Part shown: piece by piece, positions 1 through 64,000 of the stretch
Layout of the letters: each line of letters starts with the position of its first letter
How positions within the stretch are numbered: position 1 is the stretch's first letter
Assembly (NCBI GenBank): GCA_965204795.1
Contig: OZ242012.1
Location: forward strand, 206,650-270,649
Reading direction: 5' to 3'
Length of the DNA stretch: 64,000 bases
From: Thermodesulfobacteriota bacterium
GTDB taxonomy: Bacteria; Desulfobacterota_D; UBA1144; Nemesobacterales; Nemesobacteraceae
Program-made: the position numbers and the translations under genes
The notes under the pieces: generated by a model
The model's input: only the letters and a program-made list of their open reading frames with translations
Told to the model about the DNA's origin: nothing
The model's database searches: none

Positions 1-150
1 GGCATCCCCGTCGACGCCAAGGAAGCCGTCGCCTTCGCGATTCTCGCCAACGAAGCCGTGTGCGCCAACAGGGGAAACGTCCCCGCGGCCACGGGGGCCC
101 GAGGCCCGACCATTCTCGGGAAAATCTCGATAGGAAAAAACCACGCCTAG
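1..150 (+). CDS. anmK: anhydro-N-acetylmuramic acid kinase, C-terminal fragment (5' end lies outside window)
   Basis: Frame-1 translation ...EAVAFAILANEAVCANRGNVPAATGARGPTILGKISIGKNHA* matches the conserved AnmK C-terminus (E. coli ...[36 protein letters not shown]). Stop TAG at 148-150. nagZ follows directly. Not in ORF track because it has no start in the window. Confidence 0.75.
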   Translation, partial: GIPVDAKEAVAFAILANEAVCANRGNVPAATGARGPTILGKISIGKNHA

Positions 151-154
151 CCCC

Positions 155-1672
155 ATGTACGAAAATCCCGCGGTGTTTTCCCTGAAGGACGTGCCGCCCG
201 CCCGGAGGGCGGGGCAGTTCGTCATGCCGAGAGTGGATTTCGCCGACCCCGGGTCGGTCGCGCGGGCGGAGGAGCTCGTGCGGGATTTCGGAGTCTGCGG
301 GTTCATAGTGTTTCGGGGGGAGATGGAAGAAGTGAGGCGGACCGCCGAGAGGCTGAACGCCCTTTCGGATTTCCCGCTTCTTTTCGGCTGCGACGTCGAA
401 AGGGGCCTCGGACAGCAGGTCCGCGGCGCGACTTATTTCCCGTTCGCGATGTCCCAGGGAGCGGCGGACGACCCGGACCTCGTCCGCCGCCAGGCAGCCG
501 CCACGGCGGAGGAGATGAAATACTGCGGTCTCAACCTCGCCTTCGCCCCGGTTCTCGACGTGAATTCCGAGCCCCGAAACCCCATAATAAACGTGAGGGC
601 GTTTTCCGACGACCCGGCCGCGGTTTCGCGCCTGGGCGGAATCTTCGCCGAAACCCTCCAGAAAGAGGGCGTCATGGCGTGCGGAAAGCATTTTCCCGGT
701 CACGGGTCCACGACGCGCGATTCCCATGTCGAGCTTCCGGTGGTCGGAGGATCCCTCCGAAGTCTCATGGAACGCGACGTCGCTCCCTTCCGCGAGGCGG
801 TCGCCAGAAGGCTCTGCTGCGTCATGCCCGCCCACGTCTCGTATCCCGCTCTCGACCCCGACGGGCTTCCCGCCACGCTTTCGTCCCGCATACTGAAGGA
901 CCTTCTTCGGGAAGAGCTGGGATTCGACGGTCTCGTGGTCTCGGATTCCTTCATGATGGACGCTCTCGGGGGAGCGGGCGGCGAGGAGGAGAACATGCTC
1001 GCCGCGATTTCCCGGGGCGTGGACGTGGTTCTCGACCCCAGGGACCCCGCCGGGTTTCTCGAAAGAAACGGGCGGAGCGGGTTTTTCTCCGACCCCGCCC
1101 GGGCGGAGTCCCTGGCCAGGATATTCCGCGCGCGGGGACTTTTCGCCCCGGGCGGGGCGGACGCTCCCGCGCCCGGTCTCGGGCGAAACCGCAAGCTCGC
1201 CGAAGAGATATCGCTACGCTCGGCCTGCCTCCTGCGGGGAGGGCCTCTTCGCGGAGAAAGGACGTTCCTCTGCTGTTTCGGAACCGCGGAGAACTCCGAG
1301 CTTCTCGACGAACTCGCCGCGGCGCTCGAGAGGGGAGGAAAGCGTGTGGAGAAAAGGTTCGCGTTTCCCGAAACCCCCGCCCTTCCCGACGGCGGCTCGC
1401 TTCTCTGCGTGGTTTCGACGGGAGTTTCCGCCTGGACCGAAAACTGCCTCGTTCCCGACGAAGCCGTCTCGTGGATAAACGGGTTTTCCCGCTTTTCGGG
1501 CGAAAAGGCGCTTCTGTGCTTCGGCTCTCCCTATCCCGCGGGGCGCTTCGGCTTTTTCGACGCGGCGGTCGCGCTTTTCGATTCCATGCCTTGCGCCGGC
1601 CGCGCGGCGGCCGAGGTTCTTCTGGGAAAGAGGAGCGCCGCGGCGAAGCTTCCGGTGGACATAGGCCGATGA
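155..1672 (+). CDS. nagZ: beta-N-acetylhexosaminidase, GH3 family (peptidoglycan recycling)
   Basis: 505 aa. GH3 motifs KHFPGHG and GFDGLVVSD are present. Sits immediately downstream of anmK. Confidence 0.88.
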   Translation: MYENPAVFSLKDVPPARRAGQFVMPRVDFADPGSVARAEELVRDFGVCGFIVFRGEMEEVRRTAERLNALSDFPLLFGCDVERGLGQQVRGATYFPFAMSQGAADDPDLVRRQAAATAEEMKYCGLNLAFAPVLDVNSEPRNPIINVRAFSDDPAAVSRLGGIFAETLQKEGVMACGKHFPGHGSTTRDSHVELPVVGGSLRSLMERDVAPFREAVARRLCCVMPAHVSYPALDPDGLPATLSSRILKDLLREELGFDGLVVSDSFMMDALGGAGGEEENMLAAISRGVDVVLDPRDPAGFLERNGRSGFFSDPARAESLARIFRARGLFAPGGADAPAPGLGRNRKLAEEISLRSACLLRGGPLRGERTFLCCFGTAENSELLDELAAALERGGKRVEKRFAFPETPALPDGGSLLCVVSTGVSAWTENCLVPDEAVSWINGFSRFSGEKALLCFGSPYPAGRFGFFDAAVALFDSMPCAGRAAAEVLLGKRSAAAKLPVDIGR

Positions 1673-3408
1673 CCCTTCACTCCGTCGACTGGATTCTCGT
1701 CGGCTGCTACCTGGCCTTCTCCCTCGGGGTCGGGTTCTGGTTCTCGAAAAGGGCGTCGGGAAGCGTCTCCTCCTACTTCGTTTCCGGCAGAAAGCTTCCG
1801 TGGTGGCTTCTCGGAACCTCCATGGTCGCCACCACCTTCGCCGCCGACACTCCTCTCGCCGTGACCGGGTGGATAAGGACCGAGGGGATATGGAAAAACT
1901 GGTTCTGGTGGAACTACGCGCTGAGCCACGCCCTGGTGATAATCGTCTTCTCGAGGCTCTGGAGAAGGGCCGAGGTGGTGACCGACAACGAGCTCATAGA
2001 GCTTCGCTACTCGGGGCGCCCCGCCGCGTTTCTTCGGGGGTTCAAGGCGTTTTACTTCTCGACGGTCTTCAACTTCATAGTCATGGGGTGGGTGATAACC
2101 GCCATGACCAAGGTGTTTTCCGTCTTTTTCGGGGTGGGGCAGATATACGCGGTATGTCTCTGCGTGGGAGTCGTTCTGGTCTACACGGTCTTTTCAGGGC
2201 TATGGGGAGTGGTGGTGACGGATTTCGTCCAGTACGCCGTGGCCCTTTTCGCCACGGCGGCGCTCGCGGTCATAGTGATAAACTCGGACGCCGTCGGGGG
2301 ATACTCGGGGTTTCTCGCGAAAATCGGGGAACTGGACCCCGAAAAAACCTCCATGTTCATATCCCCGCCCGCGGGCGGAGGGGAGTTTTTCTCCTCCGAC
2401 TTTTTCACCTTCGCCGTCTTCATGACCGTGGTCTGGTGGTCTTCCCACAACGCCGACGGCGGCGGCTACTTCATCCAGCGCCTGTGCTCGGCCCGCGACG
2501 AGCGCCACGCGCTTTGGGGAACGGCGTGGTTCGCGCTCAACCACTACGTGCTGCGCTTCTGGCCCTGGGTGCTGGTGGCTCTCGCCTCCGTCGCCGTCTT
2601 TCCCGACGCGTCCCCCGCGGGAGGGGACGAGGAGGCCATGTACCTCGTGATGATAAACGAGTTTCTCTCCCCGGGACTGCGGGGTCTTCTCCTCGTCTCC
2701 TTCCTGGCGGCCTTCATGTCCACGGTGTCCACGCATCTTAACTGGGGAGCCTCCTACCTGGTGAACGACGTGTACGGAAGGTTCGTGCGGAAAAACGCCT
2801 CCCAGGGGCACTACGTGCGCGTCTCGAGAATCGCCACCGTGGTCCTCGCGGTCTGCGCCGGGGCCGTGGCGCTTCGGATAAAAAACATAGGGGACGCGTG
2901 GATATTTCTCTGGGCCATGAGCTCGGGAATAGGACTCGTTTTGATTCTGAGGTGGTTCTGGTGGCGGATAAACGCGTGGAGCGAGATAGCCGCCCTGGGC
3001 TCCTCGCTTCTCACCATGACGGTGCTGGTCCTCTACACCGGGGCCGCGGGGACGCCGCTTGAGCTCCGCCACCAGATACTGGTCGTCCCGGTGTCGATAG
3101 CCTGCTGGGTGGCGGCCACCTTTCTCACCGCCCCCGAGCCCGCCGAGAAGCTCCGCGCCTTCTGCGAGAGGGTGAGGCCCCCCGGGTTCTGGTCCCCTGT
3201 GCGCCCCCCGGCGGGCGCGGCGAAAGGGGGAACGGGCTTCGGGAAAATCGTCGCGAACTGGCTTCTGGCGGCGTCCTTTCTTCTGTGCCTCATGCTCGGG
3301 ACGGGAAAGCTGCTTCTGGGCGAAACGGCCTCCGCTCTCGGTCTTCTCGCGGCCGCCGCCCTGGGGCTCGTCGCCATCGTCGTCCGCCGCCGCGGTTTTT
3401 TCCTCTAG
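1669..3408 (+). CDS. sodium:solute symporter (SSS) family transporter
   Basis: ATG at 1669 overlaps the nagZ stop (ATGA). The product MTLHSVDWILVGCYLAFSLGVGFWFSKRASGSVSSYFVSGRKLPWWLLGTSM... has about 13 hydrophobic helices and SSS-family N-terminal signatures. The 679-start ORF in the track is an upstream R-rich artefact of the same frame. Confidence 0.8.
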   Translation: MTLHSVDWILVGCYLAFSLGVGFWFSKRASGSVSSYFVSGRKLPWWLLGTSMVATTFAADTPLAVTGWIRTEGIWKNWFWWNYALSHALVIIVFSRLWRRAEVVTDNELIELRYSGRPAAFLRGFKAFYFSTVFNFIVMGWVITAMTKVFSVFFGVGQIYAVCLCVGVVLVYTVFSGLWGVVVTDFVQYAVALFATAALAVIVINSDAVGGYSGFLAKIGELDPEKTSMFISPPAGGGEFFSSDFFTFAVFMTVVWWSSHNADGGGYFIQRLCSARDERHALWGTAWFALNHYVLRFWPWVLVALASVAVFPDASPAGGDEEAMYLVMINEFLSPGLRGLLLVSFLAAFMSTVSTHLNWGASYLVNDVYGRFVRKNASQGHYVRVSRIATVVLAVCAGAVALRIKNIGDAWIFLWAMSSGIGLVLILRWFWWRINAWSEIAALGSSLLTMTVLVLYTGAAGTPLELRHQILVVPVSIACWVAATFLTAPEPAEKLRAFCERVRPPGFWSPVRPPAGAAKGGTGFGKIVANWLLAASFLLCLMLGTGKLLLGETASALGLLAAAALGLVAIVVRRRGFFL

Positions 3409-3453
3409 CGCGGGTTTAATGTTCTCCCTTTATGTGTTATATAGAAGAGTGCC

Positions 3454-4053
3454 GTGTCCGTAAGCGTGAAAGTGATGAAGCGCCCCCGCCTTTCCTTCTG
3501 GGAGAAGCTCTACCTGCCCCAGGTGCTGAGAGGGCTCGCCATCACCCTTAGGCACATAACGCGCTTTCGGCCCATAACCGTGAAGTATCCCGAAGAGGTG
3601 AAGGCCCTTCCCGAAAACTACAGGGGGCTTCACGTGATGCCGGGAGACGACGAGGGGCGCATAAGGTGCGTGGCGTGCAAGCTCTGCGAAATCGCGTGTC
3701 CCACCCAGGCGATCTCCATAGTGTCGGAACCGGCGGACGACTACGGCGTCGAGAGGCGTCCCAGGGTGTACAACATAGACTTCATGCGCTGCGTTTTCTG
3801 CGGGTTCTGCGTGGAGGCGTGTCCCTGCGACGCGCTTCGGATGGGAATGAAGTACGAACTCGCGTCCTACAGCCGCGCGGGGCTCGTTCACACCAAGGAG
3901 GTTTTCTTCGACCCCGACGTGAAGAGCCTGGCGCCCAGGGACAACGCGAACTTTCTCTACGGCATGGGACTGGGAGAGATACTGGATTCTTCCGAAGAAG
4001 TCTCCGAAGCGAAGAAGCTTGACGGCACCTATTCCGTGAAGCGGAGTTCCTGA
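3454..4053 (+). CDS. nuoI: NuoI-like 2x[4Fe-4S] ferredoxin subunit (NADH-quinone oxidoreductase subunit I family), orphan
   Basis: Two CxxCxxCxxxCP motifs (CVACKLCEIACP and CVFCGFCVEACP) with NuoI-like spacing and an N-terminal region YPEE. GTG start at 3454; ATG at 3475 is an alternative. No other nuo genes are adjacent. Confidence 0.8.
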   Translation: MSVSVKVMKRPRLSFWEKLYLPQVLRGLAITLRHITRFRPITVKYPEEVKALPENYRGLHVMPGDDEGRIRCVACKLCEIACPTQAISIVSEPADDYGVERRPRVYNIDFMRCVFCGFCVEACPCDALRMGMKYELASYSRAGLVHTKEVFFDPDVKSLAPRDNANFLYGMGLGEILDSSEEVSEAKKLDGTYSVKRSS

Positions 4054-4107
4054 AGCCTTCCTCGGCTGATTTTTTGACGACTTCCGCGAAACTCTTTGTT
4101 TTAACCG

Positions 4108-4130
4108 TTACGGAAATTTGACATTTCCGT
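4108..4130 (+). promoter_or_regulatory. near-perfect palindrome TTACGGAAAT-ttgac-ATTTCCGTCA overlapping a TTGACA -35 box upstream of higB; candidate HigA operator
   Basis: ACGGAAAT (4110-4117) and ATTTCCGT (4123-4130) are exact reverse complements. TTGACA lies at 4118-4123, about 80 bp upstream of the higB ATG, in an AT-rich intergenic region. Confidence 0.4.
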
Positions 4131-4205
4131 CAAGTGCGTTTAACTTTGCGGAAAGTTTAGGGAGCAATGTACTTCAGTTCTATTTGAGAGCGTTGAAGTT
4201 GAGTT

Positions 4206-4499
4206 ATGCGGATCATATCCAAAAAGACGTTAAGGAAGTTCTGGGAGCGTTACCCTGACGCCAAAAAGGGTCTTGACAGTTGGTATCATGAAGTTAAGAG
4301 AGAAAACTGGGACAGTCCGGCCAAAGTTAAAGCCAGGTACAACGACGCCAGGATTATTGGAGGGAATCGCGTGGTTTTCAAGATCAACGGCAATAAATAC
4401 AGATTGGTGGTGGAGATTACGTATAAATACCGCATTGTCTACATATGTTTTGTTGGTACCCATGCGGAGTATGACTCTATAAACGTAAAGGAGGTGTAA
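4206..4499 (+). CDS. higB: type II toxin HigB family (RelE-fold mRNA interferase)
   Basis: 97 aa. ...VFKINGNKYRLVVEITYKYRIVYICFVGTHAEYDSI matches the HigB_toxin signature (..GN.YRLI..I.....I.FI.THAEYD). Lies in a low-GC pocket. Confidence 0.85.
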   Translation: MRIISKKTLRKFWERYPDAKKGLDSWYHEVKRENWDSPAKVKARYNDARIIGGNRVVFKINGNKYRLVVEITYKYRIVYICFVGTHAEYDSINVKEV

Positions 4500-4501
4500 A
4501 A

Positions 4502-5722
4502 ATGGCCGATATTAAACCGATTCGCACCGAAGCGGATTATGAGGCCGCGCTGGCGCGCATCAGAAAGATTTTTCATTCCGACCTTGGAACTCCCGAGGGC
4601 GATGAGCTTGATGTTCTGGCCGACTTGGTTGAACGGTATGAAGACAGACATGAAGTGGTCGACTGTCCCGACCCCGTCGACGCGATCAAGTTCCGCATGG
4701 AGCAGGCGGGGCTGAAGCAGCGCGACCTGATTCCTTACGTGGGAAGTCGTGCCAAGGTTTCGGAGGTTCTTTCCGGCAAGCGTGCTATAACGATGTCCAT
4801 GGCGCGCGCGCTGCACGAACATCTGGGCATTCCTGCGGATGTTCTGCTTCGGAAACCGGGCGGGACGTTTGAGAATCCGTTGAGTGATATTCAATGGAGC
4901 CGATTTCCGCTCAAGGAAATGGCGAAGCGTAAATGGATTCCCGATGCTCCCGATCTTGAGGCGCACGCGGAAAAATCCGTCGGCGAAATGATGAGAAAGG
5001 CCGGCGGATGGGACGAGACGCGCGCCGCCGCGCTGTTCAGAAAAAACGATCACCGGTATGTCAACTCCAAAACGGATTCTTACGCTCTTAAGGCCTGGTG
5101 CCTGCAGGTCTTGGTGACCGCAACCCAGAATCCCCCGCCGGCAAACTACAGGTCGGGCACGGTCACTCCGGATTTTCTCAATAAAGTCGCCCGCATCAGC
5201 CGGTCGGAAAACGGCCCGCGGCTCGCGAAAGAGTTCTTGGAAAAGCACGGGATTTCCCTGGTGACTCTGAAGCATTTACCGAGAACTTATCTGGACGGGG
5301 CCGCCTTGCGTCTGGGCGACGACCGACCGGTGATCGGGCTTACCCTGCGTCACGACCGCATAGACAGTTTCTGGTTCTGCCTGCTGCACGAGCTCGCGCA
5401 TCTGGGACTTCACATGGACAAAGACGACGGGGAAGCTTTCGTCGACGATCTGACTCTGCGCGAAACCGGAGCGGCGGCGCGGGATTCGAAAGAAGCGCAG
5501 GCGGACCAATGGGCGGAAGAAGCGCTGATACCGGAATCGGTCTGGGAAACAAGCGAGGCGCGACTGCGACCCACCGCCATGGCCGTTATCGACCTGGCGA
5601 ATTTTCTGAATATTCATCCGGCTATAGTCGCGGGCAGGGTGCGCCGCGAACGGGACAATTACCGCCTGCTCTCCCAGTTCGTCGGAAACGGCATGATCAG
5701 GCCGCAGTTCGATTTTTCCTGA
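4502..5722 (+). CDS. higA: HigA-family HTH antitoxin fused to an ImmA/IrrE (M78) zinc-metallopeptidase domain
   Basis: Perfect SD AAGGAGGTG sits 7 nt upstream. The N-terminal ~115 aa match the canonical HigA motifs (IKPIRTEADYEAALARI...GTPEGDELDVLADLVERYEDRH...PDPVDAIKFRMEQAGLKQRDL...SRAKVSEVLSGKRAITMSMARALHEHLGIPADVLL). The C-terminal ~250 aa carry HEXXH (LLHELAHLGLH) plus a downstream E, typical of the COG2856 ImmA/IrrE family. It starts 3 nt after the higB stop. Confidence 0.85.
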   Translation: MADIKPIRTEADYEAALARIRKIFHSDLGTPEGDELDVLADLVERYEDRHEVVDCPDPVDAIKFRMEQAGLKQRDLIPYVGSRAKVSEVLSGKRAITMSMARALHEHLGIPADVLLRKPGGTFENPLSDIQWSRFPLKEMAKRKWIPDAPDLEAHAEKSVGEMMRKAGGWDETRAAALFRKNDHRYVNSKTDSYALKAWCLQVLVTATQNPPPANYRSGTVTPDFLNKVARISRSENGPRLAKEFLEKHGISLVTLKHLPRTYLDGAALRLGDDRPVIGLTLRHDRIDSFWFCLLHELAHLGLHMDKDDGEAFVDDLTLRETGAAARDSKEAQADQWAEEALIPESVWETSEARLRPTAMAVIDLANFLNIHPAIVAGRVRRERDNYRLLSQFVGNGMIRPQFDFS

Positions 5723-5725
5723 CGG

Positions 5726-7576
5726 CTAAAGCCAGTCTTCTCCGCCGAAGATGTCGGCTTCCTCGTGGCGAAACCCGGGTTCCGGGTCGCTGTTGCGAAA
5801 TCCCCTGAACTGCAGGAGTCCCGAAACGGCGGACTTTATCTGCCTTCTCTCGGCCACCAGGTGAACCCCGCCGTTGTCGTCGTAGAACTCCGAAGACATT
5901 ATCTTCGGGTCGACCCCCCGGCCGCCGCTCGTGAGCTTCACCACCCTGTCTCCGGCAAACGCTATGGTCGCCTTTTTCTCCGCTATTATGAAATCCCCCT
6001 GCACGGCGTAGCTCGCGAGCGCCCCTCCGGTCGTCGGGTGTCCCAGAATGGAGATGTTCGGAAGCCCGTGCTCCCGAAGTCTCATCAGCGCCTCTATGGT
6101 CTTGGCCATCTGGTAGAGCGCGACGGTTCCTTCCTGCATGCGCGCTCCTCCGCTCACGGTGACCGTTATCAGGGGAAGCCTGTGCTCCACGGCGTAGCTC
6201 ACGACCATGTTCATCTTCTCCCCGAAAACGCTGCTCATCGACCCGCCCATGAACCGGAAGTCGCAGACGGCCACCGCCACGGGCATTGCGAACATCGTGC
6301 CGTAGCCCGTGACCAGGGAGTCCCTGGAGTCGGTCTTTCCGGCGAGCTTCTGCCTGGAGGACGCGTAGTTGAAAAACTTGTACGCGGGGTCTATGTCCTC
6401 CACGGCCAGCTCGGGCTCTATTTCGTGAAACGACTCCCCGTCGAGCAGGAAGTCGAGGTAGTCGTCGGAGCTCAGCGCCTCGGGCCTGTGGCAGTAGGGA
6501 CAGGAGGAGTTGTTGGCGTGAAGCTCTTCCTTGGTGAGCTGGCTCTTGCAGCCGGGTCGGATCGTCTTGCCCTGGCCGTCCTTTTCGTCGTTGCAGAAGT
6601 GGGGCTCGGAGCCGTAGATGGCTATCTGCATCTCCGATATGTCGTGGCTCTGCCTGCTTCCGCTGAAGTAGTTGGGAAGCCAGGCCTTTATCTTTTTCGA
6701 TATTCCCTCGTAGATTCTCCGCTGCTTCTTTACCCGCCCGCACCTTCTTATCTTTTCCCGAAGCTCCTCCGAGAGGCGCCTCGTCTCCGAGTTCTCGAGC
6801 TCCCGCACGGCCGCGGCGAGCGACTTTCCCAGGCTTTTCAGCGTCTGGGTCATGTAGCCGGGTTTTCCGAGCGGCGCCTCCTTCACTATCTCGTCTATTA
6901 TTCCGTAGCGCTTCATGTGCACGGCGGTGGGCTGGAGCACCTCGAGGGCCTCGGCCACCTTGTCCGCGCTTCGAAACAGTATCGCCGAGCACCCCTCGGC
7001 GGTTATGACGGAGTATTCGGCGCGCGACAGCATGAGCCTCCTGTGCCCGAGCTGTATGGCTATGGCGCCCCCGCTTCCCCCGAGTCCCAGCACCGTGGTC
7101 ACGGTCCTCGTGCGAAGCGAGATCATCTTCGACTGGCAGTAGGAGATGAGCCACGACTGGAGCTTCTCGGCCGAGTACTCGTAGGGATCCCCTCCCACGG
7201 TGTCGACGAACGTGAAGAGCGTGAGGCCGTTTCGCTCCGCGTAGTCCATCATGCACCACGAAAGCCCGTACCCGTCGGCCTTCACCATTCCGTAGTTGAG
7301 CGCCGCCCTTTCCTTTTCGCCCGAGGGCGTCTGCTGGGCTATCACGGCCGAGAGCGTTCCCGTGGGCTTGAACCTCGCCGTTCCCACTATCACCGAGGGG
7401 TCGTTGACGAACTCTATCTTTTTTCCCGAGGGGGCGTGGATGAAGCTTCTGAATCCAGAAAGCTCGTTCCAGGGAGTGAAGTCCGTGAAAAGCGCCGAGA
7501 GCACGTGCTTCGACTTCACGCGGTCGTAGGACTTGGCCTCTTCGTGGGACTGGAGGATTTTGGGGGTCTTCGCCAT
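5726..7576 (-). CDS. accA-accD: acetyl-CoA carboxylase carboxyltransferase, fused alpha (AccA) and beta (AccD) subunits
   Basis: 616 aa. The N-terminal half matches AccA (FVDTVGGDPY...LGLGGSGGAIAIQLGHRRLMLSRAEYSVITAEGCSAILFRSADK). The C-terminal half matches AccD, with a zinc-ribbon CPYCHRPE, then FAMPVAVAVCDFRFMGGSMSSV and SGGARMQEGTVALYQMAKT. Confidence 0.88.
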   Translation of the reverse strand: MAKTPKILQSHEEAKSYDRVKSKHVLSALFTDFTPWNELSGFRSFIHAPSGKKIEFVNDPSVIVGTARFKPTGTLSAVIAQQTPSGEKERAALNYGMVKADGYGLSWCMMDYAERNGLTLFTFVDTVGGDPYEYSAEKLQSWLISYCQSKMISLRTRTVTTVLGLGGSGGAIAIQLGHRRLMLSRAEYSVITAEGCSAILFRSADKVAEALEVLQPTAVHMKRYGIIDEIVKEAPLGKPGYMTQTLKSLGKSLAAAVRELENSETRRLSEELREKIRRCGRVKKQRRIYEGISKKIKAWLPNYFSGSRQSHDISEMQIAIYGSEPHFCNDEKDGQGKTIRPGCKSQLTKEELHANNSSCPYCHRPEALSSDDYLDFLLDGESFHEIEPELAVEDIDPAYKFFNYASSRQKLAGKTDSRDSLVTGYGTMFAMPVAVAVCDFRFMGGSMSSVFGEKMNMVVSYAVEHRLPLITVTVSGGARMQEGTVALYQMAKTIEALMRLREHGLPNISILGHPTTGGALASYAVQGDFIIAEKKATIAFAGDRVVKLTSGGRGVDPKIMSSEFYDDNGGVHLVAERRQIKSAVSGLLQFRGFRNSDPEPGFRHEEADIFGGEDWL

Positions 7577-7721
7577 TTCGGGTTTCGGGGGCTTTCGACC
7601 GCGCGCGGGCTTTTAGCCGTTTCTTCGGGTCCGGCGGTGCGCCAGACGGCGGCGGGTCCGCTTTTTCCCCGAAGGGAGGCACGTGGCGCCGGCCGGGCGT
7701 CCGCGCCGGGTCTCGGCCTTC

Positions 7722-8045
7722 TTACGCCGTGAAAGACTGTCCGCAGCCGCACGAACCGGTCGCGTTGGGGTTTTCGATGGCGAATCCCTTTCCGTTGAGA
7801 CCGTCTTTGAAGTCGAGCACGGCTCCGTCGAGATATGTGTAGCTGAGTTCGTCTATGGCGACTTGCACGCCTCCCGATTCGATCATCCTGTCCGAGTCCC
7901 CGGTCTCGTCGTCAAATCCCATCTCGTAGGAAAACCCGGAGCAGCCCCCGGGCACGATTCTCACCCGAAGAAACGCGTTGTCGAAATCGTCTTCGGCAAG
8001 CAGCCTTTTAATTTCGCTTACGGCCTTGGGAGTTACGGAAAACAT
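7722..8045 (-). CDS. erpA: iron-sulfur cluster insertion protein ErpA/IscA family
   Basis: MFSVTPKAVSEIKRLL...VRIVPGGCSGFSYEMGFDDE...GSCGCGQSF, a Cys-X(n)-Cys-Gly-Cys A-type carrier. GGAGG sits upstream of the ATG at 8045. The longer track ORF is an N-terminal extension artefact. Confidence 0.88.
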   Translation of the reverse strand: MFSVTPKAVSEIKRLLAEDDFDNAFLRVRIVPGGCSGFSYEMGFDDETGDSDRMIESGGVQVAIDELSYTYLDGAVLDFKDGLNGKGFAIENPNATGSCGCGQSFTA

Positions 8046-8336
8046 CTCTTTCCTGCCTCCTCTCCATTGTTTTTCTTCCCCTGCCCCTGTAGGACTAAAA
8101 TACAGTTCCGGCGGGGGATTGTCAAAGCGGTGTCGGTTCAGACGCCTCAGGATGCTTTTCCGCTTCCACGGGCCGCCGCATGGTGTATGTCGTGAACGAT
8201 TGAATCTGCCCGGCAATCATGCGTCGGATTCCGCCGTGACGGCAAGCCGTTGACAAGACGGACGGTTATCGACCATACTTAAGAACGATTACGGTTGCGC
8301 GGGAGAAACTCTTCTTGAGTAACCAGGGGGATTGGC

Positions 8337-8525
8337 ATGAGCAAAAAGGAGAAAGTCCAGGACAACTATCTTGAAACGTTGGAAAAGGTTAAACAGCAGT
8401 ATCAAGAATATATCGAGGTCAGCAAAATTTACGAACTGCCCACGTTTGAAGAAGAAAAACCGATAGAATACCAGCCCCCTAGCCCCGAACATCCACTGAC
8501 GACCAATACCTTCGACGTAAAGTAA
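8337..8525 (+). CDS. hypothetical small acidic protein (62 aa), first gene of a low-GC two-gene cassette
   Basis: AGGGGGA lies 6 nt upstream of the ATG. The product MSKKEKVQDNYLETLEKVKQQYQEYIEVSKIYELPTFEEEKPIEYQPPSPEHP... is E/K-rich with no TM segment. Local GC is markedly below the window average. The stop is 1 nt before the next start. Confidence 0.5.
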   Translation: MSKKEKVQDNYLETLEKVKQQYQEYIEVSKIYELPTFEEEKPIEYQPPSPEHPLTTNTFDVK

Positions 8526-8526
8526 A

Positions 8527-9480
8527 ATGGCTTCTTGGAGTGAACTGGCAAAGGCTCTTGCCAATCAGGGAAATGTTGTCAACTGGCTCTACGGTTCTCT
8601 GGCGGGTCGGCTGGGGGAAGTATCGAAGCTTCGCAAAGGAACTTCCGTCATTTTCTACGCCTCCGCTTTTCTGCAGAAAAAAAACTCCACAAACGTGTCA
8701 ATCGACCGTGAGGACATCAACGGTTTTATGGACGCAATATACAAAGCTCAAACCGATAATGGCCTTACCTTGATACTTCACACGCCTGGCGGGGACATTT
8801 ACGCCGTTGAGAGCATAGTTGATTATTTACACGCCAAATTCTCCAAGATTGAAGTCGTAGTGCCGTACTTGTCCATGTCCGGCGGGGCCATGATGAGTCT
8901 TGCTAGCGACCTTGTGATACTAGGCAAGCAAAGCCAGCTTGGTCCAATTGATCCTCAGTTTTCCGCGGGAAACAAATCGTATTCCGCCAGAGCGATTGAG
9001 GAGGGATTCAACAATGCGAAAAAAGATATAGAGAACGATACCAGTCTGGCTCACCTGTGGGCTCCTATCCTGCAAAGCATGGGACCTTCGCTCATCACGG
9101 AATCTCAGAGAGCCTTGTCTTACAGCAAGGAATTAGTAAAGAAATGGCTCAAAGAGCGAATGTTCAAGGATGAAGACGAGAAGGAAAGAGAAAGAATCAT
9201 CAACGACATAGCGGGATATTTTAACGCTGAGAAAAAAGACGGCGACGAGGGAACAAAACTCGGGCAAGTTCACGTTCACGGGCAGAGGATAGGATTTCAA
9301 AAGCTCGAAGAACTTGGAGTAAGGGTGGAAAAGCTTGAAAAAAGCCAACCGTTGCAGACCGCCGTATTGACTGCATACCATTTGATGACTCTGATTTTTG
9401 AGAGGTCTCCTTCCCTGAAATTCATATCCAGCGACCAAGGCACTATGTGGTCTAAACAGCAACAAATTCGTACGCAATGA
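8527..9480 (+). CDS. ClpP/crotonase-fold serine peptidase of the SDH (S49-like, 'serine dehydrogenase proteinase') family
   Basis: 317 aa. ...GLTLILHTPGGDIYAVESIVDYLHAKFSKIEVVVPYLSMSGGAMMSLASDLVILGKQSQLGPIDPQ shows the SppA/ClpP-like oxyanion and Ser motif arrangement typical of PF01972. It sits in a low-GC island between erpA and the M24 peptidase. Confidence 0.65.
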   Translation: MASWSELAKALANQGNVVNWLYGSLAGRLGEVSKLRKGTSVIFYASAFLQKKNSTNVSIDREDINGFMDAIYKAQTDNGLTLILHTPGGDIYAVESIVDYLHAKFSKIEVVVPYLSMSGGAMMSLASDLVILGKQSQLGPIDPQFSAGNKSYSARAIEEGFNNAKKDIENDTSLAHLWAPILQSMGPSLITESQRALSYSKELVKKWLKERMFKDEDEKERERIINDIAGYFNAEKKDGDEGTKLGQVHVHGQRIGFQKLEELGVRVEKLEKSQPLQTAVLTAYHLMTLIFERSPSLKFISSDQGTMWSKQQQIRTQ

Positions 9481-9580
9481 CAAATTCTTGTAACGCCAAA
9501 CACTTTCGCATAGTCAAAAAAATTAAGAGAATTCTTGGTTCTCGCTGATTCGCGAAAAATCCACAGCGCAATATTTCCAC

Positions 9581-10711
9581 ATGAGCAGGACCGCCTACCT
9601 CATAATCGATTCGAGCGAAGCCAACTCGGACCTTTACCACAGAACGGGATTCTTCGTTCCGGACCCCGTCATATTCTTCGAACGCGACGGAAAGACCACG
9701 CTCGTTCTGAGCGACCTCGAGCTTGAAAGGGGCGAAAAGCGGGGCGCCGCCGACGAGATAGTCTCCTTCTCGCGCTGCGTCGCCGGGCTTCGCGGCAAGG
9801 GAAACAGGTCTCCCTCGACGGCGGAGGTCGCCGCCGCGGTTCTTCAGGAAAGGGGAATAAGAAGCCTCGTCGTCCAGAGAACCTTTCCCGTCTTTTTCGC
9901 CGACGCTCTCCGCGAGGCCGGTTTTTCCGTGAAGACCGCGAAGACGCATTTTCTTTTCGAGGACCGTCTCGTAAAATCCCCCCGGGAGGTCTCGTTCATA
10001 AAAAAGGCGCTTTCCGTCACGGCGCAGGCGATGAGACGCGCGGTCTCGCTCGTCTCGTCCTCGACTCCGAAGGGAGGACTTCTTTTTCTCGGGAAAAAGC
10101 CTCTCACCTCCGAGACGGTGAGGTCGGAAATCGACTCCTTTCTCGCCGCCCGGGGCTACCTCGCCTCGAACACCATAGTGGCGGGAGGGGTTCAGGGCTC
10201 GATGCCCCACGAGAAGGGCTCGGGACCGCTTCGGGCCGGGTGGCCCGTCGTGATGGACATATTTCCCCGCTCCCAGGAAAACGGCTACTTCGGCGACATG
10301 ACGAGAACCGTGGTCAGGGGGGAGCCTTCGCGGGAGCTTCTGCGGATGTACGACGCGGTGCTCGGGGGTCAGAAAACGGCGCTTTCGATGATAAGGGACG
10401 GCGCGAGGTCGAGGGACGTGCACGCGGCGGTGGAAGAGTTTTTCTCCGGGCGGGGTTTCGAAACGGGAGTTTCGGACTCGGGAAAGCCCCGGGGGTTCAT
10501 TCACTCCACCGGACACGGCCTCGGCCTCGACATCCACGAGCCGCCGAGGATTGGTCCGGGAAAGGAGATTCTCAGGGAGGGAAACGTCGTCACGGTGGAG
10601 CCCGGGCTTTACTACGAGAGTCTCGGGGGAGTGAGGATAGAGGACGTGGTGGTGGTCGGGCGCGGGGGGTGCGTTAACCTCACGAGATGCTCGAAGAGAT
10701 TCAGGGTGTAG
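9581..10711 (+). CDS. M24 family Xaa-Pro aminopeptidase / dipeptidase
   Basis: 376 aa. The pita-bread-fold metal ligands fall in the contexts ...GDMTRTV..., ...[13 protein letters not shown]... and ...VVTVEPGLY...GGVRIED. Confidence 0.85.
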
Positions 10712-11502
10712 ACGGGAGAAGCTCGATGCGGGAGAAAAAGACTTTCGACGACGTGGTTTCGCTCTCGAGGCGGCTTCGGGCCCCGGACGGCTGCCCGTGG
10801 GACAGGGAGCAGACGATGGAGTCGCTTCGTCCCTACGTTCTCGAGGAGGCGTACGAGGTGATACAGGCCATAGAGAGCGGGGACGCGGCCAATCTCGTCG
10901 AGGAGCTCGGAGACTTTCTCTTCCAGGTCGTCTTCATATCGCAGATAGCCCATGAGGAAGGAAAGTTCTGCGTGGACGACGTTCTGGCGGAACTCTGCGA
11001 CAAGCTCGTCAGAAGACATCCCCACGTGTTCGGGGAGAAAAAGGCGAAAAACGCGCGGGAAGCGGTCGACTCCTGGAACTCGCAGAAGAGAAAGGAGAAA
11101 AAAGGAAAGCCCGCCCTGGAGGAAGTGCCGAGAGCCCTGCCTTCTCTCATGAGGGCGCAGAGGGTCGGGGAGAAGGCCGCCCGCAGGGGATTCGACTGGA
11201 CCGGCGCCGCGGAGGTTCTGCGCAAGGTGAGGGAAGAGCTCTCGGAGCTTTCGCGGGAGATCGAGTCCGGAAATCTCGACCGCGCGCGCGGTGAGTGGGG
11301 CGACCTCGTTTTCTCCATGGCGAGCCTCGCGAGACACCTCGGCATCGACGCCGAAACCGCCTCCCACGAGGCCGTGGGGAAGTTCTCGGAGAGATTCTCG
11401 CTGCTGGAAAAAGCGGCCGAAGCGCAAGGCGGGGACATGGACGGCATGTCCGCCGAACGGCTCGACCGGCTCTGGGAAGAGGCCAAAAAATCCCGGCCGT
11501 AA
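10687..11502 (+). CDS. mazG: nucleoside triphosphate pyrophosphohydrolase MazG
   Basis: Tandem EExxE MazG motifs: LEEAYEVIQAIE...EELGDFLFQVVF and a second LREELSEL...GEWGDLVFS. An alternative start at 10726 (MREKK...) would avoid the 25-nt overlap with the upstream gene. Confidence 0.85.
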   Translation: MLEEIQGVDGRSSMREKKTFDDVVSLSRRLRAPDGCPWDREQTMESLRPYVLEEAYEVIQAIESGDAANLVEELGDFLFQVVFISQIAHEEGKFCVDDVLAELCDKLVRRHPHVFGEKKAKNAREAVDSWNSQKRKEKKGKPALEEVPRALPSLMRAQRVGEKAARRGFDWTGAAEVLRKVREELSELSREIESGNLDRARGEWGDLVFSMASLARHLGIDAETASHEAVGKFSERFSLLEKAAEAQGGDMDGMSAERLDRLWEEAKKSRP

Positions 11503-11505
11503 GTT

Positions 11506-12336
11506 CTAGAAACTCAGGCGCAAGCCCATGTCGAACGCGTGAAAGGGCTTTGCGGTCACGGAGACGGGCGCGGTCAGTCTTTCCGCGGCGAGGGCCAGAT
11601 TCAGGGAAGGCATGTGGACGAAGCGGTAGCCCGCCTGAAGCGCGAGGGACGGGGACAGGCGGAATCCGGCTCCCGCCTGAAGCTGCCAGATAAAGCCCCA
11701 CCGGTCGCTGGCTTTGTGGAACACTTTCGCCGGGGCGGTGTTCTGCTCGAGAGCCTCTCTGAGGTGGTCCAGATCTTCGAGAGGGGCTTCCGCCCTGGTC
11801 CTTATGTCGAGGTGAAACGTGCCGTGGACCGTCCCGGCGCCCGCTCCCACGTAAGGGCGAAACGCCCCGCCGACCGGAACGTCCCAGTAGGCGTTGACCA
11901 TGCCGGCCCAGACATCGAGGCGGCCCGAATCCCGGATGTCGCTCCCCGTGCTCGCCGACTGCTCGGGCGTGAGAGGAATGTTTCTGCCCCGCGCGTCCAG
12001 AAAACGGTGCGTGCGTACGATGCGGTCTATGCCCGCGCGCTGCCAGAACGCCTCGGTCTCGATTCTGAAGTCCCCTACGCGTCTGCCCGCGGCGAGCGCC
12101 GCTCCCCAGCCGGTTTTGAACTTCACGTCGGCGAGAAGATCGATCCTGGTGTTCGAGAATATCCCGTAGGGCATCGCGAGGTCGGCTTTTTCCGCGAGGG
12201 AGACGCCCCCGCGTCCCGACACGTACCAGTTTTTCTCCTCGCTTTCCCGAGCGGCCGCCGGGAACGCGGCCGCCAGGCACAGAAACACGGCGCACAGAAC
12301 CGCGGTCCGCGCGCCCGTAGGCGACGTTTTATTCAT
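11506..12336 (-). CDS. outer-membrane beta-barrel protein (OmpW/OmpA-like beta-barrel domain) with signal peptide
   Basis: The signal peptide is MNKTSPTGARTAVLCAVFLCLAAAFPAAA. The body has alternating hydrophobic beta-strand periodicity and ends in the aromatic residue ...GLRLSF. Confidence 0.7.
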   Translation of the reverse strand: MNKTSPTGARTAVLCAVFLCLAAAFPAAARESEEKNWYVSGRGGVSLAEKADLAMPYGIFSNTRIDLLADVKFKTGWGAALAAGRRVGDFRIETEAFWQRAGIDRIVRTHRFLDARGRNIPLTPEQSASTGSDIRDSGRLDVWAGMVNAYWDVPVGGAFRPYVGAGAGTVHGTFHLDIRTRAEAPLEDLDHLREALEQNTAPAKVFHKASDRWGFIWQLQAGAGFRLSPSLALQAGYRFVHMPSLNLALAAERLTAPVSVTAKPFHAFDMGLRLSF

Positions 12337-12450
12337 CTTTTTCTCCCGTCCGACCGGCGCGGGATTTTTTTCTCGGGGAAAAGGGCGCGGAAACGGACAT
12401 GATGAAATGATGACGGACGGCGGGAATTTTTCAAATTTTGGTACACGTCA

Positions 12451-12478
12451 TTGAAACTGTTCATTTATGGAGTAAAAT
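12451..12478 (+). promoter_or_regulatory. sigma70-like promoter (TTGAAA-N16-TAAAAT) upstream of the Panacea-domain gene
   Basis: TTGAAA at 12451-12456, a 16-nt spacer, then TAAAAT at 12473-12478. AAAAGGGAGA RBS precedes the ATG at 12500. Confidence 0.35.
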
Positions 12479-12499
12479 TTAAAAGGGAGATTTTATATA

Positions 12500-13018
12500 A
12501 TGCGGGAAAGCATTTGCAAAGCGGCACACATCGCGAATTTGATCCTCAACAGAGCGGATGCGGAAGGGCGAGATATAAGCATTTTGAAACTGCTCAAGCT
12601 GGTCTACATATTTTTCGGCTGGACAAGCGCCTTTCATACCAACCGCCCCGACCTCTTTTCAGACCGCATAGAAGCTTGGAAATACGGTCCCGTGATTCCC
12701 TCGCTTTATTACGAATTGCGCAGATTCGGCAGAAAGCCTATTAAAAGGGATCGCGCGCTTGTCTACGACCCTTCGGCCGATGCATCTCCCAGAGTGGCGC
12801 TGGAAAGCGAAATTGATGATAAAGAAGTACTTAAAACTCTGGAACTTCTCTGGAACTCGTATAAGGATGCCCCGGCGGAGCACATAGTCGCCCTGACACA
12901 TCAGGAAGATACTCCATGGCGGAAAGTTTATGACGAGAAAAAATATGGTACAGAGATTCCGAAGAATCTTATTCGGGATTACTACAAAGACTTGTATGAA
13001 AGGTTTGCTGCTAATTGA
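12500..13018 (+). CDS. Panacea-domain (DUF4065, SocA/PanA-type) antitoxin-like protein
   Basis: ILKLLKLVYIFFGWTSAFHTNRPDLFSDRIEAWKYGPVIPSLYYELRRFG fits the DUF4065 signature (KLqKLlYyaqgw...pLf.d.ieAWk.GPVvp.lY). Low-GC island. The stop overlaps the next start. Confidence 0.8.
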   Translation: MRESICKAAHIANLILNRADAEGRDISILKLLKLVYIFFGWTSAFHTNRPDLFSDRIEAWKYGPVIPSLYYELRRFGRKPIKRDRALVYDPSADASPRVALESEIDDKEVLKTLELLWNSYKDAPAEHIVALTHQEDTPWRKVYDEKKYGTEIPKNLIRDYYKDLYERFAAN

Positions 13019-13362
13019 TTGAAGGTAATAATAAAAGAAGACTGGTTGCCCGAGCTCTGCGGGAATTGATAGAAGAGCAGAGCGAGCAAAATGAATCGCA
13101 CTACGAGGGTCTTGCCGATGAGCGCTACAGGGAAGAAACTGCCGTAATAAAGCAGGAACGGGAATTACAAAAAAGAGTTGCGCGCTGGGTGATGTGGGTG
13201 GTTTCTGTGTGGCTTTTTTTCATAGCCGTCTTGTTGGTTTGCGTCGGGAGTTCTCAGCTCAATTACTCCGACGGCGTTCTTATCGCCTTGCTTGCGACGA
13301 CCACCGCCAACATCATAGGCTTGGCGTATTTCATGGCGAAGGGATTTTTCCCAAACAAGTAG
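13015..13362 (+). CDS. small two-TM membrane protein, candidate PanT-type toxin (115 aa)
   Basis: TTG start at 13015 overlaps the TGA stop of the Panacea gene (TTGA), indicating translational coupling. The charged N-terminus (RRLVARALRELIEEQSEQNESHYEGLADERYREE) is followed by two hydrophobic helices (WVMWVVSVWLFFIAVLLVCV and VLIALLATTTANIIGLAYFMA). Confidence 0.55.
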   Translation: MIEGNNKRRLVARALRELIEEQSEQNESHYEGLADERYREETAVIKQERELQKRVARWVMWVVSVWLFFIAVLLVCVGSSQLNYSDGVLIALLATTTANIIGLAYFMAKGFFPNK

Positions 13363-13664
13363 CTTTTTGCTGTTGACTTCAATCTCCCGTTTCAGGGGCC
13401 TACACAAGGGTGGCAGGTTGTTGCGTTGGGTCGTTTCGCGGAGAAAAGCGGTTTTTTCAGGACGGCGCGTTCGACGCGGGCTTGAGAACGAAATTTCGGA
13501 AAAAACGGAGAAATCACCGCTTCCCGCGCGGAGATTCCGAGCCGGGTGGGATTGATTTTTCCTGTTCCATCCTTTATTATTGGTCGCATGTTTGCCGGCG
13601 GGGTCGCCGGACGGAAATGCCGCTCCGCTCCCGCAGGCCCTTTCCGGAAAGGAGGTATGCAAAG

Positions 13665-14594
13665 TTGAGAAAACATTGTTTTGAAACGGTCGCGGGTTTC
13701 GTGCTGGGCGCCCTGCTGGTGGTTTTTCAGGCGGTCCCGGCCGCCGGAGCCGCGGACGGAAGGAACGGAAGCGGATTCTACGTGGGCGTCGAAGCCGGAA
13801 TCTCGAAACCGCAGAATTTCAGGATCGCGCAGTTCGCGGTCAACCACCCGACGCGCTGCGACGTGCTGCTCTACTCTAATCCTTCCGACGCGCCCTCGGG
13901 CGGCGCGTGCGCGAACAACACGTCGTCCGAGCTTGTCGAAAACAGGTTCGGTCTCGGCGCGGGCTTCGCCGGAGGCGCGACTCTGGGATACTCGCTCGGC
14001 AATTTCCGCTTCGAGGCGGAATACCTGAACCGCCGCCAGGGCCCCGTAAGCAAGCTCATCAGTCTGGGCTCCGGCGGAAACGACCCTCTGGCCACCAAGC
14101 AGAACGAGTGGAGCGAGGTGGACCCGCCGTCGGAGAGAGTGAGCGACTTCACGGCACAGCATTTCTTCCTCAACGCCTACTACGATTTTCGAAACGATTC
14201 GCCGCTGACGCCGTATCTCGGCGGGGGAGCGGGCTTCGGCCTCGTGGACATGAGGTACACGGCCCGCTTCACGCGAAAGGGCAACCTCGGAACGGCCGAA
14301 TGGCAGCAGGCCGCCTCCGGCACCACCAGCATAGTCGACACCAAGCTTCGGGGCACCCCTTTCGGTTTCCAGGCCGTCGGAGGGGTCGACTACGGGCTCA
14401 CCGAGCGCACTTCGGTCGGCGTGAAGGTGCGCTGGACGCGGTTTCTGGGCTTCAAGGACAACGACAAGCTGTGGAGGACGATTAGAAGTCACGCCCCCGT
14501 CCGCGCCGACGGCACGACGCCGTTTACGAGCGGATTCGATCTGGGCGCGATGAACGTCTGGACGGTTACGGCTGGAATGAAGTATTACTTCTGA
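13665..14594 (+). CDS. outer-membrane beta-barrel protein with signal peptide
   Basis: TTG start at 13665 with GGAGG 9 nt upstream gives the signal peptide MRKHCFETVAGFVLGALLVVFQAVPAAGAADG. The body is rich in G, Y and F beta-strands and ends at the C-terminal residue F (...AGMKYYF). The 13410-start track ORF is an upstream artefact. Confidence 0.7.
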   Translation: MRKHCFETVAGFVLGALLVVFQAVPAAGAADGRNGSGFYVGVEAGISKPQNFRIAQFAVNHPTRCDVLLYSNPSDAPSGGACANNTSSELVENRFGLGAGFAGGATLGYSLGNFRFEAEYLNRRQGPVSKLISLGSGGNDPLATKQNEWSEVDPPSERVSDFTAQHFFLNAYYDFRNDSPLTPYLGGGAGFGLVDMRYTARFTRKGNLGTAEWQQAASGTTSIVDTKLRGTPFGFQAVGGVDYGLTERTSVGVKVRWTRFLGFKDNDKLWRTIRSHAPVRADGTTPFTSGFDLGAMNVWTVTAGMKYYF

Positions 14595-14603
14595 GCCCGC
14601 GCG

Positions 14604-15809
14604 TCAGGAAAGCAGTTTTCCCATGAGTTTCCATCCCCGCGCCTCGAAGACTCCGGTCGACCTCGCGCAGTCCTCGGTGTAGACCAGGGACTTTCGCTCT
14701 CCGGCGTCCGCGTCCGAGGAGTCGAGTATGGCGAAGGGCACGGGTTCGTTCACGTGGGTTCTCACGTCCACCGGAGTCGGGTGATCCGACATGACGAGCA
14801 CCCTGTATTCGCCGAACTCCCTTATCCCCTCGAGCGCCGGGCCCACCACCCTGAAGTCGAAGTCCTCGACCGCGCGCACCTTGAGTCCCGCGTCTCCCAC
14901 GTGCCCGGTTTCGTCGGTGGCCTCTATGTGTATCATCGCCAGGTCGACCCGGCGAAGCGACTCCAGCGCGTACTCCACCTTTCCCTCGTAGTTGGTGTCG
15001 AGATATCCCGTGGCCCCGGGAACGTCGATCACTTCCATTCCCGCGAACTTTCCTATTCCCTTCACCAGGTCGACGGCCGACACGACCGACCCGGAAATTC
15101 CGTAAAGCTCCCGCAGGGAGGGCATCTCGGGCCTGGTTCCCTGGCCCCACAGCCATATGGAGTCCGCCGTGTTTTTTCCCGACGCCCTTCTCTTGCCGTT
15201 CACGGGATGGTCCGCCAGGACGTCCTGGGATTTTTCCATGAGGGCCACGAGCTTTTCCGAACCGTCTCCCGAGGGAAGCCACCGTCCCGTCTCGCTTCCC
15301 GGAATGTCGTGGGGCGGAGTGGTTCGCACGTCGGGGTTTCCTCCGCGCCAGAGCAGAAGGTGGCGGTAGCTCACCCCCTGGCTCAGGGAGAACTCCTCGC
15401 AGTCGATTTCCTTCTTCAGGCTCTCGACTATCTCTCCCGCCTCCTCGTCCGTTATGTGTCCCGCGCTGTAGTCTTCGAGCAGCGTTCTTCCCCGTCTTCG
15501 CCGGAACGTGACGAGGTTGCAGCGCACGGCCACGTCCCCCTCGCCGAGCTCCACTCCTATGTTCGCCGCCTCGAGGGGAGCGCGGCCCGTGTAGTAGAGC
15601 GTCGGGTCGTAGCCGAGCACGGAGAGGTTTCCGACGTCGCTTCCCGGCGGAAGGGAGTCGGGGATGGTCTTGGCCGTTCCGAACGCCCGCGCGTTTCGGG
15701 CCACGAAGTCGAGGTTCGGGGTGCGGGCGGCCTCGAGAGGGGTCTTTCCCCCGAGACTCTGGAGCTTGTGGTCGGGCATGCCGTCGCCCTGGAGGATCAC
15801 GTATTTCAC
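14604..15809 (-). CDS. apgM: cofactor-independent phosphoglycerate mutase, archaeal type (ApgM family)
   Basis: 401 aa. MKYVILQGDGMPD...LDPGSDVGNLSVLGYDP and a metal-binding ...ATDETGH... context are characteristic of COG3635. Confidence 0.82.
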   Translation of the reverse strand: MKYVILQGDGMPDHKLQSLGGKTPLEAARTPNLDFVARNARAFGTAKTIPDSLPPGSDVGNLSVLGYDPTLYYTGRAPLEAANIGVELGEGDVAVRCNLVTFRRRRGRTLLEDYSAGHITDEEAGEIVESLKKEIDCEEFSLSQGVSYRHLLLWRGGNPDVRTTPPHDIPGSETGRWLPSGDGSEKLVALMEKSQDVLADHPVNGKRRASGKNTADSIWLWGQGTRPEMPSLRELYGISGSVVSAVDLVKGIGKFAGMEVIDVPGATGYLDTNYEGKVEYALESLRRVDLAMIHIEATDETGHVGDAGLKVRAVEDFDFRVVGPALEGIREFGEYRVLVMSDHPTPVDVRTHVNEPVPFAILDSSDADAGERKSLVYTEDCARSTGVFEARGWKLMGKLLS

Positions 15810-15867
15810 GGGAAAAAGATGGTATACGCAAATCGGGAGTAATCAAGACCGGCGGCGGGACGGCCGC

Positions 15868-16242
15868 TCACGATATGTCGACCGCGTGCTTCTTGAGGTC
15901 CGAAACGGGGATCACGTCGAGCGCCGCGGCGTGGGTCGAGCACAGGAACACGGGAGGGGCCGCGCCCGCCTCGAACGCCTCTTTCCAGCGAACCGCGCAG
16001 AGACACCACCTGTCGCCCGCGGCGAGCCCCGGGAATCCGAACTCCGGTCTCGGGGTCAGAAGATCGTTTCCCCGCGATTTCGAAAAGAGCAGGAACTCCT
16101 CGGTCATCTCCGCGCACACGAGATGCCTTCCCGGGTCCTCGGCCGAGGCCCGGCAGCACCCGTCCCTGAAAAACCCCGTCGCGGGGTCCGAACCGCACTC
16201 CTCGAGAGGCTCTCCGAAAACGTTTCTCTGGCCGCCTTCCAT
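15868..16242 (-). CDS. DUF2237 family protein
   Basis: MEGGQRNVFGEPLEECGSDPATGFFRDGCC...HLVCAEMTEEFL...GNDL..P.PEFGFPGL..GDRWCLC..RWKEA matches DUF2237. GGGGAG sits upstream of the ATG at 16242. The longer track ORF is an N-terminal extension. Confidence 0.7.
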   Translation of the reverse strand: MEGGQRNVFGEPLEECGSDPATGFFRDGCCRASAEDPGRHLVCAEMTEEFLLFSKSRGNDLLTPRPEFGFPGLAAGDRWCLCAVRWKEAFEAGAAPPVFLCSTHAAALDVIPVSDLKKHAVDIS

Positions 16243-16273
16243 CGTTTCTCCCCGGCGCTTTGCCGTCCCGACC

Positions 16274-16308
16274 ATTATATACTTATTCGCCCGCTTCGAG
16301 TATATAAT
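16274..16308 (+). promoter_or_regulatory. perfect 10-bp inverted repeat ATTATATACT-N15-AGTATATAAT in the divergent DUF2237/aroA promoter region; symmetric -10-like boxes
   Basis: 16274-16283 and 16299-16308 are exact reverse complements. TATAAT at 16303-16308 is 15 nt upstream of the aroA ATG. Its mirror, read on the minus strand, is 32-37 nt upstream of the DUF2237 ATG. Confidence 0.4.
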
Positions 16309-16323
16309 TTTCCCGATCGTTCC

Positions 16324-17613
16324 ATGTCCGACTTCGCGGTGAAGCAAAAACCCTGGGTGTTTCGGGGCGAAACGACTCCCCCGGGGGACAAGTCCGTTTC
16401 CCACAGGGCTGTTCTGCTGGGCGCCCTGGCCGAGGGAAAGACCCGGGTCCGGGGATTTCTCGCGGCGCAGGACACCCTGTCCACCGCCTCGGCCGTGAGA
16501 AGCATGGGCGTCGGGGTCGCGACGGGCCCCGGGGAGGCGGAGATTTCGGGCAACGGTCTTTTCGGACTGCGCGCCCCCCGGGGCGCCATAGACGCCGGAA
16601 ACTCGGGAACCACCGCGAGGCTGCTCGCGGGAATCCTAAGCGCCCAGAACTTCGCTTCCTCGATAACCGGAGACGCGTCCCTGCGCTCGCGTCCCATGTC
16701 CAGAATCACGCTTCCCCTGCGCCGGATGGGCGCCCGCTTTTCGGGAAAGGGCGATTTTCTTCCGCTCGGGATCGAGGGGGCGGACCTCGTGGGAACGACC
16801 TACGCTCCTCCGCAGGCGAGCGCCCAGGTGAAGTCGGCCGTTCTCCTCGCGGGACTCTACGCCGAGGGGGAGACGCGCGTCGTTGAAAAGGTTCCCACCC
16901 GCGACCACACCGAGAGAATGCTCCGCCACTTCGGGGTCGGGGTCGGGGTCCGCGGAAACGAGGTCTCGGTCTCCCGCGCCGCGCCGTTTCGCGCCGCGGA
17001 CGTGGAGGTTCCCTCGGACATTTCCTCCGCCGCGTTCTTCATGGTGGCGGCCGCGATAAATCCCGGCTCCGAGGTGCTTGTGAGAAACGTGGGAGTCAAC
17101 CCGCTTCGCGCGGGCGTGCTCGACGTTCTGCGGGAAATGGGAGCGGACATCTCCGAGGAGAACCGGAGGGAGGTCTGCGGGGAGCCCGTGGCGGATCTGG
17201 TCGCCCGCTACGCGCCGCTTCGCGCGACGCGCGTGGACGGGGATCTGGTGTCCCGGGCAATAGACGAGCTCCCCGCAGTCGCGGTCGCCGCGTGCTTCGC
17301 CGAGGGAGAGACGGTCATAACGGGGGCGGGAGAGCTTCGGGTGAAGGAAAGCGACAGGATAAGCGCGATGGTGGGGGAGCTTCGCGCGCTCGGGGCGGAC
17401 GTCGAGGAGCTTCCGGACGGAATGGCGATAAACGGGGCGGAAGACGTCCGGGGCGGGCGGTGCCGTTCTCTCGGCGACCACAGGGTCTGCATGTCGCTTG
17501 CGGTCGCGGCCACGCGGGCGCGGGAGGAGACGGTCGTCGAGGGCGCGGAGTGCGCGGCCGTTTCGTTTCCCGGGTTTTTCGAGACCTTCTCCGCCCTCGG
17601 AAGCAGGGGATGA
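16324..17613 (+). CDS. aroA: 3-phosphoshikimate 1-carboxyvinyltransferase (EPSP synthase)
   Basis: 429 aa. Motifs LGNSGTTARLL, the active-site context ...RPMSRI... and LRVKESDRI.. are present. The 15664-start track ORF is an artefactual extension. Confidence 0.9.
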   Translation: MSDFAVKQKPWVFRGETTPPGDKSVSHRAVLLGALAEGKTRVRGFLAAQDTLSTASAVRSMGVGVATGPGEAEISGNGLFGLRAPRGAIDAGNSGTTARLLAGILSAQNFASSITGDASLRSRPMSRITLPLRRMGARFSGKGDFLPLGIEGADLVGTTYAPPQASAQVKSAVLLAGLYAEGETRVVEKVPTRDHTERMLRHFGVGVGVRGNEVSVSRAAPFRAADVEVPSDISSAAFFMVAAAINPGSEVLVRNVGVNPLRAGVLDVLREMGADISEENRREVCGEPVADLVARYAPLRATRVDGDLVSRAIDELPAVAVAACFAEGETVITGAGELRVKESDRISAMVGELRALGADVEELPDGMAINGAEDVRGGRCRSLGDHRVCMSLAVAATRAREETVVEGAECAAVSFPGFFETFSALGSRG

Positions 17614-18284
17614 GCGCGGACGACAACATAATCACCATAGACGGGCCCGCGGGAGTGGGCAAAAGCACCGTGTCGCGGCTCGTGGCCGACGCCCTCGGGT
17701 TTTTCTGCCTCGACACGGGAGCCATGTACAGGGCGGTCGCGCTCAAGGCGGCCGCGACGGGAACGGATTTCCGCGACCCCGCGGCGCTGGAGGCGATGCT
17801 TCGGGAGACGACCGTGGGGTTTTCCGAAGCCGGGAGGATTCTTCTCGACTCCCGCGACGTGTCGGGCGCGATAAGGACCGCGGCCGTCTCCTCCCTTTCC
17901 TCCGAGCTCGCGGCGCTCGGAGAAGTGAGGAAGTTTCTCGTCGCGGTACAGAGAAAGATCGGGGAGGGGGGGCGCGTCGTCGCCGAGGGCCGGGACATGG
18001 GAACGCACGTCTTTCCCCGGGCGGCGCACAAGTTCTACATCGACGCGCCGGCCTCCGAGAGGGCGAAAAGGAGATTTCTCCAGGACGCTCCGGCGGGGGC
18101 GGGCGTCGGGGAGATAGAGGCGGGGCTTCGCGAGCGGGACCGCCGCGACGCGCGTCGGGAAAAAAGCCCGCTGCGTCCCGCTCCCGACGCCGTCGTGATA
18201 GACACCGCCCGCCTAGACGCGCGGGGGGTGGCCCGCGAAATACTCGCCCGGACGGGGAACCTCCGCCCCGGGGACGGAAAATAA
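17610..18284 (+). CDS. cmk: cytidylate kinase
   Basis: ATG overlaps the aroA stop (ATGA). P-loop ITIDGPAGVGKST. Conserved aroA-cmk-rpsA arrangement. Confidence 0.9.
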   Translation: MSADDNIITIDGPAGVGKSTVSRLVADALGFFCLDTGAMYRAVALKAAATGTDFRDPAALEAMLRETTVGFSEAGRILLDSRDVSGAIRTAAVSSLSSELAALGEVRKFLVAVQRKIGEGGRVVAEGRDMGTHVFPRAAHKFYIDAPASERAKRRFLQDAPAGAGVGEIEAGLRERDRRDARREKSPLRPAPDAVVIDTARLDARGVAREILARTGNLRPGDGK

Positions 18285-18380
18285 CTTTTCCCCGCCGTCT
18301 CCCGCGCTTTATTTTTGGCGGTTTTCGTGTACTCTCTTGCTTTCAAGCACCCAAAAACTGACACAAGGCGGCCGACCGAC

Positions 18381-20096
18381 ATGATCCAGGAAAACGAAAT
18401 AACCGATTCCGGCGAGAAGAGCTTCGAGGAGCTGCTCGACGAGAGCATGGAGTCGAACTTCAGCGAGCCCGAAAACGGCGAACTCGCCGTGGGAAGGGTG
18501 ATAAGGGTGGATTCCGACTCCGTCTTCATAGACCTCGGGTTCAAGTTCGAGTGCATGGTTCCCCTGGGCCAGTTTCCGATGAAGGACGGGCGCCGCGAGG
18601 TGGAAGTGGGTTCCGAGATAGAGGTGCTGGTCGAGCGGCCCAATCCCAACACGGTCAGGGCGTCGAAGCACAAGGCCGACCAGGTGCGGGAGAAAAGGGC
18701 CATAGGGGAGAAGTTCAGAAACGGGGAGCCCGTGGCGACGAAGATACTCAAGCGCGTCAAGGGCGGCTTTTCCTGCGACATAGGCACCGACACGTCCTTC
18801 AAGGTCTTTCTTCCCGGTTCGCAGGTCGCGCTTCGCCCCATCGGGGATTTCGACCAGATGGTGGGCCGCACCATCGAGACCCGCATAATCCAGAACGACG
18901 ACCACGGGGTGGTGGTGTCGCGAAGGGTCATTCTGGAGGAGGAGAGGGAGGAGAAAAGAAAGCAGACGCTCGCCACCATAGCCGAAGGCCAGACGGTGCC
19001 GGGACGGGTGGTGAAGATAATAGACACGGGGGCGTTCGTCGACATAGGGGGCATGGAGGGCTTCGTTCCCATAGGGGAGATTTCCTGGGGAAGAGTGAGG
19101 CATCCCGGCGACGCGATCAGCGAGGACCAGGAGGTCGAGGTGAAGATCCTCAAGCTCGAGATCGAAAGCGGGAAGATGACCCTCGGCATAAGACAGACCA
19201 CCGAGGACCCGTGGGAAACCGTCGCGCGCAGGTACTCGGCCGGCGCCAGGGTGAGGGGAAAGGCCGTCTTCGCGGCGGATTTCGGCGTGTTCGTGGAGCT
19301 TGAGCCCGGCGTGGAGGGGCTTGTGCACGTAAGCGAGCTTTCCTGGCTCAAGAACTTCCGCCATCCCAAGGAGGTCGTGGAGGCCGGAAGCGAGCTCGAA
19401 GTGGCGGTCCTGGCGGTGAAGCCCAGGGAAAGAAGGATATCTCTCAGTCTCAGGCAGATACAGAAAAATCCCTGGGACGAGTTTCGCGAAACCCATCCCC
19501 CCAACACCAGGATCAAGGGCACGATAAGGAACGTCACCGACATAGGGATTTTCGTCGAGGTCGCTCCCGACATGGTGGGGCTGGTGCGCCCCGAGAACAT
19601 AAGCTGGGAGGGGGACGCAGACGCCCTCGGGACGTTCTCGAGCGCCGACGTCGGAAAAGAGATAGAGGTGGCGATCCTGAACGTCATTCCCAGGCAGAGA
19701 AAGATAGGGCTCGGAATAAAGCAGCTCACGCCGGATCCGTGGAACAAGGTGCTCAGGGAATACAAGGTGAACGAGACCGTCGTCACTTCGACCGTGGAGG
19801 AGATACTCGACGCGGGAGTCACGGTGGTTCTCGGGGACAACGTGCGCGGCTTCTACGGCATCCGCGAGTTCAGGGGCGACGCGGGGGAGCCGGGACACCG
19901 CTCCCTCAAGGTGGGCGACGAGATAAGCGGTCTCGTCACGGGCTTCAACAAGCCCAAGCACCAGGTCAACCTGAGCCGCAGGAGACTCGAGAAGAAGCAG
20001 GAGAAGGAAACCGTGAAGAACTTCGCCTCCTCGGGCGAGGACGGCTCCTTCAAGCTCGGGGACATACTGAACGAAAAACTGAAGGCCCTCGACTAG
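18381..20096 (+). CDS. rpsA: 30S ribosomal protein S1
   Basis: 571 aa with six S1 repeats (e.g. GQTVPGRVVKIIDTGAFVDIGGMEGFVPIGEISW and ARVRGKAVFAADFGVFVELEPGVEGLVHVSELSW). Confidence 0.92.
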   Translation: MIQENEITDSGEKSFEELLDESMESNFSEPENGELAVGRVIRVDSDSVFIDLGFKFECMVPLGQFPMKDGRREVEVGSEIEVLVERPNPNTVRASKHKADQVREKRAIGEKFRNGEPVATKILKRVKGGFSCDIGTDTSFKVFLPGSQVALRPIGDFDQMVGRTIETRIIQNDDHGVVVSRRVILEEEREEKRKQTLATIAEGQTVPGRVVKIIDTGAFVDIGGMEGFVPIGEISWGRVRHPGDAISEDQEVEVKILKLEIESGKMTLGIRQTTEDPWETVARRYSAGARVRGKAVFAADFGVFVELEPGVEGLVHVSELSWLKNFRHPKEVVEAGSELEVAVLAVKPRERRISLSLRQIQKNPWDEFRETHPPNTRIKGTIRNVTDIGIFVEVAPDMVGLVRPENISWEGDADALGTFSSADVGKEIEVAILNVIPRQRKIGLGIKQLTPDPWNKVLREYKVNETVVTSTVEEILDAGVTVVLGDNVRGFYGIREFRGDAGEPGHRSLKVGDEISGLVTGFNKPKHQVNLSRRRLEKKQEKETVKNFASSGEDGSFKLGDILNEKLKALD

Positions 20097-20119
20097 CCCA
20101 GGAGGGGGGAGGCTTCGAC

Positions 20120-21004
20120 CTGAACCGCTTTCTCAAAACCTTTCTCTGCGTGCTCGCCGTGTTCTTCGCCGTCTGCTTCGGGATCGGAATAGGGTTTCTC
20201 GTTTCGGGGGAGAAGGGCGATCTCGGCCGCCCGGGCGTGGCCGTCGTGAACGTCGAGGGAGTCATACTCGACTCCTCCGCCTACCTCGAAAGCCTGAGGC
20301 TCATACGCCGAAACGACTCGGTCAAGGCCGTGGTGGTGAGGATAAACTCCCCCGGCGGGGCGGTGGCGGCCTCCCAGGAGATCTACGAGGAGGTGGAAAG
20401 GCTCGGCGAGCTGCTGCCCGTCGTGGCGAGCATGGGGAACGTCGCCGCTTCGGGAGGCTACTACGTGGCGTGCGCGGCCGACACGATCTACGCGAACCCC
20501 GGGACCGTGACCGGAAGCATAGGAGTCATAGCCCAGTTCGCCAACTACGAGCAGCTGCTCGAGTGGGCGAGGATAGACGTCGAGGTGATAAAGAGCGGAA
20601 AGATGAAGGACATGGGTTCGCCGCTTCGCGAGATGCCCGAGGAGGAGAGGGCGTATCTCCAGGGTCTCATGGACGAGGTTCACGAGCAGTTCAAGGGCGC
20701 GGTCGCCGAGAGCAGGAAGATCGACCGCGCGAAGGTCGAGTCGTTTTCCGACGGAAGGATAGTTACGGGAGCCGCGGCCAGGGAGCTCGGGCTGGTGGAC
20801 GAGACTGGAAACCTCGAGACCGCGGTCGCCGAGGCCAGAAGGCTCGCGGGTCTCGAAGACGACGCGCCCGTGGTCGAGTACCCGAAAAGAAAGCACCCCC
20901 TGCTGGAGCTTCTCTTTCCCGAAGGCTCCGTCGCCCGCGGCATCTTCGCCTCTCCCGTCGGGACGGGCTTCGGACTTTTCTACCTGGCCGGCGTCGCCCC
21001 CTAG
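20120..21004 (+). CDS. sppA: signal peptide peptidase SppA (36K type, S49 family)
   Basis: The N-terminus has a TM helix, then VVVRINSPGGAVAASQEIYEEV...ASMGNVAASGGYYVACAADTIYANPGTVTGSIGV. The start is uncertain: no in-frame ATG or GTG after the AGGAGGGGG RBS at 20100-20108, so CTG at 20120 is assumed. Confidence 0.8.
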   Translation: MNRFLKTFLCVLAVFFAVCFGIGIGFLVSGEKGDLGRPGVAVVNVEGVILDSSAYLESLRLIRRNDSVKAVVVRINSPGGAVAASQEIYEEVERLGELLPVVASMGNVAASGGYYVACAADTIYANPGTVTGSIGVIAQFANYEQLLEWARIDVEVIKSGKMKDMGSPLREMPEEERAYLQGLMDEVHEQFKGAVAESRKIDRAKVESFSDGRIVTGAAARELGLVDETGNLETAVAEARRLAGLEDDAPVVEYPKRKHPLLELLFPEGSVARGIFASPVGTGFGLFYLAGVAP

Positions 21005-21105
21005 GCGGGAGCGCCGCGATTGTCTTTCGCCGCGAAAGCTGATATTCTAGGACGAAACGGCCGGGGCGCGCCGCGACGGCCGCCCGCGACGTTTTCGGAC
21101 TGCCC

Positions 21106-21501
21106 ATGAAGCACGTAAAAAGATTCTTTCTCGTCCTGCTGCTCGTTTTTCTCGCCGTCTTCTACTTTCAGAACAGCGGGGCGGTCGGGGAGATGTTCAC
21201 CAAGGTTTTCCTGTTCAGGCTGGATCTCCTGGTGTTCGACCAGTTCGGCCCCGTGGGCGTCTACAACGCCGGCCTGATGGCCGCCGTGTTCGTTCTCGGC
21301 GCGCTTTCGGTTTTCCTCCTGGGTTTTCTCAGAAAATCTTCGAGCCGCTCGGAGCTCAAACGGAGCAGGGAAACGGTCGGGAAACTCGAGCGCAAGGTCG
21401 AGGAGCTTGAGAAAAGTCTTCTCGAGCAGAAGGTCGAGCGTCTCAGCGAAAAGGCTCCCGAAAGCGGCGGGGGGCGAACCCCCTTTCAGTCTCCGAAATG
21501 A
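21106..21501 (+). CDS. LapA-family (DUF1049) inner-membrane protein with C-terminal coiled coil
   Basis: Two N-terminal hydrophobic helices are followed by RSELKRSRETVGKLERKVEELEKSLLEQKVERL. Confidence 0.65.
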   Translation: MKHVKRFFLVLLLVFLAVFYFQNSGAVGEMFTKVFLFRLDLLVFDQFGPVGVYNAGLMAAVFVLGALSVFLLGFLRKSSSRSELKRSRETVGKLERKVEELEKSLLEQKVERLSEKAPESGGGRTPFQSPK

Positions 21502-22499
21502 GCCGCGCGCTTCGCGAAACGCGCTCCCGCGGCCCGGTCTCCGGTTTCCGCGCGAAGCCCGAATGGATAAGGGCCAGGATTCCGGGCGGGGCCAACTACT
21601 CGAGGCTTCGGGGACTCGTGCGGGAACTCGGCCTCCACACCGTCTGCGAGGAGGCCAGGTGTCCCAACATAGGGGAGTGCTGGGGCGCGGGCACCCTCAC
21701 CTTCATGATTCTCGGGGACGTGTGCACGAGAAGCTGCGGATTCTGCCACGTGAAGACCGGAAGGGGAGGGCCGCTCGACCGGGAGGAGCCCTCGCGGGTG
21801 GCCGAGGCGGTGGCGCGGCTTCGGGAAAGCGACGCGCGCGTCTCCCACGTGGTCGTCACTTCGGTGAACAGGGACGACAGGAACCTTGAAAGCGCCCGCA
21901 TTTTCGCGCGCACGGTGAGGGAGATAAGAAAAACCTCCCCCGGCGTGAACATAGAGGTGCTGATTCCCGACTTCAAGGGCGAGGCGGAAGCGATAGAGCA
22001 GGTGCTGGACTCGGGTCCCGACGTGCTAAACCACAACGTGGAGACCGTGCCGAGACTCTACTCCCTGCCCCAGAAGACTCCCTCGGGCGCGACCAGGTCC
22101 GTGAGGCCGCAGGCGGTATACCGCAGGTCCCTCGACCTGCTTTCGAAGTCGAGGAGGGAAGGACCCGCCGCGATGCTCGTCAAGTCGGGCGTCATGGTAG
22201 GTCTCGGGGAGAACTGCGAGGAGCTTCTCGGGACTCTCGGGGACCTTCGGGACGCGGGCTGCGACATAGTGACCGTGGGACAGTACCTGCAGCCCACCGC
22301 CGACCACATACCGGTGTCGCGGTTCTATCATCCGGTCGAGTTCGAGTCGCTTAAAAGCTACGGAGAGAATATTCTGGGAATTTCTCACGTGGAGTCGGGA
22401 CCGCTGGTGAGAAGCTCCTACCACGCCGAAAGGCAGGTCGGGGAGCTTTCGCGCGCTCCGGCGGAGGCCGTCCGCGAGGCGGCTTCGGCCGTCAGCTGA
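21498..22499 (+). CDS. lipA: lipoyl synthase (radical SAM)
   Basis: Carries the auxiliary-cluster cysteines (CEEARCPNIGEC) and the radical-SAM motif CTRSCGFC. Confidence 0.92.
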   Translation: MSRALRETRSRGPVSGFRAKPEWIRARIPGGANYSRLRGLVRELGLHTVCEEARCPNIGECWGAGTLTFMILGDVCTRSCGFCHVKTGRGGPLDREEPSRVAEAVARLRESDARVSHVVVTSVNRDDRNLESARIFARTVREIRKTSPGVNIEVLIPDFKGEAEAIEQVLDSGPDVLNHNVETVPRLYSLPQKTPSGATRSVRPQAVYRRSLDLLSKSRREGPAAMLVKSGVMVGLGENCEELLGTLGDLRDAGCDIVTVGQYLQPTADHIPVSRFYHPVEFESLKSYGENILGISHVESGPLVRSSYHAERQVGELSRAPAEAVREAASAVS

Positions 22500-23613
22500 G
22501 AAGCTCTGCCAGCTCCTCCGCCAGGGCCTCGAGCTTCTCCCCGGGGATTTCGTATTCCTCCGAAATTCTTCTTGCGTCCTCCCGGGAAATACGCGTCCCC
22601 CGTACCTTCTCCGTCACGGGGTTCAGTCCCCGCCTGTCGAGAACAAGCCTCGCCACGTCCCACCTCGAGTAGTGGCCGAGGGAGTCGAACACGGCCTTCA
22701 CGGCCTTTATCTGGTTGGCCCAGCAGTCCGCGTACAGTATCTCGTCCTTTTCGAAGCTCGGACCGACGAGGTATCTTCCGGCGGGATTCACTATGGAGCT
22801 TCCCCCCGCCGCCCAGTCGTAGTTGATGTGGTCTCCGTCGCGCACCGCGCTCCATCTTTCGGGAAAGTCCTCCGGCCCGAGACATCCGCACGCGCTCAGA
22901 ACGAACGCTCCCGCCTCGAACGCGTGAACCCTCACCAGCGACTGCACGTTGCAACCCGCCCCCAGGTTTTCCGTCTCGGCGGCCAGAAGCTTCTCGTCCC
23001 CCCTTTTCCAGTTTCCGGGCCACACCGCCGCGTGAAAGTCGGCCCCGCTGTAGACCATCGCGGCTCTCACCAGCACCATGTGGTTCTCCCAGCATATGAG
23101 ACCGCCGATTCTTCCTATGTCGGTGTCGTAGGCGACGAGATCGCTTCCGTCCCCCTGGCCCCAGTAGATTCTCTCCGTGTAGGTGGGCACGAGCTTCCTG
23201 TGCCTGCCGAGCACCCCGCCCTCGCGCGATATGAAGAGAAGGGAGTTGTAGACCGTGCGGCTTCCCTCGCGGTCGGAAAGCTCGTTGCACCCCATCACCA
23301 GGTGCAGGTCCGCCGCCCTGGCGGCCTCGCACAGCGCCCCGGTCTCCTCGCCCGGAATCACGATCGAGTTGTCCTGAAGGGCGATCATGAAGTCCGTCCA
23401 CTCGTGGGCGCCCGTTTCGTAACCCACGGTGTAGTAGGCCGGATAGCACGGTATGAACGCCTCGGGAAACACCAGAAGCTCCGCGCCGCCTTCCCCCGCC
23501 TCCCGTATCAGCCCCAGGGCCTTTTCGAGGGTCCTCTCCCTGTCCATGAAGACGGGACTCGCCTGGGCCACGGCGACTCTTACCTTTTCCCTTCCGCCGA
23601 GAACTTTCTTCAT
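22492..23613 (-). CDS. nitrilase / carbon-nitrogen hydrolase superfamily protein
   Basis: Shows the E-K-C catalytic triad contexts: AELLVFPEAFIPCYP, ...RHRKLVP..., and the nucleophile in GGLICWENHM. Start taken at MKKVLGG (23613); the track ORF is longer. Confidence 0.8.
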   Translation of the reverse strand: MKKVLGGREKVRVAVAQASPVFMDRERTLEKALGLIREAGEGGAELLVFPEAFIPCYPAYYTVGYETGAHEWTDFMIALQDNSIVIPGEETGALCEAARAADLHLVMGCNELSDREGSRTVYNSLLFISREGGVLGRHRKLVPTYTERIYWGQGDGSDLVAYDTDIGRIGGLICWENHMVLVRAAMVYSGADFHAAVWPGNWKRGDEKLLAAETENLGAGCNVQSLVRVHAFEAGAFVLSACGCLGPEDFPERWSAVRDGDHINYDWAAGGSSIVNPAGRYLVGPSFEKDEILYADCWANQIKAVKAVFDSLGHYSRWDVARLVLDRRGLNPVTEKVRGTRISREDARRISEEYEIPGEKLEALAEELAELLS

Positions 23614-23633
23614 GAACCCGCCGCCCCGAGCCC

Positions 23634-24038
23634 CTAGGTTATTATCCTGCTTCCGCCCGCCGGCTCGGCGTCGCCTCCCGCCTTGCCCTGGTTCTGCTTG
23701 GCCCTTCTGTAGATGAGCTCGAAGAGCCTCTCCTTGAAGTCGTTGTCGAAGGCGCACACGCTCGGGATTATGTATCCCATGAGCGATATCTGCAGGAAAT
23801 ACTCGGTGTTGGCCTTGAGAAACGACTCGTTTATCTCTCCCCCGTATCCCTGCACGAAGTTCTGGTATATCTGCTTGCCGAGATCCTCGGCTATCTCCAC
23901 CACGCTCTTGGACTGACCGGCGGCCTGGTTGGCCGAAACGCCCAAGTTGAAGGCCATGTTTATGGAGTTCATGAAATTGTCCTCCGCGGCCTGCTCGGTA
24001 GCGCTCTGCTGGTTGGAGTTCTTTTCTTCTTCCGCCAT
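23634..24038 (-). CDS. hypothetical protein (134 aa) in a low-GC pocket
   Basis: The ORF runs MAEEEKNSNQQSATEQAAEDNFMNSINMAFNLGVSANQAAGQSKSV...GGDAEPAGGSRIIT. No recognisable family. Codon usage is more AT-rich than the flanking genes. Confidence 0.45.
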   Translation of the reverse strand: MAEEEKNSNQQSATEQAAEDNFMNSINMAFNLGVSANQAAGQSKSVVEIAEDLGKQIYQNFVQGYGGEINESFLKANTEYFLQISLMGYIIPSVCAFDNDFKERLFELIYRRAKQNQGKAGGDAEPAGGSRIIT

Positions 24039-24137
24039 TGCTGTCTCTCTCCCTTGGATTTTTGTGTGGTTAATTTCTCCCGCCGTATTATATTATATTC
24101 GCACTCTGAGTTTTTAACAATTTCTGGAGGAACATGA

Positions 24138-24611
24138 ATGAAAGCCGACCACCTTATACGCAGACTGGGGCTAAAGAAGCTCCCCGGCGAGGGAGGATAC
24201 TACAAGGAGACGTACAGGAGCAGCGAGACGGCCGGGGGGGAGCGGAACCTCTCCACGGCCATCTACTACCTCGTGACTTCCGAGGCGAACTCGAAGATGC
24301 ACAGGGTGCGTTCGGACGAGATATTCCACTTCTACTTCGGCGACCCGGTCCAGATGCTTCTTCTCTATCCCAGCGGGGAGTCGCGCATAGTGTTCATGGG
24401 CCACGACATGCCCTCCGGGCAGAAAGCGCAGATGGTGGTTCCGAAGGGAACGTGGCAGGGGTGCATGGTGGTGGAGGGGGAGCACGGCTACTCGTTCATG
24501 GGAACGACCATGGCCCCGGGATTCGAGTTCGACGATTTCGAGCTCGGGGCGGCCGAAAGCCTGGTGAGCAGGTTTCCCCAGCACGAGGGCATGATACGGG
24601 AACTTACCTGA
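24138..24611 (+). CDS. cupin-fold protein (Cupin_5 / DUF985 family)
   Basis: LGLKKLPGEGGYYKETYRS...STAIYYLV...HRVRSDEIFHFYFGDP..MLLLYPSGE..IV.MG matches DUF985. Confidence 0.75.
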   Translation: MKADHLIRRLGLKKLPGEGGYYKETYRSSETAGGERNLSTAIYYLVTSEANSKMHRVRSDEIFHFYFGDPVQMLLLYPSGESRIVFMGHDMPSGQKAQMVVPKGTWQGCMVVEGEHGYSFMGTTMAPGFEFDDFELGAAESLVSRFPQHEGMIRELT

Positions 24612-24631
24612 GAGGCGGCGGAGCGTTCGCG

Positions 24632-25051
24632 ATGGAAAGACGGGAAATACCGAAGCTTCCGGGGCCGGTGGTGTTTTTCGACGGCGTGTGCGGGGGCTGC
24701 AGCAGGTTCGTCGATTTCGTGATGGCGGCGGATGCGGACGGGGAGATCATGTTCTCCCCCGCCCAGGGAGAGACGGCGGGGAAGCTCGGTCTTTTCGCGG
24801 GCGAGGACCCGGGGGACTGGGCGATCGCGTACGTCGACGAAAGCGGACTCCGCGAGGGAGCCGACGCCGTTTTCGCCATACTGGCGAGGCTCGGGGGGTT
24901 GTGGAGGATTCCCGCTCTCGCGGCGTACCTGCCGGGACCTCTCAAGGGATTTCTCTACGGAGCGGTCGCGCGAAGCCGCTACCGCGTTTTCGGCAGGAGG
25001 GATTCGTGCCGCTCTCCGACGCCGGGGGAGCGGGAGAGATTTCTGCCCTAG
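24632..25051 (+). CDS. thiol-disulfide oxidoreductase DCC family (DUF393)
   Basis: VVFFDGVCGGCSRFVDFVMAADADGEIMFSPAQGETA carries the DxxCxxC motif of the DCC family. Confidence 0.75.
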   Translation: MERREIPKLPGPVVFFDGVCGGCSRFVDFVMAADADGEIMFSPAQGETAGKLGLFAGEDPGDWAIAYVDESGLREGADAVFAILARLGGLWRIPALAAYLPGPLKGFLYGAVARSRYRVFGRRDSCRSPTPGERERFLP

Positions 25052-25088
25052 CGGACTTTTTCGCGTCCGCGCGCCCGGGATTTCGGAG

Positions 25089-25901
25089 ATGACCGAAGAA
25101 AAGGAAGCTTCCGCCGCGCGCTGGGACCCCGATCGCTACGCCAGGTTCTCCGCCCACCGCCGCCGGGCGGCCGTCGAACTGCTCGCCCGGGTGCCGCCCG
25201 AAGATCCCGGACTCGCGTTCGATCTCGGATGCGGCGCGGGGGACTCGACGCGTCTTGTCGCCCGGCGATGGCCCTCGGCCGTCGTGTGCGGAGTGGACAG
25301 TTCGCCCGACATGCTGGCCCGCGCCCGCTCGCAAGACTCCGCGATCGGGTGGATCGAGGCGGACATAGAAAAGTGGGTCCCGGATTCTCCCCCGGGTCTC
25401 GTCTTCGCCAACGCCTCCCTGCAGTGGGTCGAAGGACACGAAGCGCTGTTTCCGAGACTCATGGGCTTTCTCGCCCCGGGAGGCACTCTCGCGGCGCAGA
25501 TGCCCGTGAGCCGCGACCTTCCCTCTCACGTCGCCATGCGGGAGATTCTCGATTCCGGCGGACCCGGCGGAACTCCCCTCGGTCCGCGGGCGCTTCGCCG
25601 GGAGATCGCGCGGCGGCGGACGCTCGACCCCGCGGACTACTTCGACCTCATCGCGCCTCTTGCGGCTTCGCTCGACGTGTGGGAGACCGAATACATGCAG
25701 GTTCTTCGGGGCGGGGACCCCGTGCTGGAGTGGATGAGCGCGACGGGCCTCCGTCCCGTGCTGAACGGTCTTTTCGGGGACGACCTCTCGCGGTTTCTCG
25801 ACGCCTACCGCCCGGCGCTCCGCTCCGCGTACCCCCGCCGGCGGGACGGTACCACTCTCTATCCCTTCAGAAGACTCTTCATCGTCGCGGTCGGATTCTG
25901 A
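25089..25901 (+). CDS. tam: trans-aconitate 2-methyltransferase
   Basis: WDPDRYARFSAHRRRAAVELLARVP...AFDLGCGAGDSTRLVARRWP...VVCGVDSSPDMLARAR...ANASLQWVEGHEALFPRLMGFLAPGGTLAAQMP...RLFIVAVGF matches E. coli Tam closely along its whole length. Confidence 0.88.
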   Translation: MTEEKEASAARWDPDRYARFSAHRRRAAVELLARVPPEDPGLAFDLGCGAGDSTRLVARRWPSAVVCGVDSSPDMLARARSQDSAIGWIEADIEKWVPDSPPGLVFANASLQWVEGHEALFPRLMGFLAPGGTLAAQMPVSRDLPSHVAMREILDSGGPGGTPLGPRALRREIARRRTLDPADYFDLIAPLAASLDVWETEYMQVLRGGDPVLEWMSATGLRPVLNGLFGDDLSRFLDAYRPALRSAYPRRRDGTTLYPFRRLFIVAVGF

Positions 25902-26001
25902 ATTCTTTTCCGGGTCCGGCCGCGTCGGAGACGGAGCGTTTCTCTTTGATAAAAGTTTCCGCCGGATGTATATTGAAGCGAAAGGAGACCTGCCGCTTTC
26001 C

Positions 26002-26634
26002 ATGCCCACGCTCGAAGAGCTTGTCCGGGGTTCCGGTCCCTCGGACGAAATAGCGCGCGCCGCCGGGATAGCCCGCGTCGAGTGGGAGAACATCCGCGGT
26101 TCCCTGTCTCTTTGCGGCGACGCGGGGGAATTTCGGGAAGAGGACTTCATGCTGGGGATAATTTCGGACGACGCGATAGCCAGAAACCCCGGGCGGAGTC
26201 CGACCAAGTCCGTCTCGCTTGGCTCGCCGACCTACTATCCGATGTATCTGGTGGACAATCTCCTGGCGTTTTCGGAAAAGTTCCCCGAGAAGAAGTACCG
26301 GACCACGGAGGCCCTCTACGTGTACGTGGAGCTTGTGACGAAGGCGGCCGCCCGGCTCGGGCTCGAGGGAAACCTGGGGATGGGGTTCGCCTGCGGCTAC
26401 TCGAACGCGAGAACGGGCTGGGTCGCGGAGAAGGGACTGGCCGAGCAGAGCGCGGTTTTTCGCGATATGTTCTTCTCGCAGAGACCCGAGGGCCACGACT
26501 GGGATTTTCACTGGACTTCCGTCCGCCGCGACCTTCGGAAAGTTTACGACAGGTTCGTTCTCTGGAGGGACCGCCCCGACATCCGCTTCGAGGAGTCGAA
26601 ATCCTCCGCGACGGTAAAACCCTTCATCGTCTAG
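26002..26634 (+). CDS. hypothetical protein
   Basis: About 210 aa with no recognised motifs. An alternative upstream ATG lies at 25966. Confidence 0.45.
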   Translation: MPTLEELVRGSGPSDEIARAAGIARVEWENIRGSLSLCGDAGEFREEDFMLGIISDDAIARNPGRSPTKSVSLGSPTYYPMYLVDNLLAFSEKFPEKKYRTTEALYVYVELVTKAAARLGLEGNLGMGFACGYSNARTGWVAEKGLAEQSAVFRDMFFSQRPEGHDWDFHWTSVRRDLRKVYDRFVLWRDRPDIRFEESKSSATVKPFIV

Positions 26635-26689
26635 CCCCGCTCGCTCGCCGGCTTCGGGGAAGGAAACGGCCGCCGCCCGGCGCTTCGGT

Positions 26690-27031
26690 TCACCCGAACG
26701 TTTCGCGCATGCGGACGACCGCGTTTTTCAGGGAATCCAGGTCTTTTGCGCATGTTTCCCATATCACGTCGACCCCGACCTGGTGATATCGGTGTCGGAG
26801 AATGTTTCCCAGTCCCGCGAGCTTGCCCCACTCGACTTCCCGTTCTTGCCGCTTGAGTTCGTCGGGAAGCCTGCGGCTGGCCTCGGACAGAATTTCCAGA
26901 TTCCGTTCGACCAGCTGGCGTGCCCGCCTGTCTTTTCGGAAGCTCTCGAAATCGTGGCCATCGATGTCGGCTCTTATGTTCTCCACGGCTTCCAGGATGT
27001 GGTCCGCCGCCGAAGAGGGATCTTTGGCCAT
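26690..27031 (-). CDS. hepT: HepT-family (DUF86) RNase toxin
   Basis: ...LAGLGNILRHRYHQVGVDVIWETCAKDLDSLKNAV carries the R-x4-H-x-Y-type HepT catalytic motif region. Immediately downstream of the mntA-like gene. Confidence 0.82.
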   Translation of the reverse strand: MAKDPSSAADHILEAVENIRADIDGHDFESFRKDRRARQLVERNLEILSEASRRLPDELKRQEREVEWGKLAGLGNILRHRYHQVGVDVIWETCAKDLDSLKNAVVRMRETFG

Positions 27032-27032
27032 G

Positions 27033-27467
27033 TCAGAAAATCTTCTCCGCTTCTTTCAGTATGCCTTCCTTCATTTTCGGATCAAGTCCTTCCCGCATCG
27101 CGACGTCCGCCTCGCGCCGAAGACCGTCTTCGAGGATATTCTTCACTCCGACCAGGTTGAGCAGAGTGAAGCGGGCCCGCGGGTCGACGTCGATGAGAAC
27201 GTCCACGTCGCTTTCCGGACCGGTCTCGCCGCGAACGACCGACCCGAACAGACTGAGGGAACTGACTCCTTCTTCGCGAAGCGGTTTTTCCAGAGACAGT
27301 ATCCGTCTGCGTATTTCGGCCTTCGAGGCGGACCCGGCCGGTCGTCCGTCCCCGCCGAACAGGAGCCTCAGGGCCTCGCGCACCACTTCGCTCGAGCTGT
27401 TGTAAAGCCCGGACGAGACTTTCTCGCGAATCATCTTCTCCAGCTCGGGAGTCAGAGAAACATTCAT
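27033..27467 (-). CDS. mntA: MntA-type minimal nucleotidyltransferase antitoxin with N-terminal ParD-like ribbon-helix-helix domain
   Basis: The N-terminus LTPELEKMIREKVSSGLYNSSSEVVREALRLL is the ParD/RHH signature. The C-terminus LSLFGSVVRGETGPESDVDVLIDV carries the GS-x9-DxD nucleotidyltransferase motif. GGAGG lies 9 nt upstream of the ATG at 27467. Confidence 0.8.
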   Translation of the reverse strand: MNVSLTPELEKMIREKVSSGLYNSSSEVVREALRLLFGGDGRPAGSASKAEIRRRILSLEKPLREEGVSSLSLFGSVVRGETGPESDVDVLIDVDPRARFTLLNLVGVKNILEDGLRREADVAMREGLDPKMKEGILKEAEKIF

Positions 27468-27503
27468 GAACCTGCGCCTCCGCGGAGAAAAAAATACGCT
27501 TTA

Positions 27504-27518
27504 TGACAAGCTTTGTCA
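27504..27518 (+). promoter_or_regulatory. palindrome TGACAA-gct-TTGTCA overlapping the -35 (TTGACA) of the mntA-hepT promoter; candidate RHH operator
   Basis: On the minus strand the region reads TTGACAAAGCTTGTCA-N-TATTTT, with a 17-nt spacer between TTGACA and TATTTT. It sits 37-50 nt upstream of the mntA ATG. Confidence 0.4.
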
Positions 27519-27587
27519 ATTTTTGCTATGATTTCGGTAAAGACGCCCGGCCGGCGGGAGTCCGGTCCGTTTCGCGGGGAATTCCCG

Positions 27588-28967
27588 CTAGACGAACCCT
27601 TCTTCGAATTCGTCCGACGGGTTCTCGAAGCTGGGAACCCCGTTTCGCTCGAGAAAAACGAGCTTCACCACTCCCTGGGGCCCGTTTCTCTGCTTTCCGA
27701 TTATGAGTTCCGCCGTTCCGTCCTTTTCCTCCGGGTCCTTTCTGTATATGTCCTGGCGGTGAATGAACAGAACGACGTCGGCGTCCTGCTCTATCGCCCC
27801 GCTTTCCCTCAGGTCGGCCAGCTGGGGTCTCCGGTCGGTTCTGGTCTCGGTCTGGCGGCTGAGCTGCGAGATGGCTATGACGGGGATGGACAGCTCCTTG
27901 GCCAGCGCCTTGAGGGAGCCCGATATCTCCGCTATCTCCCTCTCCCTCGACTCGTTTCTCGAGCCGCCGCCCCTCATGAGCTGCAGGTAGTCGACGATCA
28001 GCAGGTCGAGGCTGTTGTCCTTTTTGAGTCTTCTGGCCTTGGCCCGTATCTCCATGACGGTGAGCGCCGGCGTGTCGTCTATGAATATGTCCGCCCCGGA
28101 GTAGCGTTCGGCGGAATCGAAGAGCCTGTCGAGCTCCTCGTCTCTCATGTGGCCGCTTCTCATCGCCGAGAAGCTCACCTTCGAGTTTATGGAAAGAAGC
28201 CTCAACATCAGCTGCTCCTTGGTCATCTCCAGGGAGAACATGCCGACGGAGAGTCCCTCGCCGAGCGCGACGTTGCTTATTACGTTGAGACACAGCGAGG
28301 TCTTTCCCGCCCCCGGCCGCGCGGCGACGATCACGAGGTCCGAGTTCTGAAGGCCGGAGGTCATGTGGTCGAGCTTTTCGAACCCCGTCCTCACGCCCGT
28401 TATGAGCTCCTTTCTGTCGTGCAGCCGCCTGATGTTCTCTATGGCTTCCGGCGCGAGGTCCTTCGAATGCCAGAAGCTTCTCTTTATCTTGTCCTGCGCT
28501 ATCTCGAAGATCGACTGCTCGGCGCGGTCGAGAAACTCGTCCACGTCGAGGTCGGCTCCGTGGCCCCTGTGCGCTATGTCCGTCCCGGCGAGTATGAGCT
28601 TGCGCAGAACCGACTTGTTCTTCACTATCTGGGCGTAGTGGCGCACGTTGCGCGCCGTCGGCACGGTGGACGTGAGATAGGCCAGGTAGGCCGCGCCGCC
28701 CACGTCCTCGACGGTTCCCTCCGAGTCCATCCACTCGTATAGCGTGAGAACGTCTATGGGGCTGTCCTTCTTGTAGAGCTCCATCATGGAGGACAGTATC
28801 TTGGAGTGGTTCTCGTTGTGAAAGTCCTCCGCCACGAGCATCTCGGCGACGTGGTTCATGGAGGAGTTCTCTATCAGTATCGAGCCCAGGACCGCTCTTT
28901 CGGCTTCCTCGCTCGAGGGAAGCGGGGCCTTGGCGAGGCTTTCCATGTTCCGCTCGCGTCCGCTCAT
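27588..28967 (-). CDS. dnaB: replicative DNA helicase DnaB
   Basis: Walker A ARPGAGKTSLCLN, Walker B LLIVDYLQLM, the arginine finger region, and the N-terminal domain AERAVLGSIL. The ATG at 28967 overlaps the upstream stop (ATGA); ATG 28946 is an alternative. The 27588-30311 track ORF is an artefactual fusion. Confidence 0.92.
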   Translation of the reverse strand: MSGRERNMESLAKAPLPSSEEAERAVLGSILIENSSMNHVAEMLVAEDFHNENHSKILSSMMELYKKDSPIDVLTLYEWMDSEGTVEDVGGAAYLAYLTSTVPTARNVRHYAQIVKNKSVLRKLILAGTDIAHRGHGADLDVDEFLDRAEQSIFEIAQDKIKRSFWHSKDLAPEAIENIRRLHDRKELITGVRTGFEKLDHMTSGLQNSDLVIVAARPGAGKTSLCLNVISNVALGEGLSVGMFSLEMTKEQLMLRLLSINSKVSFSAMRSGHMRDEELDRLFDSAERYSGADIFIDDTPALTVMEIRAKARRLKKDNSLDLLIVDYLQLMRGGGSRNESREREIAEISGSLKALAKELSIPVIAISQLSRQTETRTDRRPQLADLRESGAIEQDADVVLFIHRQDIYRKDPEEKDGTAELIIGKQRNGPQGVVKLVFLERNGVPSFENPSDEFEEGFV

Positions 28968-30292
28968 TTTCCTATGAGAACTATTCCTATGTCCATCACG
29001 TTGGTTCCCGTGCTGCCGGTCTTTACCAGGTCTCCCAGCTTCTCGAAAAAAGTGTAGGAATCGTTGTCGGCGAGATGGTCCCTCGCGCTTATCCCCATGG
29101 CCCTGGCCGCCAGGCGCGACTGCCCGTCGCACACTGCTCCGGCGGCGTCTGTGGGGCCGTCTATGCCGTCGGTTCCGGCGAAAAGCCCCACCATGTCGCT
29201 CGTCCCTATTATCTCGAAGCAGAACGAAAGGGCGGTCTCGGTGTTTCTCCCCCCCCTGCCCCTGCCGAGCACGTTCACCGTGGTCTCCCCTCCGAAAAGT
29301 ATGCAGGCGGGCTTTTCGACGGGCCGGCCGAACCTGCGGACGTCGAAGCAGATTCCGGCGAGCGCCTTGGCCACCTCCCTGGCCTCCCCCGAGATCTGGG
29401 AGGAGAGAAAGAGGGTGTTGTACCCCATCTGCGCCGCCGCCGTCTCGGCCGACGCTATGGCCTTGCGGTTGCTTCCGACGACGACGGTCACGGCCCCGCT
29501 TTCGAGAAACCTCTCGCGCGTTATGTGGTCGGGAATCTCGTTTCTTCTTCCCTTCTCCAGGTGCACGACCACCCTCGGGGGAATCCTGTGCTCGAGCCCG
29601 AGCGCCTCGATCACTCGCCACGCGTCCTCGAACGTCGTGGTGTCGGGAACCGTGGGACCCGAGGCTATGAACTCCGGGCGGTCTCCGACCACGTCCGACA
29701 GAATCAGGGTGACCACCCGGGAGGGAAGGGCCTTTTCGAGAAGTCCCCCGCCCTTTATCCGCGACATCTTCTTTCTCACGGTGTTGAGGCCGTAGGTGTC
29801 CACCCCGGAGAGCATGAGCTTTTCCGTGACGGCCCGCTTGTCCTCTACGGTGAGTCCCTCGCGCGGCATGGCGAGCATGGAGCTTCCGCCCCCGGAGATC
29901 AGGAATATCACCAGGTCCCGCTTCCCCGACTTTTCTAGAAGGGAGACGGCTTTTTCGGCGGCCGCCACGCTTCTTTCGTCCGGCGCGGGATGGGAGGAGA
30001 GGTGAAACTCCATCCTGCGGAAGGGGGTTTCGGGTTCGACGTTCGAGACCACGAGTCCCCGCGTCACGAAGTCTCCGAGAAGCTCCTCGAGCGCCCCGGC
30101 CATGGCCGGGGCCGCCTTTCCGAACGCGACCGCGTACACCGACTCGAAATCCTCGAGATCGAAGACGGCGTCGGCGACGAAAAGCCTGCTTCCCCGAAGC
30201 TCGAGACGCTCGAGGACGCATTTTCTCGGGTCGGCCTCCTCCAGCGCCCTGTCGAAAAGCTCCCTGGCGTCCTTTCTCAGTTTCTCTCGCAT
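28964..30292 (-). CDS. glycerate kinase (MOFRL / GckA-TtuD family)
   Basis: 443 aa. ...VAFGKAAPAMA...ISGGGSSMLAMP...VGSNRKA...LFGGETTVNVLG.GRGGRNTE are MOFRL family motifs. Confidence 0.82.
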   Translation of the reverse strand: MREKLRKDARELFDRALEEADPRKCVLERLELRGSRLFVADAVFDLEDFESVYAVAFGKAAPAMAGALEELLGDFVTRGLVVSNVEPETPFRRMEFHLSSHPAPDERSVAAAEKAVSLLEKSGKRDLVIFLISGGGSSMLAMPREGLTVEDKRAVTEKLMLSGVDTYGLNTVRKKMSRIKGGGLLEKALPSRVVTLILSDVVGDRPEFIASGPTVPDTTTFEDAWRVIEALGLEHRIPPRVVVHLEKGRRNEIPDHITRERFLESGAVTVVVGSNRKAIASAETAAAQMGYNTLFLSSQISGEAREVAKALAGICFDVRRFGRPVEKPACILFGGETTVNVLGRGRGGRNTETALSFCFEIIGTSDMVGLFAGTDGIDGPTDAAGAVCDGQSRLAARAMGISARDHLADNDSYTFFEKLGDLVKTGSTGTNVMDIGIVLIGK

Positions 30293-30312
30293 GGGCCTCC
30301 GCGCTCGGCAAG

Positions 30313-30786
30313 TCAGCTTTTTTCGATCTCCTCCACTATCCGGTCGACTTTCGGCTTCGTCAGGTTTTCGTGCAGGGTGTCGTCCACGAGCATCGCGGGC
30401 GCGGTGCCGCACGAGGCCAGGCACTCGGCCTCCATCAGGGTTATCTTTCCGTCGGCCGTGGTCTCTCCCGTCTTCACGCCGAGTCGCTCGCACAGGTGAT
30501 GCTCGAGGTGCTCGGCCCCGCGAAGCGCGCACGAAAGCGTCCGGCAGAGCCAGATCACGTGCCGGCCCGCGGGCTCGGTGAAGAACATCGTGTAGAAAGT
30601 CGCCACGTTCCGGACCGAGGAGGGGGGAATCTCGAGCAGCCGCGCCACCTCCTCCATGGACTCGGCCGAAAGCCAGCCGAACTCCTTCTGAACTTCCCGA
30701 AGCGCGGGAATGAGGGACGAGAGCCTCGTTTCGTGCTCCCGGGCCATGTCCAGTATTCTGCTTCTTAGGTCTTCGGAAAAGGGCAA
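30313..30786 (-). CDS. nuoE: NuoE-like thioredoxin-fold [2Fe-2S] protein (NADH-quinone oxidoreductase subunit E family), orphan
   Basis: ALREVQKEFGWLSAESMEEVARLLEIPPSSVRNVATFYTMFF...HVIWLCRTLSCALRGAEH...LEAECLASCGTAP carries the four Cys of the NuoE/HoxF-N cluster. No other nuo genes are adjacent. Confidence 0.82.
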   Translation of the reverse strand: MPFSEDLRSRILDMAREHETRLSSLIPALREVQKEFGWLSAESMEEVARLLEIPPSSVRNVATFYTMFFTEPAGRHVIWLCRTLSCALRGAEHLEHHLCERLGVKTGETTADGKITLMEAECLASCGTAPAMLVDDTLHENLTKPKVDRIVEEIEKS

Positions 30787-30951
30787 CCTGGGTCTCCTCG
30801 AGGGCGGCGAAGCCGGAAGTTAAAGCTAACACCATTTGCCCCGCCGTTCAAGGCGGGTTTCTTTCCCCGCGGCCCCCGCCCGGCGGCGTTTTTCCGCCTC
30901 CGCGCCCGCCGAGCGATTGAAGCCGCCGAAGAGGCGGTTAAAATTTCCGCG

Positions 30952-31524
30952 ATGGCCAGAAGAAGGATAACCAGGGTGTACACGCGCGGGGGGGACGAAG
31001 GAAAAACCTCCCTGGTCGGGGGGACGAGGACGAGGAAGTCGTCTCCGAGGGTCGAGGCGTACGGAGAGGTCGACGAGCTGAATTCCGCCGTGGGGGCCGC
31101 GGCCTGCGCGGCGCGCGACCCGCGCATGGGAAAAATCCTCCTGGGCGTGCAGAACGACCTTTTCATCGTGGGAAGCGACCTGGCGGCGCCGAGGGAGGAG
31201 GAAATTTCCGCGCCCAGGGTCACGGGGGAGATGTGCGCCGCTCTTGAGAGGACGATAGACGGGTTCGTGGCGGAAACGGGAGATCTCAGGGAATTCATCC
31301 TTCCCGGGGGAAGCGAGGGGGCGGCGCGCCTTCACCTGGCGCGCGCGGTGTGCAGGAGGGCGGAGCGGCGAGTCGAGGCCCTTTTCGGAAGCTCGCCCGG
31401 GGGGCGGGACGTGCTGGTCTACCTCAACAGGCTCTCGGACCTTCTTTTCGTTCTGGCCAGGGCGGAGAACCGCGCGGCGGGAACCGGGGAGGTTTTCGCG
31501 GACTTCGGGGAGAAGGACGGATGA
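30952..31524 (+). CDS. PduO-type ATP:cob(I)alamin adenosyltransferase
   Basis: ITRVYTRGGDEGKTSL...RVEAYGEVDELNSAVG...QNDLF is the PduO-family signature. Confidence 0.85.
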   Translation: MARRRITRVYTRGGDEGKTSLVGGTRTRKSSPRVEAYGEVDELNSAVGAAACAARDPRMGKILLGVQNDLFIVGSDLAAPREEEISAPRVTGEMCAALERTIDGFVAETGDLREFILPGGSEGAARLHLARAVCRRAERRVEALFGSSPGGRDVLVYLNRLSDLLFVLARAENRAAGTGEVFADFGEKDG

Positions 31525-32162
31525 GCGGGACCGGCGCGCCGATAACGGACCCGCAGATCGAGGACTACATGTCTTCGCTCTATCCCCGCGTCCCGGAGGT
31601 GCTGCGCGACATGGAGAAGCGGGCCGAAGGAAGCGACGTCAGGATAGTCGGGCCGCTTGTGGGAAGGTTCCTGGCCTGGATGTGCCTGGTCTCGAAACCC
31701 CGGAGCGTTTTCGAGATGGGCTCGGGCTTCGGCTACTCCGCTCTGTGGTTCGCGCTTTCGCTGGACGCGGGGTGCTCGGTCACGTGCACCGACACGAGCC
31801 CGCGAAACGCCGAACTCGCCGGGGACTATTTCGCCCGGGCGGGAGAGTCGGAGAAGCTCGAGTTCATCGTCGGCGACGCGCTGGAGGCTCTTGAGAATTC
31901 CGCCCGCGGATTCGATATTATATTCAACGACGTCGACAAGGAGCTCTACCCCCGCGCGCTTTCCGTCGCGCGGGAAAAGCTCGCTCCGGGAGGTATCCTG
32001 ATAACCGACAACGCGTTTTGGCACGGAAGGGTCGTCCGCGACGACGGTTCGGAGAGCGCCAGGGGGGTCGCGGAGTTTAACCGCGCGGTCTTTTCCGACC
32101 CGGGGTTCGTCTCATCGGTCGTTCCCCTGCGGGACGGACTCGTGCTGAGCCTGAGAGTATAG
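31521..32162 (+). CDS. class I SAM-dependent O-methyltransferase (caffeoyl-CoA OMT-like)
   Basis: ATG overlaps the upstream stop (ATGA). Motifs VFEMGSGFGYSALWFA...FDIIFNDVDKELYP...LAPGGILITDNAFWHG. Confidence 0.78.
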   Translation: MSGTGAPITDPQIEDYMSSLYPRVPEVLRDMEKRAEGSDVRIVGPLVGRFLAWMCLVSKPRSVFEMGSGFGYSALWFALSLDAGCSVTCTDTSPRNAELAGDYFARAGESEKLEFIVGDALEALENSARGFDIIFNDVDKELYPRALSVAREKLAPGGILITDNAFWHGRVVRDDGSESARGVAEFNRAVFSDPGFVSSVVPLRDGLVLSLRV

Positions 32163-32172
32163 GAGGAAAGTC

Positions 32173-34800
32173 ATGTCAGATGTTTCGCCAACCGACGAAG
32201 CCGCAAAAAAGCGTCTCGTGGACTTTTTCTTCGAGTCCTACGAGGGACTGCGCGAGAAGCACTACGCCAGGAGAAGGAAGAACAAGGCTCTCATAGGCTT
32301 TGAGCTGGCGGGCCGGCGCTCCGACGTCGTGGACGAACTCATAAGGAGAGCGCTCGCCGAGTACGGCTACCCCCGGCTCGCCGGAGTCTCGGTGGTCGCC
32401 CTCGGGGGCTACGGCAGGAGGGAGCTTTGCCCCTACTCCGACATAGACCTTCTTTTTCTCTACGCCGACGGTTCCAAGGACCTGGCCGAGGAGGTGATAG
32501 AGAGGCTTCTCTACCTGCTCTGGGACCTTCGGCTGGACATCGGAAACTGCATGAGAAGCGTCGGGGAGTGCGCCGAGCTCTCCATGGACAGAAGCGACAC
32601 GACCATACTGAGCTCGCTTCTCGACGGCAGGTTCGTCTGCGGCGACGAGGGTCTTTACGCCGAGCTCGAAAAGGAGATATACGGCGAGGTGCTTCCCAAG
32701 ATATCGGGCGATTTCGTCAAGAGAAAGATCGAGGAGCGGGAGCGGCAGGCGGAAAAGCACGGGCAGACCCTCTACCTGCTCGAACCGAACGTGAAGGAGG
32801 GCAAGGGAGGGCTTCGCGAATTCCAGACGGCCATGTGGATAGCGCAGGCCAACTACAAGGCGGGAAGTTTCGAGGAGGTGCTCCACAGGGGGTTCGTCTC
32901 GGACAAGGAATACAGGGTTCTGCGCAAGTGCCTGAACTTCCTGCTGCTCGTGCGCGCCGAGATTCACTACCAGGCCGGGAGAAGACAGGACAACCTGAGC
33001 TTCGAGTTCCAGCAGGCCGCCGCCGGGTCCTTCGGCTACAAGGACGGAACTCTCCGCGCAGTGGAGAAGTTCATGAGAATCTACTATCTTCGCGCCGCGG
33101 TCGTCACCCAGCAGTCGAGAAGGGTGATAGAGAAATGCACCAGAAGCTACGCGCGGAAGAGAACCGCCAGAAAGACTGTCCATCTCGACCACGGGTTCAC
33201 CGTGCAGGGCGACCGGCTTTCGGTCACCAGCCGCAACGTTTTCAAAGAGGACGTGTGCAACTTCGTGCGCGCGTTCGAGTACGCCGACCGCCACGGCATC
33301 GAGTTCAGCGAGCACATGGAGTTTCTCATGAGCGAGCAGGTCACGCTCATAGACGAGAAGGTGAGAAACGACCCCGGGTTCAACACGATATTCAAGAGGC
33401 TGCTCCGGTTCGGAAAGAACGTCTCGAAGATGCTTTTCAAGATGAACGACATACGCCTGCTCGGCCGCTTAGTTCCCGAGTTCGGAAAGATAGTCTGCAT
33501 GGTGCAGTTCAACTCCTACCACATCTACACCGTGGACATCCATTCCATATTCATGGTGAGGGAGATAGAGATGCTGACGGGCTACGAGTACGAAAAGGAG
33601 TTCCCGTTTCTCACCAAGGTGGCCGAGAGCCTGGTGAAAAAGCACGTCCTTTTCCTGGCCTGCCTTTTCCACGACATGGGAAAGGGACGGGGCGGAAGCC
33701 ACGCCCAGAAGGGAGCCGCCATGATTCCCAAGATAGCGGGGAGGATGGGACTCTCGGAGTCCGACGCCGAGCAGCTGGAGTTTCTGGTGAGGCACCATCT
33801 GGCCATGGTTCACTTCTCGCAGAGAAGGGACATATCGGACCCGGTGGTAATAAAGCGGTTCGCGAAGTCGTTCCAGGACGAGGAGACCCTCTCGCTTCTC
33901 TACCTGCTCACCTTCGCCGACATAAGGTCGGTCGGTCCCGACGCGTGGACCGACTGGACGGGAATCCTGCTCCAGGAGCTCTACATAAGGACCCTTCGGG
34001 AAATGTCCGGGGAGACCTACAGGAAGAGCACCGACGAGGAGAGGGTGGAGAGGATGACGCGGGACGTCGCGGCGTCCGTGGAGGGAGACGTCGACGCGCG
34101 GGCGGCCGAAAGGATACTCTCGAAGATGCCCGTTTCCTACTTCCGGGGATTCTCGAAGACGAGCGTCGCGCGCCACGTGAGATTCCTCGCCGGTCTCCAA
34201 AGGGAGTTCGGAATGGAAGTCGTCCACTACCAGGGCTACTCGGAGGTGACGGTGGTCGCTCCCGACAGCAAGGGGATATTTTCCGTGTTCTGCGGGGTTC
34301 TGAGCGCCAACGGGCTCAACATTCTCGGAGCCAGGATCGTGACCACCCTCGACGGAAAGGCCTTCGACACCTTCTACGTGGAAAAGGTCGACCACTCCCT
34401 GCCCGAAGAGGACGAGGAGACGTGGGACAAGGTCCGGGCGAGCCTCGAGACGGTGCTCGAGGGAGACGTCGAGGTCGACGAGCTCGTGGAGAAGAGAAAG
34501 AGAAACTACCGCTCCTACGGAATGAAGGTGCCGGAGTATCCTCCCGAGATCGCGTTCGACGACGAATCCTCCGAAGCGGCGACGGTGATAGAGGTCTACG
34601 CCAACGACAGGGTGGGGCTTCTCTACGACGTCACCAGGACCATCTCCGAACTGGGGCTCTCCGTCGACTACGCCAAGATTTCCACCAGGGCGGACCAGGT
34701 GGCCGACGCGTTCTACGTGCGCGACTCGGAGGGACGCAAGGTGACCGACCCCGGGAAGCTCGAAAAGATAGAGACGGCCCTCGTGGCGGCGGTGAGCTGA
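32173..34800 (+). CDS. glnD: [protein-PII] uridylyltransferase / uridylyl-removing enzyme GlnD
   Basis: 875 aa. A nucleotidyltransferase domain (GGYGRRELCPYSDIDLLFL), an HD domain (HYQAGRRQDNL...LFHDMGKG), and two C-terminal ACT domains. Confidence 0.9.
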   Translation: MSDVSPTDEAAKKRLVDFFFESYEGLREKHYARRRKNKALIGFELAGRRSDVVDELIRRALAEYGYPRLAGVSVVALGGYGRRELCPYSDIDLLFLYADGSKDLAEEVIERLLYLLWDLRLDIGNCMRSVGECAELSMDRSDTTILSSLLDGRFVCGDEGLYAELEKEIYGEVLPKISGDFVKRKIEERERQAEKHGQTLYLLEPNVKEGKGGLREFQTAMWIAQANYKAGSFEEVLHRGFVSDKEYRVLRKCLNFLLLVRAEIHYQAGRRQDNLSFEFQQAAAGSFGYKDGTLRAVEKFMRIYYLRAAVVTQQSRRVIEKCTRSYARKRTARKTVHLDHGFTVQGDRLSVTSRNVFKEDVCNFVRAFEYADRHGIEFSEHMEFLMSEQVTLIDEKVRNDPGFNTIFKRLLRFGKNVSKMLFKMNDIRLLGRLVPEFGKIVCMVQFNSYHIYTVDIHSIFMVREIEMLTGYEYEKEFPFLTKVAESLVKKHVLFLACLFHDMGKGRGGSHAQKGAAMIPKIAGRMGLSESDAEQLEFLVRHHLAMVHFSQRRDISDPVVIKRFAKSFQDEETLSLLYLLTFADIRSVGPDAWTDWTGILLQELYIRTLREMSGETYRKSTDEERVERMTRDVAASVEGDVDARAAERILSKMPVSYFRGFSKTSVARHVRFLAGLQREFGMEVVHYQGYSEVTVVAPDSKGIFSVFCGVLSANGLNILGARIVTTLDGKAFDTFYVEKVDHSLPEEDEETWDKVRASLETVLEGDVEVDELVEKRKRNYRSYGMKVPEYPPEIAFDDESSEAATVIEVYANDRVGLLYDVTRTISELGLSVDYAKISTRADQVADAFYVRDSEGRKVTDPGKLEKIETALVAAVS

Positions 34801-34822
34801 GGGGCGGGGCGGGGAGCTTTGC

Positions 34823-36404
34823 GGTGAAAGAGGGAATCATCGACCTCGAGTTCGACTTTCTCATCGTGGGGGGAGGCCTCGCGGGTCTCTACGCGGCCGT
34901 CTGCGCCTCCTCGCTCGGCCGCTGCGCCGTCGTCACCAAGCAGACGCTCGTCGAGAGCAATTCCTACTGGGCCCAGGGCGGCATAGCGGCCGCGGTCGAC
35001 CCGGGCGATTCTCCCGTCTCCCACGGCGAGGACACGGTGAAGGCGGGAAGGGGGCTTTGCAACGAGCGGGCGGTGGAGGTCCTGGTGGAGGAGGGAAAGG
35101 AGAGGGTTTCCGACCTGATGAATCTCGGCATGAGGTTCGATTCCGACGACGGGGGTCTTCTGCTGGGTCTCGAGGGCGGCCATTCCAAGAGAAGGGTTCT
35201 TCACGCCGGGGGCGATTCCACGGGAAAGGAGATGGTGGAGTTTCTGATCTCCTTCGTCGGACGAAGCGGGTCGATAACGACGCTCGAGCTCACCACCGCG
35301 ACCGACCTGATCTCCGACGGGGACAGGTGCTACGGGGTGTGGGGCTACGACCAGGGACGCGGAAGCTACGTGAGGATTCTCGCTCCCGCCACCATACTGG
35401 CCACCGGCGGGGCGAGCGCCCTTTACGGAAGAACCACCAATCCCGAGGGCGCCTCGGGAGAGGGGATATCGCTCGCGTGGCGGGCCGGAGCGGAGATCTG
35501 CGACATGGAGTTCGTCCAGTTCCATCCCACCGTCTTCGTGGGGGAAAAGGGGGAGGCGTTTCTCATAACCGAGGCGGTGAGGGGCGAGGGCGCTTACCTG
35601 CTGAACGCCCGCGGGGAGCGGTTCATGCGTTCTCACAGTCCTCTCGGCGAACTCGCTCCCAGGGACGTGGTCTCGAGGGCGGTTCACGCCGAAACGGCCT
35701 CGGGCGAGGACCGCGTCTACCTCTCCCTAGCCCACCTCGACCCCGCCTTCGTGAGACGGAGGTTCTCCACCATAGGGAAACTCTGCGCGGATTCGGGATT
35801 CGACCTGGCCGCCGACAGGATTCCCGTGGCCCCGGCCGCCCACTACACCATAGGCGGAGTGAGAACCGCGCTTTCGGGGGAGACGAGCCTCGGGGGGCTC
35901 TACGCCTGCGGGGAGGTCTCGAACACGGGAGTGCACGGGGCAAACAGGCTCGCGAGCAACTCCCTTCTCGAATGCCTGGTGTTCGCGAAAAGGTGCGTCG
36001 ACGGGGCCGCGGCGGCGGGGTTTTCGGAGCGCGGCGGCGGGGACTTCAGGGGATTCGCCCTGGCCGACTCCGGGGGCGACCTCGGGGATTTTCCCGCCGC
36101 CGCCAGGGACACCGTTCTTCGCGGCATGAACAGGCGCCTGGGAATAGTGAGGGACGGAGACGGCATGAAGGAGTTTCTCGGCGAACTCGAGGAGCTTTCG
36201 GAGCGCGGCCGCGGGATTTCCGGCTGGTTCGGCTTCAGGCTCGGCGCCATGGTGGACGTCTGTTCCCTCGTCGCGCGGGCGGCCCTCGAGAGAAAGGAGT
36301 CGCGGGGGGCGCACATGAGGTCCGACTACCCGGAGGAGGACGCGCGGTACGAAAGACACATAGTTTTCAGAAAAAATCCCGGCGCGGGGGGAGGGGACGG
36401 ATGA
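34823..36404 (+). CDS. nadB: L-aspartate oxidase
   Basis: GTG start. FAD-binding DFLIVGGGLAGLYAA...SYWAQGGIAAA and the active-site region HPTVF...RGEGA are present. The flanking 32427-start track ORF is an artefact. Confidence 0.9.
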
Positions 36405-37249
36405 AGGAGCGGGGACCCGACCCGAGGGAAGTGGAGAGAATAGTAGACCTCGCTCTTCGCGAGGACGTGGGAAGCGGGGACATAACGTCCGGGAGCGTGT
36501 TCGGAGAGAACGAGGTCCTCTCGGCCGCCGTGCGGGTGAAGGAGAGGGGGGTGATCTGCGGCCTCGGCGTCGCGGGAGCGGTCTTTCGGAAAATGGACGG
36601 GGAGTGCGAGTGGGAGGAGATGACCCGTGACGGCCTGGCGACGGCTCCGGGCGACGTCGTCGCCCGCGTGACCGGCAACGCGCGGGGAGTTCTTTCCGCG
36701 GAGCGCTCCGCTCTCAACATCCTGCAGCGGATGAGCGGCATATCGACTCTCACCTCGCTTTTCGTCGAGGCCGTGCGGGGAACCGGAGTGCGGATAATGG
36801 ACACGAGAAAGACCGTTCCGGGTTTTCGCGCGCTGGCCAAGTACGCGGTCGCCGCGGGCGGAGGCCGGAATCACCGAAAGGGGCTTTACGACGGCGTGCT
36901 CATAAAGGACAACCACGTGAAGGCGGCGGGCGGAGTGGCCGTCGCGGTCGGCAAGGCGCGGGCGACGACGGCCGGAATGTTCGACATAGAGGTCGAGACC
37001 GGGACGATGGACGAGGTGCGGGAAGCCGTTTCGGCCGGGGCGGACGTGATAATGCTCGACAACATGTCCGTAGAAGAGATGACCGAGGCCGTGCGTTTCG
37101 TGGACGGCCGCGCGCTCGTGGAGGCGTCGGGGGGAGTGAACCTGGCCACCGCGAGGGAAATCGCCCTCGCAGGGGTGGATTTCATATCGGTCGGCATGCT
37201 CACCCACTCGGTCCCGTCTTTAGACATTTCCTTCGATGTGTTAGACTGA
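36401..37249 (+). CDS. nadC: nicotinate-nucleotide pyrophosphorylase (carboxylating)
   Basis: ATG overlaps the nadB stop. Motifs DITSG...RIMDTRKT.PGFR...KDNH...GADVIMLDNM. Confidence 0.9.
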   Translation: MKERGPDPREVERIVDLALREDVGSGDITSGSVFGENEVLSAAVRVKERGVICGLGVAGAVFRKMDGECEWEEMTRDGLATAPGDVVARVTGNARGVLSAERSALNILQRMSGISTLTSLFVEAVRGTGVRIMDTRKTVPGFRALAKYAVAAGGGRNHRKGLYDGVLIKDNHVKAAGGVAVAVGKARATTAGMFDIEVETGTMDEVREAVSAGADVIMLDNMSVEEMTEAVRFVDGRALVEASGGVNLATAREIALAGVDFISVGMLTHSVPSLDISFDVLD

Positions 37250-37284
37250 CGAGGGAAGTTTCTTCCGGCTTCTCCCCAGTTGCG

Positions 37285-38229
37285 ATGACCGACGTATACG
37301 AAGAGATAGACGCCCTCAGAAGGGAGAAAAACGCCGTAATCCTGGCGCACAACTACCAGATACCCGAGATACAGGATCTCGCCGACTACACCGGGGATTC
37401 CCTCGGGCTCTCGCAGAAGGCCTCGGAGACCGACGCCGAAATAATAGTTTTCTGCGGGGTCCATTTCATGGCCGAAACCGCGTCCATCATCTCCCCGGAC
37501 AAAAAAGTTCTCATTCCCGACCCCGGGGCCGGCTGCTCCCTCGCCGAAACGATAAACGTGGAGCAGCTTCGGGAGTGGAAGGCGCAGCACCCCGACGCGC
37601 TGGTGGTCTCCTACGTGAACACCTCGGCCGCGGTGAAGTCCGAAACCGACTACTGCGTCACTTCCTCAAACGCCGTCAAGGTGGTGGAGTCCATTCCCCG
37701 GGACAGGGAAATACTTTTTCTGCCCGACATGTATCTCGGCTCCTTCGTGGCCAGGACCACTGGGAGAAAGATCCATGTCTGGCCCGGGGAGTGCCACGTC
37801 CACGCGGGGATAAGACCGGCCGACATAAGGGAGATGAAGGAGAGCCATCCCGGGGCCGAGATGATCGTTCACCCCGAGTGCGGATGCACGACGACGTTTC
37901 TGGCCGCGGCGGCGCGCGACGAAGAGCTCGCGGGAGAGATAAAGTTCTTTTCCACAGGCAAGATGATCGATCACACGCGCAATTCCGACACGGAGGAATT
38001 CGTGGTCGCCACCGAAACGGGGATTCTCCACACCCTGAGAAAGCAGAGTCCGGAAAAAAAGTTCTGGCCGGCCAGGGAAGATGCGGTCTGCGAGTACATG
38101 AAGATGATAACGGTCGAGGGAGTGGCGAATTCCCTCAGAAAAGAGGTCCACGAGGTCAGGGTTCCGGAGGAGATAGCCGCGAAGGCGAAAAAGTCGATAG
38201 ACAGAATGCTCTACATATCGGCTCAGTAA
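37285..38229 (+). CDS. nadA: quinolinate synthase A
   Basis: 314 aa with the three-Cys motif contexts (AHNYQ...CSLAET; VVSYVNTSAAVK; ECHVHAG..HPEC). Confidence 0.9.
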   Translation: MTDVYEEIDALRREKNAVILAHNYQIPEIQDLADYTGDSLGLSQKASETDAEIIVFCGVHFMAETASIISPDKKVLIPDPGAGCSLAETINVEQLREWKAQHPDALVVSYVNTSAAVKSETDYCVTSSNAVKVVESIPRDREILFLPDMYLGSFVARTTGRKIHVWPGECHVHAGIRPADIREMKESHPGAEMIVHPECGCTTTFLAAAARDEELAGEIKFFSTGKMIDHTRNSDTEEFVVATETGILHTLRKQSPEKKFWPAREDAVCEYMKMITVEGVANSLRKEVHEVRVPEEIAAKAKKSIDRMLYISAQ

Positions 38230-38316
38230 CCTGCCGCTGCGCCCAAACCGGTCCGTTCGGAGGAATGTCGGCTCCGGCGCTGGCCGTAAGCGAGCGGAAA
38301 AGCGCTCCGGCGGTCT

Positions 38317-38928
38317 TTACTCCCGCCTAGCTTTCAGGGACAGGCTGATACAGTCTTTCGCCCGGCTCTTTCCTATGAGACCCACGACCCTGTCCTCGAT
38401 TTCCCCGGGAACGTTCATGTGCGCCTTGCGGAGAGCGTTGTATACGGCGTCTCTTTGCCCCTCCTTTCCCAGTGCCCGCCTTATCCTTTCATTGAACAGC
38501 AGGTCGATGGTCATGACCGTCGGGACCCGCGGAAAGCTCTTTTCGCATATCTTTTTGGCCTTTTTTTCGTCTATCATCGCTACCCCTCCGATTTCCGCGG
38601 CGTGGGCTATGACCGACGCTTCTCCGTCGTCGAGCGCGTGGAGAATCTCCCCCGAGACCAGGGATTCGAAGATTTTCTTCCCGACCTCGCCGAGGTCAGC
38701 CAGGCCGACGACCCCGCTCCCGGTCAGGGACTGAAGCTTCTCTCCGGTCCCGTGTCCTTTCTCCGCGCCTCGCGCCAGTTCGCGTCGCACGTCGCCCGTC
38801 ACGACCAGGGGATTGCGCAACGCCGCGACGATTCGTTCCAGGAACCCGGTGGCGGCCAGGTTGATCACGACGCTTGTATCGGCGACCAGGACGGCGTTCG
38901 GGTCAGTTGGGAAGTCTGAAGAGCTCAT
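38317..38928 (-). CDS. PIN-like domain protein (DUF4411-like), candidate toxin partner of the upstream ImmA/IrrE regulator
   Basis: 203 aa. The N-terminus AVLVADTSVVINLAATGF is a PIN-type first strand with an acidic residue. GEASVIAHAAEIGGVAMIDEKKA recalls the DUF4411 core. It overlaps the upstream XRE-ImmA/IrrE gene by 26 nt. Confidence 0.6.
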   Translation of the reverse strand: MSSSDFPTDPNAVLVADTSVVINLAATGFLERIVAALRNPLVVTGDVRRELARGAEKGHGTGEKLQSLTGSGVVGLADLGEVGKKIFESLVSGEILHALDDGEASVIAHAAEIGGVAMIDEKKAKKICEKSFPRVPTVMTIDLLFNERIRRALGKEGQRDAVYNALRKAHMNVPGEIEDRVVGLIGKSRAKDCISLSLKARRE

Positions 38929-40147
38929 TGGCTTCCTCTTGACCCATGTCGGCCAGTATCTTCCTGACCGCGATGCGGCCTAGGTCGAGGAGCCGGGCGA
39001 GCTGACCTTCGCTGTAGAAATCCCTTTTCCACGCCTCTCTCGCCAGAAGGACCAGCCGAGGCGGCAGGATGTCTCCGGCGACCGAAGCGCTTACGTGCCT
39101 GGGAGGCAGATGTCCTAGCACTTCCTTCGCCTGCCTGTCGGTGATTTTTCCGTTGGACTCGAACCATTCCCAGGTTCCTTCCCTGATCAGGGAAAGTTCC
39201 TCGAGTCTTCGCACCATGGCTTCGCGGGACACTCTGTGCTCGTGCGCGAGCAGTATGACATGACGCCGGGTGAAATGAGACTGGCCGTCGGTTATCCTGG
39301 CGAAGCTTTCGGCCACCCCGCGCGCCGGAGTCAGAAACGCGCGGGCGAAGCGGTCCGCGTATCTTTCCTCGCGGGAGCGGAATTTCTCGTCCTCGGTCAG
39401 GACTTCCGCCTGCTCTCGCGTCGAACAGAAGTGCCCGAGTTCGTGGGCCGCGGTCTGCCGTATGCGGTCGACCGGGTGGTTGGCGTTCAGCAGTATGCAG
39501 GCCCCGACGCTTTCTTCACAGGTGAACAGTCCCGATATCCTGTGGTCGATCTTCCTCGCGTACACGCGGATTCCCAGTCGCCGGTCGAGCAGCGATATGA
39601 TGTCCGGCGCCGGTCCCGCCCCGGTTCCCAGCCAGTCGCGCAGTTCCTGCGCGTTGCTCTCGGCCTGTGCCTCCACGTCGCCCGGAAGGATGGGACGCTG
39701 CGGCGGATATCGCCTCGTCCTGCCCGCCCCGAGCACGTTCTCAAGCTCGGTTTCCGCCTTGGCGAGCCTGCTTAGAAGGGCGGCCGCATAGTTTACGGCA
39801 TCGTCCTCGCTCCGTCGCAGCTTGCGGAAACGCGGAACGAGGTCGACATGTATCGCCTCGCGGCGCAATATGGCGTTTGCCGAAGTTCCGTAGAGCGCGG
39901 CGAGCCTCTGCAGTTCCTCTATGCCCGCGCGGCGGAGTCCCCGTTCCACGGCTACGAGGGTGGTCCGCGACAGGTCTGTTCTTTCCGCGGCCGCGGCCTG
40001 GGTCATGCGCGCCGACTTTCTGGCGATGCGAAGCCTTTCGCCGATCTCCCCGTCGCCGAGTCTTCCGGTTCCGCGCGATGCGGGAAGCCGCGCCGGGGGA
40101 GCCTTGCCGACCGCTGCGCCGTCCTGCTTTGTGATTTCTTTCGTCAT
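38903..40147 (-). CDS. XRE-family HTH regulator fused to an ImmA/IrrE (M78) zinc-metallopeptidase domain
   Basis: Start ATG 40147 (MTKEITK) has GGGAGG 8 nt upstream. HTH: IGERLRIARKSARMTQAAAAERTDLSRTTLVAVERG. HEXXH: TAAHELGHF, with a downstream E..YADRFA. The track ORF is extended 94 aa N-terminally. Confidence 0.82.
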   Translation of the reverse strand: MTKEITKQDGAAVGKAPPARLPASRGTGRLGDGEIGERLRIARKSARMTQAAAAERTDLSRTTLVAVERGLRRAGIEELQRLAALYGTSANAILRREAIHVDLVPRFRKLRRSEDDAVNYAAALLSRLAKAETELENVLGAGRTRRYPPQRPILPGDVEAQAESNAQELRDWLGTGAGPAPDIISLLDRRLGIRVYARKIDHRISGLFTCEESVGACILLNANHPVDRIRQTAAHELGHFCSTREQAEVLTEDEKFRSREERYADRFARAFLTPARGVAESFARITDGQSHFTRRHVILLAHEHRVSREAMVRRLEELSLIREGTWEWFESNGKITDRQAKEVLGHLPPRHVSASVAGDILPPRLVLLAREAWKRDFYSEGQLARLLDLGRIAVRKILADMGQEEANELFRLPN

Positions 40148-40349
40148 TCTGCCGTCCTCCCTAGTTTCCCGACAAACGATCCGGGTCCCGGAGATTTCAC
40201 GTATTGTTTCCGTTCGGCCGCATGTCCCGCCGCCCGCCCGTTCGTTCTTTTTTCCGCTTCGTCCCTCGAAATGCCCGGGACGGGCACCGGAACCGTCGCA
40301 TGTCTCCTGACCGGTTCGGACGTAAGGTTCTGCGGGGTCCGTCGCACAT

Positions 40350-40510
40350 GATTCAAACTTTATGTCAAAATAATGCTGTTTGTCGGTTGAAATGTCAAAC
40401 CCTGCCATGAAACTGAAAAATTCTTTCATAAGAGAAAATCACATTTTTCATTTCGGAATCGTTATACGGGAAAATCTTGGAAATGTTGTTATAAAAAAAA
40501 GTTTATGATT
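40350..40510 (-). promoter_or_regulatory. AT-rich intergenic region between ggt and the XRE-ImmA/IrrE gene with direct repeats ATGTCAAA; putative promoter/operator
   Basis: About 160 bp of roughly 25-30% GC sits in a ~65% GC context. ATGTCAAA occurs at 40362-40369 and 40392-40399, 30 bp apart. On the minus strand each repeat reads TTTGACAT and so contains a TTGACA -35 hexamer. Confidence 0.4.
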
Positions 40511-40752
40511 ATTTTGCGGGTTGGCCAACATGAAGAAATAGCCGGCCTCGGAGGGTCGCTGGCCGGAATTTTCGGTCCGGGCTTGGAGATGTTTCGCCGC
40601 GGGGAGTCGTTATGGCTGCGGCGCGGACCGGTCCTGGGCGGCCACGGCGGCGGGGAAGTCCGATGTCGGGCGAGAGGGAGCGGGAAAAGATTCCGTCGGG
40701 CGGTGCGGAAAAGCCGATGGACGGAATGTTCCGCGTATCCGCCCGGCAGCCG

Positions 40753-42555
40753 TCAAAAACCCGAAGCCCACGCTCCGGGCCGCCGTGCGTCCGCGGCCCC
40801 GAAAAGCGTTTTTCCGCGCACCGAGAGGCTCTGGGCCTTGCCTATGGAGTCCGCGGTCTTTACCGTGTGTCCTTTCCTGCGAAGCTCCGCGGCCACGTCT
40901 TTTCCCACTCCCGGTTCGAGGTAGAGAACGTCGGGAAGCCACTGATGGTGCGCCCTGGGGGCGTCCACGGCGCGACGAACGTCCATCCCGTGGTCTATCA
41001 CGTTGAGAATCACCTGCAACACGGTGGTTATTATCCTGCTCCCGCCCGGGCTTCCCGTGGCCAGCACCGGCCGCCCGTTTCTGGTCACTATGGTGGGAGT
41101 CATGGAACTCAGCATTCTCTTTCCCGGGGCTATGGAGTTTTTCTCGCCGCCCACGAGGCCGTAGGCGTTGGGCGCCCCCGGCTTGGAGGAAAAGTCGTCC
41201 ATTTCGTTGTTGAGCAGAATGCCGGTGCCCGGGACCGAAAGTTTCGAGCCGTAGGGAAAATTGAGCGTGTAGGTGTTGGAAACCACGTTCCCGAACCTGT
41301 CGGCCACGACGAAGTGGGTGGTGTCCTCGCCCCCGGCCGAAAGCGGGTCGCCGGGACTTACCGCCGCGCTAGGCGTCGCCCTCTCCGTGTCGACCAGCGG
41401 GAGGAGCCGCGCGGCGTATTTCTTCGAGGCGATCTCCCTGGCGGGAACTGGAGAGAAGTCGGGGTCGCCCAGATGCTTGGACCTGTCGGCGTAGGCGAGC
41501 TTCATGGTTTCCGCCAGAACGTGCAGGTATCGGGCCGAGTTGTGCCCGTAGTCCGAAAGGGGGTGGCTCTCGAGAATGTTCAGCATCTGCACCAGGTGCA
41601 CTCCGCCCGAGCTCGGAGGCGGCATGGAGTATATCCTGTGGCCCCTGTAGTCTCCGACGGTCGGGCTTCTTTCGGCCGGGGAGTACGCCGCGAGGTCCCG
41701 GCGGGTCACGAGGCCTCCTTCCTTTTCCATGTATGCCGCTATTTTCTCCGCCACCGCTCCCCTGTAGAAGGCGGCGGGTCCGTTTTTCCTTATTTCTCTC
41801 AGGGTCCAGGCGAGGTTTTTCTGCGCGAGAATCTCCCCCACCCGCGGCGGCTTCCCGTTTTTCGGGAAAAAGACCTCCATGCTCTCCCCGGATCTTTTCA
41901 TCCCTTCTCTCGCTTCCAGAAGGGACTCTCTGAGTTCCCGGTCCACGGGGAATCCCTTTTCCGCAAGCTCTATCGCGGGCTCCAGAGCCTTTTCGAGCGG
42001 GATGGTTCCGTATTTCTCGAGCGCCGTCGCGAGCCCAGCGACCGTTCCCGGAACCCCCGAAGAGTAGATGCTGTTTCTGGCCTTCTCGTTGTCGACCTCC
42101 CCGTTTTCGTCGAGAAACATGTCCCTCGTCGCTTTTTCGGGCGCCTTCTCCCTGTAGTCCACGGCCACGGCCTCGCCCCGGTCGGCAAGGTAGATCATCA
42201 TGAACCCGCCGCCCCCCAGGTTTCCGGCTCTCGGGAAAGTGACCGCCAGGGCGAATCCCATGGCGACCGCGGCATCCACGGCGTTTCCTCCGTTTCTGAG
42301 CACCTCGAGTCCGGCGAGGGTCGCCAGCCTGTCGGCCGACACCGCCATGCCGTTTTCGAACGGGCCGGACTGCCGCCCGCCCTCGCCGCGGGAGGAAAAC
42401 CTGGCGCAGGACGTCGCCGCCAGCAGAACGAGGCACAGGCAGAGCGCGGCGGCCCGTATTCCCGCGCGTCCCGTCTTTTCGCCGTGCCGGCGGAAGACGT
42501 TCAGAAGGAAAGGGCGTGGGCGTAGCGCCTCGACATGTTCATCCTGTCTTCGCAT
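40753..42555 (-). CDS. ggt: gamma-glutamyltransferase (lipoprotein-type signal)
   Basis: Lipobox ...LVLLAATSC. The Ntn-hydrolase nucleophile lies in ...GGEDTTHFVVADRFGNVVS and the C-terminus has GSPGGSRI. ATG 42555 is the only canonical in-frame start that includes the signal peptide; it overlaps the upstream sigma gene by 55 nt. Confidence 0.85.
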   Translation of the reverse strand: MRRQDEHVEALRPRPFLLNVFRRHGEKTGRAGIRAAALCLCLVLLAATSCARFSSRGEGGRQSGPFENGMAVSADRLATLAGLEVLRNGGNAVDAAVAMGFALAVTFPRAGNLGGGGFMMIYLADRGEAVAVDYREKAPEKATRDMFLDENGEVDNEKARNSIYSSGVPGTVAGLATALEKYGTIPLEKALEPAIELAEKGFPVDRELRESLLEAREGMKRSGESMEVFFPKNGKPPRVGEILAQKNLAWTLREIRKNGPAAFYRGAVAEKIAAYMEKEGGLVTRRDLAAYSPAERSPTVGDYRGHRIYSMPPPSSGGVHLVQMLNILESHPLSDYGHNSARYLHVLAETMKLAYADRSKHLGDPDFSPVPAREIASKKYAARLLPLVDTERATPSAAVSPGDPLSAGGEDTTHFVVADRFGNVVSNTYTLNFPYGSKLSVPGTGILLNNEMDDFSSKPGAPNAYGLVGGEKNSIAPGKRMLSSMTPTIVTRNGRPVLATGSPGGSRIITTVLQVILNVIDHGMDVRRAVDAPRAHHQWLPDVLYLEPGVGKDVAAELRRKGHTVKTADSIGKAQSLSVRGKTLFGAADARRPGAWASGF

Positions 42556-43814
42556 ATTCTTATCTTCTTCGAGTAGAAAGCCTTTTCGAAGGGTTCGCGG
42601 GCGAGGTCCGTCGCCCGGCGGAAGTTCGATATGGCGTCCCGGTAGCTGTGAAGCTCGAAATGAAGGTTTCCCAGAGTCGAGTACAGAAGGCCGTGCGACT
42701 CGAGCCGCTCTATGCCCCGGATTTCCCTCACTGCCTCCAGTCCTTCCCGCGGCCCGCGCTTTTTCGATACGGCTATCGCCTTGTGAAGTTCGACCACGGG
42801 GCAGTGCCTGCACGCCAGGTAGCTGTCGTAGAGGGAGATGATGCGGTCCCAGTCGGTGTCGCCGTATCTTTTCGCGAGGGAATGGACGGCTTCCACCCCG
42901 GCCTTCAGATGAATTTCCGTGACCTCGTTTCCGTCTTCCGCCGAAAGGGAGAGATGTTCGAATCCCCGCCTTATCATGTCCCCGTCCCAGAGGTCCCTGT
43001 TCTGCTCCCTTATGCCTACGGGTTTTCCCCCGGAGTCCCGCATGGTGTCGAGCCTCGCGGCGTTGAGAAGCATGAAGGACAAAAGAGCGTGCGTCGCGGG
43101 CCTTCTGGTAAGGGAAAAGCCGCAGAGCATCTCCCCGAGCCTTATCGCGGCGAAGCAGAGACGGGGCTCGGGAGACGTCTCCCCGCCGCGGCCGCCGAGT
43201 CCCATGGCGAAGATCTCGGAGACGTTTCTCGTCGCCGCCCCGAGATTGCGCTCCACGCCCCCGGGCGTCGTCATGGAGGCGGGAACGACCGTTCCGGAGA
43301 TTATCTTTTCCTTTTCGCGGGAAAGCTCCCTTTCGAGCGCCTTTTCGCTTTTTCCGAAAATCCTGGCCACGGAGGCGCAGGAAAATCCGCACAGCACGTC
43401 CAGCAGAAGCGGCTTTCGCAGCGAATCCCTTATCCGCGGCGAGCACAGCGAGAGAAGAAACCCGACCTGGCGTTCGGCCGCCTTTTCCTTTTCCGGAAAG
43501 GCCGGGCGGAACTTCGACACGTCGAACCTTTCCCCGCCGCGGCTTCTGCCCGCGAGATAGTTGACCTTGGCGCAGAAAAGCTTGCTCGAGTCTTCCGTTA
43601 TCTCGTTCCAGACGGCCGCCCGCGGGTCGCGGGGAATTCCGTTTCTCCCCCATTCGGCCCTGGCCTTTTCGAACGAGTTCCGACAGACCCTCTGCACGTG
43701 CTCCAGGCTCCGCATGCCGAAAACCCCGACCAGAGTGCATACTATCGCCCCGTAGTCGTCCGTCGTCTGCTTTTCTATCAGCCTGTTTACTTCCGGACTG
43801 TGACGCTTTATTCC
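42501..43814 (-). CDS. ECF sigma factor with C-terminal TPR-like extension (COG4941 / ECF42-type, DUF6596)
   Basis: Regions sigma2 (GIPRDPRAAVWN) and sigma4 (LLLDVLCGFSCASVARIFGKSEKALERELSREKEKI) are present. The C-terminal domain has REQNRDLWD, GDTDWDRIISLYDSYL and PVVELHKAIAV, which parallel COG4941 proteins. TTG start at 43814 (GGAGAG 5 nt upstream) is assumed; the track ORF is longer. Confidence 0.7.
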   Translation of the reverse strand, partial: GIKRHSPEVNRLIEKQTTDDYGAIVCTLVGVFGMRSLEHVQRVCRNSFEKARAEWGRNGIPRDPRAAVWNEITEDSSKLFCAKVNYLAGRSRGGERFDVSKFRPAFPEKEKAAERQVGFLLSLCSPRIRDSLRKPLLLDVLCGFSCASVARIFGKSEKALERELSREKEKIISGTVVPASMTTPGGVERNLGAATRNVSEIFAMGLGGRGGETSPEPRLCFAAIRLGEMLCGFSLTRRPATHALLSFMLLNAARLDTMRDSGGKPVGIREQNRDLWDGDMIRRGFEHLSLSAEDGNEVTEIHLKAGVEAVHSLAKRYGDTDWDRIISLYDSYLACRHCPVVELHKAIAVSKKRGPREGLEAVREIRGIERLESHGLLYSTLGNLHFELHSYRDAISNFRRATDLAREPFEKAFYSKKIRICEDRMNMSRRYAHALSF

Positions 43815-44093
43815 CAACCTGGCTCTCCGCGTTCCCAGCTTCCGCCATGGTCCGGATGTTCGTTTCCGGGCGCGCCGGCGGGGCGAGGAAAGTGCAAAAT
43901 TTCGGGTAAGGAGAGTAAAGCATAAAGCCCCGTAAAGCAAGAAAGAGGCGGGGCAACCAACCAAATTTAAAAAACCGGACATTTGTTTTGCTCGCAATTG
44001 ACACTCTCTGCTGGAGGGTTTAGATTTTCCATGCGCGGCTTGCCGCAAGGTGCCGTAGCGGAAACGGGTCGCCGGCTCTCGTTAGGAACGGTT

Positions 44094-44396
44094 ATGAATC
44101 TCATCGGATCGAGTTGCGTTGTTGTTGCCAACCGGCATAACCCGTCCATTCTCAATCCGGGCTGGCTTTCCAGAATGAAAATTGTTGACGCCGAGCGGGA
44201 AACGGCGGAACCGATCACAGTCACGCCCGCTTTCGCCAGATGCGCGCATTCCAACGATGTGGAGATAGCGTTGGACCCCGGCAAGCTGACCGTCAACCTG
44301 TCCTCGGAACTGCCGAAAATAGCGGGAAGGTACGCGAGAACCCTGAAACGCGTACCCTGCAAACATCAGGGCAACAATTTCAGGGTTTCGACCTGA
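44094..44396 (+). CDS. hypothetical protein (about 100 aa), low-GC island
   Basis: MNLIGSSCVVVANRHNPSILNPGWLSRMKIVDAERET...; no recognised family. A TTGACA-N17-TAGATT promoter-like element lies at about 44003-44031. Confidence 0.4.
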   Translation: MNLIGSSCVVVANRHNPSILNPGWLSRMKIVDAERETAEPITVTPAFARCAHSNDVEIALDPGKLTVNLSSELPKIAGRYARTLKRVPCKHQGNNFRVST

Positions 44397-44403
44397 CCGG
44401 CCC

Positions 44404-44823
44404 GTGAAACTTTCCGGCTCCAACGATTATTCGGAAATCCTTGGCGGGATTGAAAGCCAGGTGAAGGAACTTTCGCAAGACGCTCTCGAAGAAGAAGCAG
44501 AGGGTCAGCTTCCCTTGTCGGAACCTTCCCGTCTCGGGCTGGTCGCGTTCATGGACAGAGTAGCCGCTCTTGTTCCGCTCAACTCCGAGCTGCTTCCGGG
44601 CCTCGCCCTGACGTATGAAGGAGAGATCGTGGCGGAGTGGCGTCGCTCTTCCGACGAGAAGCTCGTGCTGGAGTTTCTCAATTTGGAAGACCTGAAATTC
44701 ATGTTTTTTTATCCCGATTCCGCCGACCCGGCCAGGATACGAAGGATCTCGGGAAGCGACTCCGTGGAGAGTTTTCTCTACGAGTATCCCAAGGCCCTGG
44801 ATTTTCTGCGAAGCCTCAAGTGA
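44404..44823 (+). CDS. hypothetical protein (139 aa), low-GC island
   Basis: MKLSGSNDYSEILGGIESQVKELSQDALEEEAEGQ...; no recognised family. It starts 7 nt after the preceding ORF. Confidence 0.45.
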   Translation: MKLSGSNDYSEILGGIESQVKELSQDALEEEAEGQLPLSEPSRLGLVAFMDRVAALVPLNSELLPGLALTYEGEIVAEWRRSSDEKLVLEFLNLEDLKFMFFYPDSADPARIRRISGSDSVESFLYEYPKALDFLRSLK

Positions 44824-45107
44824 CCGGACCCGTTTCCGATGACAAAGATATAGCGCGCTACGCAAGTCCTTCCAAGATAAACAAGAAAACCGGAAAGCTC
44901 TATCCAGCCCCGCCTGTTTGAGAATTTCGCTTGCGGCGCGTCTTTTCTTGATCTTGGAAACTACTATGAAGCTTCGGAAAACGACTGAAGCGAATTTTAC
45001 CGACATCCTTCACTTTCCTTTGGTTCTTGTGATATTGTTATTGTGCGGCTGACGGTTAAAACGGACTCGGAACGAAAACGCTTTCCCGACGACTCGGGTA
45101 TCTCTTC

Positions 45108-46037
45108 ATGATGGAGAACAGAACGATAATTCCGGTGAAAAGCTCCTTCAGCGCCCCGCAGCCTATTCCTTACCAGGGAAGCAAGCGCCGGGTCGCCCCG
45201 ACCATTCTGGAGTGCTTTCCTCCCAGAGTATCCCGTTTCGTGGAACCGTTCGCCGGTTCCGCCGCGCTGTCCATAGCGTCCGCCGCGCATTGCCGGGCGG
45301 ACAGCTTCTGGATTAACGACGCGCATTGCCCGTTAATTCAGCTGTGGCGGAAAATAATTGACCGTCCCGAAGAACTCGCGGGCGAATACGCATGTCTGTG
45401 GAAAGAGCAGCACGGTCGTGAACGCGAGTACTTCGACGAAGTGCGCGCCCGCTTCAACGACCGCCACGAACCCGCCGACTTTCTCTACCTGCTGGCCCGT
45501 TGCGCCAAGGCTTCGGTTCGATACAACGTACGCGGCGGGTTCAACAACACGCCGGACAACAGAAGAAAAGGAGCCCGCCCACAGGAAATGCGGCGGAGAA
45601 TAGTCGAAACGTCCCGTCTGCTGAGCGGAAAAAACCGGCTCACCTCCCTGGATTACAAGAGTGTTCTCAGTGAATGCGCCGAGGGCGATCTGGTTTACAT
45701 GGACCCGCCGTATCGGGGCGTCTGCGGAAATCGGGACCAGCGTTACCTTCCGAAAATCGATCATGACGAATTCTGCGAGGAACTGTCGAATCTCAACGAC
45801 CGGAACATCATGTTCGCCGTATCTTACGACGGCAGGACCGGCGCCAAGACGTACGGCGACCCGCTTCCGGGTTTTCTGGAACTGACCAGGCTGGAAATAC
45901 GCGCGGGCAGGTCGACGCAGGCGACGCTTCTGGGTCGGTCGGAGATGACGTACGAGTCGCTGTATCTGTCTTCGGCGCTGGCCTCTTCGCTCAAGCGGAC
46001 GGAACCCGCGAACGGGTTGCAGCTGACTCTGCTGTAG
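45108..46037 (+). CDS. D12-class N6-adenine DNA methyltransferase (Dam family)
   Basis: Motif I region PYQGSKRR...EPFAGSAALS and motif IV LVYMDPPY are present. Confidence 0.85.
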   Translation: MMENRTIIPVKSSFSAPQPIPYQGSKRRVAPTILECFPPRVSRFVEPFAGSAALSIASAAHCRADSFWINDAHCPLIQLWRKIIDRPEELAGEYACLWKEQHGREREYFDEVRARFNDRHEPADFLYLLARCAKASVRYNVRGGFNNTPDNRRKGARPQEMRRRIVETSRLLSGKNRLTSLDYKSVLSECAEGDLVYMDPPYRGVCGNRDQRYLPKIDHDEFCEELSNLNDRNIMFAVSYDGRTGAKTYGDPLPGFLELTRLEIRAGRSTQATLLGRSEMTYESLYLSSALASSLKRTEPANGLQLTLL

Positions 46038-46050
46038 AAAGAGCGGGAAG

Positions 46051-46803
46051 ATGGCGAAGAAAAGAACCTCGGGAAAACCGAAACTTCCGAAGGAATTTCT
46101 GGACCGCCTGGAATCGGTAACCGCGAGGCGGGCCAGGATTGTTATTGACCATATCCTGAAACACGGCTTCGTCACGACCGAGGAATTGAGAGAAGAATAC
46201 GGATACAGTCACCCGCCCCGGGCCGCTCGCGATGTGCGGGAACGGGGCATTCCCCTCGAGACTTTTCGCGTGACCGGAAAGCGCGGCAGAAGAATCGCAG
46301 CGTACAGATTTGTCGACCTGGACGATACCAAGGGTAGTGGATTCTCGGGTCGCAGGGCTTGGCCGAGAAACTTCAGGAAGACTCTGGCTAAACTTCACGG
46401 TTCGCGTTGCGGCATCTGTTTTTCGGAATACGAGTCCCGTCATTTGCAAATAGATCATCGCGTCCCGTTCGAGATTTCAGGAGACTCCCCGGGAACCCCC
46501 GACCCGTCTGAATTCATGCTGGTCTGCGGTTCCTGCAACAGGGCGAAATCGTGGTCGTGCGAACACTGCCGAAATTGGTCGGCAGACAGGTCGGTTGAAG
46601 TATGCAAGTCATGCTACTGGGCCGCCCCGCGTAATCACGTTCACGTCGCCTTGATGCCCGTCCGCCGCCTTGACCTGGTATGGTCGGATGATCAGGTGTC
46701 TCAGTATGAACGCCTCGTCAGGGTTTCAAAACGAGAGGGAAAAAGGCTTCCAGAGTTCGTGAAAGATGTCTTGCGCCGCGCGCTTGACGGAAAACCCGAT
46801 TAG
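46051..46803 (+). CDS. HNH endonuclease (putative restriction endonuclease partner of the Dam-family methylase)
   Basis: HNH/zinc-finger core CGICFSEYESRHLQIDHRVPF...CGSCNRAKS, plus CEHC...CKSC. It lies 14 nt downstream of the methyltransferase in the same low-GC island. Confidence 0.75.
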   Translation: MAKKRTSGKPKLPKEFLDRLESVTARRARIVIDHILKHGFVTTEELREEYGYSHPPRAARDVRERGIPLETFRVTGKRGRRIAAYRFVDLDDTKGSGFSGRRAWPRNFRKTLAKLHGSRCGICFSEYESRHLQIDHRVPFEISGDSPGTPDPSEFMLVCGSCNRAKSWSCEHCRNWSADRSVEVCKSCYWAAPRNHVHVALMPVRRLDLVWSDDQVSQYERLVRVSKREGKRLPEFVKDVLRRALDGKPD

Positions 46804-46957
46804 CTTTCCGTTAGATTCGCGATGCTCGGCCGTAAAGGACATTTTCCTCTTCAAAACCGGCACCGACGAAAAACCGCAAGTATCAGCCGGGACTTCGTTC
46901 TCAAGCCTGCCCCGCGGTTCTTTGAAGTCGGAAAACCGGTTTGAGGTTCCGGCGTCT

Positions 46958-47452
46958 TCACTCGCCCTGCCTGGATCCCAGCTCCGCGTCGAGAATCATG
47001 AGCGCCGCCCCGTTGTCCGAAGCGAGCTTGAGCTTCTCGACGACTTCCTCCGCGCTTTTCTCCTCTTCCACCTGCTCCTCTATGAACCAGTGAAGGGAGA
47101 CGGCCGTCGCGTGGTCGTTCTGGGAGACAGCGAGGTCGTAGAGACTGTTTATCATTCCCGTCACTTCACGCTCGTGCTCCAGCACCTCCTCGAACACCTC
47201 GAGAAGGGTTCCGAACTCCGAAGGGGGCTGGTCTATGGATTCGAGCACCACCCTCGCGCCCCTGTCCACCATGTAGTCGAAAAGCTTCATCGCGTGGACG
47301 AGCTCCTCCTCGCTCTGCCTGCGGAGCCAGCTCGCGCAGCCGGGAAAATTCCTCGATTCGCAGTAGGCCGACATGGACAGATAGAGATAGGAAGAATAGT
47401 ATTCGTTTCTTATCTGGGTGTTTATCGCGTCCTGCACGTCAGAGTCAAGCAT
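46958..47452 (-). CDS. ftn: non-haem bacterial ferritin
   Basis: Ferroxidase-centre residues occur in INTQIRNEYYSSYLYLSM...EELVHAMKLFDY...EHEREVT. Confidence 0.85.
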   Translation of the reverse strand: MLDSDVQDAINTQIRNEYYSSYLYLSMSAYCESRNFPGCASWLRRQSEEELVHAMKLFDYMVDRGARVVLESIDQPPSEFGTLLEVFEEVLEHEREVTGMINSLYDLAVSQNDHATAVSLHWFIEEQVEEEKSAEEVVEKLKLASDNGAALMILDAELGSRQGE

Positions 47453-47597
47453 TTTTGCGCCTCCTTGGTCTCTGGTTTCTGCTTTCGGCGTAATAATAAC
47501 CGTTCCGTTTGAAATTGCTACTACATGGTAAGAATTTCCAACAAGGGGAAACTCCGCGTACTTCGCGCCGCGTCGCGGGAAACCGCCGGGGTCCGGG

Positions 47598-48887
47598 TCA
47601 GACCAGAAAGACGAAGTTCGCGATTCCGACGAGGGCGAGCGCCACGATGGAGGGATTGAGGTCTTCGGTCCTGCGGTAGATGATCTTCAGCAGAAGATAG
47701 GAGATGAATCCCAGAAGGATGCCGTTTCCGATGGAGAAGGTGAAAGGGATCATCAGTATGGTGATGCCCGCCGGGACGGTCTCCGTCACGTCCGAAAAGT
47801 CGATGCTCTTCAGGTTTCCGAAAAAAAGCAGCCCCACGTAGATGAGCGCCGGGGCGGTCGCGTAGACGGGTATGGAGTTTATGAGGGGAAAGAAAACTAG
47901 AGAGACGGCGAAAAGCGCGGCGACGGTGACGGCCGTGAGTCCCGTTCTGCCTCCCGCCTGGATTCCCGTGGTGCTCTCCACATAGCTTGTCGTGTTGGAT
48001 GTCCCGAAAAGAGAGCCCATCACCGTGGCCGTCGAATCGGCCGCGAGCGCCTTCACCGAGAGCTCCCTCTCGTCTTTTTCGTCCATCATCATCTTCACCG
48101 AGGTGAGCGTGCCCGCCGTGTCGAAAAAGTCGACGAAGAGCAGGGAGAGGACCACCGACACGGTGCCCCACTGGACGGCGCTGGCTACGTCGAGTTCGAA
48201 AAGCACGGGCGAAACGGAGGGAACCGCTCCCGCCACGCCCCCGAACTGGTTTATTCCCAGGACGAACGAAACGGCGGTCACGGCCAGGATGCTCAGGATT
48301 ATGGAGCCCCGCACGCGCAGGCTGTCGAACAGGGCTATGAGGAAAAATCCCGCGACGGAGAGCAGCACGGTGAGCGAGGAGAGCTTGCCTATGCCCACGA
48401 AGGTGGCCGGATGGTCAACCACGATTCCCGCGGACTTGAGTCCTATGAACATGATGAAGAATCCCACCCCCGTTCCGATTCCGAGCTTGAGGTTCGGGGG
48501 AATGGACTCGATGAGGTACCTCCGCAGGCTCGTCACGCTGATTATGAAGAACAGGACGCCGCTCCAGAACACGGCTCCCAGGCCCACCTGCCAGCTGTGG
48601 CCCATGCCCAGCACGACGCCGTAGGTGAAAAAGGCGTTCAGGCCCAGTCCCGGGGCGAGCGCCACCGGCCAGTTGGCGAGCATCCCCATCACGAGGCATC
48701 CGACGATGGCCGCCGCCGCGGTGGCGACGAACACCGCCCCCTTGTCCATGCCCGTTTCCGAGAGAATGGAGGGATTCACCGCCAGTATGTACGCCATGGT
48801 GAGAAACGTCGTCGCGCCGGCGACCACTTCCGTCTTCGGGTCGGTTCCGAACTTTTTGAGGGAAAAGACTTTTTCCAGAAGATTCAT
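47598..48887 (-). CDS. NCS2 family nucleobase permease (AzgA/PurP-type guanine/hypoxanthine permease)
   Basis: 429 aa with about 13 TM helices. FGTDPKTEVVAGATTFLTMAYILAVNPSIL is the AzgA-subfamily N-terminal signature. Confidence 0.82.
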   Translation of the reverse strand: MNLLEKVFSLKKFGTDPKTEVVAGATTFLTMAYILAVNPSILSETGMDKGAVFVATAAAAIVGCLVMGMLANWPVALAPGLGLNAFFTYGVVLGMGHSWQVGLGAVFWSGVLFFIISVTSLRRYLIESIPPNLKLGIGTGVGFFIMFIGLKSAGIVVDHPATFVGIGKLSSLTVLLSVAGFFLIALFDSLRVRGSIILSILAVTAVSFVLGINQFGGVAGAVPSVSPVLFELDVASAVQWGTVSVVLSLLFVDFFDTAGTLTSVKMMMDEKDERELSVKALAADSTATVMGSLFGTSNTTSYVESTTGIQAGGRTGLTAVTVAALFAVSLVFFPLINSIPVYATAPALIYVGLLFFGNLKSIDFSDVTETVPAGITILMIPFTFSIGNGILLGFISYLLLKIIYRRTEDLNPSIVALALVGIANFVFLV

Positions 48888-48930
48888 GATGCCGCTCCCG
48901 CCCGGCCGCCGCGCAGCGGCGCCCGCGCCG

Positions 48931-49638
48931 TCAGAAATGATACTTGACCAGGGCGTTCAGGTTCTTTTCGTCCACGTCCCGGATGCCGAACTTGTTGAGC
49001 CAGAACACGTACTCGACCCCCACGTAGATCCTCTTTTTCAGCCCCGCGAGGCTTCCGACGTTTATCTTGAGCTGCGAGGTCCAGTTGAACTCCCCCTCGC
49101 GGTCGCTGTTTTTCGTGTACCAGTCTATGAACCCGTCGTAGAGAAGCTCCGCTTTTCCGAGGTCGACCCCCGCGGCCCACACGGGAGTGAACTGCCAGCT
49201 GTCGGCCTGGTCCTGGTTTATCCTGCGGTAGAAGTTGAGCTGAAGGAACCGCAGGCCGGGAACGTTCACGTCCACCGCCCCGCCGCCCAGAAGATGCGTG
49301 AAGCCGTCTCCCACCTCCGCCGTCGTCGAGAGGCCGAACGACTTGACGAACCCGCTCTCGAAGGACGCGAGGCTCAGCCGGGGCGAAACCTCCATGTAGG
49401 TCTCCCCGTCGCCGTCGTCCGACTGCAGGCGGTCTATGAAGACGAAGACGTCTCCCCAGGTGTGGGCGCTGAAGTGCTCGTAGGTGAAGACGGTTCTCTT
49501 GGGGTCGCCCACCTCGTAGTCGTGTCCCCGCAGGACCGAGAGGCTGTTGTCGGCGAAAAGGGTCTTCGCCCCGGAGGGCGCTGCGGCCAGGACGAGCGCC
49601 GCGAGAACCGGGAGAAAGATGGCGAGTTTTCCGATCAT
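48931..49638 (-). CDS. Tsx-like outer-membrane channel protein (nucleoside-specific channel family) with signal peptide
   Basis: The signal peptide is [24 protein letters not shown]. The body is an aromatic-rich beta-barrel ending in the C-terminal residue F (...KYHF). It lies adjacent to the nucleobase permease. Confidence 0.6.
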
Positions 49639-49697
49639 GACGTTTCTCGGGCGCCGCGGACGCCCCGCCCGTATATTGATAGCACGGATATTTGGGG

Positions 49698-49725
49698 TTG
49701 TAAATACCCCGATCGGTATTATATA
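49698..49725 (+). promoter_or_regulatory. sigma70-like promoter TTGTAA-N16-TATATA upstream of lon
   Basis: TTGTAA at 49698-49703 and TATATA at 49720-49725. GGGAGG RBS at 49747-49752. lon ATG at 49757. Confidence 0.35.
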
Positions 49726-49756
49726 CTTTATAAACCTGTTTCGTTCGGGAGGAAAA

Positions 49757-52168
49757 ATGTCCGATTCACCCCAAGGCGGCGAGAAGACCCTGCCGCTTCT
49801 GCCGCTTCGCGACGTCGTCGTCTACCCCTACATGCTGGCTCCCCTTTTCGTGGGCAGGGAGAAGTCCATAAAGGCCCTCGAGGAGGCCGCCAAGGAGAGC
49901 AAGGAGATATTCCTCTCGGCCCAGAAGGAGGCCAAGGTGAACGAGCCCGCCGCCGCCGACATGTATTCCGTCGGGACCGTGGGCACGATCGTGCAGATGC
50001 TGCGGCTTCCCGACGGCACGGTCAAGGTTCTGGTCGAGGGCAAGAAAAGAGCGCAGATAACGGATTTCGTCTCCGAGGGCGACATGTTCGTCGTGCGCGT
50101 GAGGGAGATGGAGGAGCCCCCGGGGGAGAGCGTCGAGGTCGAGGCCCTGATGAGGTCCGCCACGAAGCTTTTCGAGGACTACGTCAAGCTCAACAGCAAG
50201 ATTCCCTCCGAGACGCTGGTGACGTTCATGTCCATAGACGAGCCCGGAAAGCTCGGCGACACCATAGCGTCGCATCTCAACATGAAGCTTTCCGACAAGC
50301 AGGAGGTTCTCGAGGTGGTACATCCGCTCGAGAGGCTCGAGAAGCTCTGCGAGAAGATGCAGTCGGAGCTCGAGATACTGCAGATGGAAAAGCGCATAGG
50401 AAAGAGGGTCAAGAAGCAGATGGAGAAGGCCCAGAGGGAATACTACCTGAACGAGCAGATGAAGGCCATCCAGAAGGAGCTCGGAAACGGCGACGAGATG
50501 AAAAGCGAGATCGACGAGTTCGAGGAAAAGCTCAGGGAGAAGGAGCTTCCCGAGGAAGTCGAGCAGAGGGTGAAGAGGGAGATAAACAAGCTGCGCATGA
50601 TGTCCTCCATGTCGGCCGAGGCCACGGTCGTGAGAAACTACATAGACTGGCTTCTGGACCTGCCGTGGATAAAGGAGAAGACCGACGACCGCCTCGACCT
50701 CAAGGAGGCCGCCCGGATACTGGACGAGGACCACTACGGCCTGGAGAAGCCCAAGGAGCGGATTCTCGAGTACCTGGCCGTGCGGGTTCTCACCGAAAAG
50801 CTCAAGGGCCCCATACTGTGCTTCGTCGGACCTCCCGGGGTGGGAAAGACCTCGCTCGCCAAGTCCATAGCCCGCGCCATGGGAAGGAAGTTCGTGAGAA
50901 CCTCCCTAGGCGGCGTGCGGGACGAGGCCGAGATAAGGGGACACAGGAGAACCTACATAGGAGCCCTTCCCGGAAAGATCATCCAGGGGATGAAGAAGGC
51001 CGGAACGGTCAATCCCGTGTTTCTTCTCGACGAGATAGACAAGCTCGGAATGGATTTTCGCGGGGACCCCGCGTCGGCGCTTCTCGAGGCCCTGGACCCC
51101 GAGCAGAACTCGAGCTTCAACGACCACTACGTGGAGGCCGACTACGATCTTTCGAACGTGATGTTCATAATGACCGCCAACGTGCTTCACACCATTCCGT
51201 GGGCCCTCCAGGACCGCATGGAGATAATCCGCCTGCCGGGCTACACCGAGCAGGAAAAGCTCGAGATATCGAAAAAGTTCCTCGTGGGCAAGCAGACCGA
51301 CAGCCACGGCCTGGGGGACGGGAAGCTCAAGATAAGCTCCGAGGCGCTTCTGCAGGTGGTGAGAAGGTACACGAAGGAAAGCGGCGTCCGCAACCTCGAG
51401 AGGGAGATAGCCACCCTCTGCCGCAAGGTCGCGAGGGAGATAGTGGAGAAGGGAAAGAGCCACAAGGCGTCGGTCACCGCGAAGAACGTCCGCAAGTATC
51501 TGGGAACCCCCAAGTACGAGTACGGCGAGGTGGAAAAGACGGACCAGGTCGGGGCGGCCACGGGACTGGCGTGGACGGAGCTCGGGGGGGAACTGCTCAC
51601 CATAGAGGTCTCGATAGTTCCGGGCAAGGGGAACTTCACCGTGACGGGCAAGCTCGGGGAGGTGATGCAGGAATCCGCCCGGGCGGCGATGAGCTACGTG
51701 CGAAGCCGAGCCCAGCGCCTCGGGCTCGAGAGACTTTTCTACCAGAACGTCGACATTCACATCCACGTTCCCGAGGGGGCCACTCCCAAGGACGGGCCGA
51801 GCGCGGGGACGGCCATGGCCAGCGCCATAGTGAGCGCCATCACCAGAAAGCCCGTGAACAGGGAGATGGCCATGACCGGGGAGATCACGCTTCGCGGCAG
51901 GGTCCTGCCCATAGGCGGGCTCAAGGAGAAGATTCTCGCCGCCCACAGGGGAAGGGTGAAGGAGGTGCTGATTCCCGCCGACAACGCCAAGGACATGGAG
52001 GACATACCGGAGAACGTGAGAAAAGAGGTGAAGATAAGGACGGTGGAGCACATGGACGAGGTCGTCGAGAGGGCGGTGGTTTCCGACGAGCCGGTGCTCA
52101 AGAACTTCGTCGTTCCGAAAACGGGCTACGCGCTTGTGGACGAACAGGCGCCGAAGAACATAAACTGA
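49757..52168 (+). CDS. lon: ATP-dependent protease Lon
   Basis: 803 aa. N-domain [15 protein letters not shown], Walker [10 protein letters not shown], and the catalytic Ser-Lys context ...PKDGPSAG..K. The 49547-start track ORF is extended. Confidence 0.92.
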
Positions 52169-52253
52169 AGCCGCGCGGGCGCGCGGAAGGTTCGGGAAAA
52201 GCCCCGGGGCGGCCGATGCCGCTTCGGGGCTTTTCCGGTTCGGGAAGAGGGAC

Positions 52254-53315
52254 TTGGAGAGACGCGCGAAAAGACCGGCCGCGAAGGGAAGGGGCTCCCC
52301 CGAAAACCCCGCGGGCAGGTTCGAGAGAATAGAGTTCGTCGCGGAGGACGACTGCCCGGACGCCCCGCCGCGGTCTCCCGCCACCGTCTACTACAGGGAC
52401 GACGCGAAGAGGATAATCTCGAGAAACGACAGCCCCGACGTGCCGTTCGGCGCGAGCATGAATCCCTACAGGGGCTGCGAGCACGGGTGCGTGTACTGCT
52501 ACGCGAGGCCGACGCACGAGTACCTGGGACTGTCGGCCGGGCTCGACTTCGAGACGAAGATATTCGTCAAGGAAAACGCGGCGGAGCTTCTGCGGGCGGA
52601 GCTCGCCTCGCCCGGGTGGACTCCCGAGCCCGTGGCGGTAAGCGGCGTCACGGACTGCTACCAGCCCGCGGAGCGGCGCTTCGGAATAACGAGAAAATGT
52701 CTCGAGGTCTTCCTTGAGTTTCGAAATCCCGTCGGGGTAGTCACCAAAAGCGGACTCGTCGCCCGAGACGCCGACGTTCTCTCTGATCTCGCGAAGGTCG
52801 GCTGCGCGAGCGTGATCGTGTCGATAACGACGCTCGACGGCGAGCTCGCCCGCAGGATGGAGCCGCGGGCGTCGCAGCCGCGCCGCAGGCTCGAGGCCGT
52901 GGAAGCCCTCGCCTCGGCGGGGATTGCGGTGACCGTTCTGGTGGCGCCCGTGATTCCCGGTCTCACCGACCACGAGATTCCGGCCATACTGAAGGAGGCC
53001 CGCCGTCGCGGGGCCGCCGACGCGGGCTACGTCATGCTCAGGCTTCCCCACGGGGTGGGAGACCTTTTCTTCGATTGGCTCGGCAGGAACTATCCGCGCG
53101 GAAAGAAGAAGGTTCTCGGAAGGATTCAATCGGTTCGGGGAGGGAAGACCAGCTCCGCGCGCTACGGGGAGCGCATGAGGGGCTCGGGAGTGTTCGCCGA
53201 GCAGATAGAGAGGATGTTCCGCGTTTCCTACGGCAGGCTGGGCTTCGAGGGGAAAAAGCCTCTCGACGTCTCCCGGTTCAGAAGTTCCCGTCCCGCGCAG
53301 ATTCCGCTTCTGTGA
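52254..53315 (+). CDS. radical SAM protein, PA0069/SplB-like (COG1533) family
   Basis: The CxxxCxxC motif in NPYRGCEHGCVYCYARPTHEY is characteristic of the PA0069 family. Confidence 0.75.
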   Translation: MERRAKRPAAKGRGSPENPAGRFERIEFVAEDDCPDAPPRSPATVYYRDDAKRIISRNDSPDVPFGASMNPYRGCEHGCVYCYARPTHEYLGLSAGLDFETKIFVKENAAELLRAELASPGWTPEPVAVSGVTDCYQPAERRFGITRKCLEVFLEFRNPVGVVTKSGLVARDADVLSDLAKVGCASVIVSITTLDGELARRMEPRASQPRRRLEAVEALASAGIAVTVLVAPVIPGLTDHEIPAILKEARRRGAADAGYVMLRLPHGVGDLFFDWLGRNYPRGKKKVLGRIQSVRGGKTSSARYGERMRGSGVFAEQIERMFRVSYGRLGFEGKKPLDVSRFRSSRPAQIPLL

Positions 53316-53482
53316 AGGACTCCCGGTTCCTTCACGCGCCGGACGGTGGACATTCTCCCGGGTTCGACGGTCCGGAACCGTAACGCGGCGGAACGTCTAT
53401 TTAAAAGCGCGATCGAGAATTCTTCCGTAACCTGAAAAGCCGTTTTTTCGCTCTTTTCGTCGGTTCCGCTCGCCGCATCCGG

Positions 53483-53743
53483 TCAGAGGCCAAGCTCCTT
53501 TTCTATCTCGGACAAGGGAATCGTTTCTTCTCCCGAAGCCAGGAACTCCTCGTAAGCGCGCATGCCTTCCTCGTAGTCCTCCACGTCCTCGAGCTTTTTC
53601 ATCAGAAACAGCTCGAGACCCTTTCTCACGTAATAGCTCTTGGACCTCTCCTCCGCCTTCGACACCCTGTTTAGAATCTCGCCCAGGGCGGCGGGGATCC
53701 GCGCCGAAACGCCTACCGTTCTAGGTTCCTTGACTGCGCTCAC
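53483..53743 (-). CDS. ribbon-helix-helix (CopG/RelB-like) antitoxin-type DNA-binding protein, copy 1
   Basis: 86 aa. MSAVKEPRTVGVSARIPAALGEILNRVSKAEERSKSYYVRKGLELFL has the RHH beta-strand plus two helices. Acidic C-terminal tail. Confidence 0.7.
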   Translation of the reverse strand: MSAVKEPRTVGVSARIPAALGEILNRVSKAEERSKSYYVRKGLELFLMKKLEDVEDYEEGMRAYEEFLASGEETIPLSEIEKELGL

Positions 53744-54060
53744 GTCGCCGTCTCCTTGTCGGCTTTATTCTCCACATCGGGTCGTCGGAGATTCAGTTCT
53801 TTTTTTACCTCGGTCCAGGGGACGGCTTCTTCTCCCGAAGCCAGGAACTCCTCGTAAGCGCGCATGCCTTCCTCGTAGTCCTCCACGTCCTCGAGCTTTT
53901 TCATCAGAAACAGCTCGAGACCCTTTCTCACGTAATAGCTCTTGGACCTCTCCTCCGCCTTCGACACCCTGTTTAGAATCTCGCCCAGGGCGGCGGGGAT
54001 CTGCGCCGAAACGCCTACCGTCCTCGGTTCCTTGACTGTGCTCACGTCGCTGTCTCCTTG
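53521..54060. repeat. tandem direct duplication, period about 301 bp, roughly 97% identical over about 230 bp
   Basis: 53528-53760 and 53829-54060 are nearly identical, with only a few substitutions (e.g. ccgcgcc versus ctgcgcc). Each copy carries one RHH gene. Confidence 0.85.
53740..54045 (-). CDS. ribbon-helix-helix antitoxin-type protein, copy 2 (tandem duplicate, divergent C-terminus)
   Basis: GTG start at 54045 gives VSTVKEPRTVGVSAQIPAALGEILNRVSKAEERSKSYYVRKGLELFLMKKLEDVEDYEEGMRAYEEFLASGEE..., which is near-identical to copy 1 over about 75 aa. The C-terminal tail differs. Confidence 0.65.
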   Translation of the reverse strand: MSTVKEPRTVGVSAQIPAALGEILNRVSKAEERSKSYYVRKGLELFLMKKLEDVEDYEEGMRAYEEFLASGEEAVPWTEVKKELNLRRPDVENKADKETAT

Positions 54061-54203
54061 CCCGCAAATATAGCGAGGTCCGGCGGTTTCCACAAGGCAA
54101 GGCTTGCGGGGGCGGTTGACCCGAGATAATCTTTGTGTCTTGCGGGTGCCGTGCGTTGCGTTGCCGCATCCGGCCGCGGAGCGTCTCGGAGGGAGAAAAT
54201 CTC

Positions 54204-54473
54204 ATGTCGGAACTGCTGGAACGGAGAATAAGCCATATTGAAAACGACGTGGGCGAGATCAAAAGCGCCGTGAAGCGGCTTTCCGCCGGCGTCGAGAGAC
54301 TTTCCGCCGCCGTAGAGAGAATAGAGACCAAGATAGACGAAAGAGAAAAAGCGACCGAAGACAGGTTCGAAGACCAGGGAAAAGGAATTGACGGGCCGGG
54401 TTTTTGGTTCCGGGCGCTTGTCGTCGCAATAATCGGGGGACCGCTCTCGCTCATACGTAAAGTTTATTTCTAG
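54204..54473 (+). CDS. small coiled-coil protein with C-terminal transmembrane anchor (XhlA/haemolysin-like, 89 aa)
   Basis: GGAGGGA RBS. MSELLERRISHIENDVGEIKSAVKRLSAGVERLSAAVERIETKIDEREKATEDRFEDQGKGIDGPGFWFRALVVAIIGGPLSLIRKVYF has a heptad-repeat N-terminus and a single C-terminal hydrophobic helix. It is divergent from the RHH pair. Confidence 0.55.
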   Translation: MSELLERRISHIENDVGEIKSAVKRLSAGVERLSAAVERIETKIDEREKATEDRFEDQGKGIDGPGFWFRALVVAIIGGPLSLIRKVYF

Positions 54474-54557
54474 GAAAAATTCCCCGGCGGGTCGGAAGCG
54501 AACGGCGGGAACGGACGCAGGGGAAGGTGTAGCGGCGCGAAACTGCTCCGCGGCGGA

Positions 54558-55175
54558 CTATCTGGCCATCTCGAGCCTGGATATGAGTTCCTTTATCTCC
54601 CTCGACTTTATCTTCATGCTCACCTTGTTGACGATGAGCTTCGCGCTCACGTCGGTTATCTCCTCCACTATTTCGAGATCGTTCTTGCGGAGAGTCTCGC
54701 CGCTCGCCGTGAGATCGACTATGGCGTCGGCAAGACCTATGAGGGGAGCCAGTTCGACCGACCCGTAGAGCTTTATGACCTCGGCGCTTATTCCCTTGCG
54801 GTTGTAGAAGTCTCCCGCGATTTTCGGATACTTGCTCGCGATGCGGACCGACGAGCGCTCTCGCTTTCCGAAGTTCTTCGGGGCCGCCACCACCATCTTG
54901 CACTTGCCTATGCGCAGGTCGAGCGGTTCGTAGAGCCGGCAGTCCTGCTCCATGAGCGTGTCGCGCCCCACTATTCCGCAGTCCGCCGCCCCGTACTCGA
55001 CGTAGGCGGGAACGTCGGTGGGCCTCACCACGAGAAGCTTGAGACCCGACTTGGCGAACTCGAATATGAGCTTTCTCGAATCCCCCACCACTTCGGTTAT
55101 GTCTATGTCCGCCCGCTCGAAAAGCTCGACCGTCTCCTCGAGCAGTCTCCCCCTAGCCGCCGCTATGGTTATCAC
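54558..55175 (-). CDS. hisG: ATP phosphoribosyltransferase, short form
   Basis: GTG start overlaps the murA stop (GTGA). VITIAAARGRLLEET...LLVVRPTDVPAYVEYGAADCGIVGRDTL... About 205 aa, which is the HisZ-dependent short form. Confidence 0.85.
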   Translation of the reverse strand: MITIAAARGRLLEETVELFERADIDITEVVGDSRKLIFEFAKSGLKLLVVRPTDVPAYVEYGAADCGIVGRDTLMEQDCRLYEPLDLRIGKCKMVVAAPKNFGKRERSSVRIASKYPKIAGDFYNRKGISAEVIKLYGSVELAPLIGLADAIVDLTASGETLRKNDLEIVEEITDVSAKLIVNKVSMKIKSREIKELISRLEMAR

Positions 55176-56428
55176 TCCTTCTCCCTCCAGATGTCCGCCC
55201 CGAGCGAGGCGAGCTTCTCGTCCAGCCTCTCGTAGCCCCGGTCGAGGTGGTATATCCGCGACACCTCCGTCCTTCCCGACCCGAGAAGTCCCGCCAGAAC
55301 GAGCGAAGCGCTCGCCCGAAGGTCGCTCGCCATGATCGGGGCGCCCCGAAGCTCCGCCACGCCTCTCACCACCGCGCTGTTTCCGACGAGCCTTATGTCC
55401 GCTCCCATCCTGCGCAGTTCCGCCGTGTGCATGAACCTCTGGGGAAATATGTTCTCCGTTATCACGCTCATCCCGTCGGCCACGCACATGGGGATCATCA
55501 TCTGCGCCTGCATGTCCGTGGGAAATCCCGGGTAGGGCAGAGTCGCGAAGTCCACGCTCCGCGTCTCCCCCGCCCCTCGCACCCTGACCGAGTCTTCCGT
55601 CTTTTCTATCTCCGCTCCCGTCTGGAGAAGCTTTCCGGCGAGCGCCCCCAGGTGCTCGAACCTGCAGTTCGCGATCGTCACGTCGCTTTCGTTGAGAGCC
55701 GCCGCTATCATCAGGGTCCCGGCCTCTATCCTGTCGGGCATGATCCCGTAGCCGCGAAGCGGGCGAAGGGAGGAAACCCCCCTGACGGTCACTATGTCGG
55801 TTCCCGCTCCCCGGACGTCGGCCCCCATGGCGTTTAGGGCTTCGGCGAGGTCCGCGACCTCGGGCTCGCAGGCGGCGTTCAGCAGCACGGTCTCTCCCTC
55901 GCAGAGACACGCCGAGAGCATCAGGTTCTCCGTGCCCGTCACGGTGGAGAGGTCGAAGGGAACCGTGGCGCCCCTCATCTTCCGGGCCAAGACCCGGACG
56001 TAGCCCTCGTCGATTTCGACCTCCGCCCCCAGAATCCGAAGACCCTTTATGTGCTGGTCTATCGGCCGCTCCCCTATGGCGCATCCGCCGGGGAGGGAAA
56101 CCTCCGCCCTGCCGAACCGGGCCGCCAGGGGACCCAGAACCAGAACCGACGCCCTCATGGTCTTCACCAGGTCGTAGGGAGCCTTCCAGCCGCCGGCGTT
56201 TCGGGAGTCGATCGAAAGGTCGCCGTTTTCGTACCCGGTCTTCGCCCCCAGGGTTTCGAGGAGCTTCATCATCGTGCGCACGTCGGCGAGGTCCGGGACG
56301 TTTCGAAGCGTGCTCTCCCCCTCGCAGAGAAGACACGCGGCCATTACGGGAAGCACGGCGTTTTTCGCTCCGCCGACCGGCACTTCCCCCGAAAGCCTCT
56401 TCTTTCCTTCTATGACTATCTTTTCCAT
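55172..56428 (-). CDS. murA: UDP-N-acetylglucosamine 1-carboxyvinyltransferase
   Basis: 418 aa. The active-site Cys loop is LPGGCAIGERPID. Confidence 0.92.
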   Translation of the reverse strand: MEKIVIEGKKRLSGEVPVGGAKNAVLPVMAACLLCEGESTLRNVPDLADVRTMMKLLETLGAKTGYENGDLSIDSRNAGGWKAPYDLVKTMRASVLVLGPLAARFGRAEVSLPGGCAIGERPIDQHIKGLRILGAEVEIDEGYVRVLARKMRGATVPFDLSTVTGTENLMLSACLCEGETVLLNAACEPEVADLAEALNAMGADVRGAGTDIVTVRGVSSLRPLRGYGIMPDRIEAGTLMIAAALNESDVTIANCRFEHLGALAGKLLQTGAEIEKTEDSVRVRGAGETRSVDFATLPYPGFPTDMQAQMMIPMCVADGMSVITENIFPQRFMHTAELRRMGADIRLVGNSAVVRGVAELRGAPIMASDLRASASLVLAGLLGSGRTEVSRIYHLDRGYERLDEKLASLGADIWREKE

Positions 56429-57258
56429 GTCGCCTTCACCACCCTTCGCGCCCCGCCGGGGTCGGAGAAAAACTCCACTCCCCCGAAGCCGCGCGCCCTG
56501 AAAATCTCCCCGACCTCCCGCGCCCGCCCGTCCGCCGTTTCGACCAGCGCGAGCCCGCCTTCGCGAAGCACGCGCCCGGCCTGCGCGGCGATTCTCCTGG
56601 TCGGCCCGAGCCCGTCGGGGCCCCCCACAAGCGCGAGCGCGGGCTCGTGCTCCCTTATCCCGGGGGGAAGCTCCGCGTACTCCGCTTCGGACACGTAGGG
56701 AGGATTGGAAATTATCACGTCAAACGAAGATTTTGCAAAGGCGCCCAGCATGTCCGCCCTGACGAAGCGCGCCCGCGCGCCGTGTTCGAGGGCGTTTCGG
56801 CGGGCCACGGCCAGCGCCGGGGCCGACGCGTCGGAGGCGAACATCAGGCAGCCCGGCGCCTCGAGGGAGACCGTGACGGCCAGGCATCCGCTTCCTGTCC
56901 CGAGGTCGAGGACGCGCGGTTCCCGCATCCGCCCGGCCGCCTCGACGCAGGCCTCGGCCAGCGTTTCGGTTTCCGGTCTCGGTATCAGGACGTCGGGACT
57001 CACCGCGAAGGTTCTCGAGCAGAACTCCCTTCGGCCCGTCACGTACGAAAGCGGCTCCCCGCCGAGCCTGCGCAGCAGGAGCTTTTCGAACCCCTCGCGC
57101 GCCGCGGCCCCGACGGGCCTTCGCGGGCGGGAGTAGATCTCGAGGACGTCCGCGCCCAGGCTTTTCGAAAGCAGCGCCCGGGCCTCGGTTCCCGGGCTTT
57201 CGAAGCCGCCTTTCTCGAAGCTTCTTTTTCCCTTAAGGTAGAGTTCTCTAAGTTCCAT
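56416..57258 (-). CDS. prmC: release factor glutamine methyltransferase PrmC (HemK)
   Basis: VLDLGTGSGCLAVT and NPPY (DVIISNPPYV) are present. Start taken at MELREL (57258); the track ORF is extended. Confidence 0.85.
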   Translation of the reverse strand: MELRELYLKGKRSFEKGGFESPGTEARALLSKSLGADVLEIYSRPRRPVGAAAREGFEKLLLRRLGGEPLSYVTGRREFCSRTFAVSPDVLIPRPETETLAEACVEAAGRMREPRVLDLGTGSGCLAVTVSLEAPGCLMFASDASAPALAVARRNALEHGARARFVRADMLGAFAKSSFDVIISNPPYVSEAEYAELPPGIREHEPALALVGGPDGLGPTRRIAAQAGRVLREGGLALVETADGRAREVGEIFRARGFGGVEFFSDPGGARRVVKATWKR

Positions 57259-57656
57259 CTGGCTGGGAACGATGATTGTATACGCGCCGCGGGGGTTTTC
57301 AAGCTGCGCACGCCCCGGGCCGAAGACGGCCGACGCTCCCGGAGACTCGGCAGCTTCGCGGAGGCCGGCCGGCGTTTCCCGCCGCTCCCGCGCGCCGCGA
57401 ACGTCCCGGTTCGGCTCGGGAAACGCGGAAAATCGAAAATTCGAGAAAATTCCCCGCGCCGTCCCGCGCCCGACATGGTATGCTTGGAGCTGTGCGGACG
57501 AAGCATCGGCGCGCCTCGGAGGGGATGTCCCGGCCGCCGGCCCCGGTGGATGCAAGACGGACGGATATGGCGGCCGCGCCGACCGCGTTCGGCATTGACG
57601 TTTCCTAGCGCTCGGGGTCTCGGGCGGTTCTTAACGAGAGGGGAACGGAAGAAGCG

Positions 57657-57752
57657 ATGGCAGTTCGTCGTCCGCATCCCGGGTCCGAAACGCGAAGGGG
57701 AACGGTACGGGAAATCGTCAGGTTTCTGAAACACTTGGGGGTAGAGCCGTGA
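57657..57752 (+). pseudogene. hicA: hicA-like toxin remnant (31 codons; N-terminal fragment only)
   Basis: MAVRRPHPGSETRRGTVREIVRFLKHLGVEP* has REIVRFLKHLGV, which resembles the HicA N-terminal helix (E. coli SEFRRWLESQGV). It is truncated by a TGA that overlaps the hicB GTG start. Full HicA is about 60 aa. Confidence 0.4.
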
Positions 57753-58081
57753 TTGAATACAAGGGATACGTCGGCATGGTCGAATTTGACGATTACGCGG
57801 GGTGTTTTCATGGAAGAGTGGTGAACGGCGGTCCCTATTCGGTCGTCACTTTTGAAGCGACCGACGCGGAAGGAGTTCAGCGTGAATTCCGCCGGTCGAT
57901 CGACGAGTATCTTGCCTGGTGCGAAGAAGAGGGCGTTGAGCCCGGGAAGCCTCGTTCGGGCAAGCTCGACATCCGGCTCGATTCGGACCTGCATCGCAGA
58001 GTTCTGCTCTCGGCGGAAAAAAGCGGCATGAGCCTAAACGGCTGGATTGCGCAGGCCCTGGAGAAAAGCGTCTCCTGCTGA
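57749..58081 (+). CDS. hicB: HicB-family antitoxin (HicB N-domain plus C-terminal RHH/CopG-like tail)
   Basis: IEYKGYVGMVEFDDYAGCFHGRVVNGGPYSVVTFEATDAEGVQREFRRSIDEYLAWCEEEG..PGKPRSGK...RVLLSAEKSGMSLNGWIAQALEKS has a HicB-typical N-terminal domain and a C-terminal DNA-binding tail. Confidence 0.8.
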   Translation: MIEYKGYVGMVEFDDYAGCFHGRVVNGGPYSVVTFEATDAEGVQREFRRSIDEYLAWCEEEGVEPGKPRSGKLDIRLDSDLHRRVLLSAEKSGMSLNGWIAQALEKSVSC

Positions 58082-58316
58082 CTCCGCCCGCTCCGCCGGT
58101 TTCCGTTTCGCAGACGCGTTCCGCTCCCGCGGAAGCCGGTACCGGCCGTGGAGGGAACCGTTTGGTTTTACTGAGAATTGGACCTTGTTGCCCGCGGGGT
58201 CTCACGTTGACTGGTCCACTTCCGGTCCTTTTGCAAGTACCCGCCGAGTCCGTCGGACTTAATGAAAAACTGAGCAACGAGACATCACTGCGCCGGACCG
58301 TCAATTCCGGCGGTTT

Positions 58317-58487
58317 TCATGCGGACCGTTCGGGTATCTCCACGGACAAACAGCCTTCAACCGCTTCGTATATGTTGTCGAGCAGTTCTTCAAGGGATTC
58401 GCCTTGAGTCGCGCATCCGGAAATGGCTGGAACTTCCGCCCAGTAACCTCCTTCCTCCGCTTCGTGAATTACGACCGCGAGTTTCAT
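58317..58487 (-). CDS. UPF0150 / HicB-like N-domain small protein (56 aa), orphan
   Basis: MKLAVVIHEAEEGGYWAEVPAISGCATQGESLEELLDNIYEAV matches UPF0150 (..ED.GGYwvevPdLPGC.tqGdT.EEA..N..EA). GGGGGAGG RBS is upstream of the ATG at 58487. Its stop overlaps an ATG that opens only an 11-codon ORF. Confidence 0.7.
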   Translation of the reverse strand: MKLAVVIHEAEEGGYWAEVPAISGCATQGESLEELLDNIYEAVEGCLSVEIPERSA

Positions 58488-58780
58488 TGCCGAGACCTCC
58501 CCCGCCTGAAAAATCATGCGTACGAATCCGCCGGATTTTACGGATCAATCAAGCCGAGACAAGATTATCACAGGAATCGCGGAAGAGAAAAGCGTGTCCA
58601 GCCGATTGTGCCCGCTCCCGCGGGTTCCGCCCCCGCGGAGGCCGGACCCTCGCCGCGGAGAGACGCTTCGGTCCGCGATGCCGTCCTCGCGCGGCGGTCC
58701 CGCCGCCCCGCCCGCGAGGCTTCTTGATACATGGCGGATGCGGCGGTACATTAAGGCGGCGGTCGGGAGATACGGATCCG

Positions 58781-59473
58781 GTGAAACTCGAAGAGAACAT
58801 AGAGCGGGTTTTCGGGAGAATCGCGGATGCGTGCCGAAAGGCCGGCAGAAGCAGGGAGGAAGTGACCCTGGTCGCCGTGTCCAAGAAGTTTCCCGCCGGG
58901 GCGGTGGCCCGCGCCCGCGCTTCGGGACTTCTGGACTTCGGGGAGAACTACGCCCAGGAGCTTCGGGACAAGAGCCGGGAGCTTGAAAACGGCGCGGGAG
59001 AGCCCGTCAGGTGGCATTTCGTCGGCCGTCTCCAGAGAAACAAGGTAAGGTACGTGGTACCCCGGGCCGCGCTGGTGCACTCGGTGGACGGCATCCCTCT
59101 CGCGGCGGAGATCGACAGGCGGGCCGCGGCGGCGGGGACGCGCGCGAGGGCGCTTGTGGAGATAAACTGCGGGGAGGAGACCAAGGGGGGAATACGCGGG
59201 GAGGAACTCGGGAAGTTTCTCGAAGACGCCTCGGAGTTCGAAAACGTCTCCTTCGAGGGACTCATGGCGATGCCTCCCCCGGGCGGCGGCCCGCGGTGGT
59301 TTTCCCGCGTGAGGGAGCTTCGCGACGGGCTTTCGGGAGACTTTCCCCGCCTTCGGGAGCTTTCCATGGGAATGAGCGCGGACTTCGAGGAGGCGATAGG
59401 GGAGGGGGCGACCATAGTGAGGGTGGGCTCGGCCGTGTTCGGTCCGAGGCCCGGGACGAGAGGAGCGAAATGA
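58781..59473 (+). CDS. yggS: YggS-family pyridoxal-phosphate homeostasis protein
   Basis: GTG start at 58781 with GGGAGA 10 nt upstream. The PLP-lysine lies in ...LVAVSKKFP...; further motifs are HFVGRLQRNK and RVGSAVFG. Confidence 0.85.
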   Translation: MKLEENIERVFGRIADACRKAGRSREEVTLVAVSKKFPAGAVARARASGLLDFGENYAQELRDKSRELENGAGEPVRWHFVGRLQRNKVRYVVPRAALVHSVDGIPLAAEIDRRAAAAGTRARALVEINCGEETKGGIRGEELGKFLEDASEFENVSFEGLMAMPPPGGGPRWFSRVRELRDGLSGDFPRLRELSMGMSADFEEAIGEGATIVRVGSAVFGPRPGTRGAK

Positions 59474-60285
59474 GAAAGACGTGTTTCATAGGAGCGGGAA
59501 ACATGGCGGAGGCCCTCGTGAGGGGTCTTCTGGCCTCGGGGCGCTTCGGGAAAAAGGACATGGCGGTCTGCGACGTGAATCCCGGGAGGCTTTCGCTGTT
59601 TTCTTCCGAGTACGGAATCGCGGGCGACGGGGACGCGAGAAGCGTCGTCGCCGCCTCCGACGTCGTGGTCTTCTGCGTCAAGCCCGGGGTCGTTCCGGCG
59701 GTCTGCCGGCGGATACGGCCCGCCGCGGGAAAGAAGAAGCTCTACGTCTCCATAGCCGCCGGTGTGAGGATGTCTTCCGTTCTTCGGCTTCTGGGAGAGG
59801 GAACGAAGCTCGCGCGGGTCATGCCCAACGCCCCCGCCCTTTCGCTTTCGGGAGCGTCGTGCGTGTGCTTCGGCGAGGGGCTTTCCGCCGGGGAGGAGGA
59901 TTTCGTGCTCGGCATGTTCGGGTGCCTTGGAAAGGCGTTTCGGGTGGAGAGCGAGGAACTGATGGACGCCGTCACGGGTCTCGGCGGAAGCGGTCCCGCG
60001 TTCGTCGCGACGTTCGTCGAGGCCCTTTGCGACGGAGGGGTGAAGGCGGGGCTCGGGCGGGAGCTATCGCTCGCCCTTGCCCTGCAGACGGTTCTCGGAA
60101 CCTCGAGGATGATTCTCGAAAGCGGAGCGCACCCGGCCGAGATAAGGGACATGGTCGCCTCTCCGGGGGGGACCACCATGAGCGGAATGCATTCGCTCGA
60201 GCGGGGAGGATTCCGCGCCGCGGTGATGTCCGCCGTGGAGTCGGCGGCGCTTCGCTCCGCGGAACTTTCCGCGGGGGAGGACTGA
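59470..60285 (+). CDS. proC: pyrroline-5-carboxylate reductase
   Basis: ATG overlaps the yggS stop. Rossmann motif CFIGAGNMAEAL. C-terminal dimerisation-domain motifs are present. Confidence 0.88.
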   Translation: MRKTCFIGAGNMAEALVRGLLASGRFGKKDMAVCDVNPGRLSLFSSEYGIAGDGDARSVVAASDVVVFCVKPGVVPAVCRRIRPAAGKKKLYVSIAAGVRMSSVLRLLGEGTKLARVMPNAPALSLSGASCVCFGEGLSAGEEDFVLGMFGCLGKAFRVESEELMDAVTGLGGSGPAFVATFVEALCDGGVKAGLGRELSLALALQTVLGTSRMILESGAHPAEIRDMVASPGGTTMSGMHSLERGGFRAAVMSAVESAALRSAELSAGED

Positions 60286-60287
60286 CG

Positions 60288-60587
60288 ATGGACGTACTTG
60301 GAGGAAACTTCATCAGGGCCGCGGCCGAAGCGTTGAACATTCTGCTGTCGGTCTACATATGGCTGATAGTGGGAAGGGCGGTGATCTCGTGGGTGAGTCC
60401 CGATCCCTACAATCCGATCGTTAGGTTTCTCTACTCGGCCACCGAACCCGTGCTGGGCTTCGCGAGAAAGCGCCTGCCGCCCCTGGGCGGAACGCTCGAC
60501 CTGAGCCCCGTGGTGGTCCTGGTCCTGATAATCTTCGTGAAGCGCGCGGTCGTGACCTCGCTCGTTCAGCTGGCCTCGGGACTCTGA
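60288..60587 (+). CDS. yggT: YggT-family membrane protein
   Basis: 99 aa with two TM helices (LNILLSVYIWLIVGRAVISWV and SPVVVLVLIIFVKRAVV). The yggS-proC-yggT order is conserved. Confidence 0.8.
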   Translation: MDVLGGNFIRAAAEALNILLSVYIWLIVGRAVISWVSPDPYNPIVRFLYSATEPVLGFARKRLPPLGGTLDLSPVVVLVLIIFVKRAVVTSLVQLASGL

Positions 60588-60861
60588 ACCGCGTTCCTCG
60601 CTTCCGCCGCCGCCCGGAAGATTGACGCGCGGATATTCTTCAATCATGCCGGAGAACCGGAGCCGGCCGCGGCGCGTTCTGGTTCCCCGGGCGCGGGCCG
60701 TCGCGTCCGCGGGACGCGGAAGCCGGTGTCGGCGTATATTTCCGGGGAGGGGGGAGTCTTGACGAGCCGGTCGGTCGGGGATAGTCTTTTCCCTGTACGG
60801 ACGAGAAGGAATTATCGAGGAGCCCCGGCCCGGATTCGACCGGAGCGCGGGCGCGAGAGAA

Positions 60862-63800
60862 ATGAACGACCTCGGACGCAAGGAAAACCCGCATGATACC
60901 CCCCCCCCCCTATTTCGTTCCGGTAGAGCGGGGCTTTCCCGCTTTTCCGCGCGGGCGTTCCTGCTGATACTGGTTCTGGCCGGAGCGCTTTTTCCCGCGC
61001 AGCGGATTTTCTCCCAGACGGCTCCGAACCCGTCGGTGTGGAAAGACGGGATTACCCAGGGGGCCGATTCTACGCTTATCGATACCGAGTTTCTTTTCGC
61101 CGTCCAGACGCCCCAGACCGTCGTTTTTCGCCGGACCAACGTTCGTGAAGCGTGGCAGTATATTGCGATCCACGCCTGCGGAGACACGAAGGTGAAGCCC
61201 CCGAACCCGGCGCAAAGCATCCCGAGCAACTTCAGCAACTGCTCGCTGCTGATCAGCGGCGTCCCCACCGGCAGCCTCGAGTATACGAGGTCCTTCACTC
61301 CGACCGCGGCCATGATCGCAAACGGCGGGGTCGTGTTCGCGTTCCGCGCGATAGGCCAGCAGAGACCGGCGTTTCTGGTGAAGTGGGTTCCGGTGGTCGG
61401 CGCGGCGATAACCTCGACGAATCCCGTCTCCCTGTCGGAGTCGAACATAGACGGCGCGACGGTTACGGTGAAGATCGGCACGAGTTACGCGGCGGCCGGG
61501 AGCCTGGACAAAAACGACTTCGAACTCGCCAGGGCTCCCGCGGGAGTGACCGTAAGCTCGGCCGAGAGAAAAAGCGCGACCGAGGCGGTGCTGACGCTCG
61601 CTTACGACGACGGGAGCGATTTCGACGCGGCGGCGAAGCTAAGCGTCAGGGTGAAGGCGTCGGGACATTCGGGCTCGGGCGATTTTACGTCGGGGGAGGT
61701 GGACGTGGCCGCGGTGGTGGAGACGAGGCCTGCCCGTCCGACGGGACTTACGGCGACGGCGGCGAACCTGAGCGCGGTTCTCGGGTGGACGGACCCTTCG
61801 GACGCGACGATAACGGGCTGGGAGTACCGTCGCAAGCTTGCGAGCGCTTCGAACTACGGTCCCTGGACGCCGATGACCGGAAGCGGGGCGGCGACCGCCT
61901 CTTACACGGTGGGCGGGCTCAGCAACGATCTCGCTTACGATTTCCAGGTAAGGGCGGTGAACTCGCGGGCGCCGACGGAAGCGTCGCCGGCCAGCGCGAA
62001 GGCTTCGGCGACGCCGGTTGCGGCCGCGGCACCGACTTCCACGGAGTGGAGATACGGCCAGAATATCCAGCATTTCTGTCATAATGCGGTGTTCTACAGC
62101 GTACCGACGACGTCGCTTCTGCCCTCCGCGACCCCGCAGACCGTCACGTTCCACCTTAGACAAGTAATCGTCCGCTTCACCTGGCCGAGCCTTGAGCTTT
62201 ACGCGTGTCCCTGGACGTCGGCCACTCCGGCGGGCGATACGTCCGTCCGCCCGACCGGCTGCCAGAAACTGAAGGACCTCTGGGCAACCAGCAACTCCAG
62301 GGACTGGTCGGTCAATTTCACTCCGACGCAGGCGATGATAAGCAACGGCGGGGCGGTGATGCTCTCGTACTGCTTCAACTCGGGATTCCATGCTGCCAGA
62401 CGGATTATGCACACCAAGTGGGTGCCCATGACCGACGGCGCGTCGATAACGGGCACCGGCCCGGCGACGCTGGGGGAGGGGAACCTAAACGCCGCGACGG
62501 TCACGGTGGACCTTACCGGCCTCACCTTCCTGGCGGGAGTGGCGGCGGGAGACTTCGAGCTTTCGGGAGTTCCCGCGGGGGTGACCGTTTCGGTGCAGTC
62601 GGCCACGCGCCTCGCGGCCACCGACCAGGCCAGGCTCACGCTGTCTTACGGAGGGGAGGACTACGACTCGGATTTTTCGCTGGAGATAAAGGCCAAGGCG
62701 AGCGGACACACGGGCTCGGCCGACCTCCTAGCGGGGACGGTCCTGGTGGCCGCGACGGAGGAGACGGCCGCGATAACGGCCCAGAGCGCGGACCCCCTGA
62801 CGGAGGCGAACGTGGGCGGCGCCACGGTTACGGTTACGCTTTCGGGGGAGACCTACGTCACGTCGGGTTTCGGCAAGGAAGATTTCGAGCTCGCGAGCGC
62901 GCCTTCGGGCGTGACGATAAGCACGGCCGCGAGGAGTTCGGCGACGGCGGCTGTGCTCACGCTCGCTTACGACAGCACGGATTTCGATTCGGACGCGAAA
63001 CTGGGCGTGCGGGTTCTCGCGGCCGGCCACTCGGGGCCGGAGAACCTCGAGACCGGGGAGATAGACGTGGAGGCGGTAGTGGAGGCTCTGTCGGCTCCGA
63101 CGGGTTTTTCCGCGCTCGCGGGAGACGGCCGGGCGGGGCTCAGCTGGACCGACCCGAACAACGCGGCGATAGAGGGCTACGAGTACCAGAGGAGGAATTC
63201 GGGCGACGGCTGGCCGGGAACGTGGACGGCGATTCCGGGGAGCGGGGCCGGGACGACTTCGTACACGGTGACGGGTCTTTCGAACAACCAGGCGTACGAT
63301 TTTAGGATAAGGTCGACCAGCTCGAAGGCGACGGCGTCCGCGGCGAGCGCCGCGGCGTCGGCCACGCCTTCGGCCATGTCGGCGGCGATAACTTCGCAGA
63401 GCGTTGACCCCCTCACGGAGACGAACGTGGGCGGCGCCACGGTTACCGTGACGCTCACGGGCACGACGTACGCGGCGGCGGGGAGTTTCGACAAGGACGA
63501 TTTCGCTCTCGCTAGCGCGCCGCCCGGGGTGACGATAGGCACGGCGGCCAGAAGTTCGGCGACGGCGGCGGTGCTGACGCTCGCTTACGACGGCACGGAT
63601 TTCGACGCGACCGAGCAGATCGGGGTGCGGGTCAAGGCGTCGGGGCACTCGGGCGCGGGGGATCTCGAGACCGGGGAGATAGACGTGAACGCGGTCGTGG
63701 AGGAGGCTCCCGGGAAGCCTTCGGGCCTGAGGGCGGAGCCCAGGGACAGTCACGTGGTGCTGAAGTGGAACGACCCGGGGGATTCGACGATAACGGGCTA

Positions 63801-64000
63801 CCAGTACCGCGCGTTCTACGACGGCGAAAGCAGCTGGCGGGCCTGGGCGGCGATTTCGGGGAGCGGGGCGACCACCACGCAGTTCACGCAGAATCTCTAC
63901 TCGAACGCGAGGGGCGTGAGATACCAGATAAGGGCTTTGCGGGCCAAGGCCCCTCCGTCCGCGGCGAGCGTCGAGGTGCACGCCCATCCCGCCGCCGTCT
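60862..64000 (+). CDS. very large secreted repeat-module surface protein with fibronectin-type-III domains (3' end beyond window)
   Basis: Open frame from ATG 60862 to the window end, with no stops, over 1045 codons. The predicted signal peptide is ...RAFLLILVLAGALFPAQR. Two paralogous roughly 150-aa Cys-pair domains are present. There are at least four roughly 105-aa repeat modules (..DPLTE.NVGGATVTVTL.G.TY...G.F.K.DFEL..AP.GVTI..A.RSSATAAVLTLAYD..DFD...K.GVRV.A.GHSG...L..GEIDV.AVVE), each followed by an FN3 domain (..L.GWTDP.D..I.GYEYR......W.....SG..TTSYTV.GLSN..AYDF.IRA). It is absent from the ORF track because no stop lies in the window. Confidence 0.8.
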   Translation, partial: MNDLGRKENPHDTPPPLFRSGRAGLSRFSARAFLLILVLAGALFPAQRIFSQTAPNPSVWKDGITQGADSTLIDTEFLFAVQTPQTVVFRRTNVREAWQYIAIHACGDTKVKPPNPAQSIPSNFSNCSLLISGVPTGSLEYTRSFTPTAAMIANGGVVFAFRAIGQQRPAFLVKWVPVVGAAITSTNPVSLSESNIDGATVTVKIGTSYAAAGSLDKNDFELARAPAGVTVSSAERKSATEAVLTLAYDDGSDFDAAAKLSVRVKASGHSGSGDFTSGEVDVAAVVETRPARPTGLTATAANLSAVLGWTDPSDATITGWEYRRKLASASNYGPWTPMTGSGAATASYTVGGLSNDLAYDFQVRAVNSRAPTEASPASAKASATPVAAAAPTSTEWRYGQNIQHFCHNAVFYSVPTTSLLPSATPQTVTFHLRQVIVRFTWPSLELYACPWTSATPAGDTSVRPTGCQKLKDLWATSNSRDWSVNFTPTQAMISNGGAVMLSYCFNSGFHAARRIMHTKWVPMTDGASITGTGPATLGEGNLNAATVTVDLTGLTFLAGVAAGDFELSGVPAGVTVSVQSATRLAATDQARLTLSYGGEDYDSDFSLEIKAKASGHTGSADLLAGTVLVAATEETAAITAQSADPLTEANVGGATVTVTLSGETYVTSGFGKEDFELASAPSGVTISTAARSSATAAVLTLAYDSTDFDSDAKLGVRVLAAGHSGPENLETGEIDVEAVVEALSAPTGFSALAGDGRAGLSWTDPNNAAIEGYEYQRRNSGDGWPGTWTAIPGSGAGTTSYTVTGLSNNQAYDFRIRSTSSKATASAASAAASATPSAMSAAITSQSVDPLTETNVGGATVTVTLTGTTYAAAGSFDKDDFALASAPPGVTIGTAARSSATAAVLTLAYDGTDFDATEQIGVRVKASGHSGAGDLETGEIDVNAVVEEAPGKPSGLRAEPRDSHVVLKWNDPGDSTITGYQYRAFYDGESSWRAWAAISGSGATTTQFTQNLYSNARGVRYQIRALRAKAPPSAASVEVHAHPAAV
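60899..60910 (+). repeat. homopolymeric tract C12 inside the 5' coding region of the large surface-protein gene (candidate slipped-strand phase-variation site)
   Basis: Twelve consecutive C at 60899-60910. In the current state it encodes T-P-P-P-L, in frame with ATG 60862. With 13 C, the ATG at 60893, which has an AAGGAAA RBS 6 nt upstream, comes into frame instead. Confidence 0.9.
61440..63720 (+). repeat. divergent intragenic coding repeats (about 300-nt module units alternating with FN3 units) within the surface-protein gene
   Basis: Recurring nucleotide blocks such as acggtcacggtg / acggttacggt(g/t)ac(g)ct and gtgctgacgctcgcttacgacg occur at roughly 61450/61590, 62500/62640, 62810/62950 and 63420/63560. 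Confidence 0.75.

Follow-up and report, generated by a model that had tools for sequence, protein, structure and literature searches.

A HigB gene paired with a HigA–M78 peptidase fusion: an accessory toxin–antitoxin-like cassette of the PD-lambda-2 A/B family between two core genes

The window analysed here is a stretch of 64,000 nucleotides, within which an accessory cassette at 4054–5722, made up of a promoter, higB and a gene for a HigA–M78 fusion protein, is set between two convergent core genes (features given below lie on the plus strand unless stated otherwise). Both open reading frames were found where the initial annotation had placed them: a 97-aa HigB ORF at 4206–4499 and a 406-aa second ORF at 4502–5722. 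The gap between them, which it gave as 3 nt, is 2 nt; the higB stop codon TAA (4497–4499) is followed by 'aa' and then by the ATG at 4502. A GGAGG Shine-Dalgarno sequence for the second gene was read at 4490–4494, inside the 3′ end of higB, implying translational coupling of the two genes. [quoted passage not shown] The pairing of HigB with a HigA–peptidase fusion was thus confirmed.

The first gene (higB, 4206–4499) encodes a RelE-superfamily toxin of the E. coli K-12 HigB (YgjN) type. Its product matched the Pfam HigB_toxin profile PF09907 (7.1e-30, 103.5 bits against a 27-bit cut-off), the PADLOC profile PD-Lambda-2_A (PDLC03979; 7.8e-43, 97 of 97 profile positions) and the sequence of E. 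coli HigB in the PDB (5ifg_A, 1e-5). Residues F58, R66, G84, T85, H86, E88 and Y89 are at least 90% conserved among 79 sequences. In P. vulgaris HigB the C-terminal D90/Y91/H92 (Asp/Tyr/His) are catalytic (PMC5027501), and by analogy R66, H86, E88 and Y89 of the window protein are probably residues of the catalytic type. The protein keeps the conserved Arg of the family and the C-terminal T-H-x-E-Y residues, and from its sequence it looks catalytically competent.

The second gene (4502–5722) encodes a 406-aa HigA–M78 fusion of the PD-Lambda-2_B family, residues 1–403 of which aligned with positions 1–396 of the 402 in PADLOC profile PDLC03982 (3.7e-144). Its architecture is a HigA module (residues ~1–118), a flexible linker and a CapP/IrrE-like zinc peptidase; the AF2 model of the protein is of moderate confidence only (pLDDT 77.6). 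The N-terminal helical module of HigA, together with the first HTH helices, occupies residues 1–80 (4502–4741) and aligns with the N-terminal domain of E. coli HigA. Residues 62–115 (4685–4846) form an Xre-type helix-turn-helix (Pfam HTH_3, 1.1e-5, 25.8 bits, cut-off 23 bits); no other part of the N-terminus is as strongly conserved in the fusion family. By phmmer, residues 9–112 aligned to E. coli K-12 HigA (5ifg_B, 8e-6), with 5ycl_A also matched, and a Foldseek search with the AF2 model returned, for the N-terminus, the HigA structures 6jq4 and 6kml (6kml_B) at probability 1.0, with HigA–DNA complexes among the matches. The order of toxin-binding helices and then an Xre HTH, in a gene directly downstream of higB, is that of a HigA protein; the length of 406 aa is outside that of stand-alone HigA (~100–140 aa), and the NCBIfam HigA model TIGR02607 scored 17.7 bits, below its 47.7-bit cut-off. 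The variable linker lies at about residues 119–131 (4856–4894), with pLDDT below 50 at residues 119–128. Position 117 can be Q, K or R in the family, residues 121–131 are variable, and no conserved scissile motif was found in this post-HTH linker when one of the hydrophobic-Arg type was sought, as in CapH (F82/R83) or DdrO. The linker may serve as a tether or as a cleavage region.

The rest of the protein, residues ~137–406 (4910–5719), is an M78 (ImmA/IrrE/CapP-like) zinc-metallopeptidase region by Pfam and Foldseek, with the Peptidase_M78 core (PF06114) matching residues 272–371 (4.3e-6, 27 bits against a cut-off of 22). The zinc-binding and catalytic HEXXH motif H296-E297-L-A-H300 (5387–5401) is part of LLHELAHLGLH at residues 294–304, and E331 (codon 5492–5494) is the putative third zinc ligand. 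H296, E297, H300, H304, E331 and D335 are at least 97% conserved among 79 homologues drawn from the two-gene and three-gene clades described below, and the active-site residues 286–300 show the strongest conservation within the protein (mean 0.90). Foldseek matches of the C-terminus were CapP 7t5t (E = 9.4e-3, 179 columns), IrrE 3dti and PprI 8sln, the last a PprI–ssDNA structure, with E-values for the peptidase part that are modest (9e-3 to 5e-2); the PADLOC capP and RmrA profiles matched weakly. A cysteine switch like that of CapP was sought, and no family-wide conserved Cys was found: C200 and C293 are fixed in close relatives alone, and elsewhere T takes the place of C293. The conservation of HEXXH and E331 (at least 97%) together with that of R66, H86, E88 and Y89 in HigB (at least 90%) implies selection on both activities. 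The domain calls of the initial annotation, a canonical HigB, a HigA-type HTH at the N-terminus of its partner and an ImmA/IrrE-type HEXXH peptidase at the C-terminus, were all correct; it had allowed that the C-terminal domain might lack an intact HEXXH...E active site, and on the 79-homologue alignment the site is intact.

Upstream of higB, a perfect 8-nt inverted repeat at 4110–4130 (no strand assigned; ACGGAAAT at 4110–4117 and ATTTCCGT at 4123–4130) is centred on TTGACA at 4118–4123, so that the palindrome over a −35 box described earlier is real. Its role is uncertain because it is partly retained in locus L008 and lost in L081, the closest other allele. The candidate promoter at 4118–4146 would consist of this TTGACA, a 17-nt spacer and a weak −10 element, TAACTT (4141–4146); L081 has TTGACG, an 18-nt spacer and TATTAT at the same place. 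The promoter assignment rests on our reading of the letters, because a consensus promoter and terminator scan of 3900–5900 called no plus-strand promoter and no terminator. GGGAGC at 4160–4165 is an instance of a family-conserved upstream motif and a putative operator half-site for the HigA HTH, and GAGAGC at 4186–4191 is a degenerate second copy. Of 77 loci, 71 have GGGA[AG]C or its reverse complement in the 130 nt that precede higB, at a density of 1.53 per 130 nt versus a background of 0.16 (9-fold) and with a peak at −60 to −41; in many loci the sites form GTTCCC-N5-GGGAAC palindromes. This upstream enrichment across the family is a new observation. GC content is 0.475 over 4055–4744, a block running from the promoter through higB to codon 80 of the second gene, compared with 0.583 in the rest of that gene and 0.63 upstream of the block. 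The AT-rich pocket reported before therefore exists, and is narrower than had been implied, extending over 4055–4744 only.

The cassette is flanked by a gene for a Fer4 protein (3454–4053) and a convergent gene for a fused ACCase carboxyltransferase (5726–7576, minus strand). In three related genomes (loci L089, L090 and L091; ACCase 76–82% identical to that of the window) the Fer4 and ACCase genes are adjacent, 62–196 nt apart, with no cassette between them, and in three others (L081, L082 and L083) the cassette is present at the same site. The cassette is an insertion between core genes, an observation that is new here, and horizontal acquisition of the two-gene operon is the best explanation. 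Rfam and tRNA scans of the whole window found nothing, and so no tRNA-linked integration site was seen. An exact-sequence look-up gave no record for the window's fusion protein or ACCase protein; near-identical contigs were reached via the Fer4 protein.

Comparison with one of these loci, L081, delimited a recombinant AT-rich module at 4055–4744, comprising the promoter/operator, higB and codons 1–80 of the second gene. The two sequences are ~99% identical over 11.5 kb, yet within the block identity drops to 59–79%. Their HigB proteins share 56% identity, and the fusion proteins differ at 30 positions in residues 1–80 and at 2 in residues 81–406. The L081 module resembles that of L008 (89–90%), and for this reason the module of the window is taken to be the imported one. 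These results demonstrated that promoter, higB and HigA(1–80) recombine as a unit, separately from the peptidase domain; a near-identical strain carrying a different promoter, higB and HigA(1–80) on the same peptidase domain is a new observation. A reverse case of the swap was seen with L046 and L058. Divergence of HigB follows that of fusion residues 1–80 more tightly than that of the peptidase part (partial r 0.44 versus 0.28), and residues 1–80 are a putative HigB-binding specificity region. Module exchange of this kind locates specificity determinants and suggests natural chimeras for experiments.

The fusion family comprises at least 7,800 clusters at 90% identity, nearly all of ~400 aa, and this architecture is strictly kept in at least 150 clusters at 50% identity. 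A HigB-like ORF lies directly upstream of the fusion gene in 77 of 80 sampled loci (phmmer); one of the remaining three is at a contig edge and two have a degenerate HigB-like ORF. Linkage of HigB to HigA–M78 was thereby shown to be obligate in many phyla. Thousands of clusters attest to a very wide distribution of the architecture, in many bacterial phyla, in CPR groups and on plasmids, where two-gene copies are found amid RelE/ParE, VapC and Fic genes. PGAP usually annotates the two genes as 'HigB family toxin' and 'ImmA/IrrE family metallo-endopeptidase'. The initial annotation had named as a weakness of its reading the chance that such fusions are ubiquitous, ordinary HigA variants with no stress-dependent cleavage, and half of this holds: the fusion is ubiquitous and routinely annotated.

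Gene C, encoding a Beta_protein, separates two clades. It was found in 0 of the 59 loci L001–L059, whose B proteins are 45–83% identical to that of the window, and in 18 of the 21 loci L060–L080 (L060, L062–L076, L078 and L079), whose B proteins are 38–47% identical; it is also present in the E. coli loci L087 and L088. In the window, PADLOC PD-lambda-2 components A and B are adjacent and co-directional and component C is missing. The gene downstream of the pair is the convergent ACCase gene, not a Beta_protein gene, and an HMM built from 17 C proteins matched nothing at E ≤ 10 among all ORFs of at least 40 aa in the 64 kb. The PADLOC A and B profiles also match a genuine E. coli three-gene locus. 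The window pair belongs to the two-gene clade. R66, H86, E88 and Y89 of HigB are kept in >90% of the family, including three-gene loci outside Enterobacterales. Protein A of the enterobacterial three-gene loci that were sampled, which come from Serratia and two types of E. coli, is truncated to 86–87 aa; neither the conserved Arg nor the C-terminal G-T-H-x-E-Y is present in it. Stx phages carry the same HigB and HigA(1–130) module with a different, non-M78 C-terminal extension. Testing is made easier by the division into two clades of unequal size, the larger with two genes and a HigB that looks competent, the smaller with Beta_protein as a third; the truncated HigB-like proteins of the sampled enterobacterial loci and the exchange of modules help in the same way. 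As far as this window goes, the cassette is a TA-like accessory insertion of a routine kind.

The best explanation, to which we give an about even chance, is an operon of the HigB/HigA–M78 family (RelE plus Xre-COG2856; PD-lambda-2 A plus B) that would act as a peptidase-gated TA-like switch. HigB would bind the first ~80 residues of its fusion partner, and the two together would repress the operon by way of GGGA[AG]C sites in its promoter. The peptidase would be inactive until a signal, which by analogy with CapP and IrrE/PprI may be ssDNA or DNA damage and perhaps phage infection, and would then cleave an HTH-type substrate, the most economical candidate being the fused HigA module or the linker, in cis or in trans. 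Cleavage would disturb the complex and lead to growth arrest. We infer this mechanism as a whole, from binding and repression through signal and cleavage to arrest. The missing scissile motif in the linker, the lack of a CapP-type Cys switch, the modest Foldseek E-values and the pLDDT of 77.6 are observations that run counter to the proposal. The mechanism favoured initially, in which the antitoxin is inactivated by its own peptidase, is plausible, but the E. coli homologue behaves differently. In PD-lambda-2 of E. coli ECOR42 the HTH–peptidase B is toxic alone and the HigB-like A rescues (Vassallo et al., 2022; PMC9519451), and gene C is required for phage defence (PMC9519451); these results conflict with a simple model of a destroyed antitoxin and a freed HigB. 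Since the window is without the Beta_protein that E. coli defence needs, an anti-phage role here is only possible, and plain addiction or stress control is equally compatible.

The E. coli result, counter-intuitive in that the 'antitoxin' fusion is the toxic part, is the sole experimental one, and it suggests that roles might be reversed: the HTH–peptidase fusion would be a toxic effector, through unrestrained proteolysis or misregulation, and the HigB-like protein its inhibitor or sensor rather than an RNase. We consider this reading rather unlikely. The homologue in which B alone was toxic and was rescued by A is ~40% identical (PMC9519451), the 86–87-aa A proteins of E. coli and Serratia, without the Arg and G-T-H-x-E-Y, fit a non-catalytic partner, and the peptidase active site is the most conserved segment (residues 286–300, mean 0.90). 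However, retention of R66, H86, E88 and Y89 in the window HigB and in >90% of the family argues for what is probably a working RNase, and a link between truncation and reversed roles is unproven because the tested ECOR42 A may be full length (HHpred placed its residues 21–91 on PF09907 columns 1–71). The system could instead be an ordinary addiction or stress TA, with HigB neutralised by the HigA part in the usual way and host proteases responsible for turnover of the latter; the M78 domain would then be an add-on whose targets are other Xre-type repressors (of prophages, ICEs or defence operons), or would have only a structural or dimerisation role. Two-gene plasmid copies among RelE/ParE, VapC and Fic genes favour it, as does the Stx-phage module with its non-M78 extension, from which it follows that a HigBA core can do without the peptidase; Makarova et al. 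also considered a cascade directed at other repressors (PMC2701414). Yet a structural role alone leaves a near-invariant HEXXH...E across phyla unexplained, and a ~400-aa architecture kept strictly throughout at least 150 clusters (50% identity) indicates that the peptidase is integral to the system, so that we judge this reading improbable.

A decayed PD-lambda-2 remnant that has lost its Beta_protein gene and its function would account for the lack of a Beta_protein homologue within the 64-kb window, given that gene C is needed for E. coli defence (PMC9519451). This is highly improbable and was rejected: gene C is split by clade (0 in L001–L059 versus 18 of 21 in L060–L080), which marks the two-gene form as a lineage that is large and stable rather than a product of decay, both ORFs are intact with all conserved residues present, and the downstream junction directly adjoins a core gene. 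A further possibility, which we hold to be doubtful, is that the two-gene clade is a self-contained sensor of infection or DNA damage, in which the peptidase, once switched on by a signal such as ssDNA, would cut its own HigA module in the linker and free a HigB with catalytic competence, resulting in abortive infection. The two-gene HigB/HigA–M78 clade is far commoner than three-gene PD-lambda-2. If it is true, the swapping of modules onto a constant peptidase 'sensor' would reflect diversifying selection, with antitoxin mimics carried by phages, or cross-talk among paralogous modules, as possible selective pressures.

The cassette is of a kind already known, predicted in 2009 and, as the E. 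coli homologue within PD-lambda-2, tested in 2022; a literature search on the mechanism of PD-lambda-2, or of HigB with M78, returned nothing beyond these two studies (Vassallo 2022, Makarova 2009). Makarova et al. (2009) described Xre-COG2856 fusions beside RelE and PIN toxins and proposed a protease-controlled three-component TA by analogy with LexA, and also suggested a cascade acting on other repressors (PMC2701414). The exact architecture of the window is among them, with a gene for an Xre-HTH/COG2856 zinc-protease fusion sharing the operon of a RelE-family toxin, so the self-inactivating antitoxin idea of the initial annotation is not novel, the same LexA-like proposal having been made in PMC2701414. 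That work was prediction only and did not distinguish subfamilies, whereas the window protein belongs to a uniform ~400-aa subfamily with an N-terminal domain of the K-12 HigA type. PD-lambda-2 A and B are homologous to the window pair over their full length (7.8e-43 and 3.7e-144) with the same order and tight coupling. They differ in that PD-lambda-2 has gene C (Beta_protein, PF14350) and the window has none, adjoining the pair or elsewhere, that the window B is only ~40% identical to enterobacterial PD-lambda-2 B, and that the enterobacterial A proteins found here are short and without the C-terminal motif that the window HigB keeps.

E. coli K-12 HigB–HigA (YgjN–YgjM; 5ifg, 6kml, 6jq4) has a HigB of the same Pfam family and the toxin gene first, and K-12 HigA aligns with window residues 9–112 over both the N-terminal domain and the HTH. 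However, K-12 HigA is 138 aa long with no peptidase, and the window protein carries ~290 additional residues. Rosmer RmrA and spr1629-type Xre-M78 proteins are also HTH–M78 fusions with a toxin partner. Their similarity to the window protein is weak and limited to the peptidase core (PADLOC RmrA 1.5e-3, NCBIfam spr1629 0.07), and their toxin partners, unlike that of the window, are not HigB. CapH/CapP, DdrO/IrrE (PprI) and ImmR/ImmA combine, as the window does, an M78 fold carrying HEXXH...E with an Xre-type HTH, and their known mode of action is cleavage of the repressor upon a signal. CapP is activated by ssDNA and cleaves CapH (bioRxiv 10.1101/2022.04.27.489752; 10.64898/2026.05.16.725639), and CapH–CapP fusions beside a vapC-like gene have been described (bioRxiv 10.1101/2022.04.27.489752). 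The window does not have the layout of a CapH/CapP pair, in which separate HTH and peptidase genes stand upstream of, and divergent from, an immune operon and the peptidase has a Cys-switch loop; its gene is single and fused, with no associated downstream operon and no family-wide Cys. In the three regulator pairs the HTH and the peptidase are separate proteins, whereas in the window they form one polypeptide whose HTH part is a toxin-binding antitoxin; the window operon itself encodes a toxin and is not placed upstream of a separate defence or repair regulon.

The cassette holds two open reading frames on the + strand, higB (4206–4499, 97 aa) and, 2 nt downstream, a gene for a 406-aa fusion protein (4502–5722), both placed as in the initial annotation; the GGAGG ribosome-binding site of the fusion gene lies within the 3′ end of higB. 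HigB matched Pfam HigB_toxin (PF09907, 7.1e-30) and aligned to E. coli K-12 HigB (5ifg_A, 1e-5) in a PDB sequence search. The same kind of search aligned residues 9–112 of the fusion protein to E. coli K-12 HigA (5ifg_B, 8e-6), taking in the HigA N-terminal helical domain as well as the HTH. The HTH and M78 domains assigned earlier to the 406-aa protein were recovered by Pfam (HTH_3, residues 62–115; Peptidase_M78, residues 272–371), both exceeding curated cut-offs. An AlphaFold2 model of the fusion protein was obtained with 85 homologues as input (pLDDT 77.6, pTM 0.65; low-confidence linkers at residues 119–128, 173–189 and 317–327). With this model, Foldseek retrieved E. coli HigA for the N-terminus and CapP (7t5t) and IrrE/PprI (3dti, 8sln) for the C-terminal part. 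LLHELAHLGLH spans residues 294–304, and H296, E297, H300, H304, E331 and D335 are conserved at ≥97% among 79 homologues. Judged by this conservation the M78 active site is intact, which confirms the initial observation.

Three near-identical metagenome contigs (L081–L083) have the cassette in the same position, in the order SSF transporter, Fer4 protein, higB, fusion gene and then, on the opposite strand, ACCase and an Fe-S biogenesis gene. Three more distantly related genomes (L089–L091; ACCase 76–82% identical) have the Fer4 and ACCase neighbours separated by 62–196 nt, with no cassette. The 1.67-kb interval 4054–5722, exactly the span first delimited, is therefore an insertion, and the cassette is accessory and mobile.

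Two further AT-rich pockets were noted in the window. One (8250–9750, GC 0.43–0.49), flanked by an Fe-S biogenesis gene and a Peptidase_M24 gene, holds a 62-aa ORF (8337–8525, +) abutting the gene for a 317-aa ClpP-like SDH-type serine protease (8527–9480, +; PF01972, 1.5e-19); the protease gave no PADLOC match. This site varies: in L082 most of the 317-aa gene is missing, L089 lacks both ORFs, and L091 has an NTase_sub_bind gene and other small genes in place of the protease pair. The other pocket (12400–13600, GC 0.45–0.50) encodes a 172-aa SocA/Panacea-domain protein (12500–13018, +; PF13274, 6.9e-14), the 3′ end of whose gene overlaps the start of a 115-aa ORF (13015–13362, +) with no Pfam match and two hydrophobic, apparently transmembrane stretches. 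These two genes probably encode a PanA-type antitoxin and a small membrane toxin.

Across 11.5 kb the window is ~99% identical to L081. A single block with sharp edges, 4055–4744, departs from this (59–79%); it comprises the promoter region, higB and the first 80 codons of the fusion gene. Across this block HigB is 56% identical in amino-acid sequence and residues 1–80 of the fusion protein differ at 30 positions; residues 81–406 differ at only two. The L081 module is 89% (HigB) and 90% (fusion residues 1–80) identical to that of a sampled locus, L008, in agreement with their peptidase parts, which are 86% identical. The window's module (AT-rich, GC 0.475), not that of L081, is therefore the imported one. 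The reverse pattern was found between the sampled loci L046 and L058, in which HigB (90%) and fusion residues 1–80 (89%) are similar and the peptidase parts merely 52% identical. Over 2,850 locus pairs, HigB divergence tracked that of fusion residues 1–80 (partial r 0.44) more closely than that of the peptidase part (0.28). In Stx phages a higB and HigA-like pair sits just 3′ of a cI-like repressor (1193–2534 in the locus from Stx1a-converting phage Stx1a_11KH263, LC744179.1). Its HigB (95 aa) has GTHAEYD, and the first ~130 residues of its 218-aa HigA-like protein share 45% identity with the window's fusion protein and are followed by a C-terminal extension that is not M78; the match is common to at least 22 Stx1a phage records. 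Promoter, HigB and HigA N-terminal region thus co-vary as a module. Together, these comparisons show that operator, HigB and HigA(1–80) form a co-adapted module and that the peptidase is a separable domain. The co-adaptation fits a HigB that binds the N-terminal domain in the manner of E. coli HigBA.

Some smaller features were seen in the same comparisons. A 134-aa ORF follows the 218-aa gene in the phage, and all three phage ORFs are unannotated in LC744179.1. Window positions 1501–1650, at the 3′ end of a glycoside hydrolase family 3 gene, are 83% identical to L081 amid ~99% and may represent another small recombination tract. In L081 higB and the fusion gene are ~100 nt apart (5899–6001) versus 2 nt in the window, so the two genes are not translationally coupled in every case, even at the same chromosomal site.

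The palindrome reported over the promoter is real: ACGGAAAT and ATTTCCGT (4110–4130) flank TTGACA (4118–4123). It is lost in L081. The element conserved across the family is GGGA[AG]C: 71 of 77 loci have it within 130 nt 5′ of higB. Its density there is 1.53 per 130 nt (background 0.16), with a maximum at –60 to –41, and it often forms GTTCCC-N5-GGGAAC palindromes. In the window the motif reads GGGAGC at 4160 (position –46); GAGAGC, at 4186, is a degenerate second copy. This motif is the better candidate operator.

The family is very large. At least 7,803 clusters (90% identity), among up to 8,000 candidates, matched the fusion protein at E≤1e-5 in a word-indexed search, the best 120 being 403–418 aa long and 63–98% identical. 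In an exhaustive search of 50%-identity representatives, 4,257 clusters passed E≤1e-10 and 637 passed E≤1e-30; nearly all of the best 150 are ~400 aa and align end to end. Matches were also found in 432 plasmid records; in the full-length examples opened, PGAP names the first gene "type II toxin-antitoxin system HigB family toxin" and the second "ImmA/IrrE family metallo-endopeptidase" or "transcriptional regulator", and other TA genes surround the copies. GTDB species genomes hold at least 484 loci with a relative, of which 80 were taken for neighbourhood analysis (Chloroflexota, Desulfobacterota, Proteobacteria, Acidobacteriota, Planctomycetota, Patescibacteria, Spirochaetes, Bacteroidales and others). 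A HigB-like ORF lies immediately upstream on the same strand in 77 of these; of the other three, one lies at a contig edge and two, from Enterobacterales, have a degenerate HigB-like ORF. The pairing is obligate.

In PADLOC, HigB and the fusion protein gave full-length matches to PD-Lambda-2_A (7.8e-43) and PD-Lambda-2_B (3.7e-144); a control three-gene E. coli locus (L087) matched this B profile (3.4e-177) and also the C profile (7.4e-156). PD-lambda-2 is a three-gene anti-phage system encoding a HigB-like protein (A), a HigA-like Xre HTH protein fused to a C-terminal ImmA/IrrE peptidase (B) and a P4 beta-like protein (C) (Vassallo et al., 2022; PMC9519451). A ~375-aa gene identified as component C (Pfam Beta_protein PF14350, 5e-66) directly follows B in 18 of the 21 loci whose B is 38–47% identical to the window's, and in 0/59 loci at 45–83% identity. 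In the window B is followed by an acetyl-CoA carboxylase carboxyltransferase gene in convergent orientation, and a profile from 17 C proteins found no match at E≤10 in the whole 64 kb. The window's pair is therefore a member of a large, stable two-gene lineage; a decayed remnant of the three-gene system is highly improbable given the size and stability of that lineage. Five Dehalococcoidia/Chloroflexi two-gene loci (L016, L019, L021, L027, L034) have a conserved HAD-family hydrolase gene (277–282 aa; PF12710, 1.6e-10) 7 nt 3′ of B, which may be a different third component in this subgroup.

Roles may also be reversed, with B toxic and the HigB-like protein its antidote: PD-lambda-2 B is toxic on its own and A rescues (PMC9519451). 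The A proteins of the sampled E. coli (L087, 3132–3395; L088, 2102–2362) and Serratia (L065, 4681–4995) three-gene loci are truncated. At 86–87 aa, these three lack the Arg and the entire G-T-H-x-E-Y segment that >90% of the family retains, also in three-gene loci outside Enterobacterales (L064, L072). The truncation may, not certainly, be the reason A is harmless in E. coli. The tested ECOR42 protein A may be longer, since HHpred aligned its residues 21–91 to PF09907 columns 1–71. HigB residues F58, R66, G84, T85, H86, E88 and Y89 are kept across 79 sequences, and the C-terminal His/Glu/Tyr cluster matches by position the catalytic residues of RelE-family toxins, as in P. vulgaris HigB D90/Y91/H92 (PMC5027501). 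The domain architecture is established, and both proteins have intact catalytic-type residues. Because the window's HigB looks competent, the "B toxic, A antidote" result cannot be assumed for this pair, and we consider reversed roles rather doubtful here.

By analogy with CapH/CapP, DdrO/IrrE and ImmR/ImmA, the fused peptidase would be a signal-gated switch on an HTH-type substrate, most economically its own HigA module or linker. Activation by ssDNA leads CapP to cut CapH immediately after its HTH (bioRxiv 10.1101/2022.04.27.489752; 10.64898/2026.05.16.725639). The family alignment revealed no conserved cleavage site in the linker after the HTH, and no CapP-like cysteine switch was identified among fusion homologues. 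We put the chances of the signal-gated TA switch as stated at about even; an ordinary addiction module to which the peptidase is an accessory seems quite unlikely. The switch reading in the initial annotation is reasonable, but it was already in the literature and is partly contradicted by the lone experiment on a homologue.

What the analysis adds is the division into clades of two and of three genes, the truncation of HigB-like proteins in enterobacterial three-gene loci, the empty sites, the conserved upstream motif and a natural module swap. Should the two-gene clade prove to be a self-cleaving, self-contained abortive-infection switch, the interest would be greater. Xre-COG2856 fusions were reported to lie frequently in operons with RelE or PIN toxins, and a three-component TA system under protease control was proposed, with LexA as analogy (Makarova et al., 2009; PMC2701414, cited by Vassallo et al., 2022); the switch hypothesis is therefore a re-derivation of that proposal, not new. 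The locus is a further representative of the known, very common HigB/HigA-M78 kind. Component C is part of the definition of PD-lambda-2, and the window's pair, having none, falls outside it, so that the defence function of PD-lambda-2 would not simply transfer to this pair.

Follow-up and report, generated by a model that had tools for sequence, protein, structure and literature searches.

The window examined here is a 64,000-nucleotide stretch of DNA from a Thermodesulfobacteriota bacterium. Between an Fe-S_biosyn gene of the ErpA/IscA type (positions 7722–8054, minus strand) and a Peptidase_M24 gene (9581–10711, plus strand), both identified through Pfam, lies a cassette of about 1.4 kb (~8129–9560) with two genes on the plus strand. 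The first (8337–8525) encodes an acidic, soluble protein of 62 amino acids, and the second (8527–9480) encodes a soluble SDH-family ClpP-fold serine protease of 317 amino acids. The 5' non-coding part of the cassette (8129–8336, plus strand), whose left boundary is placed to within about ±20 nt, includes a sigma-70-like site found by promoter scan (TTGACA-18-CATACT, 8250–8279, plus strand) and a GGGGGA ribosome-binding site just 5' of the small gene (8326–8331, plus strand). The TTGACA...CATACT stretch upstream of the small gene is also conserved in a second locus (L085). The cassette ends with a short non-coding segment (9481–9560, plus strand), on the plus strand of which a terminator scan gave no intrinsic terminator.

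The two genes are set apart from their surroundings by composition: the cassette has a GC content of 0.463, the core genes on either side have 0.608 and 0.619, and the window as a whole has 0.615. The same holds for all 39 loci of the close clade, where the cassette is lower in GC than its host (0.444 versus 0.560). Two related metagenome contigs (L101 and L102) have the gene order ACC-erpA-M24-MazG, with identities to the window of 80–81% for ACC, 86–87% for erpA, and 75–76% for M24. In these contigs the SDH gene is absent and erpA and M24 are separated by only 144–165 nt, so the cassette is an insertion of ~1.4 kb. Similarity between the window and these contigs ends at ~8128, in the erpA promoter (minus strand), and resumes at ~9560–9570. 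The first-pass annotation had described a low-GC two-gene island between erpA and M24, without flanking integrase or direct repeats. The base composition (46% versus 61.5% GC) and the empty sites bear out the island; likewise, no integrase gene was found among the adjoining open reading frames, and a repeat scan gave no meaningful flanking direct or inverted repeats or att-like sites. The window copy is a bare 1.4-kb insert among housekeeping genes, with no restriction-modification (RM) genes next to it, and is not carried on a PICI or prophage. A PD-Lambda-2 A/B pair lies 2.6 kb upstream of the cassette, and a SocA/Panacea pair lies 3 kb downstream.

The protease matches PF01972 (SDH_protease) over residues 59–172 with 70.5 bits (gathering cut-off 31.3; E=1.5e-19). 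Structure comparison of its predicted model shows a ClpP/crotonase-type fold, closest to those of ClpP, NfeD 1510-N, and SppA, and a full-length fold match to a giant-virus 'serine dehydrogenase proteinase', in agreement with the earlier assignment of the 317-residue protein as an SDH/PF01972-like ClpP-fold serine peptidase. The putative nucleophile is Ser118, in an MSGG motif, and Asp142 lies in a GPIDPQ motif; the candidate catalytic histidine is H251 or H285, while H85 belongs to an HTPGG motif. All five of these residues (S118, D142, H85, H251, and H285) are invariant in a 29-sequence alignment and, on inspection by eye, are kept in the phage and prophage relatives, while H176 is fully conserved only within the close clade. 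The Ser, Asp, and His of PF01972 proteins are conserved in that order in the window protease, as a candidate triad. Position 134 is either lysine or arginine, so there is no invariant lysine for a Ser-Lys dyad.

Within the SDH proteases, the window protein stands apart from the curated equivalog model. Its score against the NCBIfam equivalog NF047768 (Clp_like_SDH) is 85.2 bits, far under the cut-off of 250, and the E. coli, Klebsiella, and Pseudomonas copies likewise fall short; the E. coli Nissle protein, named 'SDH family Clp fold serine proteinase' in RefSeq, scores 85.5 bits. These low scores place the window protease in a distinct subfamily resembling phrog_11747, a family of unknown function that is its best PHROG match. 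This subfamily comprises about 366 clusters at E<=1e-30, within a family of ~1,700 members at E<=1e-10. Its marks are a conserved MxSWxELL motif at the N terminus and a small partner that is always present.

Relationships to better-known ClpP-fold proteases were considered as well. A ClpP reading was dropped, with 16.5 bits against PF00574 (cut-off 20.2) and 12 bits against PRK12553 (cut-off 228), and no linked AAA+ unfoldase was evident in 80 genomic loci, where RM genes were the sole recurrent neighbours. A housekeeping or processing protease of the SppA/NfeD type, engaged in protein quality control or in maturing the small protein into a peptide, would suit the closeness of the fold to ClpP, NfeD 1510-N, and SppA. 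Protease 1510-N cuts stomatin, which is encoded in the same operon, in its C-terminal region, and PDB entry 4kwb is, by its title, a structure of SppA whose active sites are occupied by C-termini. This role is nevertheless very improbable. The window protease has no signal peptide or membrane segment (maximum hydropathy 1.33), and its scores against TIGR00706 (24 versus 155 bits) and NfeD1b_N (27 versus 40 bits) lie below the cut-offs for SppA and NfeD, as do those for ClpP. Its neighborhoods show no linkage to genes for SPFH/stomatin proteins, transporters, or modification enzymes, and the gene is missing at the same site in related genomes and decayed in a 99%-identical strain. Weak matches to models of head-maturation proteases (22 bits for NF045542; E ~0.04–0.1 for phrog_53 and phrog_1684) raised a further idea, that the pair is a remnant of phage head morphogenesis made up of a ClpP-like prohead protease and a scaffold fragment. 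This idea is close to refuted: the cut-off of NF045542 is 120 bits, the best PHROG match is to a family of unknown function, no linkage to capsid, portal, or terminase genes is evident in the 80 loci, and in phages the gene is either an additional one or located away from the head module. Sub-cut-off scores together with genomic context led to rejection of all four readings (prohead protease, SppA, ClpP, and NfeD).

The small protein has a pI of 4.75, with 13 acidic (D+E) and 8 basic (K+R) residues, and its TAA stop codon is followed by a single base and then the ATG of the protease gene. This confirms the earlier description of an acidic 62-residue protein encoded 1 nt before the peptidase. 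Its predicted model consists of a helix spanning residues 2–31 (pLDDT 94) and a disordered tail, in which the conserved motif PPSPEHPLTTNT lies. The motif (HPLTTNT..., or HPLTTNTxRxK) is beta-prone. Invariant residues are Y11, Y22, Y25, P53, L54, and T55, and the residues with the strongest conservation are located in the tail; such conservation in a disordered segment is what motifs that fold against a partner protein typically show. Comparable C-terminal tails are seen in the Pseudomonas phage-plasmid version (..TTVTTNTISARNA), a Klebsiella prophage (..MSTGTLIHKQN), a Shewanella Mu-like phage (..ANFTSIRI), and a Porphyromonas prophage (..THTTSMIR). Homologues of the small protein appear as database gene calls in 28 clusters, none of which (0/28) has a Pfam domain, and differences among the small genes at codon positions 1, 2, and 3 number 16652, 11078, and 26811. 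The small open reading frame is a real gene, homologous across the protease family.

The two genes travel together. In 80 of 80 genomic loci the small gene lies directly upstream of the protease gene, mostly with a gap of −1 to +17 nt, and the pair was also found in 10 IMG/VR viral contigs and in several phages and prophages. A profile HMM built from the close clade alone and run against 5,572 six-frame peptides from distant loci returned the protease-adjacent open reading frame as its top 23 matches, and one protein (P0150) is a natural fusion of the two partners. The small gene is therefore conserved alongside the peptidase by locus counts, by the HMM control, and in viral contigs. The close clade has 58–70% identity among metagenome-assembled genomes of about a dozen phyla, apparently from symbionts of sponges; homologues found on phages, prophages, and plasmids are 29–36% identical to the window protease. 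Overall the pair is mobile, has a low GC content, and is patchily distributed. In blastn searches against E. coli genomes, the Klebsiella copy gave no match and the Enterobacter copy matched 133 genomes.

Decayed copies indicate that the module is dispensable. In a 99%-identical strain (L084) the protease gene is a pseudogene while the small open reading frame is intact. The lesion falls in a homopolymer at codons Q50-K51-K52 of the protease gene (8677–8684, plus strand), which has eight adenines in the window and seven in that strain; two further loci (L025 and L032) carry frameshifts at the same QKK tract, making it a recurrent frameshift site. Lesions affect the protease gene in 8 of 82 copies and the small gene in none, which at a length ratio of 5:1 is not significant (p about 0.24), and preferential decay of the protease as a sign of toxin-like behavior was dropped on these grounds.

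A related proposal makes the pair an addiction module resembling toxin-antitoxin systems, without a role specifically directed against phages. The protease would be a toxin held by a labile, acidic, proteinaceous antitoxin; it would degrade essential host proteins, and post-segregational killing would stabilize adjoining DNA such as RM operons and prophages. The layout is a classic one, in which translation of the larger gene is coupled to that of a small gene preceding it, on a cassette that is mobile, low in GC, and patchily distributed. Decayed copies lose the protease and keep the small gene, and the pair sits beside HicAB in Porphyromonas phages and among the PD-Lambda-2 (HigB-like) and SocA modules in the window. 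We regard a pure addiction module as rather unlikely, however, since no toxin-antitoxin family is matched in Pfam, NCBIfam, PADLOC, or PHROG, the small protein is predicted to be a single helix and a tail with no DNA-binding fold, and the asymmetry of decay does not reach significance. Many toxin-antitoxin pairs are themselves defense systems, so this proposal overlaps with a defensive role and does not exclude it.

The genes around the pair differ from locus to locus among the 80 loci, and the only recurrent neighbors are RM genes. RM-like genes occur within ±6 kb of the pair in 23 of 80 loci; in 22 of these 80 they are immediately upstream and co-oriented, and in none are they downstream. 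The gap between the RM genes and the small gene ranges from about 0 to about 250 nt. At least seven RM architectures are represented upstream of the pair, in both close and distant clades, the types being type I (HsdR, HsdM-S), Eco57I-like type IIG, MmeI, type ISP, Mrr-ResIII, and an N6_N4 methyltransferase fusion. The strength of the association is partly inflated by common ancestry of linked loci (clusters c2 and c3).

This polar arrangement suggests that the pair could be an accessory of RM systems, either as a protease and adaptor controlling the levels of restriction subunits, or as a second-line effector silenced by the RM complex and released by phage anti-restriction proteins. Precedents exist for both versions. 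ClpXP controls restriction subunits in the restriction alleviation of EcoKI, and PrrC is kept silent by EcoprrI and released by T4 Stp. The upstream, same-strand placement in 22 of 80 loci, with many enzyme types and in both clades, argues for such a role. Set against it are the roughly 70% of loci (the window included) and all of the phage copies in which no RM system is adjacent, the shared ancestry of several linked loci, and the possibility that the 3' ends of RM operons are simply insertion hotspots. Because most loci and the phage copies have no adjacent RM system, the two genes have to be capable of functioning by themselves, and we consider a dedicated RM accessory doubtful. An equally doubtful, broader form of the idea is a portable RM add-on, in which a ClpP-fold protease and a small adaptor or sensor would equip the 3' ends of at least seven unrelated architectures. 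Were this correct, restriction subunits could be degraded on arrival in an unmethylated host, making RM systems transferable between phyla, or the pair could serve as a back-up that fires once phage anti-restriction proteins have disabled the RM system; the close clade would then mark a habitat-wide exchange of RM systems so equipped.

The copies in phages and prophages occupy moron positions. In an E. coli Nissle 1917 prophage the pair lies between Q and the holin, in a Klebsiella lambdoid prophage it lies in the replication-to-Q region, in a Pseudomonas element it follows the integrase, and in Porphyromonas phages it adjoins HicAB. Variable flanks, RM neighbors, and moron sites place the homologues outside housekeeping operons.

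Taken together, the empty site, the low GC content, the obligate pairing, the RM and prophage context, the PD-Lambda-2 and SocA/Panacea pairs elsewhere in the window, and the dispensability of the module point to a defensive function. The location of the window copy amid housekeeping genes, away from RM genes, counts against it. We infer from this genomic context that the cassette is a self-contained two-gene module gained by horizontal transfer and that anti-phage defense of the FS_HP_SDH_sah type is its most likely role, a reading we hold with somewhat better than even confidence. The suggestion in the first-pass annotation that the island resembles a small defense or toxin-antitoxin-like accessory module draws support, at this contextual level, from the insertion, the pairing, and the mobile and RM surroundings.

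A working model for the defense reading, in which we infer that the two proteins bind each other, which of them regulates the other, what is attacked, and that the outcome is defense, would run as follows. The cassette's own promoter and coupled translation would yield the small cytoplasmic protein and the protease together, and the two would act as a pair. The helix of the small protein may grip the protease, placing the beta-prone C-terminal tail (...HPLTTNTxRxK) in the substrate groove beside Ser118, where it could be a lid that acts as a pseudo-substrate, or else a sensor that can be cleaved. On infection the small protein would be removed, titrated, or cleaved, and the freed protease would cut phage or host proteins, such that infection is aborted. 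The inhibitory role given here to the small protein is suggested by its sequence features.

Several aspects of the pair are of wider interest. To our knowledge, few anti-phage systems are as poorly understood as those based on proteases, and a universal, homologous small partner with a conserved tail offers a testable form of tail-in-groove regulation of a ClpP-fold protease. The polar linkage to the 3' ends of varied RM operons hints at functional coupling or layered immunity. A subfamily with 58–70% identity across ~12 phyla of apparent sponge symbionts would make a useful marker of gene flow within that community. There is also a lesson for annotation, in that an otherwise unannotatable open reading frame of 62 codons is a real gene and part of a system.

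Comparison with known systems helps to place the pair. NfeD 1510-N, with its stomatin partner, and SppA are ClpP-fold proteases that bind a C-terminal tail, but the window protease differs in having no membrane anchor, no invariant dyad lysine, and no linked stomatin, and the similarity is marginal (NfeD 1510-N was the best match in a PDB sequence search, with E of only 0.09). With PF01972 and NF047768 proteins it shares a Pfam-level score and the ClpP fold, and it has candidate residues for the Ser-Asp-His order, while its score is too low for the NF047768 equivalog. Abortive-infection genes of the PrrC-EcoprrI type in RM operons resemble the pair in placement directly 3' of RM genes (22 of 80 loci), but the putative effector here is a protease where PrrC is an anticodon nuclease, and most copies of the pair are solitary. 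As in type II toxin-antitoxin systems, a small gene precedes a larger one for an enzyme and the two are coupled in translation, and the pair is mobile, patchy, and prone to loss; it differs from them in that the small protein has no DNA-binding antitoxin fold and no known family match.

The closest counterpart is a defense system. In a PADLOC v2 scan neither the two window proteins nor their homologues from enterobacteria and phages gave a match, a null result that is uninformative, since the PADLOC v2 library does not include this family. The SDH family is not mentioned in a paper on defense systems obtained by metagenomic selection, and a literature search on the family and on FS_ systems gave a single relevant mention, the name of a DefenseFinder system, FS_HP_SDH_sah (PMC13532340). 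By its name, this system pairs a hypothetical protein with an SDH_sah protease. The first-pass annotation had called the bacterial members of the family essentially uncharacterised, which is too strong; since a named defense system with this architecture exists, the family is less novel than had been implied. The source of FS_HP_SDH_sah is reportedly the set of PICI-encoded systems of Fillol-Salom et al. in Cell 2022, 185:3248, and we know of no published mechanism for the 'HP + SDH' system. No protease takes part in the tail assembly inhibition (Tai) system described by that laboratory. FS_HP_SDH_sah and the window pair are alike in consisting of two adjacent, co-oriented genes, a small protein without a family followed by a PF01972 protease, and the relatives of the window pair ride on phages, prophages, and other mobile DNA; the window copy itself differs in sitting on a bare chromosomal cassette, in a Dadabacteria-like genome, and not on a PICI or prophage. 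Likened by system name and gene layout only, the window pair shares the architecture of FS_HP_SDH_sah.

The cassette consists of two plus-strand genes, a small ORF at 8337-8525 encoding 62 amino acids and a protease gene at 8527-9480 encoding 317, with the ATG of the second lying one base past the TAA stop of the first. This is the arrangement proposed in the first-pass annotation, which had also described the small protein as acidic and the pair as a low-GC island inserted between erpA and an M24 peptidase gene, with no integrase or direct repeats at its edges; each of these points held. The small protein has a pI of 4.75 (13 D+E versus 8 K+R), and no membrane segment was found in it or in the protease. 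A sequence scan placed a sigma-70-like site (TTGACA-18-CATACT, 8250-8279) upstream of the small ORF, which is preceded by a ribosome-binding site, GGGGGA. The cassette is 46.3% GC; the flanking genes are at 60.8% and 61.9%, and the window as a whole is at 61.5%. Gene order across the site is a fused ACC carboxyltransferase, Fe-S_biosyn (ErpA/IscA-type, minus strand), the cassette, Peptidase_M24 (+), and MazG (+). The carboxyltransferase (5726-7576, minus strand) is a single 616-aa protein in which the alpha and beta subunits are joined (ACCA at residues 14-280, then Carboxyl_trans at residues 398-576), a fusion retained in all four related contigs (L084, L085, L101, and L102).

Two of these contigs, L101 and L102, carry the empty site. 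They have the order ACC-erpA-M24-MazG, with identities to the window of 80-81% for ACC, 86-87% for erpA, and 75-76% for M24, and an erpA-M24 spacing of only 144-165 nt. Because similarity to them stops at ~8128, at the erpA promoter, and restarts at ~9560-9570, the cassette is a true insertion spanning about 8129-9560. The adjoining ORFs yielded no integrase gene, no repeats flank the insert, and an SDH gene was present in none of the 80 M24 loci compared. In L085, whose DNA is ~86% identical, the order erpA, small ORF, protease, M24 is shared, the cassette has 47% GC against 61-63% in its flanks, and the pair is 89% and 86% identical in protein sequence to that of the window (neighbors, 83-96%); within this lineage, therefore, the cassette has been passed on vertically. 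The closest strain, L084 (a 183-kb ENA contig), matches the window at 99% identity across ~19 kb and has an intact small ORF and a dead protease gene, with an A8-to-A7 frameshift at codons 50-52 and a 654-bp deletion (window 8839-9492) between two ACGCCAAA copies.

Two further low-GC patches lie within 5 kb of the cassette, one on each side. The first, at 4000-4600, takes in the A gene and the beginning of the B gene of a PD-Lambda-2-like pair, which is also found in L084 and L085: a 97-aa HigB-type protein (4206-4499, +; PADLOC PD-Lambda-2_A, E=8e-43) and a 406-aa HTH_3 plus Peptidase_M78 protein (4502-5722, +; PD-Lambda-2_B, E=3.7e-144). The second, a ~1-kb island at 12440-13431, carries a SocA/Panacea antitoxin gene (12500-13018, +; PF13274; NF047745 at 96 bits) overlapping by 4 nt a 115-aa ORF (13015-13362, +) that contains a strong membrane segment (hydropathy 2.87) and probably encodes a membrane toxin neutralised by Panacea. 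This island is missing from L084; in L085, SocA is present as a diverged copy whose position is slightly shifted. The window and L084 differ by three indels in 20 kb: the SocA island, the protease deletion, and an extra 660 bp in L084 (14658-15317, window about 14600-14608) that has no counterpart in the window and encodes a 172-aa Cys-rich minus-strand ORF with no Pfam match.

The protease matches the Pfam family PF01972 SDH_protease (E=1.5e-19, 70.5 bits, cut-off 31.3), as the first-pass annotation had suggested, and scores 85 bits against the NCBIfam equivalog NF047768, below its cut-off of 250. Residues 36-308 match phrog_11747, a family of unknown function (E=1.2e-66). Models for ClpP, SppA, NfeD, and head-maturation proteases all scored far under their cut-offs, and no solved structure of the protease family itself was found. 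The family comprises 1,627 database clusters at E<=1e-3, and a profile search of 1.84 billion representatives returned 366 at E<=1e-30, 1,699 at E<=1e-10, and 4,839 at E<=1e-3. In a 29-member alignment (mean identity 65%), invariant residues include H85, G88, G89, and D90 (HTPGGD), S118 (MSGG), D142 (GPIDPQ), H176, H249, H251, and H285; phage and prophage relatives keep H85, S118, D142, H251, and H285, and do not keep H176. S118 aligns to the serine of the ASAG motif in the NfeD 1510-N protease, which we take to be the nucleophile of that enzyme. One family protein of 373 aa, P0083, has a ~28-residue internal tandem duplication in a helical linker region (..RWLNQRMFSDSSNENERKSKANS / ..RWLKQRMFSDSSNENKRESKANA).

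The small ORF is a real gene, universal with the protease and homologous across the family. From 289 protease relatives, 80 genomic loci were fetched with the protease, and all 80 have an ORF of the same design directly upstream (~72 by a first automatic pass, the rest by manual reading), mostly with a gap of -1 to +17 nt to the protease start; 10 IMG/VR contigs have such an ORF too. Independent gene callers had predicted it in 28 database clusters, all of them lacking a Pfam domain. Differences at codon positions 1/2/3 (16652/11078/26811 in 40 close-clade copies) form a coding signature. When an HMM built from the close clade only was run against 5,572 stop-to-stop peptides of 35-140 aa from six frames of 40 distant loci, the top 23 places were all protease-adjacent ORFs, 11 of them at E<0.01. 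The co-occurrence of the two genes, left by the first-pass annotation as a point to check, is thus borne out.

The small protein opens with a helix (consensus DYLxTLExVKKQYQQYxEVS; in general form A..xY..Y), continues through a variable linker, and closes with a C-terminal motif, which reads PPSxEHPLTTNTxRxK in the close clade and P-[LM]-[TSG]-[LIV]-x-[LIVF] elsewhere. In the AlphaFold prediction, residues 2-31 form a single helix (pLDDT 94) and the tail is disordered, yet it carries the invariant P53, L54, and T55. Tails of this kind also close the ORF upstream of the protease in a Pseudomonas phage-like plasmid (..TTVTTNTISARNA), a Klebsiella lambdoid prophage (..MSTGTLIHKQN), the Shewanella phage MuM16-1 (..ANFTSIRI), and Porphyromonas prophages (..THTTSMIR). 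The representative search also found P0150 (408 aa), in which the two proteins are fused head-to-tail. Its small-protein part is complete, ending ..NPLTDNTHRFE; since some conserved positions are changed (H251 to R), this could be a copy in decay whose stop codon has been lost. A fused helix part may also be present in P0220.

The 38 closest genomic relatives of the protease are 58-69% identical to it, with the next tier at <=48%. They come from MAGs labeled, among others, Dadabacteria, Latescibacterota, Binatia, Dehalococcoidia, Nitrospirales, Terriglobia, Thermodesulfobacteriota, Pseudomonadales, Flavobacteriales, Caldilineaceae, and Poriferihabitaceae. Names such as Poriferihabitaceae and Mycalebacterium in record titles, together with literature on Dadabacteria in sponges, suggest a pool of sponge symbionts. 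In 39 close-clade loci the cassette GC (0.444 +/- 0.038) is always under that of the flanks (0.560 +/- 0.054).

In 8 of 82 copies the small ORF is intact and the protease next to it has recently been inactivated, so the module is dispensable and often lost. Five are frameshifted (L084; L025 and L032 at the same QKK poly-A tract; L033 and L074 elsewhere) and three have stop codons (L006, W207; L020, Q158; L048, codon 146). A toxin-antitoxin-like addiction module is one rival explanation of such a pair; the excess of protease over small-ORF decay is not significant (p about 0.24), as the protease gene is five times longer. The conserved QKK codons form an A6-A8 run (window 8677-8684) at which three of the five frameshifted copies (L084, L025, and L032) are broken. 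This run could be a slippage-prone on/off site or a homopolymer assembly error, and some of the homopolymer frameshifts could be such errors.

All-against-all clustering of neighbors showed that only the small ORF and protease are conserved, while the flanks vary between loci. A housekeeping or processing protease is a second rival; the homologues are not tied to one housekeeping operon, and the sole recurrent neighbors are restriction-modification (RM) genes. These include a ~1,340-aa Eco57I/MmeI-like enzyme, HsdM-HsdS fusions with HsdR, and Eco57I-type, Mrr+ResIII, type ISP, HsdR, N6_N4-methylase-fusion, and MmeI genes. RM domains rank first in Pfam and PADLOC family counts of upstream neighbors, also with nine known RM genes excluded. 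With annotations propagated by BLAST, an RM gene lies within +/-6 kb in 23 of 80 loci, a count inflated by shared ancestry of loci; it is upstream on the same strand in 22 of the 80 and downstream in none. This polarity recurs in at least seven unrelated architectures, in close and distant clades both, and is the most intriguing unexplained fact of the module; a third rival is that the pair is an accessory of RM systems. The remaining loci place the pair between unrelated housekeeping genes (e.g., PGI, GCV_T, M16). In L004, an IS element (rve integrase, 4340-5248) has inserted in the HsdM-S gene directly 5' of the pair, leaving a C-terminal HsdS fragment (5486-5743) adjoining the module. A Flavobacteriales MAG (L017) has two divergent SDH proteases 1 kb apart (4016-4981, minus strand; 6001-6933, plus strand) downstream of a type IIG RM gene, the second matching PF01972 at E=5e-22.

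Phage copies of the pair occupy moron-type positions. In Porphyromonas phages the pair adjoins HicAB and lies between adaptor and neck genes. A Shewanella Mu-like phage has it between late regulator C and the lysis genes, Gordonia phage BeeGee carries it behind a minor tail gene, and in a 44-kb Pseudomonas element it follows the integrase. A Klebsiella lambdoid prophage holds it between the replication genes and the region of antiterminator Q. In a lambdoid prophage of E. coli Nissle 1917 (L182, NZ_CP022686.1, 9133-10251) the pair lies between antiterminator Q and holin and has a DNA methyltransferase next downstream; its RefSeq protease start is apparently too far downstream, as the conserved MPNW... 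start directly follows the small-ORF stop. Of 5,426 complete genomes, 133 carry the E. coli form, which shares 36% identity with the window protein (E=2e-56). A prohead-protease remnant is a further rival.

The two genes form an obligate accessory unit that has spread horizontally and whose context is typical of anti-phage systems, and this genomic context supports the accessory, defense-like role first proposed for it. In the mechanism we favor, the C-terminal tail of the small protein would sit as a lid or sensor in the groove of the ClpP-fold protease, and infection would release it. This reading draws on the gene coupling, the universal small partner, the disordered yet conserved beta-prone tail, the natural fusion, and ClpP-fold precedents. 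The 1510-N/stomatin pair is a precedent of a ClpP-fold enzyme that binds a C-terminal tail. The structure 4kwb, by its title, is another for C-terminal tail binding.

In pairing a hypothetical protein with an SDH_sah protease, the cassette has the architecture of the DefenseFinder system FS_HP_SDH_sah, and is on that ground probably a new and distant member of this kind, judged by architecture rather than by profiles. That system reportedly stems from the validated PICI-encoded systems described by Fillol-Salom and colleagues in Cell in 2022. PADLOC v2 does not contain the SDH protease/small-protein family. The name FS_HP_SDH_sah appears in PMC13532340. The class of system is therefore already catalogued, and the new, testable leads are a small partner that is universal and carries the tail motif, the polar RM linkage, and the cross-phylum subfamily.

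Follow-up and report, generated by a model that had tools for sequence, protein, structure and literature searches.

A Panacea-domain gene and an overlapping membrane-protein gene form a candidate PanA–PanT toxin–antitoxin module in a Thermodesulfobacteriota genome

The two-gene cassette and its setting

Within the window, by which we mean the whole 64,000-nucleotide stretch of Thermodesulfobacteriota DNA analysed here, an AT-rich pocket of about 48% GC (positions 12340–13400) carries a cassette of two genes on the plus strand, namely panA (ORF A) followed by a gene for a small partner protein with two transmembrane (TM) helices (ORF B). The pocket had been pointed out in a first-pass annotation, and the composition profile bears it out, with a GC fraction of 0.479 for the pair against 0.63 in each flank; the same contrast between pocket and flanks is common to all syntenic relatives (L001, L003, L004, and L008). 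Housekeeping and OMP genes flank the cassette, the neighbours being MazG, OMP, and phosphoglycerate mutase genes with OMP genes on both sides, and neither an integrase nor a defence island was found near it in the window. The cassette has been stably inherited at this housekeeping site, which is less typical of mobile toxin–antitoxin (TA) modules.

A sigma-70-like promoter (12451–12478, plus strand), composed of TTGAAA (−35), a 16-nt spacer, and TAAAAT (−10), agrees with the consensus at 10 of 12 positions and presumably serves the cassette. It is the promoter named in the first-pass annotation, and its elements (−35 TTGAAA or TTGACA, −10 TAAAAT) are kept in L001, L004, and L008 in an alignment in which the intergenic DNA around them has diverged; a promoter scan of the region found six promoter-like sites where 1.1 are expected. 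A Shine-Dalgarno-like GGGAG (12484–12488, plus strand), read from the sequence and partly conserved in the alignment of the relatives, is located 11 nt 5′ of the PanA ATG. At the other end of panA, its stop codon TGA (13016–13018) and the TTG start of ORF B (13015–13017) share, as had also been noted before, the 4-nt overlap TTGA (13015–13018, plus strand). The identical overlap is present in L001, L002, and L004–L007, and this geometry is consistent with translational coupling of panA and ORF B. No intrinsic terminator was detected 3′ of ORF B, and an Rfam scan of positions 11000–15000 (E ≤ 0.1) gave no match to either an RNA antitoxin or a riboswitch. A type I toxin (Hok/TisB-like, below about 60 aa, with an antisense RNA) was considered and rejected, as ORF B is 115 aa long and has a conserved protein partner and no Rfam match.

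The panA gene (12500–13018, plus strand, ATG start) encodes a 172-aa standalone Panacea-domain (DUF4065) protein, a putative antitoxin. The earlier domain assignment held up in a profile search, in which residues 31–140 matched Pfam PF13274 with 53.2 bits (cutoff 25.7, E = 6.9e-14) over profile positions 1–112 of 113, which places the protein in the Panacea family. It also matches phrog_1281 (1e-34), and its best NCBIfam match is SocA_antitoxin NF047745 (96.5 bits, 1.4e-27), below the equivalog cutoff of 190; a comparison with PDB sequences found no relative and PADLOC no model matching PanA. The motifs Y62-G63-P64-V65 (GPV), H134, and P139-W140 are at least 96% conserved among 121 aligned homologues, with the G, P, V, and H at 100%, so that the core motif of PanA is complete. 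Substitutions in the GPV motif were tested by Kurata et al. 2022 (PMC8832971), and the interface residues of Bartonella PanA are Y56 and H120 (PMC10440598), which by their position would be equivalent to Y62 and H134. ORF A has no extra N- or C-terminal domain and no accessory neutralising domain; direct neutralisation by Panacea has been shown for standalone PanAs (PMC10440598). It also has no DNA-binding domain, which, with autoregulation in mind, counts against a TA reading.

The second gene (13015–13362, plus strand, TTG start), supported by orthologues and family linkage, encodes a 115-aa small membrane protein that is PanT-like and a putative toxin. Its charged N-terminus and two hydrophobic helices, both described in the first-pass annotation, were recovered by charge count, by Kyte-Doolittle hydropathy, and in an AlphaFold2 model. 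Residues 1–57 (13015–13185, plus strand) contain 12 K/R and 13 D/E (25 charged residues), are helical in the model and predicted to be cytoplasmic, and by analogy with work on the Bartonella PanT_D11:PanA pair (PMC10440598) may constitute the PanA-binding segment. The region ends in a conserved juxtamembrane motif, KQ-E/D-x3-K/R-x2-A-x-W (family consensus QDxxxRKxxAxW), which in ORF B comprises residues 46–57 (KQERELQKRVAR). TM helix 1 (residues 58–78, 13186–13248, plus strand; WVMWVVSVWLFFIAVLLVCVG) reaches 2.87 in 19-residue Kyte-Doolittle windows with a pLDDT of about 90, and its W58, S64, W66, and L67 are invariant among the orthologues. TM helix 2 (residues 87–108, 13273–13338, plus strand; hydropathy 1.5–1.9) carries the family signature as LL-A-TTT-x-N-I-I-G-L and is invariant in the orthologues, and TTT.N is found in 135 of the 156 family representatives. 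The C-terminus does not vary among orthologues with 58–97% identity.

The AlphaFold2 model, built from a 129-sequence alignment, has a mean pLDDT of 81.7 with helices at residues 5–78 and 86–111; a model from a shallow alignment was poor (pLDDT 59.7). Foldseek searches with the model gave no PDB matches and none below E = 4 in BFVD, and a helical hairpin is uninformative for fold search. The dN/dS ratio is about 0.18 for PanA and about 0.42 for the TM part of ORF B, and these values together with the invariant C-terminus indicate that both ORFs are real genes. In the N-terminal region of ORF B the ratio reaches about 1.1 (against L001), and this part therefore evolves fast.

A family of small membrane proteins linked to Panacea genes

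The first-pass annotation saw no recognisable family in ORF B. This stands for the curated libraries, since Pfam, NCBIfam, and PADLOC hold no family model for it and PADLOC yields only a weak match to a CARF-TM effector (E = 0.0066), but not beyond them: clustering at 50% identity puts ORF B in a family with at least 2,113 clusters, which is nearly always PanA-linked and annotated throughout as hypothetical protein. The family signature consists of the juxtamembrane KQ-D/E-x3-R/K...W, the TM2 motif LL-x-TTT-x-N-V-x-G-L, and a C-terminal KGLFP, and family loci were located with a degenerate 63-nt pattern expected to match by chance 0.02 times.

Both among syntenic relatives and across phyla the two genes stay together, a point that the earlier annotation had proposed to check. 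Each of seven close ORF B orthologues lies immediately 3′ of PanA, and the pair is syntenic in five related lineages with 58–97% identity of the putative toxin. Among 35 reference-genome loci, whose hosts include Thermodesulfobacteriota, Bacteroidales, Lachnospiraceae, and Deianiraea, a Panacea gene is found upstream on the same strand in 30, directly adjacent in 29 and with an IS between in L014. In 51 of 56 viral contigs, too, PanA immediately precedes the family gene, the remaining five matches lying at locus edges, and the gaps between PanA and its partner are small or negative across the family. The Panacea-coupled family spreads over Bacteroidota, Proteobacteria, Firmicutes, Thermodesulfobacteriota, and their phages, with members also present in Stx prophages and ICEs of E. 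coli, where the family HMM scores the partners at about 40 bits. The features by which Kurata et al. (2022) predicted PanAT pairs, namely a conserved pair, here with a 4-nt overlap, and flanking genes that differ between taxa, are all present.

A few other family copies have exchanged the antitoxin-type partner, a swapping seen in TA toxins as a typical trait. A paralogous member in Deianiraea is overlapped by a Peptidase_M78/ImmA-type gene (61.8 bits), the only M78 partner found, and two Thermodesulfobacteriota copies follow a 68–69-aa RHH-like gene with an ATGA overlap, an assignment based on sub-threshold matches only (RHH_1 16.5 bits with a cutoff of 20.5; ORF56 20.4 with a cutoff of 50). 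The window and L001–L007 have the two ORFs intact. Elsewhere the putative toxin gene decays beside an intact PanA: it is interrupted by an IS30-like element in L008/L014 and frameshifted in L010, and one E. coli ICE (L051, compared with L050) carries PanA alone. The opposite case, a seemingly frameshifted PanA beside an intact toxin gene in L028, could be an assembly error of the metagenome-assembled genome.

Comparison with known systems

The profile match, the conserved pair, and a layout like that of validated membrane PanTs (PMC8832971, PMC10440598) sustain the initial proposal of a candidate PanA/PanT module. Membrane-targeting PanT clusters were described by Kurata et al. (2022, PNAS, PMC8832971) as T3, with WP_000019185.1 of E. 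coli STEC O31 and WP_088132352.1 of V. cholerae, and T12, with WP_077993242.1 of Bartonella apis/choladocola; a further validated cluster, T4, includes WP_095295403.1 of Helicobacter. T12 corresponds to node D11 of NetFlax (Ernits et al. 2023, PMC10440598), and membrane-depolarising, pore-forming PanTs have been validated from E. coli and Bartonella (PMC8832971). ORF B has the layout of these proteins (T3/T12, NetFlax D11), with TM segments at residues 58–78 and 87–108 behind a charged N-terminus. As in the membrane PanATs, a standalone Panacea gene with a GPV motif comes first in the window and a small partner second, with an overlap or a gap of few nt between them. The ORF B family has a taxonomic spread similar to that of T3/T12 (Bacteroidales and Gammaproteobacteria), and the T3 table repeatedly lists overlaps of −11 and −4 nt. 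The window differs in its Thermodesulfobacteriota host and in a fixed, vertically inherited site with no obvious mobile element. The likeness of ORF B to the validated PanTs is circumstantial, being one of layout, taxa, and gene spacing only. Because the 2022 PanAT survey had already catalogued T3/T12 toxins with a matching layout and taxonomic spread, the suggestion that ORF B is an undescribed toxin type does not stand up well.

The validated T3 pair itself, WP_000287252.1 with WP_000019185.1, was not met in walks through 5,426 E. coli genomes, in which at least five variants of PanA and partner were, and WP_000019185.1 was not met either by a protein search from the E. coli partner with a cluster look-up. 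A tblastn search of the family consensus against plasmids gave no match. Cluster T1 of Kurata et al., in which Bacteroidales and Desulfovibrio abound, was rejected as a counterpart of the ORF B family: its members are predicted to be soluble mRNases, and those tested were non-toxic (PMC8832971).

Pairs on E. coli prophages and ICEs provide another comparison, for example WP_000331648.1 with WP_001292087.1 on the Stx2 phage Lyz12581Vzw. The partner in this phage scores 40.5 bits to the family HMM, is 27% identical to ORF B over 100 residues, and shares the motif SD-VLIA...T-N...G-FP; its start overlaps the stop of the PanA gene immediately before it, as in the window. These partners nevertheless form a divergent subfamily with a less hydrophobic TM1, and unlike the window pair they reside on mobile elements beside restriction-modification or recombination genes. 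They are annotated as hypothetical protein and lie outside the pairs tested by Kurata et al. (PMC8832971). Two further systems resemble the window in part. RosmerTA combines the ImmA/M78 protease antitoxin RmrA with RmrT toxins, of which RmrT_D5, from Gordonia phage Kita, is membrane-depolarising; the M78-linked copy in Deianiraea has the same architecture of an antitoxin-type protein with a C-terminal-TM toxin, from which a membrane-acting effector would be expected, whereas the window encodes PanA and not an M78 protease. SocAB, the type VI TA system of Caulobacter crescentus, also has a Panacea domain in its antitoxin, but its partner is the DnaN-binding SocB and not a membrane protein.

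Interpretation and meaning for the family

We consider it probable that the pair is a type II PanA–PanT TA module, a translationally coupled bicistron with its own promoter that has been vertically retained, because it combines a Panacea domain, the membrane-PanT layout, tight linkage, partner swapping, asymmetric decay, and an overlap with a conserved promoter. ORF B would then be a small inner-membrane protein folded as a two-helix hairpin with both termini in the cytoplasm. The free protein, presumed toxic, may oligomerise and depolarise or permeabilise the membrane, perhaps by forming a pore. ORF A would neutralise it by binding directly to a predicted interface made up of the cytoplasmic N-terminal helix and the juxtamembrane motif before TM1, and so prevent insertion or assembly of the hairpin. 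With 48% GC in a genome of 63% GC, the cassette was probably acquired horizontally; the acquisition would predate the diversification of the present Thermodesulfobacteriota lineage, in which the cassette has since been passed on vertically at a single chromosomal site. As to biological role, either addiction or phage defence may be inferred.

The second of these roles is the core of a reading to which we give clearly less weight, though we regard it as possible: an abortive-infection pair in which Panacea mainly senses a phage cue and the membrane effector collapses the membrane potential on infection. In its molecules this reading overlaps the PanA–PanT module, and it differs from it in biological role. 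The 56 matches on viral contigs show that the ORF B family is common there, and in E. coli lambdoid prophages it occupies accessory sites beside BsuBI restriction-modification or between the repressor and kil/gam/bet; in the window itself, by contrast, the cassette lies among MazG, OMP, and phosphoglycerate mutase genes outside any defence island. The M78/ImmA-linked copy has its parallel in RosmerTA, which has a membrane-depolarising toxin and is validated as a defence system (PMC10440598), and the weak CARF-TM effector match of ORF B in PADLOC points the same way, yet PADLOC has no model for PanA and no membrane-toxin PanAT was shown to protect against phage in the PanAT literature consulted. 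The sensory role of Panacea proposed by Ernits et al. (PMC10440598) mainly concerns multidomain PanAs, not standalone ones.

It is unlikely that ORF B is instead a non-toxin membrane anchor or partner of PanA, acting in a non-lethal function such as superinfection exclusion at the inner membrane or envelope-related signalling, and domesticated between two OMP genes. Vertical retention among housekeeping genes over genus-level divergence, the flanking OMP genes, and the strongly conserved TM hairpin, whose polar TTT-x-N motif suggests a specific interaction, would all suit such a role, and several predicted PanTs are non-toxic in E. coli (eight of those tested by Kurata et al., one of them a predicted membrane protein, a finding that also counts against the PanA–PanT reading; PMC8832971). 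A dedicated PanA anchor is, however, hard to reconcile with the swapping of PanA for M78/ImmA and RHH-like partners, repeated loss of the membrane gene with PanA kept is more easily explained for a harmful gene than for a cofactor, and a near-neutral N-terminal half (dN/dS of about 1.1) is expected of a specificity determinant rather than of a catalytic or signalling domain. That the cassette is an inert relic, a once-mobile element whose expression or function was lost in this genome, seems quite improbable: toxin decay in relatives, the atypical GC without sign of amelioration, and the absence of a detectable terminator 3′ of ORF B stand against ORFs that are intact here and in L001–L007, conserved promoter elements, and dN/dS values of about 0.18 for PanA and about 0.42 for the TM part of ORF B. 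A protease-adaptor mechanism for PanA is unlikely, and we hold it extremely improbable that the module is SocAB-like, with PanA handing its partner to ClpXP instead of inhibiting it by direct binding. SocA is the founding Panacea protein and its model the best NCBIfam match of ORF A (1.4e-27), but the 96.5 bits are far under the equivalog cutoff, the two-TM partner has no similarity to SocB, ClpXP and Lon are dispensable for neutralisation by other PanAs for which direct complexes were shown (Kurata et al., PMC8832971), and a standalone Panacea neutralises a membrane PanT via a mapped interface (PMC10440598).

If the pair is, as we favour, a PanA–PanT module, ORF B most likely belongs to a PanT class that is already catalogued but uncurated rather than to a new toxin type. 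The family is large and almost always found behind Panacea antitoxins, and the locus therefore represents a further instance of an established type of system; conceptually it adds little because membrane-depolarising PanAT modules have been known since 2022. More doubtful is the joint proposition that the family is a separate PanT lineage, non-homologous to the validated T3/T12/T4 toxins, that builds a distinct pore and has been domesticated here. If true, the invariant polar TTT-x-N face of TM2 would build a distinct type of gated pore, PanA on gut Bacteroidales phages would be paired predominantly with this family, and the window would hold a domesticated chromosomal module of a small-genome Thermodesulfobacteriota lineage, possibly envelope-related between its two OMP genes. 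The useful output lies at the family level, where the signature could seed a curated model and better TA and defence annotation in gut metagenomes, and where the IS-split or frameshifted toxins beside an intact PanA, together with the copies partnered by M78 or RHH-like genes, offer natural comparisons for the recognition of a membrane toxin by a standalone Panacea domain.

Layout and conservation of the panA–ORF B locus

The putative antitoxin gene panA (ORF A; 12500..13018, + strand, ATG start, 172 aa) and the small membrane protein gene ORF B (13015..13362, + strand, TTG start, 115 aa) are joined by a 4-nt TTGA junction, in which the ORF A stop codon TGA (13016-13018) overlaps the ORF B start codon TTG (13015-17). 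The promoter-like sequence TTGAAA-N16-TAAAAT (12451-12478) matches 10 of 12 consensus positions, and an alignment of relatives showed that its hexamers are kept within otherwise divergent intergenic DNA. The GC content of the pair is 47.9% versus 63% in the left and right flanks, a contrast retained in all relatives. The ORFs, the overlap, the promoter, and the AT-rich pocket described in the first-pass annotation were confirmed in every detail.

Genes for an M24 peptidase, MazG, and an OMP lie to the left of this cassette, and genes for an OMP and a cofactor-independent phosphoglycerate mutase (iPGM) to the right. A word-indexed search retrieved only seven close homologues of ORF B (58–97% identical), all seven sharing one chromosomal site directly 3' of a PanA, so that the pair is conserved as a unit within the gene order M24 peptidase, MazG, PanA, ORF B, OMP, iPGM, DUF2237, and EPSP synthase. 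The M24 peptidase of the window is 90.7% identical to that of OZ251569.1, a complete 2.27-Mb Thermodesulfobacteriota MAG, a match that assigns the window to this lineage. PanA is under purifying selection (dN/dS ~0.18); the dN/dS of ORF B is ~0.42 in the TM half and near neutral, ~1.1 versus the syntenic relative L001, in the N-terminal half. Synonymous divergence is unequal within the operon (dS for PanA, ORF B, and MazG of 0.78, 0.27, and 0.34 versus L001, and 1.46, 0.66, and 0.37 versus L003), which may reflect allele exchange or a mutational history peculiar to panA.

The gene for the two-domain pyrophosphohydrolase MazG (10687-11502, +) is located immediately upstream of the cassette in the window and likewise in all relatives (L001, L003, and L008), a position reminiscent of mazEF-mazG, to which Kurata et al. 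refer (PMC8832971). This likeness is probably coincidental, given the coupling of MazG to the M24 peptidase, a housekeeping gene. Between MazG and PanA, the window and the 97%-identical contigs L004 and L005 have an additional OMP beta-barrel gene (11506-12336, −; 276 aa) that L001-L003 and L008 lack, so that in the window's lineage an OMP_b-brl family gene stands on either side of the cassette. The mechanical ORF of the downstream OMP (13410-14594, +) starts with a GTG at 13410 and encodes 394 aa, ~80 residues more than its called orthologues (309-321 aa). Its true start is probably near 13660, which would leave ~300 nt of non-coding DNA 3' of ORF B, within which no terminator was detected. 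A second AT-rich islet (8337-9480, +; 45-49% GC), with the Fe-S assembly gene on one side and the M24 peptidase gene on the other, contains a 62-aa ORF and, immediately 3' of it, the gene for a 317-aa serine protease of the SDH family (PF01972). L005 has this islet and L001, L003, and L008 lack it at that site, so that it resembles a further small accessory insertion of two genes.

Profile matches and predicted topology of the two proteins

The proposed DUF4065/Panacea identity of ORF A held up in profile searches, with a match to Pfam PF13274 (SocA_Panacea) of 53.2 bits (cutoff 25.7; E = 6.9e-14) covering nearly the whole profile, and a match to phrog_1281 at 1e-34. Orthology to SocA was rejected, as the NCBIfam SocA equivalog model scored 96.5 bits, under its cutoff of 190. 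Alignment of ORF A with 120 homologues showed virtually no variation at Y62-G63-P64-V65, H134, and P139-W140; Kurata et al. tested substituted forms of the GPV motif (PMC8832971). ORF A lacks an N-terminal HTH, PAD1, or zinc-binding domain, which makes it a standalone PanA, and a sequence search of the PDB returned no solved relative.

ORF B has no significant match to any Pfam, NCBIfam, or PADLOC family, and weak matches were obtained to phrog_13343 and phrog_26171 (~1e-6, C-terminal part) and to a PADLOC CARF-TM effector (0.0066). Hydropathy places TM segments at 58-78 and 87-108, separated by an 8-residue loop, and 25 of the first 57 residues are charged. Because basic residues flank the TM pair on both its N- and C-terminal sides, the prediction points to a two-TM hairpin, N-in/C-in, with a cytoplasmic N-terminus. 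AlphaFold2 performed poorly with eight sequences (pLDDT 59.7) and reached a mean pLDDT of 81.7 with a 129-sequence family alignment, modelling one long helix (5-78), in which the charged region is continuous with TM1, and a second helix (86-111). Fold searches with this model returned nothing informative.

A large PanA-linked family with partner swaps and decay of the putative toxin gene

An exhaustive profile search recovered 2,113 representatives of 50%-identity clusters of ORF B homologues at E <= 1e-3 (277 at E <= 1e-10), nearly all 100-150 aa long, with the consensus ...KQD-x3-RK-x2-A-x-W-V-x3-VS-x-WL...G...SD-x-VLITLL-x-TTT-x-NVLGL...KGLFP. The earlier statement that ORF B has no recognisable family thus holds for the curated databases but not for its relatives at large. 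Scanning for the C-terminal signature with a degenerate DNA pattern (0.02 chance hits expected) detected 35 loci in reference genomes, from Thermodesulfobacteriota, many Bacteroidales, one Lachnospiraceae, and Candidatus Deianiraea, and 56 loci on viral contigs. Using locally built HMMs, a Panacea gene was called upstream on the same strand at 30 of the 35 genome loci (directly adjacent in 29, with an IS in between in L014), two further loci being cut at their ends, and at 51 of the 56 viral loci, the remaining five lying at locus edges. The spacing between the two genes is small or overlapping (median -8 nt, longest ORFs used). E. coli has at least five variants in which PanA is paired with a family member. 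Some are on Stx/lambdoid prophages, where they adjoin a BsuBI restriction-modification system or sit in the interval separating the repressor from kil/gam/bet, and others are on ICEs; three E. coli partners each score ~40 bits against the family HMM. In the Stx2 prophages L012 and L013, the pair is directly 3' of the BsuBI/PstI restriction-modification system. The family is very large, uncurated, and PanA-dedicated, being almost always PanA-linked.

Some family members have other partners. In Candidatus Deianiraea vastatrix (L020 2849-3708), the gene overlapping a second family copy is of the Peptidase_M78/ImmA type (61.8 bits) and matches the spr1629 repressor/antitoxin family of NCBIfam, an architecture resembling that of RosmerTA, phage-defence systems in which ImmA-type antitoxins accompany membrane toxins (PMC10440598). 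Two copies in the Thermodesulfobacteriota contig OY729416.1 (L027 5789-6309, L019 1948-2473) lie 3' of a 68-69-aa gene with an ATGA overlap, the partner being RHH-like by sub-threshold matches only; the L019 copy is frameshifted. The putative toxin gene is also broken or missing elsewhere. In OZ251569.1 (L008 4510-5930, identical to L014), an IS30-like element (HTH_38 and rve, 322 aa; terminal inverted repeats TGCGGTTTCAAGT.../...ACTTGAAACCGCA) splits the orthologue, having inserted after its ...ERELQ codon, and the upstream PanA is intact. The 2.39-Mb relative ctg6910c carries toxin remnants in two frames (39.7 and 37.6 bits) beside an intact PanA (L010 3524-3900), as well as two tandem PanA paralogues without any toxin gene (L009/L011 3001-4072). 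In E. coli ICEs, PanA follows traD/TIGR03747 with a 153-aa family member in L050 and alone in the sister locus L051. Partner swapping and this asymmetric decay point to the small protein as the harmful one of the two. The one counter-example, and the sole observed instance of an intact toxin gene beside an antitoxin gene that appears broken, is a Chitinophagaceae MAG (L028 5748-6545), where PanA consists of two 74-aa ORFs in different frames followed by an intact 107-aa family member; this split may be an assembly error.

Relation to published PanAT modules

PanAT modules were defined with three validated membrane PanTs, from E. coli STEC O31 (cluster T3), Bartonella apis (T12), and Helicobacter (T4); those of E. 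coli and Bartonella depolarise the membrane and form pores admitting SYTOX Green, and neutralisation by PanA is independent of ClpXP and Lon (PMC8832971). The T3 table lists Porphyromonas, Paraprevotella, Flavobacteriia, and many Gammaproteobacteria and records a second member, from V. cholerae, as toxic, and its recurring antitoxin-toxin spacings of -11 and -4 nt also recur in the family loci here. By description rather than by sequence comparison, ORF B shares layout, gene order, and partner repertoire with the validated membrane PanTs. Cluster T1 was rejected as a match, being a predicted soluble mRNase class. The reading of ORF A and ORF B as a putative PanA/PanT module is supported by the Panacea profile match, the conserved pair, and the family-wide PanA linkage. 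The case for an undescribed toxin type is weaker than first proposed, because the family is PanA-dedicated and its description matches clusters catalogued, and partly validated, in 2022-2023.

In Bartonella, a standalone Panacea contacts the N-terminal region of PanT_D11 and a short helix before its TM segment, and the Panacea substitutions Y56A and H120E abolish neutralisation (PMC10440598). As read from the sequence, the conserved promoter would drive a coupled panA-panT bicistron. By analogy with the validated systems, PanA would bind ORF B at its N-terminal helix and juxtamembrane motif, blocking its membrane insertion or oligomerisation. Free ORF B may oligomerise and dissipate the membrane potential, and the polar Thr-Thr-Thr-x-Asn face conserved in TM2 may line a pore or defect. 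The fast-evolving N-terminal half of ORF B is what a specificity-determining, PanA-binding segment would show. Addiction-like persistence and abortive-infection defence are both conceivable host roles: the neighbourhood in the window is housekeeping, whereas the family overall is strongly phage-associated. The main value of the locus lies in the definition of the family and in its natural toxin-decay and partner-swap variants.
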